DNA from: Neoconidiobolus thromboides FSU 785
Taxonomy: Eukaryota; Fungi; Entomophthoromycota
Assembly (NCBI GenBank): GCA_025603075.1
Contig: MU626407.1
Location: forward strand, 1 to 48,026
Reading direction: 5' to 3'
Length of the DNA: 48,026 bases
Made by a program: the position numbers and the translations under genes. Positions 1-48,026 of this stretch are shown in pieces (within the stretch, counting starts at the first letter, position 1; each line of letters opens with the position of its first letter). The notes below the pieces were generated by a model. The model had not been told where the DNA came from. It ran no database searches and was given only the letters and a program-made list of their open reading frames with translations.

Positions 1-65
1 TATTTAAGTTATTTTAAAGTATCTATTTTATCATTTTCATTTATCTTATTTTAGTATTTGTATTC

Positions 66-165
66 TATGGGGATGTTTTTTTGATTTTGTTACTTTTACA
101 TTTTTTAAGCACTATTTTAAGTGAAAAGGTTGTTAGTAAAATTCTTAAAAAATACATTCCCATAT
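66..165 (-). mobile_element. MITE-like ~105-bp element, family 1, copy 1 (reverse orientation)
   Basis: Begins TATGGGGATGTTTTTTTGA and ends AAATACATTCCCATAT; the interior is the reverse complement of the copy at 471-576. Confidence 0.8.
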
Positions 166-470
166 AATATTTTATACCATTTCATTTTTCTCAAAATCTT
201 CTCAATTTTATGTACCGTTACTTGTTATTTATGTGCTTATATGCTCTTTGCTTATATATATAAACTTGTATCATATAGTAGATCTGAACTTTCTCTTTAT
301 TAATCTTTCTCTTTTTAAGCTTTTTAAGATTAAACTTATAGTTGACCCTTTGGGCTATTATTATATTTGAAAAAGAATATCAATTACTATAGAAAAGATG
401 AAAATTTCCATTTGAGTTGCTTTATTATAAATTGGTGATTTTTTTGAGAGAGATGATCCAAATTACAATA

Positions 471-576
471 AATGGGGATGTATTTTTGTGTTTAAGAATT
501 TTACTAGCAAATTTTCCACTTAAATAGTGCTTAAAAAATGGAAAAAGTAATGAAGTTAAAAAAAACACTCCCAAAT
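471..576 (+). mobile_element. MITE-like element, family 1, copy 2
   Basis: AATGGGGATGTATTTTTGTGTTTAAGAATTTTACTAGC...GAAGTTAAAAAAAACACTCCCAAAT; imperfect ~18-bp terminal inverted repeats. Confidence 0.85.
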
Positions 577-847
577 AGCTTTTTTTCCATTTAATGCTAG
601 TTTAATAATATGAACATCATATAAACTTTTAACCCATGTATATTTAATAAAGTGTGTAACTTATTCTACTTTATAGCAAATTAATTCATTCTTTTATGTT
701 ACAAAAAATGCTGATGGGAATGCTTTATTTTAAATACTAGATATGAAGTTATTAATATAACCCTATTTCATAGAAAACTAGTTAATAGCTTATCTTAACT
801 TATTGATCTTTTGGATCCAGGTATTTTTATGCTTTAACTTAATTCAA

Positions 848-1111
848 TTGAGTAGGAGGCAACGAATAGGCAGATACTTGGTTTTTCACTATAATAAATC
901 CGCTATCTCAGATAGCGTTTAACAATAAAAAAAGGACAAAGTAGATTAAAAAATCAATTATGGTAAACTGTTGATAAGGTTGGTTTAGGATAGCTTATAT
1001 TTGGTTTAAGGTTTGAATTCCTATTTTAAATTTTACTGTCAATTTATTCTATACGAATTAATGCTTCATAAAATAAAACGCTCACCTGTCTATTCGTTAC
1101 CCCCTACTTAA
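848..1111. mobile_element. Small element bounded by 26-bp inverted repeats (putative MITE, family 2)
   Basis: 848-873 TTGAGTAGGAGGCAACGAATAGGCAG versus the reverse complement of 1086-1111 TTAAGTAGGGGGTAACGAATAGACAG: 22/26 identical, all mismatches transitions. No ORF inside. Confidence 0.55.
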
Positions 1112-1416
1112 ATAATTTGTAAATAGTTGACAAGATCCAACTTTCTTTTTTAATACTTACAATTATTCTAATGAGTTGGCTTATTTGACATATATACTAG
1201 TTAAGAGCTTTAAGTTATTTGTAATAAACTACCAGATATTATATTAATGTTGTGTTTTCATAAATGTAATATTGATCTAATATATTGTACATAATCTATT
1301 GAAGTTTTATAATTTAGGCTACATGCATTTCCTAAATATAAAGCTACAGCCACTTCAAATCGTAAAATATCCTTCAAATTCAATGAAATTTGAGATTGAT
1401 CAAAAATGTAATTAGC

Positions 1417-1516
1417 ATTTGAGGCTGTATTTTTGTGTTTAAAATTTTACTAACAATTTTCCGCTTGAATAGTGCTTAAATGAAAAAAATAATGAAGTCA
1501 AAAAAACACTCCAATT
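1417..1516 (+). mobile_element. MITE-like element, family 1, copy 3 (degenerate)
   Basis: GAGGCTGTATTTTTGTGTTTAAAATTTTACTAACAATTTTTCCGCTTGAATAGTGCTTAAA...GAAGTCAAAAAAACACTCC matches the family consensus. Confidence 0.75.
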
Positions 1517-1845
1517 TATTAGCTAGAAAATAAGGAAAAATATTATTTGCTAATATACATCATATAAAATATAAATATGAGTATGACAATTTTATTGAAT
1601 TATACTAAATAGACTGCTCTACTGAATATAGAATATACCAATTTATATAAACTAACTATATATAATTAATTTATAATCACAAGGTAATGAAATGCAAAAT
1701 GTTAATATATGAAATTAAAATCAATAAACAACTGTGTTTTAAAAAGATGAAATTATAGTATAAATAGTCTAAACTAAACTACAACATTGATTAAAATCCA
1801 ACAAAACATTATTTTGATAATAATAACAATCATTACTCATTTGAA

Positions 1846-2358
1846 ATGAAGTACTCTAATATAATTGCCCTCCTTCTTTCTGCCTCCATTGTTTCTGCTC
1901 ATAATGATTATAACGGTGGTAGAGATCCATATGAAAAAGACAGCCCATCAAAATCATGTAAGGATAAAACAGTAACTAAAACTGTTTGTTTAACAAAAAC
2001 TGTATCCGCTTGTCCTAATCCAATTCCAAGTAATATCTATGAAAATCCAGAAAGCGCTATTTTTAGAAAACATAAAAATAACCCAGGTAAAAATGGGATT
2101 AGACGTAAGAATGGTGATTATAAAGATCCATATGTAGAAGAGAAAGAAACAGACCCATACCATAAAACAAAGAAAGAAAAAGAGAAAGAGAAAGAAACAG
2201 ACCCATACCATAAAACAAAGAAAGAAAAAGAGAAAGAAACAAATCCGTACAAAGAAGAAGAAGGATATCCAAATGATAACTATAATGGTAAAGATAACAG
2301 ACCCAAAAACAACCCAAAGAACAAATCAAAGGATGAAAAGGCAAAGAAACAACATTAA
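1846..2358 (+). CDS. Secreted Lys/Glu/Tyr-rich protein A (170 aa), paralog of 3942-4412
   Basis: Signal peptide MKYSNIIALLLSASIVSA; CKDKTVTKTVCLTKTVSACPNPIP module; repeated DPY motifs; intronless; TATAAA at 1759-1764. Confidence 0.88.
   Translation: MKYSNIIALLLSASIVSAHNDYNGGRDPYEKDSPSKSCKDKTVTKTVCLTKTVSACPNPIPSNIYENPESAIFRKHKNNPGKNGIRRKNGDYKDPYVEEKETDPYHKTKKEKEKEKETDPYHKTKKEKEKETNPYKEEEGYPNDNYNGKDNRPKNNPKNKSKDEKAKKQH
2140..2250 (+). repeat. Coding tandem repeat (EKETDPYHKTKKEK, about 2.5 copies)
   Basis: GAGAAAGAAACAGACCCATACCATAAAACAAAGAAAGAAAAA occurs twice exactly, followed by a third partial variant. Confidence 0.85.
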
Positions 2359-2665
2359 TATGAGTAATTGATAACATGAAGATTAAAGATTGAAAAGAAT
2401 TTGATATTTTTTTGTCTTTGGTTTAATAAATTTGTTGAATTTATAAAAAAAATTACTTTTATATTTCTACATTCTTATATTTTTAAAGATAAATTCATTA
2501 CAACTTGATTGTTAAAAAAATTAGTATATAACTTAAAAATAGTACAATATTAACATATGAATCATTCATAATAACTATATATCCTTTGGTTAAATTTTAT
2601 TTAATAGTATAATAGTTGATATTTAATTTTTTTATAATTTCATACAATCTTATATAAGTAATAAC

Positions 2666-2773
2666 ATACGGGGATATATTCTTATGTTTAAGAATTTTAC
2701 TAACAAGTTTTCCATTCAAATAGTGCTTAAAAGATACAAAAAGTAATGAAGCCAAAAAAAAACAGCCCCATAT
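2666..2773 (+). mobile_element. MITE-like element, family 1, copy 4, fused tail-to-tail to an inverted end fragment (2770-2800)
   Basis: ATACGGGGATATATTCTTATGTTTAAGAATTTTACTAAC...CAGCCCCATAT runs directly into GGTGGTGTTTTTTTTGGTTTCATCACT, a reversed right end sharing the ATAT. Confidence 0.8.
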
Positions 2774-3941
2774 GGTGGTGTTTTTTTTGGTTTCATCACT
2801 AGAATCAGTAAATTATGAAAACGGTGATATGTTATTTAATATCTTGAATTCATTTACTTATTAAAGTTTAAATTTGCTTTATTACTTGTAATTACTTTGT
2901 TTTCAGTATCACTATTGGAACGTTTTAAATTATCTGATTCACACTTCTTTTAACATTGACTATTAGACGCTTTTATACATTTATTACCTTTTCGCATACA
3001 CGTGAACTATCTACTCTTATCATACAAAACTATTACTAGAAAAAACTTTGTTCTTTCTTACTGCTTCCACTACTCTTTTTTCATGCAAACAAATTTGTAT
3101 GAAGTGGAGTTAGTCTATTTATTTCATTTTTATGCTTCAAACCCAATCAAGCGATTAGTATTTTTTCGAAATTTATATTAATTTCAATACCTTTAAAGAC
3201 ATTTAATAAACTAACCTTCAGCTTTTTTCCCTTAGAAATAATAGTTAGGAACTTTCACTTTTGAGATGTATTATAAAAACTTAATGTGTACAAAAGAAAA
3301 TAAATGGATTAGTAGTAAAACAAAAAGACAAAAATAATCTAATATTAACTAACTATACATGCCTTTGGCTTTTAATAACTGTCTATTTTAACAATTTTGT
3401 TCATTATATACATACATATATTATATGAACCAATTTTTTTATTAAATTTATAAATAGTAATTAATTTAAATAATGTTATATTTAAAGTAGTTTGTATTTT
3501 ACGAAAATCGTATATCTACTTTTAGAATGCATATGTCCAAGATACTATTTATTGAATTAGCAACAGAACCTTAGGAACTGATTAATAAGGTAGATGTACT
3601 TCCTTTAAGTATAAAACATAAAATGCACTTCAAATTAACAATCAACACCATATTACATTTATTGATTTTAAAATTAATAACATTACTAATATATCTTCAA
3701 CATTTTTGTTAATTTGTACTAAATAAATTACATTGTTAAATATGCAATATAAACACGTATTGAAATTAATTACATTAATTAATTTATAATTAATAAAATA
3801 GAAAAATACATTTTGATCTTTCAATATTATAATAAATGAAACTAATACTAATAGAAGTATAAAAACATTAAAACCAATCGTTAAACAATTTGTAAATCGA
3901 TAAGACATTATTTTGATAATAATAATAACTATTCATTTGAT

Positions 3942-4412
3942 ATGAAGTATTTTAATATAGTTGCTCTCCTTCTTTCTGTTTCCGTTGTTTCTGCTTACAA
4001 CGATTATAACGGTGGTAAAGAACCATATAAACAAGAAAAACCATGTGATGATAAAACAGTAACTAAAACTGTTTGCGTAACCAAAACTTTATCTGCTTGT
4101 CCCAATCCTATTCCAACTGATCCAACTAAGAACTTAAAGACTTTACCATACGAACGTCCAAAGGATATGATTTACAGAAAACATGGGAATAAGCCTAGTA
4201 AAAATGAAGTTAGGAAAGAAAGTGGTAAAAAACAACAAGCTCAAGAATTACATATGAAAAATCCAAAACATAAGTCAAAGTACCCACTAAAAGAAGATAG
4301 AATTATTGTTGATGAACATCAATATAATAACAGGAAAAATAAATCTAATAAGGGATTAAGATATAAACCTATTGATAGAAGACCAAGAAAGCAACACAAT
4401 GAAGAAGAATGA
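3942..4412 (+). CDS. Secreted Lys-rich protein B (156 aa), paralog of 1846-2358
   Basis: Signal peptide MKYFNIVALLLSVSVVSA; CDDKTVTKTVCVTKTLSACPNPIP; ~40 nt of 5' flank (ACATTATTTTGATAATAATAAC...CATTTGA) shared with gene A. Confidence 0.88.
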   Translation: MKYFNIVALLLSVSVVSAYNDYNGGKEPYKQEKPCDDKTVTKTVCVTKTLSACPNPIPTDPTKNLKTLPYERPKDMIYRKHGNKPSKNEVRKESGKKQQAQELHMKNPKHKSKYPLKEDRIIVDEHQYNNRKNKSNKGLRYKPIDRRPRKQHNEEE

Positions 4413-4774
4413 TTTTTATTAAATTAATCTGAGAAATTAAAAATAACTTGTTGTTTCTAACTTTCTTTTATAATAAAATTCATTGTACTCGTAAAATCTT
4501 AATATTTTAAACATGAAATTATTTTGAAATTTATTGAAGTATTTGATTATTTAATCTTATAAAAGCTCTAATAATTACTAAAAATTATTAGTGTAAAATA
4601 TAGTTCAAAAACCATTACAATTGGTAACTCATAAATACTAACATGTATACTTTATCGTAATAACATTTTATTTTTAATATGAAAAATTATCTTATATAAA
4701 AGAAGGTATCTTATCTAGAGAAAAATAGAAAAGTAATGAAACCATTTCCAGATATGTAGAATTACTTGAAAAAT

Positions 4775-4856
4775 CGACACCTGCAGGATTTGAACCTGCG
4801 CGGGGAAACCCCATGAGCTTTCTAGGCTCACGCCTTAACCGCTCGGCCAAAGTGTC
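4775..4856 (-). tRNA. tRNA-Ser(AGA), copy 1
   Basis: Minus strand folds as acceptor GACACTT/AGGTGTC, anticodon arm TGAGC-CTAGAAA-GCTCA, long variable arm GGGG-TTT-CCCC, T arm GCAGG-TTCAAAT-CCTGC; T-run terminator follows. Confidence 0.96.
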
Positions 4857-5401
4857 TTATTGCATATACTCAATATTAAGCAATTATATTTAATTGTATA
4901 ATATTAACACAATTATTGATGGAAGTTACTTTGACTTAGTAGCCTTTTGTTATTGTTTCTATAATCCAGATATATATTTCATTATAGATTATGTTGATGC
5001 TTTAAGTAATTCATACCAATATCTTTGAAATAATAATATATTACTAAGGACCTTATTAATTTCATTCAAAATTGTTGATGTTTTCTTATAAATGATGTGA
5101 AATATAGTTAAACTTTAAAAGTACTATAAATAGTTAACAAAGTCTAAATCTATCAAGTTTTAGCATTGAACTATATTAATAACAATTCTAATATCTTATT
5201 AAACAAACTATTGTTTATAGCAAAATATTTATTAAAATTTAGCATTTATACAATTCATCACAAAAAAATTTAAATTGTGTAACTTACAAAAAATAATAAA
5301 ATTAATGAATTATAAACTTAAAAATATAATTTCATTACTAACAATTAATAAATTTAATAACAGTAGAAAGTAAAATTCAAGAAGCAACTAACGGATTATA
5401 T

Positions 5402-5854
5402 CTAATAATCAAACTCATCTACATTATCGCTCAACTTTCTATATTGGTTATTACCTTGATTATAGTCTTCGTTGCCTTGGTTATAATCATTACCGTCTTG
5501 ACTATAATCCTCTTCATTTGAATTATAATCCCCATACTCCGGGTTAATTTCTGGAACAGTAACTTCACTTTCATAAGGTAAAATATGCATTGTTTCAGTA
5601 GGGCAAATAGAGATAGTAGAAGTTGAATAAGTTTCCACAACGGTAGTTTGAGTCACGGTAGTAGGTATATCTTGACTACAAGTTGGTGTATTTCCTGATG
5701 TTACAGTTACGGTTACAGTACTTGGCGAAGGTTTGTTTCCGCCAACTGTTTTGGTCACCCATTTAGTTTTTGTTTTACATTTATCTTTAGGTTTACCATG
5801 GCCCATGACGAGGCTTAGTCCTGCTATTGCTAATATCAATTGATTCAATTTCAT
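5402..5854 (-). CDS. Secreted Thr/Val-rich protein C with acidic DYNQGN repeats (150 aa)
   Basis: Signal peptide MKLNQLILAIAGLSLVMG; HGKPKDKCKTKTKWVTKTV; three Cys; C-terminal 7-aa repeats EDYSQDG/NDYNQGN/EDYNQGN. Confidence 0.85.
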   Translation of the reverse strand: MKLNQLILAIAGLSLVMGHGKPKDKCKTKTKWVTKTVGGNKPSPSTVTVTVTSGNTPTCSQDIPTTVTQTTVVETYSTSTISICPTETMHILPYESEVTVPEINPEYGDYNSNEEDYSQDGNDYNQGNEDYNQGNNQYRKLSDNVDEFDY

Positions 5855-6419
5855 CCCGGATGAGTTTTTATGTTAGTTTATTTAAAGTTAATGTTGAAAG
5901 GCTCATTAGCTGTCTTTTTATACTTAATTGAAGTGTTGGTTAATTTATGGATTTATTTAGTAATAGCACAGATAGCTTTAATTTATTAATCAATTAAAGA
6001 ATTTTTTCTTATAAATACAATTATTGAATGTTCTATAACCCTAATTGTGTTAAATTTATTTGAAATAAATCAATTTTACATAAATCGTAATTGTATTAAG
6101 TTGAAGTAATTATTAAATTATGTATATCAACTTTTTTTAATTTGCTTTATTGAATTTTTTAATAAATTATTTATACATAAAGAAGTTTATTAATTATCAA
6201 TTTATCTATAAATTACAAATATTAAATTTATCAATACTAATCAATTTACATATTTAAAAATAGTAATCATATATTCAACTACAATAAGTTTAAGGCAATG
6301 GAAATATTAAATATAAAGAATTAAAGTGAATGAATAAATTAAATGTTAGATAAAGTAGTGTTTTTATTAAGACTTAAATTATGGTTTCATTAAAAAATCT
6401 GGTAGAAAATAATAATTGA

Positions 6420-6501
6420 CGACACCTGCAGGATTTGAACCTGCGCGGGGAAACCCCATGAGCTTTCTAGGCTCACGCCTTAACCGCTCGGCCAAAGTGT
6501 C
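6420..6501 (-). tRNA. tRNA-Ser(AGA), copy 2
   Basis: Sequence identical to 4775-4856; flanks are unrelated. Confidence 0.96.
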
Positions 6502-7227
6502 CCTTATATTGGGGGTGATAGTTAATCTTATTTAAACTCTTTATTGCAAGTGACGAATGGTAGGTTAACATCCTTATATCTGTTTTGAAGCTTAATAATT
6601 CTCTCAGTTTATATTATAGTTTATATTATAGTTTATATAAACGATATTTTAGTACCGTTATTCTTTAGAATCAGTATGTATATAAAAATGTCACTTTTGA
6701 AGCATTTGTCCAGACTGTACTTCGTTGAAAATTTATCTTAGAGTAAACTCAAACTTTATAAAATCAATACTTGTTTAATAGATCATACTAAACTATTTTA
6801 AAATACAAAAACTTCCCAAGAAAATAAACTCTACTATTTATATTAGAGTTTTGTTTTACAATACATTAGTGTAATAATAACCTTGTTAATTAAATTATTA
6901 AGCTTTAATCATAAATACATTTGTAAAAATACTAGGAACATTTGAAATTAAAAATTATTAGGTTATTATTTCTTTTTCCCATTAACAATTTTATAAATAC
7001 AGTGCAATGAAATTATGCGATCTATTTTATAAATAATAACTCAATATTGTTCAATTAATTAAAATTTTATACATTACTAAAATATACAAAAATGACTGTA
7101 TTTACCATATAAATCCGTAGAAATTCTTTAAAACATTAGTTTGAAAAATATATAAATAGAACACATCAATAATATTTTGAAAATTAATTTTAATATCTAA
7201 ATACATCAAAAAGTATATTCATTTGAC

Positions 7228-8538
7228 ATGAAATACCAAAATCTAATTCCTTTATTACTCGCTTTGACTAGTGTAAGTGCCCATAATAAACCAAAAGAGT
7301 GCAAAAAAACGGTTACAAAAACTAAGACCGTTACTTCAGATGACTATGGATATGGTGACGATTATGGATATGGTGACGATTACGGGTATGGAGAACCGGT
7401 AACTGTAACTATAACTGAAACTCCAGCTCAAGACGCTATTTGTACAGGGAGCTATGGAAGTGAAGGAAACGGGAACTATGGAGATAATGGAAACGTTATC
7501 ACTGTTACGCAAACCAGTATAAAGCAAGTAGTTCGTACTGAAACGGCTTCTTATTGTACTGGAACTGAAAGTAAGTCAAGTGTTACTACATCAAGTACTC
7601 CATACACTGAGCCACAAACTCCATCTGGTGAAACAACCCCTGTTCAAACCGACATTACCACTAAGCCTAAGCCAACGGTTGTAACTGAAAGCCAACCATC
7701 AGTATCAAAAATCACAACTACAAGTAACGATTCAAAGCATTCCACAAATCCTTCACCAGAATATACTGATGGATATGATACTAATACACCTGCTGAGTCA
7801 AGTACTCCAGCTGATGAATATTATATTCCACCTGAGGAGTCTTATAATCCACCTGAAGAATCTAATACTACACCTACTAAGCCCAATACCCCATCTACAG
7901 AACCCAGTACTCCACCTGTGAAAAGCTCCACCCTACCATCAGGATCTACTGAGGTATACGATTCAAAGGTTCCAAACACCCAAACAACTGTTAGCGAAAA
8001 TTTACCAACTAGTTCCACCACCTCATCATGCTCAACTTCTACTAGCAGTAATTCTCCAAATAACTCTAGCACTTCATGTTCAACAACCTCCAGCGGAAAT
8101 GTACCAACTAGCTCCAGTACTTCTTGCACAACTACCCCTAGTGGAAATGTACCAACTAGCTCCAGTACTTCTTGCACAACTACCCCTAGTGGAAATGTAC
8201 CAACTAGCTCCAGTACTTCTTGCACAACTACTCCTAGTGGAAATGTACCAACTAATTCTAGTACCTCTTGTACAACCACCCCTAGTGGGAACTTATCAAT
8301 TAGTTCTAGCACCACTCCGTGCTCAACTTCAACCGCTACTGTTATCACTGGTGTGCCATCTTCCAACTTACCTATTAGCTCCTCTTCATGTACTACAAAA
8401 ACTACTGGTATTAACACTATTCCAAGTTCATCACCTTCTGAAAGCACTCAGCCTGAATATCGTAAAAACAACCAAGGTGGTAAACCGTATGACCCAGCTT
8501 GGATTAAAAATTATCTTAAAGCTGCCTTCCTCAATTGA
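7228..8538 (+). CDS. Secreted Ser/Thr/Pro-rich mucin-like protein D (436 aa), related to protein C
   Basis: Signal peptide MKYQNLIPLLLALTSVSA; HNKPKECKKTVTKTKTVT; (DDYGYG)x3; 15-aa Cys-containing repeats; no hydrophobic GPI-type tail. Confidence 0.9.
   Translation: MKYQNLIPLLLALTSVSAHNKPKECKKTVTKTKTVTSDDYGYGDDYGYGDDYGYGEPVTVTITETPAQDAICTGSYGSEGNGNYGDNGNVITVTQTSIKQVVRTETASYCTGTESKSSVTTSSTPYTEPQTPSGETTPVQTDITTKPKPTVVTESQPSVSKITTTSNDSKHSTNPSPEYTDGYDTNTPAESSTPADEYYIPPEESYNPPEESNTTPTKPNTPSTEPSTPPVKSSTLPSGSTEVYDSKVPNTQTTVSENLPTSSTTSSCSTSTSSNSPNNSSTSCSTTSSGNVPTSSSTSCTTTPSGNVPTSSSTSCTTTPSGNVPTSSSTSCTTTPSGNVPTNSSTSCTTTPSGNLSISSSTTPCSTSTATVITGVPSSNLPISSSSCTTKTTGINTIPSSSPSESTQPEYRKNNQGGKPYDPAWIKNYLKAAFLN
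7339..7392 (+). repeat. 18-bp coding tandem repeat x3 (DDYGYG)
   Basis: GATGACTATGGATATGGT GACGATTATGGATATGGT GACGATTACGGGTATGGA. Confidence 0.85.
8083..8310 (+). repeat. 45-bp coding tandem repeat, about 5 copies (TTPSGNVPTSSSTSC)
   Basis: Near-identical units of CCTAGTGGAAATGTACCAACTAGCTCCAGTACTTCTTGCACAACTAC. Confidence 0.9.
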
Positions 8539-9554
8539 TGATTTAGTTATTTAATATATAAAAATAAAGCATTGGTCTTTATATTGTTTTTATTTTTTTT
8601 AAATTTACTGTACTAATCTAGTAGTTTATAACTTGACATATGGCTGGATAATGATAAAAAATACTAAATGCTTTAAAATAAGATGATACCTGGTTTGATA
8701 ATACAAAACAAAGCTTTAATTACTTGCTTATAGTAACTTTAGTACATTTGTATTCATTAATACTATTTATTATTTAAAAAAACATTGAGATATTACACGT
8801 TTAAATGGTTTGCTATTAATGAGGTTAATCTAAGAAAGGAAAACTTAATCTAAAGTATTTAATTTGAAACTATATTATCTTTAGCTCTAATTAATGTTTT
8901 TAGGGCATATACAGCTTATTAGACACGGTTAATCATTGTAATTGAAGTACATCATATCTTTTAGATAACACTTCTAAAGTATAATTTAACCTAAGTAAAA
9001 ACAAAGCTATATCGAGTAAAGCTAAAACCCCAATTGGTAATAAACAAAATTTAACACTAACAATTTCTAAATACATAAAACCAAGGTCTCTATTGTAATA
9101 CCTGAAACAACCCCTATACCTTTTAATTTATTCATGCCTCTAAGTAAATTATTAATAAGGGAGACTTAGATGTAAAGAGGTTAAATATGTTCTTTCCTTT
9201 GAAAATATTTCTAACAAAATACTTATGTTTATAGTTCTAATAAATTCTCATTATTCCATAAACAATAATTTTTGGATAAAAATCATTAAGTTTGAATAAT
9301 ACTCATCAACTGTAGACATTAAACATTATATTTACAAAAATAGTCGTTTTAATTTTAAAAGCCCAATATAAACCTTAATATTGAAAGTTTAATTGCTTGT
9401 CTTAGAGACATGGTTATATTGCATAGGATAAGAATTTAAAAATAAACTTAATCATCAGATATAACCAGGGTATAAAGAACACTTGTTTTAAATGGCAAAG
9501 AAACACTAAAGGTATATCAGAATTACCTTGAATTTAAAAAGTACTAAAAACGAT

Positions 9555-9626
9555 CTTCCTCACGGGGAATCGAACCCCGGCCGTTCCGGTGAAAGCGGAA
9601 AATCCTAACCACTGGACCATGAAGAA
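9555..9626 (-). tRNA. tRNA-Glu(TTC), copy 1
   Basis: Acceptor TTCTTCA/TGAGGAA, anticodon arm TTCCG-CTTTCAC-CGGAA, T arm CGGGG-TTCGATT-CCCCG; 72 nt; identical to 24428-24499. Confidence 0.96.
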
Positions 9627-10270
9627 TTCATTATGTTTAAATTGTAATTAATATTATTTATTGTACTTTTATTACTAACTTTTAGTTTAAGTCTAATTAG
9701 CCTCTTGATTGGCAGACCAGTTTGTTTGGTGCTTTTTGACCTTTGCTTTTTATTTAAAATATCAATTGTTTTTCATCAATAAACATTTAGGAAAGATATT
9801 GCTTAATTAAGTGTAATGTAGTCAGATAAATAATCGACATAAAATCTATACTCATTTACTCTTTAATTTGAGTTTATTTTACCAATGATACTGATTTTTA
9901 GGATATTTTACAGCAGCAGTCCTGTTTTGCGACCTTTGCTATATTTAAGAAATGAGTTATGGTGAAATTCAGCTAAAATATAAGGACTGGCTATTAAAGA
10001 ATATCATGAGAATAATTTAACTATGAAAATCACTACTAAAAGAGCTACAAAAAAGTTGCAAAGTTATAAAACTCAAGTTTTTCATTTTATGTTTTAAACA
10101 AATTAAATAATGAATTAATCTTAAATTACAGTTGTTATTTATTCTAAACCATTAGAAAGAATTTGTAAATGTTTAATTTTTAGAACTTATAACTGGTCAT
10201 GATCTCAACTATTATTATAAACCGAGATAATTCCAAATATCTTTAGCTTTAAATTGATTTAGAAGCTATA

Positions 10271-10479
10271 TAGCATTTTCGAAATAATTGAGTCAAAAAC
10301 CAAGCACGTTTTAAGTTCAAATTCGCACTTCTTAAATGGCTACTTGAAAATAAACCTTTGGATTTTAAGCCAAAATAATAGAGCAGAAAAAACTATTATT
10401 TTTAAATAAGCGTTTAAGAAATGTAAATTTGGGCTTAAAGCGCGCTTAGTTTTTGACTCAATTATTTCGAAAAATACTG
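10271..10479. mobile_element. Fold-back/MITE element with ~80-bp terminal inverted repeats, Tc1/mariner-like ends (family 3)
   Basis: Left arm TTTCGAAATAATTGAGTCAAAAACCAAGCACG... matches the reverse complement of the right arm ...CGCGCTTAGTTTTTGACTCAATTATTTCGAAA. The right end reads TA|CAGTA on the minus strand, and TA flanks both sides. Confidence 0.7.
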
Positions 10480-11085
10480 TAGTTAAGAATTATTTTGATG
10501 AGTCAATATTAAATAATAAAAATCGCTACTTAAGACTAGAATTAATGAATATACTTTTTCACTAGATCGCTACTATAATATAAAAGGATCTGTATGCTTG
10601 AAGAACACTTGATTAAAGATATGTTTTAGAAAAATAACTACATTTGAACAAATAAAATTATTAAAATGACTACAATAAGAATAAAAAGGGGCAGTTAAAA
10701 GTCAAAGAAATTAATCGGTATCACTCTATGCTTTTTCATTTAAATATTCATTTTAAAATAGTCTCATTTAATATTTTTAGCCGCTTATTAAAAAACAATT
10801 GATTGTTGCTTTTTAAAAAGCTTTACACTACTCCTAGCAGTTTTACTATAAATAACAAAAAACATATTTGCCTTTCAAGCCAAAAAGTAATTAAACAAAG
10901 ATGAAGGCTTGCTTTTCAAAGATCATGTAAGCCTTTTGGTAAAAGAAGATCTTTGAACAAGCTAAAAATAACTTTGATGCATCTAAGGTTGCATTTTAAA
11001 AATAGCAAAGGTAGGAAAATATCGATAAAAGAAGGTATAAAAAAGCAAGATCGGAATTAAAAGCTAATACGTAAAAAATCGAACT

Positions 11086-11709
11086 ATGAAATTCACATCT
11101 GTTTTTCTTTTAACTTTAGTCGCCTTGGGTTATGCCGGTGCTGACACCCAAGCTACCAGTAGCATTCCCCCTGCTGGCGAAGAAGTAACTCCAACTTTGG
11201 ATACTAGTGCAAAAAATGGTGTTCAAGGAAGAACATTGGGTTTAGTTGTTCCTATCTTAAGTTCAGTATTTGGAGCTTTATTCGGTGGAGGCAGTGGAGG
11301 AAGTTATGGTGGAGGTAGTGGAGGAAGTTATGGTGGAGGTAGTGGAGGTTATTATGGTGGCTATCCCTATTATAGCGGAGGCTACTATGGTGGTAATGGA
11401 GGTTATTATGGTGGCAGTGGTGGCTATTATGGTGGCTATCCTTATTATAGTGGCATTATCGGATGGAATGGTCCTAATCAATATTACGGAACTGTCAATA
11501 ACTATTATACTATTTATTCTCCAAATATTAAATACATCAATAATGGAGATGGTACCTATACTCTTTACATTTTCAATATTAGCGGAGTTCAAGGCTCATC
11601 TACCATTCAGCTTACTTGTCCATCTAATACATTCAAAATTAGTAAATCTAATAGCGGTTATCTCTGCCAAGTTTCTCAAGGTGCCTCCTGCTATGTTAAA
11701 TACTCATAA
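11086..11709 (+). CDS. Secreted Gly/Tyr-rich protein E with a Cys-containing C-terminal region (207 aa)
   Basis: Signal peptide; spacer ending VQGR; TLGLVVPILSSVFGALFGG; GGSGGSYG and GGYYGGYPYY repeats; C-terminal segment with three Cys. Confidence 0.88.
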   Translation: MKFTSVFLLTLVALGYAGADTQATSSIPPAGEEVTPTLDTSAKNGVQGRTLGLVVPILSSVFGALFGGGSGGSYGGGSGGSYGGGSGGYYGGYPYYSGGYYGGNGGYYGGSGGYYGGYPYYSGIIGWNGPNQYYGTVNNYYTIYSPNIKYINNGDGTYTLYIFNISGVQGSSTIQLTCPSNTFKISKSNSGYLCQVSQGASCYVKYS

Positions 11710-12018
11710 AAATAAATTATTGTTATATATCAATTTTATTTTAACTATAAGGCTAGGCTCGCTTTTTTTCGATTTAAGCTATTTAGTATAAATAGTATAA
11801 ATATTTCATTAACACATTAAGTCACTTAAGCATAATATAGAATACAATAAAAATAAGTAGTTATTTAATTTCTAACCTTCAAATTTAAATCAAATTTAAA
11901 TCAAATTAACTATAATAAAACACTTGGATGTTTATATTTCTTAAGGTTTTAAAATAAATAGAAAAAAGACATTATATATCTTCGTAGTTTTAGTACTTAA
12001 GATGTCTATAAATTTTCA

Positions 12019-12123
12019 ATATAGGGATGTATTTTTTTGTTTAAGAACTTTACTACTAATCTTTCCGCTCGAATAGTACTTAAAAAATGGAAAAAGTGAT
12101 GAAACCAAAAAAACACCTTATAT
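12019..12123 (+). mobile_element. MITE-like element, family 1, copy 5
   Basis: ATATAGGGATGTATTTTTTTGTTTAAGAACTTTACTAC...GAAACCAAAAAAACACCTTATAT. Confidence 0.82.
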
Positions 12124-12772
12124 GTTGCAATGCTGTAAATACTTGTTATATAAAGATAATAGTTTATTTGTTTTGAGGCAGTTTTATATTATGAAGATAT
12201 TACCCAAAAATTCAAATGAAATAAAGGGCTGTTCTATGAAATGGGTACTATATTTAAAAACTATGAATTAATAATAGTATTAGCTACTATTATATCGGAC
12301 AAAACATAGTGAGGATTGTTATTAATATCTCTAATTCACTTCATTTAAATCACACTACTTTAGTGATATTACTTAAAACAGTTGGCCATAAGCCAAAAAA
12401 AGGAATATCAAATTCAAACTTGAAATTCGAACTTTATTTTTTAACTACAACTTACTACTAATGATACAAACTATTATGTAAGCTTAAAGGGATAAAGAAA
12501 TGTTTATTTTTGTAGCTTCAAATACTATGCCATTACACAACCTAAATTAAAAAACTAATACATCATTAATGATTAGCACATAGCATACCAAACCCGATCA
12601 TCAAAAGAGCCTTTTATTTTTGAAATTAAGAATCCTGAATAACCCGGCTGAAACTACAAAAAAGCATAGCAAGCCTAACTTTAAAGAAAAGGCTTTACTT
12701 TAATAAAAAAGAGATAGCTATATAAACCACTCAAGTTAATGGGATTTTCATATTATTTAAAATACACTAACA

Positions 12773-13285
12773 ATGAAATTTACGCCAATTTTTTTACTTT
12801 TAACTGCTTTGGTTTACTGTGAAGACCAACAAGCACCTAGCTTATCTTCAGAAAATCAAGCTTCTAATTTATCTTCTGAGAATCAAGTTCCTAGTTCTGA
12901 AGCTACTCCAATAGCAGAGCCTGTACAGGGTAAGACTTTAGGTTTGATTTACCCACTTTTACATGGTATACTTGGTGGTGGTTTTGGTGGCAGCGATGGA
13001 GGCAGTAGCAGCAGTAGCTCTGGCTCATCAGCTAGTTCCACAGTAAACAATTATATCAGTTATGGTGGAGCAAATGGAGGTAGCGGCGGTTATCCTTACT
13101 ATGGTGGAGGATATTACGGAAATGGTGGAAGCTATTATGGAAGCGGGTATGGAGGTAGTGGTTATTATGGTGGAGGTTACTATGGCGGCAGTGGTGGTTA
13201 TTATGGAAGCGGTGGTAGCGGCTATTATGGATCTGGCAGTGGATATACTGGAATTGGAAGTGGTAGTGGTGGATATTACCTTTAA
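12773..13285 (+). CDS. Secreted Gly/Tyr/Ser-rich protein F (170 aa), paralog of protein E
   Basis: MKFTPIFLLLTALVYC signal peptide; acidic spacer ending VQGK; TLGLIYPLLHGILGG; GGYPYYGGGYYG shared with E. Confidence 0.88.
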   Translation: MKFTPIFLLLTALVYCEDQQAPSLSSENQASNLSSENQVPSSEATPIAEPVQGKTLGLIYPLLHGILGGGFGGSDGGSSSSSSGSSASSTVNNYISYGGANGGSGGYPYYGGGYYGNGGSYYGSGYGGSGYYGGGYYGGSGGYYGSGGSGYYGSGSGYTGIGSGSGGYYL

Positions 13286-13487
13286 ACTAGATATCTCATA
13301 ATCTAGCCTGTGATTGCCAAATAAACTATTTATGTAAATGCTATTATGAGTTTAAAATTTTGGATCACCAAGTTGTTTTTAATTGACTTTGAAGTTTGTT
13401 GTAAAAAAAGTATCTTAGAAATCAACCAACTTCATTTTATATATTATCGTTTAAAAGTTTTGTGAATAAAGTAGATCAAAAAATAAA

Positions 13488-13569
13488 CGACACCTGCAGG
13501 ATTTGAACCTGCGCGGGGAAACCCCATGAGCTTTCTAGGCTCACGCCTTAACCGCTCGGCCAAAGTGTC
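13488..13569 (-). tRNA. tRNA-Ser(AGA), copy 3
   Basis: Identical to the copies at 4775 and 6420; T-run terminator immediately 3' on the minus strand. Confidence 0.96.
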
Positions 13570-13598
13570 TTCTTATAATCAAGTTTTATAAATAATTT

Positions 13599-13700
13599 AT
13601 ATTTGACTATTTTTTCGACTTTATTACTTTTTTATCTCAAAGACTATTTAACCAGGAAATTGCTATTAAAATTCTTAAACGCAAAAATGCATCCCTATAT
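13599..13700 (-). mobile_element. MITE-like element, family 1, copy 6 (degenerate, 30 bp upstream of tRNA-Ser)
   Basis: ...GACTTTATTACTTTTTT...GGAAATTGCTATTAAAATTCTTAAACGCAAAAATGCATCCCTATAT aligns to the reversed consensus. Confidence 0.68.
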
Positions 13701-14402
13701 ACTGCTATAAACCAGACTAAATTGATTATTTTTTTATTTTTTCTTTATTTTTTCTTTCCCGCTTTACAGCCTAAACTCATCTTTATTTTAATATCAAGAT
13801 AAAGCCAATATATGATTAATTGTATATATTGCTATTGAAATATGCATGAGCTACTTTAATTATAAATATTAGTATTCAAACTAATTATCATAATAAAAAT
13901 ATAAGTTGTTTTAAATGTAAATTAGTTTGAAATTTATTTAAAATTTCTACTCATCATCATTTTAATGTTGTCTCAAATAGTTGAACTAAACTTATAGGAT
14001 GGTTATAAATTGCTTCAGTCTATTGAGAAATGTTTTCGCACCTTGTAGCCTAGCTTTTCATGCTTCAACAACACCTTATAGAGGTGGGGCACTTTTTATA
14101 AAAATCTGTTCAATAACTAAATATAGCGAAAACAAATAGCAAAGTATGAAAACCTATATGCAAACTCCAACTTATCTGAATAATATTTTACATTTTATTT
14201 TTGTTTAAAATACCATACTAATATTTAAGATATTAAATATGATATGATCAATAATACAACTAAAATCATTCTTTATATGGTGATAATTTTTAATTTATAG
14301 TCACCAAACATTTTATATCAAATTGATCTTAGTTATAGAAACTACTTTTATAAATAAATTGTTGTTCAACAAAATTTTTACAAATTCAAAGTTAAATTTT
14401 GA

Positions 14403-14517
14403 ATATGGGAGTGTTTTTTTTGGCTTCATCACTTTTTCCATCTTTTAAGCGCTATTTGAGTGGAAAAATTATTAGTAAAATTCTTAAATACAAAAATACA
14501 TCCATACATCCCCATAT
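14403..14517 (-). mobile_element. MITE-like element, family 1, copy 7
   Basis: ATATGGGAGTGTTTTTTTTGGCTTCATCAC...AAAATACATCCATACATCCCCATAT, with an internal ATACATCC duplication. Confidence 0.85.
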
Positions 14518-14550
14518 AAATTAATCAAATCTTAAAATATAGTTTGAGTA

Positions 14551-14653
14551 TATAAGAATGTATTTATGTTTAAGAATTTTACTAACAATTTTTCCACTCA
14601 AATAGCGCTTAAAAGATAGAAAAAGTGATGAAGCCAAAAAAAATACCCCATAT
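14551..14653 (+). mobile_element. MITE-like element, family 1, copy 8 (inverted partner of copy 7)
   Basis: GAATGTATTTATGTTTAAGAATTTTACTAACAATTTTTCCACTCAAATAGCGCTTAAAAGAT...GAAGCCAAAAAAAATACCCCATAT. Confidence 0.85.
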
Positions 14654-16873
14654 GTTTTAGTATAAATGCCAATTATTTTTAATTAATAAATACATAGGAA
14701 AGTAATATAGCCTGGATTAAAACTTTTAATTTATTTTTACATTTATTATATTTATAGTATTTAGAAAGTTATCGAAAAGAGCACTTGTTTTATAATTATT
14801 ATTACCTTTGATAGTTAATTTTAGTCATTGAATATATAATTACACAGTGATTAGATCAAGCGCTATATACATCAAATACCTATAGTTAGATAATAAGCTT
14901 CATGACTCTATTAAGATTTGAAAATAATGTAGATATAAGATTTGACAGTTTCTTATAATAAATATTAAAATATGCCTTGAGAACGCTTTATCATAGGTGG
15001 CCAAAATAATTGGTATAATAAATAACAATCAATTATCTATAAATGAAATTTGTTGAAATATAATTTAATAATATTTTTATTTAAAAAATAAGTTTTAATA
15101 CAAAAATGGATATTTAAAGTCGTTACCAAGGTAAGATAATAAGAGTATAAAATGCATGATGCGAATAAAGATTATTTTTAGTTTAAACTTTTTTATATAA
15201 ATGTAATGATTTTAGTTATTACATGCCTCAGTCAACTCTTTAATTTGACATTCATTTAGCTGAATTTAAAAAACATCCACTTATTAAATTGGAACAATCT
15301 GTTATACTTACTCATGTAAAAAGAGCTGAATATCTAAAAATAAATTTATTATTAATAATATACAGGGCATTCTTATTCTTTCCATACATCCTAATAGCTT
15401 ATAGTTGTACCCAGTCTATTATTGATTGTTAAGGTAATTGTTTTATTATGTATAATAAAAATAACCGCAATATGTAATCCTGATAATATCTTATGGAAAA
15501 CTACTGGGTCTTTTATTAATATCATTCTTGCTTATATTATTAGAGTAGTTTAAAAGCTTATGTGTAGCTTAATAATATGTAGGATCCAGTACTTTATTAC
15601 AAAGATAGAGCTGCCCATAGTACTCAATCCAGGTATTATATCATCATACTGATAAAATAAGACCAATTCTTAATTTAAGCAATAAAGCAATCATCCTAAA
15701 ATTTATTAAAGTAATAAAAATTTGGAATCTACACTAAGCACTGAGTGATTTTATAGTTCTCTTATAGTTTAAGAACGCTAAAACTCAAATAAATTAATAT
15801 TATTTGTATAATGTCTATTTAGGCATAAAAATTCAAGTAAAAATTATAAACGTATAGGTAAAAACTCAAAAAGTAAACAAGGTTGTTAAATTGTATAGTG
15901 TTAAATATTTTTTATAAGTAGCTTTAAACTTTTATACAAAAAATAAACTGGATTTAACTTTTTAAAAACAAAATAACCCAATGATTTGATTTAACTTATT
16001 ACTTTATTACACTTATTAAACCTGTATTTACGTAAAAGTTTAATATTAAAATACATCGTGAAAACGAACATAAATATGATATATTAAAAGCTTAATTAGC
16101 AAAGACAGTTCACTGTACAGGTAGCAACTTGATGCCTAGAATGAACTGCAGTTAAAGCTATAAATAACCAAAAGTTATAGAATAAATAAAAAGTCCGTCA
16201 TGAAATCAGAATGACTTCAATTAATAAAACTGGGCTTAAAAAATCACTAGCTAAAGCCAAAGCTCCGATTCAAAATAACCTTTTGAAAAAAATTTCGGTT
16301 TTATTTTAGCCAATTACAGGAGAGAAAATTGGGATTAATTTTTCAAAAGTTGATGAGGTGGATCATGATGAGATTATGGCACTTAAGCTATTGCTGTGCG
16401 GACTTGAAAATTAGATTCCGAGAGGAACTTATCCTCATTGAAATCTACTGAAGATTACTAGTTCATTATGAGCTTACAGTTTGTTTACAAAATACGCTTT
16501 CATTTTGATATTAAAATTGGTAAGGTTACACATGTGAGACTAGATGACATTAAGTTACCTTTACACTACATATAAATTAAAAAACATTAAAAAAGGTGTA
16601 TTATTTTATTTTAAAAATAGTAGGGTTATAAAGTGAAAAAATAGTCTAAGAAAATTTAAAATCTTAAGTTTTGAAGGGAGAATAATAAAGAGTAGAGTGA
16701 AAATATCAACAAGAAAAAATAAGCTACCATTACCAGTAATGTGAACATGGACTTAGTGATCGTATATATATAAAGGTCAGATATAGGATAGAGAACGTTT
16801 TTACAACCCACCGTTTGTCATTTTTAAAATTTGATTTACACATATTCCATTTTTAGCTTAATACATACATAAC

Positions 16874-17689
16874 TTAAAGCGGACTGCAAAATCTACGTTT
16901 TAATTTGCCTAGGGGGTTCTGTATAATTGCTCTACAAGCCGATTGGAACACTTGGTCTACCCCCTCGCGTGTGCGTGCAGAACATTCTAAATATTTTACT
17001 GCTCCTATTTGTCTAGCTGTGGATATACCCTAATCAATAAGTTAATAACTGATTATTACGTTATCTTAATCTATTACCTGTTGCTCAGATACTGGTGCCT
17101 GTCCTAAGCGATCTAACTCGGTTAAAGTAGGAAGATCTTTACGTAGATCCGATTTTAGACCAACTAATAAAAAGGGCACTCCTAAAGCAAAGTGAGATAT
17201 CTCTGGATGCCACTAAGAAAAAGTTAATAAAGTTAAAGACAAACTAAAAATATAAGGCTTACTCTTTCTATTACATTTTTAAGTGAAAGTTGAGAAGCAA
17301 TTGAGAAGGCAATGATCAGTACATTTGTATCTGGATAAGATAATGGCCTTAGCCTATCATAATCTTCTTGGCCAGCGGTATCCCATAAGGCTAACTCAAT
17401 CTTTTTACCATCTACTTTGACTTGAGCCATATAATTTTCAAATACTGTAGGTACGTAGGTCTAGGTTAAGTTGTAAGTAAATGATATATAGATAAACTTG
17501 ATGAAAAGTTACTTTTGGGAACTCATTGGTTGCGAACACAACCAATAAACATGTCTTTCCACAACCTCCATCGCCAACAATAACAAGTTTTTTACGTAAG
17601 TCTGGCATGGGGGCACGTCTTATCTTTGTTTAAAATATTAAATAATGAAATGAAAAAAGAAGAGAAAGAGTTACCTTTCTAGTACTCAT
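16874..17689 (-). CDS. Rho-family small GTPase (Rho1/Rho4-like), 5 exons
   Basis: Spliced product MSTRK|[27 protein letters not shown]...|[10 protein letters not shown]...[17 protein letters not shown]...|...LKSDLR...|...YLECSA...[11 protein letters not shown] boxes, polybasic tail and CAAX present; all introns GT-AG. Confidence 0.93.
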
Positions 17690-17958
17690 GTATTTATATA
17701 AAATAGAATTGAGGTTATATTATAAGATCAAGAACAATAGTTGTAATCTTATAATGTAAAAGGAAGTTGAAAGTAAAAGATAACTTTTGAATGAGAGTTA
17801 TCGAAAAGTTAAAGAAACAAATTTAATAAATGAATTCAAATCTCACTTAGTTCTACTATTTAATAATGATCATTATTTGGCCTTAAGCCATATATTTCTA
17901 TTTTAAGATAGGGGATGTAGATGTTAGATCAATGTCATAATCACCTAAGGTGGCCATT

Positions 17959-17997
17959 TGATTGGAGAGTTTAGTATCGAAACATTCCCTTGATTGG
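17959..17997 (-). promoter_or_regulatory. Two CCAAT boxes upstream of the Rho gene
   Basis: TGATTGG at 17959-17965 and 17991-17997; the same heptamer lies upstream of other housekeeping genes (20482, 29668, 29749, 38516, 38539). Confidence 0.4.
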
Positions 17998-19421
17998 CTT
18001 TAATTTGAATTTCGACTCTTATTGACTTCCCCTTTTTTTATCCTAAAGATTTGATAAAGTATGATTCTAGATTATAGCCAATAATAGCTAGCAATTTATT
18101 CTATATTTTATGGATAAACTATTATTGAAGCAACAAATTGCGACTAGATCACTCACAAACTTGATTACATTACTAAATAAAGTATAACAAGAAGCCTGTT
18201 TTCAAAATTAACCTTGGTGTTATTTATTATTTATTATCAATTTTTTTAATTTGAGCTTTATTTGCTTGCTCCCACACATCCTCTTCAAATACTGAAATGA
18301 TAACGTTTATTTTGTTCGAGTTATGTCGCCACTTTATGACACCCATTCTTATTAATTTTAAACTACCGTTGAAATGCAACTTAGTATTTTTTAAAGCTAT
18401 AGATCAAATTATAATTCAATTAAAACCATCGGTTCTATTGTTACTCCTTTCTTATTGGCTCAAACTCAACCCCAACAAACAGAGTTTATTTGCTCTGATT
18501 CTTTAATTTGGTAATTTATTTTCGCAATTTAAAAATGTGGTTATAAAGGAATTGAATTTATATTAAAAGTTTTGTAGTAGAACTATTGGAATCATTAGAA
18601 TTGTTTATTGTTGTTGCGTTTATTGCTTTTATTGCTTTTATTATGAAGTTTTAGTTATTCTTTTATGACATATACAAGTGGTTTGTTCCTACTTCTTACC
18701 TTTATCTATTCTTTTACTGTGAAGGCATTAAAATTTAATTTTATCAAGTTAAAAAATTCATTTCAAATATTTATTTTACATTTTCCTTTTTATCTATGAT
18801 AATTAATGTGATAATTAAATAACTTTTATGAGTAATTAGAATGTAAATTTAATTAAAGTTTGATCTTAATATGGTGCATTTTGTAAAAGATTTTACGCCG
18901 TATTTACTAGCTATATTATTTTTGTCCAATCTTGGTCATTATAAAGTTTTTATCATATGAATTTATTTAATTTAATAAATTAAAGTGTATAGTTATTTAA
19001 TATTATCAATGTTGATAAAAAAAGAGATATGATTGTTTAGCATCATGGTATTCAGTTATAGTATTTCAAGCTTCGACAATATTTATTTATAAAATAGATA
19101 TTCATTTAAAATGTCCAAACCTTAGAGTTAATAAAATATTGACATAATTATTACTACATATAACATAAAAGCTAAAGATAATAATTTTGTTGAAGCTTTT
19201 GATATTCTTTTATTATTTATTATTTATTAATAATCTTTATTTAAATTTACACTAAGAATAGAATAGTTTAATCTAAGAGTTTGTCATTGTTAATAATAGT
19301 AAAAGACTAACTACAATTTCAACCACTATATTTAAAATTATACTATTAAAGTTTATTAAAATTAACTGAATAAATCAATAAAAGGCAGTATAGCATAATA
19401 CACTTTAATAAATAATAAAAT

Positions 19422-20422
19422 CTATTTATTTCTAACCCCGCTAAATTTGTCTTTCCTAATTTGTTTTATCTTTAAATTTTTCACATTAAGAGGTAAATAA
19501 ACAGGGTTTCCTGAATTCAGCCCAGTCTGATTAAACCAAGAGTTCTCAAAAAACTGTGTTTCAATCAAAGGTAAAACATCTGTAGTATAATATTCAATCA
19601 AAGGCTTAAACACTGCTGAGTCCTTCTAGATTAATTGAATAAGAAAACATTTAAAAATAAAATAAACGTTACTTTAATACCAAAAATACAGCATCTCGAA
19701 ATGTTGAGTTTACTTTGGAGTTGAAGCTGGCTCCCTTTAGGTACTAACACTGGATAAATTTTCCCAGAGTACATTGATATTAATTGTAATATTGGATTCA
19801 ATATTGATATACTCGAAAGATCTTCTTTGCATAAGATTATTGCATGATAGGGAGCTTCTTCATTTAAAACTTCTTTCTGCAATTTACTTAATACTTCATT
19901 TAAACCTATTGTTATCTCTTGTTTATAATTATCATGATCGGTTATTGATCTAAATAAATCAATATTGGATTACTAACTTTTAAATTTAATTTACTTCAAT
20001 ATTAATTCCAAGCACTGGTTTTGAATTTCATTTGGTATCTCAGGCCTAAACCAATATTAAATCAAGTCAATTGTTAGCTTTTATTATAGTTACCAAACTA
20101 ATTTATATGGCGTGTCCATAATTTGTTTTAACCCAAAATTCCTTTGCATACTATTTTTATTTTTTGCTTCTTTTATATATAGTTTATTGTCTTTTTCCTC
20201 TTCTTTATTATCTTCATTTATCGCCTCATTTACTTCCTTCTTTTTTAAATCTATTACTTTATTTTCATCCCCCTCATGTTTAGTCTTTTTGGCTTTCTCT
20301 TGCTTACTCTTTTTTCTTAAATTTCCTTCGGATGGTGGTAGTAAAAAGCTGGCAATCTCATTTATCTTGTTTTTTATTTTGTAGTTTGCTTCTAGTTTTG
20401 TTTTGTTTTTTTGTTTATACAT
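19422..20422 (-). CDS. RNase P/MRP subunit Pop3/Rpp38-like (L7Ae fold), 4 exons; 5' end approximate
   Basis: Three fragments join through GT-AG introns: TPYKLVW|PEIP, ITIGLNEVLSKL (L7Ae GxNEV motif), AIILCKEDL, YLPLNVKNLK. Confidence 0.72.
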
Positions 20423-20849
20423 TTCACTGCAGAAATAAAATTTATCTGAATGGAAATTTAGAATTTATTCAGTTATTATTGTGATTGGCTGAGAAGGATT
20501 ATTGAAAAAATCGATGTTAGCTTTTAATATAATTAAAATTTAAGCAATTAGCTTTAGTATTGAAAATAATTAATATATTATGTTTTATAAAGAGCTTTTA
20601 GGTCATAATAGTATTATCGACACTATTTGAATACCTGTTATTATAATCTCAAAACCAGGTAAATAATTTTAACTTTATAGTATAATAATTTTCAATAATG
20701 ATTACCATATTAATAAAATTATAAAAGATATAAACTAAAAAAATATTACAACTTTTTGAAAGGTTATCGAACTACAAGAAACAAATATTAAACTGTAAAA
20801 AAAAATAATTAAAAATTTTAATAAATGAAAAATATTTTAAATGGTTAAG

Positions 20850-23716
20850 TTATCTAGAATTAATAGCTGCTGCCCAAGATGCCAACTAAAAAATATTAAT
20901 TAAATAAAACACAGAAACTGGATACAAATCAAAATTACCTCTTCAGTTTCTCCTGAAAAGTAATAAATGGTATGATTATCAACTACTCTTAAAGCTAAAA
21001 ATTAAATTTAACTTCAAAGTATAAAAATAAAAGTTAAAATTTACATTTTCCAGAGATAAGTCTTGCAGGTTTGAGTTTTGTACCCAACTCCAAAATGCGA
21101 TGCAGCTCCAATTCTTTACCAATTCTTTTACATTGGATCATAATGTCGTTAAACAAAAAATATTTAAAGTGTACACGTACATCTAAAGTATTTAATTGAG
21201 GTTGGGAATGTCCCTGTTTCATACTAACTATTCTTGATAGATATAAAAAACCTTCTTTAATAAATCGACGGTGAGGCTCAACTAAGGGCACCTTATTATA
21301 AAATTTATTAGGTATCCTATTTAAAATATTATTTAAAATCCTACCTTATGATTTCCTTTTATTGAATTTTGAATCTCAATCACCTTATCATTAGCCTCTT
21401 TAACTCTTTTTCTCTCGTTGATTTCTTGTGCTCTTTTAGCGATATCAGAATGTGCATCAATAAGGTCCTGTCGATCCGGGTCATCTAGAGGGGTATATTT
21501 TAACAAATCATATAAAAGCATTTTATAGCGAGGTATCCTTTGTACAGGCAATAACAAAAAGCCTTGTAGATTAAGTTGATTATGTTTTGGGTGTTGGCTA
21601 CACTGTTCTAAATAATTCTTAATCCTTCTCCTCTGCCTTGATTGCGCACCAACTCCCATCTTATCCATCATCCCGTTCTGGTTATGTAATATCAAGTTTA
21701 GTTTCTCTGCTTCAATGTTTGCTTGATCAAAATCATTGACATATAATGAATACATTTTAAGATACACTGATAACTTTTTAAACACTCCTCCAATCTTTCC
21801 TGAATCTGGAGTTAAAACTTCTTTTTTGATTTCTGGAAGGAGATGTGATTGGTGAAATAATAAGATGGACTTAACATTGGAAAATAAAATTCGATTTTCC
21901 TCTGCTGTAAATATTTTTTCTCTTTCCGCTCCTTCTATATAAATCTCTATCAATGCTTTTAATGAATGAACATAGGTTTCTTCCGTAGTCAATATCTCTT
22001 GCATTATATTCCTCCTCCTTTGTTCTTGTGATGCTTTATCCCCATCCAATTTAGGGGCTGGTGTTAAATCTGTATCATCCCCTGATCCATTTCCATCTGA
22101 TCCTTTTATCAAGCTTAAATCTTTGACTTTACGTCGATGTATTCCCACCTCTTTACTTTCACTTGAGGCTGGGCTCAAGTCCCATATATCCCGAAGCTGA
22201 CGAAAAAAATCAATTAGTTTTGAGTGAGAGGGTAGCTGGTTAGCACCGACTGAAATTGGAGGCCAATTCTCATGATTTTCTTGATATGGTGGTGAAAAGG
22301 GTAAAGGTGGCAAATTTTTTGACTCTTTAAGATGGGTTGAGGCATTGGAAGAATTAGTGTTAATACTGCTCTTTGATTGTGACCTTCTTCTGGTTGGTAA
22401 ACTAGGCGTAGATTCTACTTCTACAAGGTTTGAAAAGCCTAATTTTCTTAATGAAGTTGGCGTTCTTGGGGTAGATTCGATCTCTTCAACGCCAAAAGAA
22501 GGTGAATTCGGTTCACTTTCAGCCATAAAAACAAACCCATCTAAAGTTTGACAACGTCGATTATCAAATGCTTGCCTTTCGACTAGACTATCTCCCATAG
22601 TTGAAGAGGATTTCACAAACCTTCTAGGGTTTTTAGCTGGTATTTTTGGCTGCTCATCCCCATCTTCTTTTTTTAAAGCTAATTTTTTGAACTTTTCATG
22701 CATCCTTTTTTCTTCTCGTAGGTTCATCAGACTTCTCTGCTTACTCATTTGTATTTCCGGATCTAAAAAATAATCAGCATCTTCATTATCTAAAGATATA
22801 CTTCTTCTCATGGCACTACGAAGTCTTGACCATCGATTAGTTTTTGGTAACGATAATTGCTGATTTTCTTGCAGCAAAGTACCTAACTAGATTAAAATAA
22901 ATGATTAAAATTTATGCGATAAAAAATACCTATTAAGTTAATAAAATGGCTATTATAAGGGTTATTATCCACCAATAAAGTAAACAGCCTAGATTCCAAA
23001 ACTCCCAAAGAATAAGGCAATTCTTCCAATAAGTTGTATCTCAAGTTGAGGTGATGTAAGTTAACCAGTTTAACAACGCCTTGAGCTGATATTTTTACGA
23101 TTTTGTTATATGATACATCTAAAATTTCCAAATTCTTCAAATGAGCTATTGAGCTTGGTATGTCGGTTAAATAATTATGGTTGAGATATAACTCTTTGAG
23201 TTGAGTTAGCTTACTAAATGTTGAGCTAAACTCTTCAAGCTTATTATAACTTAAATCCAATACTGTTAAGCTTGTAAAATCATCCATTTTAAATTTAAAT
23301 AAATTATCAATCTCATTTGAATCTAGACGAAGGTGGGTTACAACTAGAAATGGGGATTAGATTGAATTACTTTTATTATTGTTGCATTTTTATTTTCAAC
23401 TAATTTAAAGTAGTAGTAATAATATCCATTTACCTCCATTGATGGGTGGTACCTCGCGTAAATTATTATCCGAAAGATCAATGTACGTATCCAATTCCAT
23501 AATTGATTCATTGTCATCTACCTCACCCATTTTAAGTTAAAAAAAATAGTTATTAAACTCAGATACCTTCCACTGGCATATAATAATTTTTACTAAAGTT
23601 GGCAATTTGTGGCTCTTTGCAATTAGCCAATCTTTGCAGCGGATGGCTTAATTTTGTTGGTGTTTTTGAAATATCTAATTGGAATATTAATTAAGTTTTT
23701 AGAACAATCACTTCAT
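20850..23716 (-). CDS. LRR + RhoGEF (DH) + PH domain protein, multi-exon; 5' end uncertain
   Basis: LRRs (LDLSYNKL, LYLNHNYL, LDVSYNKI); DH motifs EILTTEETYVHSL and LLLPVQRIPRYKMLL; PH motifs RRFIKEG, FLFNDIMIQC and final exon LASWAAAINSR*. Confidence 0.88.
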
Positions 23717-24427
23717 TTAATCTTGTATCTTAAAAAGCACACTTTTATTATATTTATAAAGAACTTTATCAATAATTACTAATTTATGTTATTGGTTATA
23801 ATTTTTCAATTATTAATATTGATAAAAAATAGACCGTGGACTTGAACACAGTAAAAACATTACTAACAACTGAATTTTACTTTGAATATTTGACTAATAA
23901 AGCTTCAAAGGTTTATAACTAAGGTTCGAATTATGGGGCATTTATTCTATAACTTTAAACTTAACTAAAATTTGCTTTCAAATCTAATATGTTAGAAAAT
24001 CAGCATCTTTAATGTTACCATATAAAACTTGATTTATAAAAAAACTCATTTACAATCGTATCCCTCCAAAACATATGAATAATATAAACTTGTATGAGAG
24101 CTACTTTGACTAAATAGTAAATCAGCACTTGAAAATTTGTAAACTTCTTAAATAATTAGTAGCAAATATCTATTATAAATCAAAATTTTGACTTATTTAT
24201 ACAAGTGTGGTTTTTAATATGAGTTTTCCAAAAGTATGTTGGTTGAAAGCTAAGCTTGATATAAATTTTAAGTAGACAATGGGGACGATAGATAATTGAA
24301 GAGATATCACCGACACTTTATCAGACCGCCTAATATAAATAAAATAAAATATCCGAACTAAAAACAGGAGTCTAAGAGAATTTTGTAAATTATATAATAT
24401 TGTTTCTTACTCAGATCAAGAGAAGTC

Positions 24428-24499
24428 TTCTTCATGGTCCAGTGGTTAGGATTTTCCGCTTTCACCGGAACGGCCGGGGTTCGATTCCCCGTGAGGAAG
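24428..24499 (+). tRNA. tRNA-Glu(TTC), copy 2
   Basis: Cloverleaf identical to 9555-9626; anticodon loop CTTTCAC. Confidence 0.96.
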
Positions 24500-24566
24500 T
24501 ACATTAATTCACTTTTGCAAAAAAGTATTCACATGATTAAACAATTATTTTAAATTTTCTTATAAC

Positions 24567-24670
24567 ATACGAGGATGGTTTTTTGGCTTTGTCACTTCCC
24601 ATCTTTTAAGTACTATTTTAGTAGAAAAGCTATTACTAAAATTCTTAAAGGTAAAAATACGTCCCCATAT
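24567..24670 (-). mobile_element. MITE-like element, family 1, copy 9 (between tRNA-Glu and the UGT)
   Basis: ATACGAGGATGGTTTTTTGGCTTTGTCAC...TAAAATTCTTAAAGGTAAAAATACGTCCCCATAT. Confidence 0.78.
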
Positions 24671-24964
24671 TTTTGACGAGTATTTTATTATTTAAAAGCT
24701 GTCCATATAGTTGAAAATCATTTAATAAGTCTTGATTGTATTTTAAGTTTTAATAAACAAATAAGGAAAATTTAATTTAAAATATTAAATCCAAATTTAA
24801 CCTATACCATCCCGAAAATTAAAGTAAGAAATTAGATTATTAGAATTTCCAAAAATTTGCTTTTTTATTTTTATCTGAATGATAAATTATAGAAAAAGTA
24901 AAAGCGATAATACTATATATACTCAAAAGTAGGATAAAACAAACTAAGACTAAATAGATTCAAG

Positions 24965-26638
24965 ATGAAGATAATTACCACCTTTTGGCCTTTATTACTA
25001 GTAGTTACTAATGTTATTTGTTTGAAACAAGGTTTGAATATTGCTGTTCATAGTGGATTCGGAGGAAGATCGCACGTAAAGAGTATACTAAATTATAGTG
25101 AGAAGCTGATTGAGCGTGGTCACAAAGTTACCTATGTAGGTGTTGATGAAAATATGAAGTATATAGCAGGATATCAAGGGATGAAAAATTATAGTATTGG
25201 GGAAAGTATACTTAGTGAAGAGGAAGTATATACTATGGCTTATAATACAGTATTAAAAGAAGGTATCGAATACGACCCACTTGAAGGCATAGTTTTAAGG
25301 TTTTCACCAATTCTGGAAGGCTCTTTTAAAACAATGTATCGTAGTTTAAAGTCTTATTTAATAGAATCTAAACCGGATCTTATTATATGTGATTTTTTTT
25401 CAGTTCCCTGTCTAATGCTTGCTAGAGAAATAGGAATTCCTTTAGTTGTAAGTATCCAATCTACCGATATTGCTGAGTTCACTAATATGCCATATATTAC
25501 TAAAAGTTTAAGTTATGGACCAATAACAATGGATGAATTGACATACTTTGAGAGATTTTGTCAGCTTGTTGTTGACCCAATTCATAATATATTTAAAGTA
25601 CTACCGTTGATTAACAGCATTAAAAAAGTAGAATCTGAGTATAAAGTTAATATTGGAATGAAATTGTTTGGTGATACTATTTACCCTATCATTCTTGGTA
25701 ATACATTTACCGGATTTGAACCTGCTTTACCATTGCAGCCTAATTTATTTCAAGTTGGGCCAATTTTATCATACAAAAACAAGGAAATAGAATCTGAAGA
25801 ATTAATCAACTATTTAAGGGATCATAAATATATATTATATATCGGATTTGGGTCATTTTCAGTATTGAACAAAGAACTAATCGAGCGTATTTTAACGTCT
25901 AGTATTCTATTACTAAATGAAAAGAGTATTGATGGTATTGTTTGGGGATTGGGAAAAACAAAGTCAAGCGAGTTTCCAGCTGAAATTATTATAAATAATG
26001 AAACTATTCAAACTGAGTCATTTTTTAATAATCAACATCAGCATATTAAAATTTTAAGCTGGGCTCCACAACCTGAATTATTAAATCATAATCATGTTAA
26101 AATATTTTTAAGTCATAGTGGCATGGAGTCTATGATTGAATCTGTATCATCTTCTACTAAGATACTCTGCTTACCTTTATTTGGAGATCAATTCCGTAAT
26201 GCATATAAAATTGTTAGTAATAAGCTTGGATTACATCTTGATAAAATGGATTTCACATCATCCGATTTTATTGATAAAGCAAATACATTGTTAAATGATT
26301 CAAACCAAGAGTTTAAAAATAATATAAACAAATTCAATGCCATGATGCAGTATTATTCAAAGAGACTGGATTACGCTGCTACTTTAATTGAATCCCATGG
26401 TTATTTAGCTAAATCCTGCCGTCCTTTTGAAGCATTTGATCCAAAACTAGACTTACCACCTTGCGAAACAAAGCATTTGATACCAGTATCTTATAAAATG
26501 GGATTTATTCGAGCTTATGGTTTAGATATTTATATACTATTTATTTTGGTGGTATTATTTAGCATATATATAGGGACTAGTCTATATATTCGTTTTATTA
26601 ACAGCTTTAAAACAAAACTTAAAGATAAAAAGGAATAA
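24965..26638 (+). CDS. UDP-glycosyltransferase (GT1) with signal peptide and C-terminal TM helix
   Basis: GGRSHV catalytic His region; LIERGHKVT; signature WAPQPELLNH...FLSHSG...E...LPLFGDQ; C-terminal hydrophobic helix followed by KLKDKKE; intronless. Confidence 0.93.
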   Translation: MKIITTFWPLLLVVTNVICLKQGLNIAVHSGFGGRSHVKSILNYSEKLIERGHKVTYVGVDENMKYIAGYQGMKNYSIGESILSEEEVYTMAYNTVLKEGIEYDPLEGIVLRFSPILEGSFKTMYRSLKSYLIESKPDLIICDFFSVPCLMLAREIGIPLVVSIQSTDIAEFTNMPYITKSLSYGPITMDELTYFERFCQLVVDPIHNIFKVLPLINSIKKVESEYKVNIGMKLFGDTIYPIILGNTFTGFEPALPLQPNLFQVGPILSYKNKEIESEELINYLRDHKYILYIGFGSFSVLNKELIERILTSSILLLNEKSIDGIVWGLGKTKSSEFPAEIIINNETIQTESFFNNQHQHIKILSWAPQPELLNHNHVKIFLSHSGMESMIESVSSSTKILCLPLFGDQFRNAYKIVSNKLGLHLDKMDFTSSDFIDKANTLLNDSNQEFKNNINKFNAMMQYYSKRLDYAATLIESHGYLAKSCRPFEAFDPKLDLPPCETKHLIPVSYKMGFIRAYGLDIYILFILVVLFSIYIGTSLYIRFINSFKTKLKDKKE

Positions 26639-27383
26639 AAAGATCTTTTGCTATTTTTGTTATAAAATTAATATACTTTACTATCGTCATTTCATGCTTA
26701 AAGATTTTTGAAATTGTTCAAATAGCATGTCATAATGCATTTGATAAATAGTGTTATACTAAATACAATAATAGAGATAAGTTAAATAATAAGCTCTATG
26801 GAATAAAAATGTATTTTTATAAATGGGAATAAACTAAATGTAACAATTAATATCACGTACATATCAAGTGGTAATAAGCAATAAAAAGGCATTATAAATT
26901 AAATTATAAATACCTACAGGCTTTGTGATATACAAAAGAACAAATTGTTCTTAATAGATATTATATTACACATAGGAATTATATTAAAGTAGTTGATAAA
27001 ATATTTTAAACCTTAAGCCTTACACTTTAATTATAGATAAAAGCCTATTAGAACAAATTGAACAATAAATCAATTTGCAAAGTAGAATCACTTCAATAAA
27101 AATAAAACTATTCATTGACAAAACTATTTTATGATAAATTTAATTACAAGAGATAAGGCAAATTAATAAAAGTAGACAATTAAGGAAGATATGACAAAAA
27201 TAACTTCTTAAAAGGGATAATTCAAGGCTAGCATGATAAATTCAGCCAATAAAGTTGAAATGAATTCTAATTTCAAGGTTAATTTGATAATTTATTGTTT
27301 AGGAGGTTCTTGATATTAAAAATATAGTTCAACTTATAATATATATACAGTTAGATTTGAATTTGAGTGTCAATAAAGAGAAT

Positions 27384-28656
27384 ATGCAATCCCTCATCAA
27401 TAGACTAAGATTAAAAACAGACACTCCATGGGTAAAAGAAGTTTCATATTTTTGGGCATTAATATCATTAACATTTAATCATTTAGTCAAAATCATCTAA
27501 TTCAGTGATTTTTATATGCATTTCGTTTATACAAGGAGCTGTAGTTATAGCATTAGAAGGAATATTATATTTTCAAATTATTTCATCTAAAAACGATACT
27601 GATGAAGGATTTACTAATGATGATAAGGTTGAGGCGCTTCAATCTTATCTTATTATATTTATCGTATCCCAAGTATTTCAAGTTGTTATTAGTATGGAAT
27701 CGGTAATATTATGTATTAATATAAATTTTAATTTAGACTGATCAATTATTTAGGTGTTTTTTAAAAATACGTTACAAATATTTGGATTGATTTTATTTAA
27801 TATCATGTCTTTTGTTTATTCAATATTTCAATATTTTCAATATCAAAATATTGCTGAAATTTATAAGGATAATGATTACTTTTTTGATAGGCTTGAAATG
27901 ATAAAAAAAGTAGTTATTTCAGTAGCATCAATAATAGCAATTTGTCAAGTAGCCTTGGCTTATTCTGGTTTTAAATGCTATCAAGAGTTTGGATGGGATA
28001 TTTATAGAAAAACAGGATCTGATTTAACTATGAGAAGTAACATTTTTTCAATATATCATTATTATTCAAATACTAATAATTGTAGGATATTATATGCTTT
28101 ATCATTTATTATTAATGTTTTTGAAATTCGACGTTTTTTTCTTTTTTGGGTTTACTTATCAATTTTTATGTTTATACCTAAACATAAAAGATTATGAATA
28201 TCCATTAACTATTGCATCGGTACCATTAGCTGTAATAATATTATTAGTCGCAATAATATCGGTACAAAGAGAAAATTCAATTTTATGTTATGTTTCTCTT
28301 TTTGGATTAACAAGTGGAGTTGCTTATTTTATATTTAAAATTTATCGCATTTATACAAAGAAAGAGTATAATTCATTTAGAAATTTTATGTCATTATTTT
28401 GTAAGTATATATAACATTGAATATGATATTTAAGACTAATTATTCTATTAGGCTTTATATCATTGATTTTTATATTAATTACTATTGGATTGATTATTCA
28501 ATGTTATCGTAATTTTGGTAAAGGGTTAGGAAAATATAGTAAGTTATATACTGTTAAATATAAACTAACACTAAACTTATTTTTTTAGTTCGGGTCACGT
28601 TTAGTTCTAATAATACTATTCAAAATAGGACATCTTTAAATCTATGTGATGATTAA
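27384..28656 (+). CDS. Multipass membrane protein (about 8 TM, UPF0658-like), multi-exon
   Basis: ORF fragments join through GT-AG introns; FIQGAVVIALEG, NTLQIFGL, EFGWDIYRKTGSDL, LKFDVFFFFGF and CYRNFGKGL resemble this fungal family. Confidence 0.7.
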
Positions 28657-29951
28657 GGTTAATTATTATAATTAGAGCTGGATCTAGTAATTATAATTTA
28701 TGTCAATACTTATCTTTAGTTATCATAATGAATAAGAATTTGTTTTAAAAAATAAATAATATTGTACTATTACTAACAATTCAAAAGTTTAATAAGATTT
28801 ACAAGAATTTTCAATACAAAAATAGATTCTTTAAATAAACATCTGAATATTTTAAAACTGTTTTGCACAACAATAAAAAGCCTTGAAACTAATTGTTTTC
28901 CAAAATTAAACAACATAAGTTTTTATTAGTAGTATAATAACATCAATTTAAGCCTCAGCTCAATATGCAAACATAAATCAGCTTGTTTTAAAAATAGCAG
29001 CTAAAAATAGTTATAAAATGTTTACATTTATGAACACATGCTAATATTAATTTATTAAATCTATTAAATTATTAAAACCTTAATGAATTATTATATCAAC
29101 ATTATACTAGTATAAACTAAAAATACATAAAACTAAATTTATTTATAAAAGATCCGATCCTCAAGCCTAAACCTAAGTTAATAAATAAAGCTGAGTTTAA
29201 AAAAGGTACTTTTAAAGAAATTATTCGATTTGCCAAGTATATGGAATTTGTCATAATATTAGTATATAATAACAATAAGTTGATTATGATAATTCAATAT
29301 TGGCTTCTGACTTGAAGGGTAAACCCGTCGATATAATAGTCAACAAATTATGATATCTATCGATTTTAATCAACCTAAGAATAAAAGCCAAAAAGCTATT
29401 ATAAAACAAAATAATAAATGTGGGAACGGGCAAAATTGAGACAAATGAAATTAGTTATTATTTAAGATTCATGAGTTTGAAAAAAAATTAAGGAGCTTAA
29501 AAAAATTAAATAGATAAGTGGACATTTGAAATTTAATAAAATATCAACTAGTTGTGTAATATAATTTAAACAATAATAGCGTCCTTTTATACTTCAAACA
29601 TTCTTTTTTACAAAGGATATCGTATTTGATAAGGAATAATAAAAACATCAATTATCTTTAAAACTTACCAATCACTTGATTAAATAAAATTGAAGTTAGG
29701 GGGTACTACCAAATCAACAATGAAATAATCATGACTTGGAATCTACCTTGATTGGTGCCACTCTTTCTTTTCCCCAAAATAAAAAAATAACACTTTAAAT
29801 CTATTTAATAAAAATTTACCTTATCTCTCTTTTTTTTAAATTTATCTTAATATTGCATTAATTAGTTAGAGTTTGTACAATAATAACAATAGTATAACAA
29901 AAGAAATAATAATTTTGTATAGTCCAACTTGAGAAATTGTTATTAATCATT

Positions 29952-32762
29952 ATGTTTAGTTTATTAGCCATTAAAAATAATAAAAAGGAGAATTACCCCA
30001 ATTCAATAAGTTTAAATATAAGTGAAAATATCAACTTATATATCTCTTTTTTGTTTATTATCTTTGGATTTGTCTTAGGTTACACTACCTATTTTTTATA
30101 TAGAAGGTATTCAAGACGTAAATTAATAAGGTAAACTAAATAGTTACAAAAATAATAATTTCATCCTATAATAACTAAATTAGGTCTTTATACGATAGTC
30201 ATTTCACTGATATAGAAGGTGAGAGAGGCCCTTTATTGAACCGATTATCTTCTGGTACATTAACACCTTCATACGGTACTAATGATCTCCTCAATAACTA
30301 TGAACCGCGAAAACTATCTATCTCAAATCCATTAACCTTATCTCGAAATAATAATATGGATGATTTATTTTCAACTTATTCAACGATACCAGCTTCCCAA
30401 TTTCCAGAGATTTCTAATATTAATTTAGAAAGTGAAGTTCGGTGGAAAGAATTTAATCGTAAAAAAGAAATAGCAAAATCCATTTTAAAACATTCAAATG
30501 AGCCTCCATTAGGTCAACAACTTAGATATGCAGTTAGATCTTGTTTATATTATGCGGAAGTATCACCAGAAACAATTGCATTAAATTCATCGCTTTATCC
30601 ATGGGAAATGACTAATAATAGTGGTGGAAATAATGGAAATAATAACAGTCTTACCAGTAATAATCCTCATTTCAACCATAGTACTATATTAAGGAACAAA
30701 TATGGACATCGACATACAAAATCAACTACATCAATTGGAAGTAACAATTTGAGTATTAAAATTAAATCCAATGAGGAAACTACATATTCAAGTCATGGTT
30801 CTATATTAATTACAGGAGATAGTTTAAGATCTAGATCAACCTCCGTTATTAATAGAAATGAATTAGACACTAAAGGAAAAGATTTGGTAAAGAATAAAAA
30901 CAAAATCGACAAACTAAAACAAAGAGCTACGTCGCCGCCCATTTTTGATGTGTTCAGGGATAACGAAGAAAAGGGAGATGGTAAGTCTATTTTATATGAT
31001 TTAGTGTTTATTTTATTTTATTATAGATGATAAAGTTAAAATACCTAATCGACCTAAAAGAATTCATAAAATTGAAGAGAGTATTAATGGTAATGAGAAG
31101 GATAATAAGGATAATACTAAGGAAAAGAGTAACAATAACAATAATGAAGTCAATAATAAGAATGTAAAATTTAATGATAAAATACTATCTAATAGTGTAT
31201 TGTTTAATGGGGAAACTAAAGAAAACAAAAGCAAAAAATCACAATTACTAGTTAATAATAATATGTTATTCAAATCATTATTAGATCGTCATTATTTTAC
31301 AAACGAAATGAATTATGAATGGATAATACCTAATTATGGTAAAGTAAAGTTTACTGATCATGCACCTATAGCATTCCGAATGATACGAAAAAGTTTTGGT
31401 TACAATTTAAAAGAATTTGATGATGCCTTATTAAATCCCTTCGGGAGTATAACATCAACAGCTGGAAAATCAGAAGCTATATTCTTTCTAACAAGCAATA
31501 ATGCTAAATTTATGTTTAAAACATTGAGAAATTCAGAACCAGATAATTTAAAGAACTTCTTGCCTGATTATTTAGACCATATTAGAAGAAATCCAAATAC
31601 TTTATTACCTCGTTATCTGGGTATGTATACATTTGAAAAAATTGCATCTTTTAATAATCTAAATAATAGCAATCCCAATTTAAAAGATAATTCACCAAGT
31701 TTAAATAAATCTAATTCCAATAATAATAACAGTTCAATGGACTCTGTGGAAGCAGCTGTAGCAGCATCATTTCCATTATCACAACAACAAATATTACCAC
31801 CTTCTGATGACGCGTTTCCACAGAAAATGATCTTAGTATTAATGGCTAATGTATTTGATACTCCTCTAACAATTAATGAAAGATATGATTTTAAAGGATC
31901 AAATGTAGGAAGACATACATTACCGATATCAACTAGTAATATACCACCAACAATTAATGAAAGAAAGCAAGAAGTTAGTCATCTAACTTTAAAAGATTTA
32001 GATTTTCAATATCGAGTATTTCAAGGCCAAACCAATTTAATTCATTTAGGTAGTAAAAATAAACAAAAGTTATTAAATCAATTAGAAGATGATTTGGCTT
32101 TATTAAAAAAATTTGCTTTTATGGATTATTCATTATTAGTAGGAATACATAGAATTACTAATAATAACAATAACAATAATAATAATCAACTTAATAGTAG
32201 TAGTAATAGTCAACTTAAGGTATCACAAACATTAACCCCCCCTCAATCAATTAATAGCTCAAGGCCAACTTCAGTTATATCTAATAGAAACAATAACAAT
32301 AGTCCATTACCTTCTCCGCATACTCATCCAAATTCATTAATTCAACCTTTTATTTCACAAGCATCCAATTTATTAACTTCAATATTACATCCAAATCAAT
32401 TAAATAATAATAACAATAATAGCAATGATAATGGTTCAATAAAAGAAAGTAATGATTATTTTGATCCAGCATGTACATTACCTGTCCGTGATGAACAACC
32501 TACTCAATATTTAACTAGTAATGAAAACACACCCTTTTTGGAATTTGAAGATTATAATGTTAACGATTATTGGAAAGATGGTGTAAAATCTATTAAATTA
32601 CCAAATCAAGAAATTTATTTCTTTGGTATAATTGATATTTTGCAAAAATACACTATTGTTAAATGGTTAGAAAAAGGTATTAAAGGTTATAATGCAAGAT
32701 TATTAGGTGGTAATAATAATCAACAAGGCAATTTAACTCCTTTATTTTTACCCAAATTACCA

Positions 32763-32799
<37 letters not shown>

Positions 32800-33263
32800 G
32801 AAGACCTAATTCAGCTGATTCTTTAGATTTTAAAACTAACAGTGTTAATGTATCAGCTAACAATAATAGCAATAATAATCCAAGTAGATTACGTAAACAA
32901 TCAATATCTTCTTCTTTACCTCAAGATTCTCCTTTTTTAACAGCACTTAAATTTGGATCACCAGAAGAAGAAGAATTAGAGAAAGAAAGAGTGTTAGAAG
33001 AAAAGAGAAAAAAGAATAAAACGGAATCAAATAATAATAACAATAATAGTAATAATAAAGAATTACATCGTAGTCATACATCACCACATACTAAAGTGAA
33101 ACAAATCAATACACCTCATTCAACACCTACAATTAATGCACCAAACAATAATAATAATAGTTCAGGTTTCCCATTTCAACCACATCAATTTGAATTCTCA
33201 GTAGAAGAACCAGGGAGGTATTCAGAGAGGTTGATTGATTATATTAGGGGTATTATTGTTTAA
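29952..33263 (+). CDS. Phosphatidylinositol-phosphate kinase (PIP5K family) with an N-terminal TM segment; start uncertain
   Basis: Catalytic motifs GKSEAIFF, FMFKT, TLLPRYLGMY, YDFKGS, LKDLDF, MDYSLLVGIH, FGIIDILQKY, PGRYSERL. Introns 30131-30183 and 30981-31026 join the three ORFs in frame. Several poly-Asn tracts. Confidence 0.88.
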
Positions 33264-33408
33264 GCTGATTGAAAGTGGAATTTAATATATACATACTCTC
33301 TTTTAATTCATTCTTTTTTGTATAGTCTTATTTTTTGTATTTTTTAAACTCATTTTTGGAATAAAATTTTTATTTTCTTTTTTTAATCTTCTGAATCTAT
33401 AGAATAAA

Positions 33409-34332
33409 ATGATGCTAAAATATTATAAAGAGATTAAGTTGTTTATTAGACTTGTTTATACAATTAAAATTGGATTAATGTTAATCATGAGTTATTTACC
33501 AGATCAAATTAAATTAATTACACACTACGGTAAAACTAGAGAAAAGTTAAAAGAACTTGAAGGAGTAACAACAAAAGAAAATAATACAATTTTTCATAAG
33601 CTAATCAACTTTGGTTTGAATTTAACAATAAATAAATCTTCCTTTAAATATTATTACATTTATTCAATCTCACTGACTATTCTATTAAATTTCTATCTAT
33701 TCTTCATCACTTCAATTCCATTCGATTTTAATTACTTTTTATTCTCTTTCCTATTACCTTTCCATTTCACTCGAAGGGTGTATGAGTGCCTTTATATTCA
33801 AAAATTAAGTTCCAAAGTCCAAATGCATATAGTAGTTTTTATTCTTGGTTTGATGCATTACACTTGTTTTATTCTAGCTTGTTTTTTAAAATTGATGGAA
33901 TATAATGAAGAGGAAATTGCCTTTGCCACTGGTAGTATACCTTCATCTCTCCTTTTCATAATGCAAAATTTCTTCATACTCTTATTCTTTTACTCCAATT
34001 ATCAACAATACCATTGTCACTATTACCTATCCAATCTTAAAATCTCCTCCTCTTCTGCATACGAATTGCCTAGTATTTCCTACTTCAGAAACTCGATTGC
34101 CCCACATTATTTTTTTGAAATCATAATTTATACTTGTTTCATGATATTGTTTGGAAGTACTATAGAATTGATATTTTGTTTATTGTTTGTTGGTATGAAT
34201 TTAAGTATCACGGCTGGTCTGACAAAGGAGTGGTATGTAAAGCAATTTCCTGAACAGAAGGAAGAGATTATCAATAGGAATTTGTTGCTTCCTTATAGAT
34301 TAGCAAGGGTTAATAGCAATAAACAAAAATAA
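33409..34332 (+). CDS. DFG10: Polyprenol reductase / steroid 5-alpha-reductase family (Dfg10/SRD5A3-like)
   Basis: HYGKT, HFTRRVYEC, HYTCF, QQYHCHYYL, IAPHYFFEIIIY, NLSITA motifs; multipass hydrophobicity. Confidence 0.85.
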   Translation: MMLKYYKEIKLFIRLVYTIKIGLMLIMSYLPDQIKLITHYGKTREKLKELEGVTTKENNTIFHKLINFGLNLTINKSSFKYYYIYSISLTILLNFYLFFITSIPFDFNYFLFSFLLPFHFTRRVYECLYIQKLSSKVQMHIVVFILGLMHYTCFILACFLKLMEYNEEEIAFATGSIPSSLLFIMQNFFILLFFYSNYQQYHCHYYLSNLKISSSSAYELPSISYFRNSIAPHYFFEIIIYTCFMILFGSTIELIFCLLFVGMNLSITAGLTKEWYVKQFPEQKEEIINRNLLLPYRLARVNSNKQK

Positions 34333-34391
34333 GAGCAAAAAATAAATTAAAATTTAATTTAATTAAACAACAATGCTTTTTTTATTTAGTT

Positions 34392-35543
34392 TCATCTTTT
34401 CACTGGATAATATTTAACAAATGTTGGATTCTCAATAGGTTCCCCATTCTCTTCTTTAAATTCAAAAAAATGTTTTATCTTCTTTAAATACATTTTCAAC
34501 CCTTGACCCATAACGGTTAAATCTAATTTAATTTTACTCAATTTTAATGTCTCAGCCTCCTTTTCATCTACCAAAGTAAATTCCCCTCTTTGAAAAGCAA
34601 AATTAATTAAGTACTTTTGATCTTCACTTTCAATGATCCCTTTCACCCTATACACATCTTCCTTACTCAATTTTTTAATAAATCCTTTCAATTCTCTTAA
34701 TTGATTATTAAATCTCACACCATCCTCTTGATTAACTTTAATTAATATCAATTCCACTTCATTAAAATGGTGCTCATCATCACCCTTCCCGATATCCCCA
34801 ACCAAATAACCAAATCGACTATGGATACCTAATACCAAACTACTGTCCACTTCCCCATTTTCACCTACCTTGACTCTAGCTGTATCTTCATTCAACTCAT
34901 TCACCTTATCAATGACCAAATCTAATTCCCTTTCTCCCACCAACTGCCATTTATTTAATAAAATCAAGTCCGTATATTGAGCTTGTAATTTGGCTGTATA
35001 ACTAGTATCCTCATAACCCATAAAATTAACACAATCAATAACAGTGATGATGGCATCAAGATAAATGTTATTATTAGATAGCTCTTTGATTTGCCAAGCT
35101 ATAGGAGCTGGAAAAGCGGAACCACTCGTTTCTATGATAATAAGATCTGGATTGTATTGGGCTTTGAGATCAAGAAGACCAGTTTTAAGTTGACCGATGA
35201 GAACGCAACATAAACAACCATTTATAATTTCATTGATTTTAAAAGAAGCTGGAGGGTTATTATTATCAATGATATCTTTTGAATCTTTAGTTTCTTTAGT
35301 TTCGGTAGCTTCCTTAGTAGTATTGTTACTATTATTTTCTTCTAATTTGCCTTGATTTAATCGATCCATTTGTATTTGTAATAATTTACTATCCACTTTG
35401 CTATCCCCAAATTCATTTTTTAATATAGCAATATTAATATTTTTATTCAAATTTTTTAATAAAGAGATTAAAATTGTAGTTTTACCAGCTCCTAAAAAAC
35501 CTGTAAAAACTGTTACGGCTGTTTTTTTCGGAAGTGTTGACAT
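34392..35543 (-). CDS. CobW/COG0523 G3E GTPase metallochaperone
   Basis: TGFLGAGKTT, NEFG, GCLCC metal-binding motif, IETSG, LLNK; CobW_C-like YRVKG. Confidence 0.92.
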   Translation of the reverse strand: MSTLPKKTAVTVFTGFLGAGKTTILISLLKNLNKNINIAILKNEFGDSKVDSKLLQIQMDRLNQGKLEENNSNNTTKEATETKETKDSKDIIDNNNPPASFKINEIINGCLCCVLIGQLKTGLLDLKAQYNPDLIIIETSGSAFPAPIAWQIKELSNNNIYLDAIITVIDCVNFMGYEDTSYTAKLQAQYTDLILLNKWQLVGERELDLVIDKVNELNEDTARVKVGENGEVDSSLVLGIHSRFGYLVGDIGKGDDEHHFNEVELILIKVNQEDGVRFNNQLRELKGFIKKLSKEDVYRVKGIIESEDQKYLINFAFQRGEFTLVDEKEAETLKLSKIKLDLTVMGQGLKMYLKKIKHFFEFKEENGEPIENPTFVKYYPVKR

Positions 35544-35721
35544 ACTGATGAGTGTTGAGTGTTTTTATTAAATTGAGTGAAAAAGTGATAAAATAATTAA
35601 AGGTTGAAAATTATATTTCTAGTTTTTTTTACATCATTCGCTTTTATTCCCTAATATATCCGAAAAAAAATAGTTATAAAAAATCTTATTCTTTGCCCAT
35701 CCCAACATAGTCTCTTCTTAC

Positions 35722-36428
35722 TCATTTTAACCATAGTTTTAATCTAAAAGCATCAATTCCAGTTAAATAATACCGATGCATTCTTTTATGTCGAATAAAA
35801 CCTAAATGTTCATATAATGCTAAAGCACCTAAATTGCTTGCTTCAGCTTCTAAAACTACTTCATCTGCTTCATTTTCAACCATGGATTGGATGCTACGTT
35901 GGACCAGTTTAGAGCCTATAAAAAGAGCATTAAGTAAATAAGAAGAAAAAGTAAAATATAACAAAAGGAGAAATTAGCTGAATGCTCGTGTATGGTATTA
36001 TAAAATTAAAGGGTATATTTACCTATTCCTCTTTTCCTGAACCTAGCGTCTACAGCCAGCATAGCTATATATCCTCTTTTTCGCTCTTTATGCGTATCCA
36101 ATTTTGCGACAACAACACCAACTAAAGTGCCATTAATATCATGGGCCTAGTTATAATAGTAATAATTTCAAATTAATGTCATGTATAAATTAAAAGGATG
36201 GTAAGCTCTTACTAAATAAGCTAACTGTGGCCAATTAAATAAAAAATAGCGATAAGTAAAGATAGAATATGGTTCACTTAAATCTTTACTTATTAAACTC
36301 ATTATATCAGGTAATTGAGACTCGTCTTTATATTGAGTGAATGTGATGGGATCTAAATTAGTGTTGGCTATTAAAACAGCTGTGGAGTCTGTGGCGGTGG
36401 AATTCGAATCGTCGTTCAGTAGAATCAT
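35722..36428 (-). CDS. MAK3: N-alpha-acetyltransferase 30 (NatC catalytic subunit), 3 exons
   Basis: LISKDLSEPYSIFTYRYF, RGYIAMLAVD..FRKRGIG, VVLEAEASNLGALALYEHLGF, YYLTGIDAFRLKLWL. Confidence 0.92.
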
Positions 36429-36804
36429 TTAATTTTTTATGAGAAAAGAAATAAAAAATGTTTTTTTTAAAATAGAGTTGAGTTTTTATTTTAGGTTGAG
36501 AATTAAAGCTTTAAGATTTTTGAATGGAGTTTAAAGTGTCAGTTTAGTAGTTGTTATTTTTAATTGGTATTGCTTTCGTTGTAATTGAAATTAAAGTATT
36601 CAAAAAAATAAAAAATAGCTAATTTATTCTTAATCTATTAAGTTATGAATTTAAGTGTTGATTTTTACTATATTTAGCTTGTTCTATAGAAAAGTCCTAA
36701 AAACTTTCAAAACTCAAAAAAATAGCTTTATTTCTTTTCTTTTCAATTGTTTTCTTATTAACTTATACCCAACCTTCAACACTCATCAATATTCACCCTG
36801 AAAA

Positions 36805-37768
36805 ATGCTTTCAATACTAACTAACAATAATCCCAATAAACGATGGTATGAAAGAATAAGGTTAAAAGTTAGTATAATAATAATAATGTTTTTTATGTTT
36901 CAATTAATCTTATTATTAAATTTTTATTTTTTTGTTATCAATAATAGTAATTTACCAGACATAGAGAGGTTTAGTAATAGTGATAATAGTAAAAATGATA
37001 ATAGTAATGAGAAGAGCATTGCTCCAATGATTCATCTAATTAAAGTAGATACGAATTCTAGAACTTGTGAGTTAAAAGTTAAGTTGAAATTAGGAGAGGA
37101 ATATTTTGAAGATAACAATAATAAACAATTAAAACAAAAATTAACTATCATATTAAATGAAGAACAATATGATTTTAAAAAAGATGAAAATTTTAATTTG
37201 TATTAGTTTATTATTTTATATTAGTTAACAATACATTAATTGATTTTATTTTAGTGATAAACATATTCGAACTTCTATAATAGCTGGTAGTGAATTAATG
37301 TATCCTTTTGATAATTACAAATGTAATTTAAAAACAATAATAATGGATGAAAAGGAAGATTTATTACTATTGAACAAACTAAAGTATTTGTCATTACCAT
37401 TAACTTTTACTACTAATATAATAACGGAAGAAAATGAATCAAATACAACTTATAATATTGTTATACAAAGAGATTCCATTGTTAAATTATTTTCCATTTT
37501 CTTAATTTTATTATTATGGGGAATTTCGTTATCTTTTTTTGCTTTATCTTTGCAAGTTCTATTACTAAAAAGAAGTGTTGATGATCCTATGTTGCCTTTG
37601 AGCCTTTCTATCCTATTTGCTACCCCTGCTTTAAGAGCTTCCTTCCCATTAATTCCTTCTACTGGTATTTTTATTGATAGTATAGGTTATCTATGGAATA
37701 TTGCTTTAATTTCGTTAGCTTCTTTTATCATTTTAATTTGTTTTGGTAAAAGGCATATGACAAAATAA
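36805..37768 (+). CDS. DUF4436-like membrane protein, 2 exons
   Basis: N-terminal TM, soluble region containing YPFDNY, then three TM segments including LFATPALR..P..P..G..ID. Confidence 0.68.
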
Positions 37769-37816
37769 AATAATAATAAAAACATAATAAAAAATAAGCT
37801 TTTATTTAAATACAGT

Positions 37817-38209
37817 TTATTGTTTATGCGTTTTCTTTAGATGTTCTACGGTATCTCTTTTAAGCTCATCGATATTTCTTGTATTTTCAAATTCGGCTTT
37901 TACCTACCATTGATCGTCAATTGTTGTTATCGTATTATATATTATTATGAATTACTATTTCTTCTGAGTCTGTGGCATTTTCGATGTCCCATTCTTTATG
38001 TTCTTTCATAATTTCACTTTTCTTAACTATTTTAGAAAAACAGTAAATAAAAAATATATACAAAATAAATTCAAGTTACCTTTACTACTGCTGCCCTTAG
38101 TACTGCCTTTAATTTCATCAAACATATTTAAAACTGAGTAACATCTTAAATTGTTACTGATGGATGATACTTTCGAATAGTTTCTTGACTTTAATAATAA
38201 ACTTCTCAT
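37817..38209 (-). CDS. Small putative mitochondrial protein (about 90-95 aa), 3 exons
   Basis: MRSLLLKSRNYSKVSSISNNLRCYS presequence-like start; spliced continuation G|VKKSEIMKEHKEWDIENATDSEEI|VKAEFENTRNIDELKRDTVEHLKKTHKQ* through GT-AG introns. Confidence 0.65.
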
Positions 38210-38512
38210 ATTGTTTTCTTTTTTTCTTATCAATGTTAGTGATTTTTCATCTTTTTTATACTCTTCTACCAAATTATTTAATATCAACGTCATTGGTTTT
38301 AGTCATTATTAAAGTCATTGTTACATCGAAATGACACTTAATTTCTTTAGCATACCTTACCTAATATGGTTCTGATTATGCTATATTATTCAGATTATTA
38401 ATACTTCTAATCGGAAGTTCGAAATAAACTGCATCAAATGATAAAATAACCTCAACCTATTTATAGCTGATATACCACTTCTCAGCTTGCAATATAATAA
38501 AATCGAACATTG

Positions 38513-38548
38513 AATTGATTGGAGATCAATAAATTTAACCAATCAATT
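38513..38548. promoter_or_regulatory. Inverted pair of CCAAT boxes in a divergent promoter
   Basis: AATTGATTGG (38513-38522) and CCAATCAATT (38539-38548) form a perfect 10-bp inverted repeat between two head-to-head genes. Confidence 0.45.
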
Positions 38549-38624
38549 TTAACTCAGTTTTTAAAGTCAAGAAGTGAAACAAAAAAGAATTTTTATTTTT
38601 CAAAAGTGTCATTTTATTTTTTTA

Positions 38625-41600
38625 ATGTTTAGTAATTCATTATCCAGTCGACAGATTGATCCGAATAAAGCGGAACAAGAGTTAGCTCAAGCCATTAAAA
38701 AGGCAACGAGTATTGAAGAAAGTGCGCCAAAGCAAAAACATGTTAGAAGTAAGTGGATATTTTTTAACTTTTTTGTTAGTAGTAGGGTTTAATAAAGTTT
38801 TTTTTATATTTTAGCTTGTATCGTATTCACTCAAGACTTCAAATCTTCTCGTTCTTTTTGGTCTGGTATGCAATCACAGCCTTTAAGTTCAGACGAAGTT
38901 CAATGTTTTAAAGCTTTAATTACCATCCATAAAGTTATTCGTGATGGGCATCCAAATGTAAATAGAACTTAAACTAGAAAAGACAATATTAATTAAAATT
39001 CGATTAGGTCTTAAGAGAAAGTTTTAACGAAGTTAGTTTTATTCAAAGTTTAGGACGTAATTTATTTTCGAATGATAATTTTGGATATGGTCCATTGATT
39101 CGTGGTTATATTGAGTATATACTTAATAAACTTGACTTTCATCGTCAAAATCCAGAGTTTCCTGCTAACTTTGATTATGACGATTATTTAAGTATGCGAG
39201 GTGTATCAGATCCAAATGCAGGTTATGAAACTATTGGACAATTAATTTCACTAGCTGAACGTCAAGATGGTTTCCATCGACAAGTATTTCGCTCACTTGG
39301 CGGATCCCCAAATAATGAGTGTAAGATATCTTGTTTAGTACCATTAGTTCAAGAGTCATTTGCTATTTATACATTTATAAAATCTATGCTTACAGCTATG
39401 TATCAATCAATTGAAATCAAAGAAGCTTTAGTACCATTAAAAAATAAGTTTTATGAGCTTCATGAAAATAATCGTCAATTTTATTTTGAGTGTTCACAAA
39501 TTAGATACCTTACCTCCTTAATTACCGTCCCTGAATTGTCAAAAGATCCACCCTCTTTTGTACCTGGAGAACCAAGTCGCAGACTTGAAGTTACTCGTAA
39601 TGTGCCAACACCACCACCACCAGCACCTTTACCCGAAATGAGTCAAGAGTTTCTTTTACAACAACAAAAAGAATATGAAAGGTTACAACAAGAAAAGCAA
39701 AATTCAATTTTATTACAACAAAGGATGGAGCAAGAACGTTTACAGCAACAAAGAGCTTATGAAGAACAGCAGCGTGCTTATGAGGATCAACTCATCCAAC
39801 AACAGAAAAGAGAACAAGAAGAACTCCAAAGAATGCAACAAAACCAAATTCAAAGACAAGTTCATGGTCGATTACAAGAGCTTGAACAAGAGATATTTAA
39901 TTTAAGAGCGAGACATGAAAGAGATCAACTTTTATATCAGCAAAATCAGGGTAGAAGTCAACAACTTGAAAGGGAAATTCAATTAAAAACAATTCAATTA
40001 AACCAACAGGAACAAAATAGTACTGCCATGCTAAAATCATTGGAAGATCAAGTAAATATGTGGAAATCAAAATATGAAGTTTTAGCTAAATCCTATGCTC
40101 AATTACGTCAAGAACATTTGGATCTATTGAATAAATATAAACAAGCTACATCTAAATTGGGTCAAGCTGGTGAAGCTGTCAGAGCTATGGAAAGAATGAA
40201 ACATGAGACCCAAACCAAAGCAGCACAGGTCACTCAAATGGCTACTGAACGTGATCGTGCACAAGCAGAACTCAATCGATTAAATGTAGCTCATCAAGAA
40301 GAAATGAATCGCCTACGTAGAGAGAGTGAAATGATGCGTAGTCAATTAAACGAACTTGGACAAAGTAAGGGAGCTGAAGTAGCACAATTAATGCAACGCT
40401 TTGAAAGAGAAAAACAAAATCTTAATCAACAGATCAGTATTAAAATGAAAGAGATGATGGAGTTACAAGGTAGTTTAGATACAGTGAGAGGAGAATTGAA
40501 TAATTTAAGAGTAAATAAAGATGAAGAAATTAATGTATTACAAGCAGCTATGGACCAAACATTGATCGCTTTAAAACAAACACAAGATTCAACTAACCAA
40601 ACATCCACTGGATTTCAAAGAAAATTGGTTACATTGAATTCAGAGCATAACTTAAAGCTTAATAAAATTTTAGACTCCATTTTTAGAAGTTGTATTGAAA
40701 AAATGGATCAATCTATTTTTGATTTTGAGTCTACTAATGCTCAAGGTAATGTAGCTGCTACACCAGAACATGCTTTATCTTTGATTGAAAGTACAATTAC
40801 TGCTTCCAATGAATTTTCAGCTATACTTTATGATTATCTTTCGGATCACGCAGAACATTCCGAAGTAATTAGCTTAGCTATTAACTTTACCCAATTATCT
40901 GATCAATTGTTAAATGAAGTTAAAGGAGTTACTAGATTAGCTGAAGACAATATGGTAGAGCTATTAACTTCTGAAACATTATTAAGTGGTAGATCTATTA
41001 AAGCTTTCTTTACTAAATTACTTTCAGATAAGCTTTCAAGTGTGCCAGCTACTTCTAGACCTGAAATTGTAGCTATGGCTAATAAAGAAATTCAATCTAG
41101 TCTTTCAGAAGTAGCCAAACTGACTGAAAAATTAGTAGTTAAAGATGCTAGTACTTTAGAAATTAAGAATTCCATGGAGGATTTAGGTGATTTAGTAGAA
41201 AGAGAGATGTTAAATGCTGCTAAAGCAATTGAAGAAGCTACAATGAAATTATCAACATTAATGAATAAACCTATGGATCCTAAGCTTACCACCATTGATC
41301 GCCAAGTCCATTCTTCAATTTTAGATTCGGCTATGGCTATTACTAATGCCATTGCTCACCTTATTAAATGTGCTACTGCTTCTCAACAAGAAATTGTTAC
41401 TCAAGGTAAGGGGTCAAGCACAAAAACAGCGTTTTATAAAAAGAATAATCGATGGACCGAAGGTTTAATATCAGCAGCAAAAGCAGTAGCCATGGCTACC
41501 AATTATTTAGTAGAATCAGCGGATGGTGTAATCCATGGTACTCATAGCCTTGAACAATTGATGGTTGCTTGTAATGAGGTATCAGCCGCTACTGCTCAAT

Positions 41601-41905
41601 TGGTAGCTGCTTCTAGGGTTAAAGCTAGTTTACATTCTAAAACACAAAATCAATTGGAAGAAGCATCGAAAGCAGTGACTAATGCTTCTAAAGGATTAGT
41701 TAAAGCAGTTAAAGCATTATCAGAAAAACAACAAAGTAGTTCGATGGATTTATCTAATGTAGCACCACATGAGTTTAAAGTTAAAGAGATGGAGCAACAG
41801 GTATCCATTCTTAAATTGGAAAAGGAATTGGCGGTTGCTAGAGCACAACTTGCCCAAATGAGGAAACATTCATATCATTATTCTAATGAAGTGGAAGAAC
41901 AATAA
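38625..41905 (+). CDS. SLA2: Sla2/End4/HIP1R-like endocytic adaptor (ANTH, coiled coil, I/LWEQ), multi-exon
   Basis: KKATSIEESAPKQKHVR, KALITIHKVIRDGHP, long Gln-rich coiled coil, FYKKNNRWTEGLISAAKAVA, MEQQVSILKLEKEL. Confidence 0.95.
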
Positions 41906-42387
41906 CTTTGGGGATGAAATAAAGTATTTTTTTGTAATCAGGGTTTTGTTTTTTGTATAGTATTACCTTATAATATCTTTCTATTTAAACATCTCGGTTT
42001 TCGCTTTTGATTCTACGGGATTATAAAATGGTTGTGACAATTTTTTAATAGTTTGTATGTCAGTTTCAATTAATGTTTTCTGCTTTTAGAAAGTTCAAAT
42101 AATAGTACTAAATGAAAAGCTGATAAATAAATGTTGAAAAACTGGATAGTTAAAAAAGAAAACTGGTATGGTGTGTTTAAGTAAATGCTATACGTGTTAA
42201 TTTAGTTACTTGATTATAATCATTGCTATTCTTTTAAATGGGATAAACAGTGCCAATAAAAGTGTTCAAAAGTTGTTACGTGACATCATGGATTTTTTTA
42301 ACTCAATGCTATTAAAATTGATTAGTAATTTGAACTTAGAGTATAAAAACATAAAATGAAAGACTATTTTTATTAAGTAAAAACCAA

Positions 42388-45300
42388 ATGAAAGAAACAG
42401 TTATTCAAAAAGTCCGTATTTCAATTGATAGAGGCGGTACATTTACTGATTGCTTTGCTTGTTGGGAAGAGAAGATAGTAATTATTATAGTATAAAAAAA
42501 TAATTAAAACTAAAATATTTAGAATGATGAATGGACTCTTCAAACTAAAGTGATTAAATTATTAAGTCAAGATAAAGCGAATTATGAAGATGCACCAACA
42601 GAAGGTATAAGAAGACTTTTATCTGATATCTACAAGGTCAATTTATCTCGAGATGAAAAGATTAACTTGGATAAAATAGGTTATTTAAAAATTAATTAAA
42701 CATAATTTTATCCTAACAAACTTTTAGAGAGTATAAGGATGGGGACTACTGTAGCTACCAATGCATTATTAGAAAGACAAGGAGAAAGACTAGGTTTAAT
42801 TACTACTAGTGGATTTAAAGATGTTTTAGAGATTGGTACTCAAGCAAGGCCTAATATTTTTGATTTGAAATGTATTAAACCAAGTATTTTGTATGAAAAA
42901 GTGATTGAAGTTGATGAAAGAATAACCATTGTTAAAGAAGGAGGTATTCAAACTGAAACTGGGGATAAAATAGTTGTTGAAAAGGAACCTGAACTCAAAA
43001 TAGTTGAAAAGAAGTTAAAAGAATTATTGGAAAGCGGAATTAAATCTGTTGCTATCTGTTTTGTACATTCTTATTTATATGATGAACATGAACAAATAGT
43101 AGGTCAATTAGCCAAAAGAATGGGATTTGAGAATATTACATTATCTTCCGATACAATTAAAATGATTAAATATTTACCAAGAACATCCTCTGCTTGTGTA
43201 GATGGTTATTTAACCCCACATATTCAAAATTATATAAAATCTTTCTCAAATAAATTTGAAGGTGAAATGGAAAACAAATTGTTATTTATGCAAAGTGATG
43301 GTGGGTTAAGCACATTAGATAAATTTAGTGGTTTAAAAGCCATATTATCTGGACCTGCTGGTGGTGTTATTGGTTACAGTAAAACAAGTTATAATAATAA
43401 TTTAAAATTACCTATTATTGGATTTGATATGGGTGGTACTAGTACTGATGTATCTAGATTTGATGGTAATTTAGAGCATGTATTTGAATCAAATACGGGC
43501 GGGGTTATTATTCAATCGCCTCAGTTAGAAATTTCTACTGTTGCTGCAGGTGGTGGTTCAAAGTTGGTTTACCAAAGAGGTTTATTTCAAGTTGGGCCTT
43601 CTTCTGTAGGCGCTTCCCCAGGCCCTGTTTGTTATAGAAAAGGAGGTGCACTTGCAGTTACAGATGCCAATTTATTATTAGGTGAGTTAAAGTAGTTTTA
43701 TTTTATATAAAAATAGTTATTAATATTCAAAATAGGACGCTTAATTCCAGAATTATTTCCAAAGATATTTGGACCTAAAGAAGATGAAGCATTGGATTAC
43801 AATAGTACTTATAAAGCCTTTGAGAAAGTACAATTACAAATTAACAATGAAGATAAAGTTGAATTAAGTGTTGAAGATATCGCGTATGGATTCATCAAAG
43901 TAGCTAATGAAGCAATGGCTCGACCCATTCGTGGATTAACTGAAAATAAAGGTTGGGATACTAGTAAACATATATTATGTTGCTTTGGTGGTGCTGGTGG
44001 ACAACATGCTTGTTCAATTGCTAATTTATTAGGTATAAAAATGGTATTAATTCATAAATATTCCTCTATTTTATCTGCTTATGGATTATCCTTAGCTGAA
44101 ATTGTTTATGAGCAACAACAACCTACTAGTTATCCATTAATTGAAGAGAATTTCAATATATTGAATCAAATAATTCAACAATTAAAAGAAAAAGTTAAAG
44201 ATGAATTTAATAGTAAAGGTATTAATGAAGATAGAGTTGAATTTAAAGTTTATTTTAATTTAAGATATGATAACACAGATTGTTCGTTAATGATATTAAT
44301 GAATGATAAAAATATTTCGGGCTTTGAACAACAATTTAATCAATCTCACTTACAACAATTTGGATTTTTGTTAAAAGATAAAAAAATAATTGTAGATGAC
44401 ATTAGAGTAAGTGGAATCGGCAAAAATGAAATTACGATTAGCAAAGATCAAGAATTAACAGTTTATGAAGAAATTGAAAATTGTTCAGCAAAAGAAAGTA
44501 ACATTAAAGAAAAGTTTGTAAAAAAAGTATACTTTGAAAATGGTTGGTTAGATACCAAAGTTTATTTACTAAATGATTTAAATAAAGGAGATGTTGTTGT
44601 TGGGCCTGCTTTAATTGTTGAACCTAATTCTGCCAATTTAATTGAACCTAATTGGTTAGCTTTAATTTCAAAGGATCACATCATTATTAAAAAGATTAAT
44701 AATGATAATAATAATACTGGTATCACTAACACGATGGATCAAACTATCGAAATCAAAGCAGATCCCATAAAATTGTCCATCTTTAGTAATCGATTTATGG
44801 CTATTGCTGAGCAAATGGGAAGGACATTACAAAAAACTTCAGTTTCAACAAACATTAAAGAACGTTTAGATTTTTCATGTGCTTTATTTGGACCTGAAGG
44901 TGGGTTAATAGCAAATGCCCCACATATTCCAGTACATTTAGGGTCCCTATCTTTTGCAGTAAAATGGCAAATAGAACATTATAATGAATTAAGTAAAAAA
45001 GATATAAATTTGAGATTGAAACCAGGGGATGTTATAGTTACTAATCATCCAGTAGCTGGCGGTTCTCATTTACCCGATATCACAGTAATTACACCAGTAT
45101 TTTATAAAGATCAAATTGTATTCTTTGTAGCTAATCGTGCCCATCATGCAGATATTGGTGGTATTTTACCAGGTTCAATGCCACCAAATTCTAAATATTT
45201 GAGTGAAGAAGGAGCCTCTATTCTATCTTTAAAATTGGTAGAAGATAATGTGTTTCAATATGATAAGATCAGAGATGTTTTAGTCAATCAACCTAAATTA

Positions 45301-46405
45301 AATCATTTGAATAGTTCTGGTACGAGATGTTGGGAAGATAATTTATCCGATTTAAAGGCACAAGTAGCTGCTAATAACATTGGTATTCAATTAGTAAATC
45401 AACTTATTAATGATAATTCACTTAATGTAGTGTTAAGTTATATGAAATTTATTAGACAAAATGCTAATTCTGCAGTAAGATCTTTATTAAAGAAGTTTAT
45501 TAAAGAAGGAGAAGAAAATCGAATCTTACAAAGTGAAGATTTTATGGATGATGGTAGTAGAATCAAATTGAAAATAATAATTAATAAAGATGGAAGCGCA
45601 GAATTCAATTTTGATGGTACAACAGAACAAGTTTATAATAATTTTAATGCACCAAAAGCAGTTACTCACTCTGCTATTTTATATTGTTTAAGATGTTTAA
45701 TTGATGAAGCCATCCCATTAAATTCAGGTTGTTTAGAACCTATAAGTATTATTATACCAGATCAATGTCTACTTAATCCATCCCCCGAAGCTGCTGTAGT
45801 TGGTGGCAATGTTACTACTTCTCAAAGGGTATGTGATACTATCTTTAAAGCGTTTAATGCTGCAGCAGCTTCTCAAGGTTGTTGTAATAATTTAACATTT
45901 GGTGATGCTACCTTTGGTTACTACGAGACAATCGCTGGTGGCTCAGGTGCTGGACCAAGTTGGAATGGACAGTCTGGAGTGCATGTACATATGACTAATA
46001 CTAGGATTACGGATGTAGAGATCTTAGAAAAGAGATATCCAGTGATTTTAAGAGAATTTGGTATACGTGAAGGTGATAGAATTGATACAAACGATTAATT
46101 TATTAATAACTAATCTATTATAATTAGGTTCTGGTGGATTAGGTCAATTTAATGGAGGTAATGGAGTAAAGAGAGAAGTTGAATTTTTAAAGTCAATGGA
46201 TGTTAATATTTTATCTGAAAGAAGAGCTAGATCTCCTTATGGCTTAAATGGTGGTTTAAGCGCTCAACCAGGTCAAAATCTTTTAATTAAAAAGAATGGA
46301 TTGAAACTTAATATTGGGGGTAAAGCATCGGTTAAAGTAGAAAAAGGGGATAGAGTTATCATTTTAACCCCGGGAGGTGGTGGATTTGGTACTCCTGATA
46401 TTTAA
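42388..46405 (+). CDS. OXP1: 5-oxoprolinase (ATP-hydrolysing), multi-exon
   Basis: IDRGGTFTDC, MGTTVATNALLER, SGPAGG, DMGGTSTD, NIKERLDFSCA, HIPVHLGS, GGSHLPD, HMTNTRITD, TPGGGGFG. Confidence 0.96.
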
Positions 46406-46639
46406 GTAGATTTTAATAAAAACATTATTGGCTTATTTTTTATTGTTTCTAGCTTTTTGGTATCTGTTTATCTTTTATTTTATCTTATTTTATTTTATTC
46501 AATTTATTTCCTCTAATAAGTTAATTGATAATAACTTTTTATGAAATGCGAAACAAAATGTTTTGAAAATATTTAATTGTAAACTATTTTTGTTATTAAT
46601 TTACTATAATATTTTATTCATTTATTACTATTATTTAAT

Positions 46640-46744
46640 AAATGGGGATGTATTTTTGTATTTAAGAATTTTATTAACAATTTTTTTACTCAAATAGCGC
46701 TTAAAAGATGGAAAAAACAATGAAACCAAAAAACGCCCTCAAAT
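46640..46744 (+). mobile_element. MITE-like element, family 1, copy 10
   Basis: AAATGGGGATGTATTTTTGTATTTAAGAATTTTATTAAC...GAAACCAAAAAACGCCCTCAAAT. Confidence 0.82.
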
Positions 46745-47136
46745 GTTTTTTATAAAGCGAAATTTTAGTACTTTAAGCTAACAGGTATCCTCGTTATAAA
46801 ACATGATGGGTAAAATTAAAATTGTAATATAATATAATTTTTAATACAACTAAATTTAGTCAAGTTACCTAATTAAAAAATTTGTTTTGCTTAACTAGTT
46901 TTCTTCATCAACTTATATTTGTTTAAGTTTAACATTGACAATTTAGTTTGATAAATTATTTTAATATTTGAAGGATTTTAAAAAAATGTTCGACCAGTAT
47001 AGTTTATTAAATATTAGATATTTATAATCAACTTGTTTATTACCTACATTTTATTTATAATTGGTATTTTAAAAATCAAATCAATTATAGTATTTAATTT
47101 ATATATTAGATATTATTATTGATTTATAAATTTAGA

Positions 47137-47239
47137 ATATGGGGATGTTTTTTTTGACTTCATTACTTCCATTTTTAAACAATATTCGAGTGGAAAGATT
47201 ATTAGTAAAATTCTTAAACACAAAAATACATTCCCATAT
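47137..47239 (-). mobile_element. MITE-like element, family 1, copy 11
   Basis: ATATGGGGATGTTTTTTTTGACTTCATTAC...TTCTTAAACACAAAAATACATTCCCATAT; both termini intact. Confidence 0.85.
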
Positions 47240-47712
47240 TTTATTTTTAATAAAATAAAATAAACATTTTTATTATAAAATTGATTAATTAACTAGTTTT
47301 TAATTATTTGATACTAAAAAGATAAACAATACAATGAACATGTTATCAAAAAATTACACAATTAAATTAACAAAAAAATAAAATTATAACTTCTAAATAT
47401 AAAAAACTTACTAAATTTTTATTGTTCTATCTCATAACATTTTTTAAAAATAATCTATAAAGCTAACAAAAAATATTAGCTATAAAAAATTAGTAATGTG
47501 AATATTTTATATTTCTAAAATTTACTTTATTTATAAGTATTATTTATATATAAATAAAAATAGCTGAAATTAAAAATATGTTGTGTAAAAAAGTAAACTC
47601 TTAAACACTTTAAAAAAATGCGGTTTTTGTAAATAAATAGTTTTTATCCTTGATAATTTAGTAAATATTTAATATTTAATGTTTGATAAGCTATACTGAT
47701 TAGATATTTTTT

Positions 47713-47760
47713 ATTTAAAAAATGGAAAAAATAATGAAGTCAAAAAAAACACCCCCATAT
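47713..47760 (+). mobile_element. MITE-like element, family 1, copy 12 (right half only)
   Basis: TTTAAAAAATGGAAAAAATAATGAAGTCAAAAAAAACACCCCCATAT. Confidence 0.72.
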
Positions 47761-48026
47761 AATGTAATAGGCTATGGACTATGTGAAATCTGGTATTCAG
47801 GGTTTGGAGTCAAGAACAGCTATTGCTGGGTTGACTACACTATAAGTCGAAAGGTCTTAGTTTATGTGACTAAGATAGACTTGGATTATGAAGAATAGCA
47901 CGTAATAGGTTACAAGCTATATAAGACAAATAGAATAGACAACACTAATGTAAAATCTACGTAAAATACTATTAAGAAAACTTAGTGGCTTTATTAAATG
48001 TTCGAGATATCAGGGAATAATTCAGT

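Follow-up and report, generated by a model that had tools for sequence, protein, structure and literature searches.

As judged by sequence similarity, the six-gene cluster (genes A to F) at the beginning of a contig from the entomophthoralean genome of Neoconidiobolus thromboides FSU 785 is composed of two adjacent tandem families, A to D and E/F, not of three independent pairs. We favor, with about an even chance of being right, the explanation that these families encode small, secreted and largely disordered proteins that are restricted to this species and have a role in the wall or matrix. Each protein would serve in a growth stage or under a condition of its own, not as a subunit of one co-expressed material.

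Gene content of the locus

The window analyzed was the whole contig (MU626407.1; 48,026 nt). In its public annotation, positions 1-16538 contained six single-exon genes and nothing else, which agreed with the preliminary description, where six intronless ORFs with signal peptides were taken as the only credible protein genes in the first ~16 kb. All six ORFs were confirmed at the coordinates first proposed (Table 1), and the GC-rich islands in the ~24% GC background corresponded to these ORFs and the tRNA genes. The tRNA-Ser(AGA) and tRNA-Glu(TTC) genes are taken as neighbors of the cluster. Because ~8.8% of random codons would be stops at the local base composition, a 150-codon open frame was calculated to arise by chance at ~1e-6. 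The intactness of six such improbable frames argues against the explanation that some members, above all B, are evolutionary debris, young duplicates or de novo-like ORFs with little or no function that chance has kept open for a short time; we regard this explanation as decidedly unlikely.

The N-termini of all six proteins were signal-peptide-like, with Lys at position 2, a hydrophobic core of 12-15 residues and a small residue at -1/-3; the signal-peptide call was a heuristic based on these features, and the proteins are probably extracellular. In a Pfam scan, no family was matched at threshold by any of the six, consistent with the earlier statement that no catalytic domain and no named family were recognized in them. 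The compositions were also as described earlier: A/B were Lys-rich, C/D were Thr/Ser-rich and acidic, and E/F were Gly/Tyr-rich.

Against shuffled sequences, similarity was found between A and D (z 9.0), B and D (7.5), C and D (7.5), and A and C (3.7), as well as between E and F (11.6), whereas E/F did not reach z 1.5 with the members A to D. Thus, among the three paralog pairs proposed earlier, A/B and E/F were solid and C/D weak but real, whereas the independence of the three did not hold, since they form two families. Most of the statistical surprise of finding six secreted genes in a row therefore disappears.

Table 1. Features of the gene cluster and its surroundings, with positions in the window
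Feature	Position	Strand	Evidence or remark
Gene A, 170 aa	1846..2358	+	ORF and annotated gene, composition
Perfect 48-nt x2 tandem duplication within A	2138..2233	+	Copies 100% identical
Gene B, 156 aa, paralog of A	3942..4412	+	blastp, flank DNA homology
tRNA-Ser(AGA)	4775..4856	-	One of 3 near-identical copies
Gene C, 150 aa	5402..5854	-	ORF, annotation, composition
tRNA-Ser(AGA)	6420-6501		Further near-identical copy, interspersed in cluster
Gene D, 436 aa	7228..8538	+	ORF, composition, RNA contigs
48-nt x4.9 tandem array within D, encoding 16-aa Ser/Thr/Cys repeat	8056..8288	+	89% matches
tRNA-Glu(TTC)	9555-9626
Gene E, 207 aa	11086..11709	+	ORF, predicted structure, paralog alignment
Gene F, 170 aa, paralog of E	12773..13285	+	Similarity of E and F to each other, composition
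tRNA-Ser(AGA)	13488-13569		Further near-identical copy, interspersed in cluster

The first family: A, B, C, and D

The proteins A to D shared a signal peptide and a Cys/KTVTKTV module with three cysteines, and their relatedness was detected via the first ~70 residues. In A, this module was followed by a Lys/Glu-rich tail with D/N-P-Y motifs. A and B contained 17-19% Lys, with net charges of +10 and +16, respectively. The two were matched by blastp at 1e-24 with composition correction, and their DNA homology extended ~35-50 nt upstream of the ATG. The dN/dS ratio over the N-terminal 87 codons was 0.41. The C-terminal halves showed only 30% identity with saturated synonymous sites, as might be expected if B were debris, whereas the ratio at the N-terminus and the conservation of the 5' flank of B with A count against that explanation. 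By its sequence, the 48-nt duplication in A is a recent repeat expansion.

In C (8% Ser, 14% Thr; net charge -9), the module preceded a Thr-rich middle part, and [EDN]-D-Y-[NS]-Q repeats formed the acidic tail. In D (19% Ser, 20% Thr; net charge -13), it preceded three DDYGYG repeats and a long, mucin-like Thr/Ser/Pro stretch whose 16-aa repeats contain Cys. The negative charge of both was due to Asp/Glu. In the favored explanation, this family would have retained the signal peptide and the short Cys/Thr-Val module with its three cysteines, while the tails would have diverged fast by repeat expansion: those of A/B are rich in Lys/Glu and carry PY motifs, that of C consists of acidic DY repeats, and that of D is the mucin-like Thr/Ser/Pro region.

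The second family: E, F, and an unlinked paralog

In both E and F (22-28% Gly, 14% Tyr; net charges +2 and -5, respectively), a signal peptide and spacer preceded a VQG[RK]-TLGL helix, which was followed by a Gly/Tyr run. In E, the hydrophobic or amphipathic helix (VQGR-TLGL) spanned residues 47-66 and the run residues ~67-135, followed by a conserved, predicted all-beta domain of ~70 residues (~138-207) with three cysteines. F had the same N-terminal layout with a longer Gly/Ser/Tyr run and lacked the C-terminal beta domain. Structure models of the proteins were disordered except for this domain of E.

A third member of the family, P0002, was identified in the same genome as an unlinked paralog of E, with 71% identity to E over the aligned C-terminal 90 residues. 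P0002 kept the beta domain, and its Gly/Tyr run was nearly gone. By alignment, the conserved parts of the E family are the N-terminal helix and the C-terminal beta domain, not the Gly/Tyr run. The members of this family would have retained the signal peptide, the spacer and the hydrophobic helix; the Gly/Tyr run that comes next differs greatly in length, and E and P0002 have the small three-cysteine beta domain after it. The position of P0002 also goes, as a coarse outcome, against the earlier expectation that homologs would be linked. The dN/dS ratio was ~0.3 for E/F and 0.16 for E versus P0002 over E residues 124-207; together with the ratio at the A/B N-terminus, these estimates demonstrate purifying selection, that is, constraint at the protein level.

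Homology and fold searches

A search for homologs of A among 5.8 billion proteins retrieved only B, and sequence searches with A, C, E, and the beta domain of E found no homolog outside this genome, an absence that may partly reflect the small number of annotated Conidiobolus-group genomes in the databases. It would also fit the debris explanation. The weak power of searches with low-complexity queries may contribute to the absence as well: one homology search did not recover even F, although it is a true paralog. For E, neither a fold nor a sequence relative was found in structure and sequence searches, and its beta domain matched no known fold. The sole Pfam match was to the collagen-flanked surface repeat (CFSR, PF19079; a 49-position repeat) in E residues 145-173, at 15.4 bits, below the cut-off of 27, and assignment of E to this repeat was rejected because the score was under the gathering threshold. 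In an exhaustive profile search, CFSR, PKD, and Ig-like repeat proteins were matched by E only via an NGDGTYT-type hairpin (profile positions ~28-58).

Among language-model feature neighbors, fungal Ser/Thr-rich wall proteins were found for D, with scores of 0.7-0.88, and likewise for A; this resemblance does not reach the level at which chance can be dismissed and serves as a lead only. Chorion and cuticle clusters were weak feature neighbors.

Presence of transcripts in RNA assemblies

Transcripts were searched for in assembled contigs of RNA runs with coded conditions (X1, X2, X4, X7, and X8), which are a poor measure of expression. They were restricted to the ORFs, and intergenic bins were zero. 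RNA contigs of D were present in four of four runs, and in five runs 0.54-0.79 of the words of D were found. A was represented by faint contigs in X1, X2, and X4. Contigs of C reached a depth of ~30 in X1 and ~2.5 in X2 and were not found in the X4 and X7 assemblies. For the E-F stretch, the fraction of words present was 0.41-0.48 in X2, X4, X7, and X8, which fits transcription of both genes in these runs, and 0.12 in X1. B was nearly silent in four runs, with one 158-nt contig (depth 2.7) in X2. This near-absence could be read as a sign of debris, but B may be expressed in another, unsampled stage.

At this coarse, contig-level resolution, the RNA presence argues against tight co-expression of the six genes, which the preliminary description had suggested: C was abundant where E/F were low and absent from X4 and X7, where E/F were present. 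The abundance of C was limited to one run group, that with much larger assemblies; as a guess, these could be mixed fungus-host samples.

Possible functions of the encoded proteins

A wall or matrix role is the most plausible generic reading of the cluster; we infer the localization, glycosylation, cross-linking, and role of A to F as follows. The six would be extracellular matrix or cell-surface (wall-associated) proteins. D would be a broadly expressed, heavily O-glycosylated surface glycoprotein, and odd cysteine counts (3, 3, 3, 11, and 3) together with the many tyrosines may permit the proteins to be cross-linked into the wall through disulfides or oxidation. The combination of a signal peptide and a Ser/Thr-rich repeat region, as in GPI- or PIR-anchored wall mannoproteins, was found in D only. 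With its long Thr/Ser/Pro tandem repeats after the signal peptide, D resembles Ser/Thr-rich fungal wall glycoproteins and adhesins (TIR/DAN, FIT, flocculin/Als stalks), but there is no sequence homology, no GPI-like end, PIR repeat, or Pfam match was found, and A to C lack the long stalk. No GPI-like C-terminus was recognized in any of the six by a heuristic (mean hydropathy of the last 15 residues, -3.0 to +0.2), and Pfam gave no match to PIR or any other wall-anchoring family at E up to 1. Gly/Tyr-rich structural proteins include plant cell-wall glycine-rich proteins, insect chorion proteins, and high-Gly/Tyr keratin-associated proteins. E/F resemble these in having a signal peptide and GGY/GYYGG runs that could be cross-linked or stacked extracellularly, but there is no homology, and in the E/F family the run is variable and nearly absent in P0002, whereas the helix and the beta domain are conserved.

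The preliminary description had proposed that the six proteins might be co-secreted parts of one conidial adhesive or coat, in which cationic A/B and anionic C/D would coacervate and Gly/Tyr-rich E/F, with the many tyrosines, would cure the material oxidatively. In entomophthoralean fungi, conidia reportedly carry a covering of mucinous, adhesive fluid (PMC9026835), and, in the literature searched, no description of the molecular composition of this adhesive in Entomophthorales was found. The opposite net charges of A/B and C/D, the tyrosines occurring frequently in regular motifs in all six proteins, the heuristic secretion signals in all six, and the odd cysteine number in five would suit such a material. 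As in sandcastle-worm (Pc) and mussel foot cements, oppositely charged secreted proteins occur alongside Gly/Tyr-rich ones. Unlike in those cements, there is no polyserine component, C/D being Thr-rich and mucin-like with Asp/Glu acidity and not resembling polyphosphoserine cement proteins, and there is no homology to them; joint presence in RNA runs was not observed at the contig level, with C and E/F not together in the same runs and B almost silent. Moreover, the Gly/Tyr run is not the conserved part of the E family, one paralog of which is unlinked, no tyrosinase, laccase, or peroxidase gene that could serve DOPA formation or oxidative curing was found within the 48-kb window, and tandem duplication of two families accounts for the adjacency. 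We therefore consider a joint adhesive highly improbable: probable extracellularity and the opposite charges of A/B and C/D stand, whereas the co-expressed three-component adhesive does not, and the charge-complementary glue idea is weakened.

By analogy, the six together might form the sticky or protective layer of forcibly discharged conidia, a fungal counterpart of polyelectrolyte cements with members differing by spore type, to which we give only a slim chance. A/B and C/D would then condense and E/F cross-link, in a lineage without hydrophobins, which are not known outside Dikarya.

The proteins might instead be directed at the host or competitors, as effector-like small secreted proteins of an insect pathogen or as antimicrobial peptides with E/F as Gly/Tyr-rich precursors, in a fast-evolving cluster; we regard this as unlikely. 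Clusters of secreted effector genes are present in Ustilago maydis. The arrangement of such clusters, at least three adjacent domain-free secreted genes that are partly tandem paralogs, is present here as six genes in two families. Secreted proteins make up ~5.7% of all proteins in zygomycete fungi, and ~46% of the secreted ones are small; two-thirds of the orthogroups of these small proteins lack a Pfam match, and few of the proteins are common to related species (PMC9391592), a background that also fits the favored explanation. The cluster shares with such genes (PMC9391592) and with those of U. maydis the adjacency of domain-free secreted genes, tandem paralogs, fast divergence of the tails, and a narrow taxonomic range, and the abundance of C in the run group guessed to be mixed fungus-host samples would also fit. 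It differs in its unusually low-complexity, tyrosine-rich proteins and in mixing two unrelated families.

In Caenorhabditis elegans, a 12-kb cluster of six genes encodes secreted glycine-/tyrosine-rich antimicrobial peptides, whose members are individually regulated (PMC2453101). The present cluster is similar to these nlp-29/cnc clusters in its ~12-kb extent, its six genes for small secreted proteins, some Gly/Tyr-rich, and its local duplication, as well as in its probable individual regulation. E/F have a signal and GGY/YGG repeats, as small precursors of the nlp/cnc type would; they are larger (170-207 aa), and E ends in a predicted folded beta domain. In addition, the nematode genes belong to another kingdom without homology, and Gly/Tyr richness is confined here to two of the six genes. 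In E/F, the spacer is followed by a basic residue ahead of the conserved segment, as a processed precursor might be, but no dibasic processing site was found at this proposed junction. Further, neither the beta domain of E nor the 436-residue mucin-like D is peptide-like.

Biological significance

In the best reading, these are ordinary small proteins of the secretome or wall matrix, specific to the lineage, that evolve through repeat expansion and are individually regulated. The importance would be much greater if they were conidial adhesive material, but the present evidence does not lead in that direction. The two protein families, both unnamed, and the small beta domain, for which no fold is known, are candidate surface markers. 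If the ordinary reading is true, the locus would show cleanly how species-specific secreted proteins arise in early-diverging fungi that are insect pathogens: genes are duplicated in tandem, the N-terminal module is conserved, and the tail grows by repeat expansion.

Genomic features of the secreted-protein gene cluster

The window of 48,026 nt represented the entire contig MU626407.1 (assembly GCA_025603075.1) of Neoconidiobolus thromboides FSU 785, an entomophthoralean fungus; N. thromboides has been described as a pathogen of many different hosts (PMC9409958). All six ORFs for secreted proteins (A to F) were found where the preliminary description had placed them, in agreement with the public annotation, which contained no other gene in the first 16.5 kb. 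Genes A to F and the tRNA genes coincided with GC-rich islands in an AT-rich background. The cluster started 1.8 kb from the contig end and may therefore extend past the assembly. The first gene beyond the cluster was an intron-containing gene for a Rho-family GTPase, whose exon fragments carried the motif GDGGCGKT and a second motif of 14 residues.

The genes for tRNA-Ser(AGA) (three near-identical copies) and tRNA-Glu(TTC) (two copies) were scattered among the secreted-protein genes. The tRNA-Ser copies had little flanking sequence in common, indicating that they were not part of the gene duplications. In addition, a dispersed MITE-like repeat of ~100 nt flanked genes of the cluster and was also present on contig MU626374.1 of this genome.

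Features of the secreted-protein locus, with copies of the dispersed repeat on a second contig
Feature	Contig	Position (nt)	Strand	Remarks
Gene A	MU626407.1	1846-2358	+	ORF and public annotation, single exon
Gene B	MU626407.1	3942-4412	+	ORF and public annotation, single exon
Gene C	MU626407.1	5402-5854	-	ORF and public annotation, single exon
Gene D	MU626407.1	7228-8538	+	ORF and public annotation, single exon
Gene E	MU626407.1	11086-11709	+	ORF and public annotation, single exon
Gene F	MU626407.1	12773-13285	+	ORF and public annotation, single exon
Rho-family GTPase	MU626407.1	about 16900-17610	-	intron-containing
tRNA-Ser(AGA)	MU626407.1	4775-4856	-	
tRNA-Ser(AGA)	MU626407.1	6420-6501	-	
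tRNA-Ser(AGA)	MU626407.1	13488-13569	-	
tRNA-Glu(TTC)	MU626407.1	9555-9626	-	
tRNA-Glu(TTC)	MU626407.1	24427-24500	+	
Dispersed repeat	MU626407.1	460-565		MITE-like
Dispersed repeat	MU626407.1	2656-2761		MITE-like
Dispersed repeat	MU626407.1	12009-12114		MITE-like
Dispersed repeat	MU626407.1	14538-14643		MITE-like
Dispersed repeat	MU626374.1	about 2512-2646		MITE-like
Dispersed repeat	MU626374.1	9956-10185		MITE-like

Family structure and protein features

The six genes had been described as three paralog pairs. A/B and E/F were clear paralogs, and the homology of A and B continued for about 35-50 nt ahead of the start codon. In a shuffle test of the first 70 residues, in which the signal peptide and the remainder were shuffled separately, z values of 9.0 (A-D), 7.5 (B-D), 7.5 (C-D), and 3.7 (A-C) were obtained, whereas none of A, B, C, and D gave a value above 1.5 against E or F. 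Further, a KTVTKTV-type module and three cysteines were common to A, B, C, and D. On these grounds, A to D constitute one family and E/F a second, which corrects the proposed pairing to two families. The secreted share of the proteins of these fungi is about 5.7% (PMC9391592), so a run of six independent genes for secreted proteins would be highly improbable, which does not hold for two tandem families side by side.

A signal-peptide-like N-terminus was present in all six proteins, while neither a GPI-type hydrophobic C-terminus nor a suggestively placed dibasic site was identified in any of the six, and a Pfam scan of all six yielded no match at threshold. The computed compositions and net charges agreed with those previously described. 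The low-complexity tails of A, D, E, and F were made of DNA tandem repeats, namely a perfect 48-nt duplication in A, a 48-nt array of 4.9 copies in D, and units of 21-24 nt in E and F. Cysteine counts were odd in five of the six proteins (A, B, C, and E, three each; D, 11), and the sole cysteine of F was located in the signal peptide.

The E family and its unlinked paralog

A relative of E, P0002, was located on two further contigs of the assembly (MU626322.1 and MU626374.1), in each case 486 nt from the contig end. Positions 1-1053 of these contigs were 99.8% identical and were the only sequence in common; beyond them the contigs diverged, with p450/Arf on one and TAF6/TFIIE-beta on the other. 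This common end is an assembly fork, and the P0002 gene thus probably has two or more copies or haplotypes. Since the window and P0002 belong to the same assembly (GCA_025603075.1), an ortholog from another species was ruled out, and P0002 is an unlinked paralog of E. No overlap was found between the ends of the window and the contig ends carrying P0002.

P0002 retained the signal peptide and spacer of E as well as the VQGR-T[LF]GL segment, and its C-terminal 85 residues were 71% identical to those of E, with the Gly/Tyr run shrunk to a few residues. F was entirely devoid of the C-terminal domain of E. What is conserved in this family is thus the beta domain together with the N-terminal helix, whereas the Gly/Tyr run behaves as a variable linker. 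Purifying selection is evident from dN/dS ratios of 0.16 in the beta domain, 0.40 in the N-terminal part, and about 0.3 between E and F. Segment 51-69 of E was considered as a possible transmembrane segment (Kyte-Doolittle 1.82) and rejected, as its equivalents in F (1.12) and P0002 (containing His and Lys) were not membrane-like.

AlphaFold models of E showed a helix (47-66) and an all-beta domain of seven to eight strands, which gave a pLDDT of 66 and a pTM of 0.61 when modelled alone. Foldseek searches of E and its domain against AFDB clusters and PDB, together with a PDB sequence profile search, revealed no credible relative (no match with an E-value below 0.02 and no TM-score reaching 0.5 on both query and hit). 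When 1.84 billion representatives were searched exhaustively by profile, the full E domain was found only in its own cluster. The 33 non-self matches (bacterial, giant repeat proteins, one WD40) were rejected as homologs, because the alignments were limited to a short NGDGTYT-like hairpin that also occurs in CFSR, PKD, and Ig-like repeats.

Taxonomic range

Word-indexed searches of 5.8 billion proteins with A, C, and E returned matches from the N. thromboides genome only. The search with E missed F, and that with C did not recover C itself, though it is annotated on the record, indicating poor sensitivity for these low-complexity queries; the power of homolog searches is further limited by the few annotated relatives of N. 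thromboides. "Orphan" here means that no homolog is detectable in the reachable databases, which is the usual state of small secreted proteins in zygomycetes (PMC9391592). In the ESM Atlas, the E domain, D, and A had compositional neighbours only, all of them sub-threshold.

Transcript evidence

RNA runs were available as assembled contigs with coded metadata, and gene-by-gene depth was obtained for a 6-kb stretch (1800-7799) in runs X1, X2, X4, and X7. Intergenic depth in this stretch was zero apart from one tRNA and short repeat-related patches, of which the dispersed-repeat copy at about 2,600-2,800 was the largest; the RNA signal is therefore not DNA contamination. The repeat copy itself had a depth of 84-1017, by far the highest of the stretch, which implies abundant transcription of the repeat family at some site in the genome.

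Transcripts of A were faint in X1, X2, and X4 and absent from X7, its coverage being under-counted since assemblers split the gene at its internal repeat. B was represented by one 158-nt contig in X2 (depth 2.7) and was absent from X1, X4, and X7. C reached a depth of about 30 in X1 and about 2.5 in X2, with none in X4 and X7. D was present in all four runs, and by word share (the fraction of the words of a stretch found in a run) it was best represented in X1, X2, X3, X4, and X5. For the E-F stretch, the word share was 0.41-0.48 in X4, X2, X7, and X8 but only 0.12 in X1; as about half of this stretch is coding, values of 0.41-0.48 fit transcription of both E and F.

The preliminary description proposed that A to F may form a co-expressed, charge-complementary spore glue or coat. 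In the large-assembly runs of one study (X1, X3, and X5), D was present with little E/F, and C was strong in X1, the only one of the three with depth data. In the small-assembly runs of the same study (X4, X7, and X8), E/F were present, with some D and no C in X4 and X7. These contig-level data are coarse, but they show the reverse of what a co-expressed material would give, and the glue model has lost its main prop. No expression or proteome data on A to F or on N. thromboides were found in the literature.

Two further observations concerned the RNA contigs. X1 contained two contig variants of C, differing at 5726, 5736, and 5750, at near-equal depth (26.7 of 55.5), and thus reflecting two alleles or strains, or else another near-identical C copy off this contig. 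A contig in X2 with a depth of 798 joined position 1826, just upstream of A, to 7053, about 175 nt upstream of D, with 21 letters on the shorter side, and is most likely a repeat-induced assembler chimera.

Possible roles of the two families

The best-supported reading is that of two adjacent families of lineage-specific secreted proteins, each arisen by local duplication and with individually regulated members. A role at the surface, in the wall, or in the matrix seems most plausible: D is mucin-like, with Thr/Ser/Pro repeats, and fungal wall glycoproteins lie closest to it by language-model features (a lead only), odd cysteine counts invite intermolecular disulfides, and structural proteins outside the cell typically contain Gly/Tyr runs. 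The polyelectrolyte glue proposed for these proteins is only partly supported, although the observation that led to it was sound. The charges are genuinely complementary among A to F, and a mucinous adhesive coat is said to cover entomophthoralean conidia (PMC9026835), but the model has lost the support of co-expression and, in addition, wrongly takes the Gly/Tyr run for the functional core of E/F.

As a serious alternative to a surface or wall role, the proteins may act as effectors or antimicrobials. The nlp-29 cluster of C. elegans is strikingly parallel in layout, comprising six genes in 12 kb that encode Gly/Tyr-rich peptides, arose by local duplication, and are individually regulated (PMC2453101). 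The locus of N. thromboides belongs to a known kind, clusters of orphan small secreted proteins.
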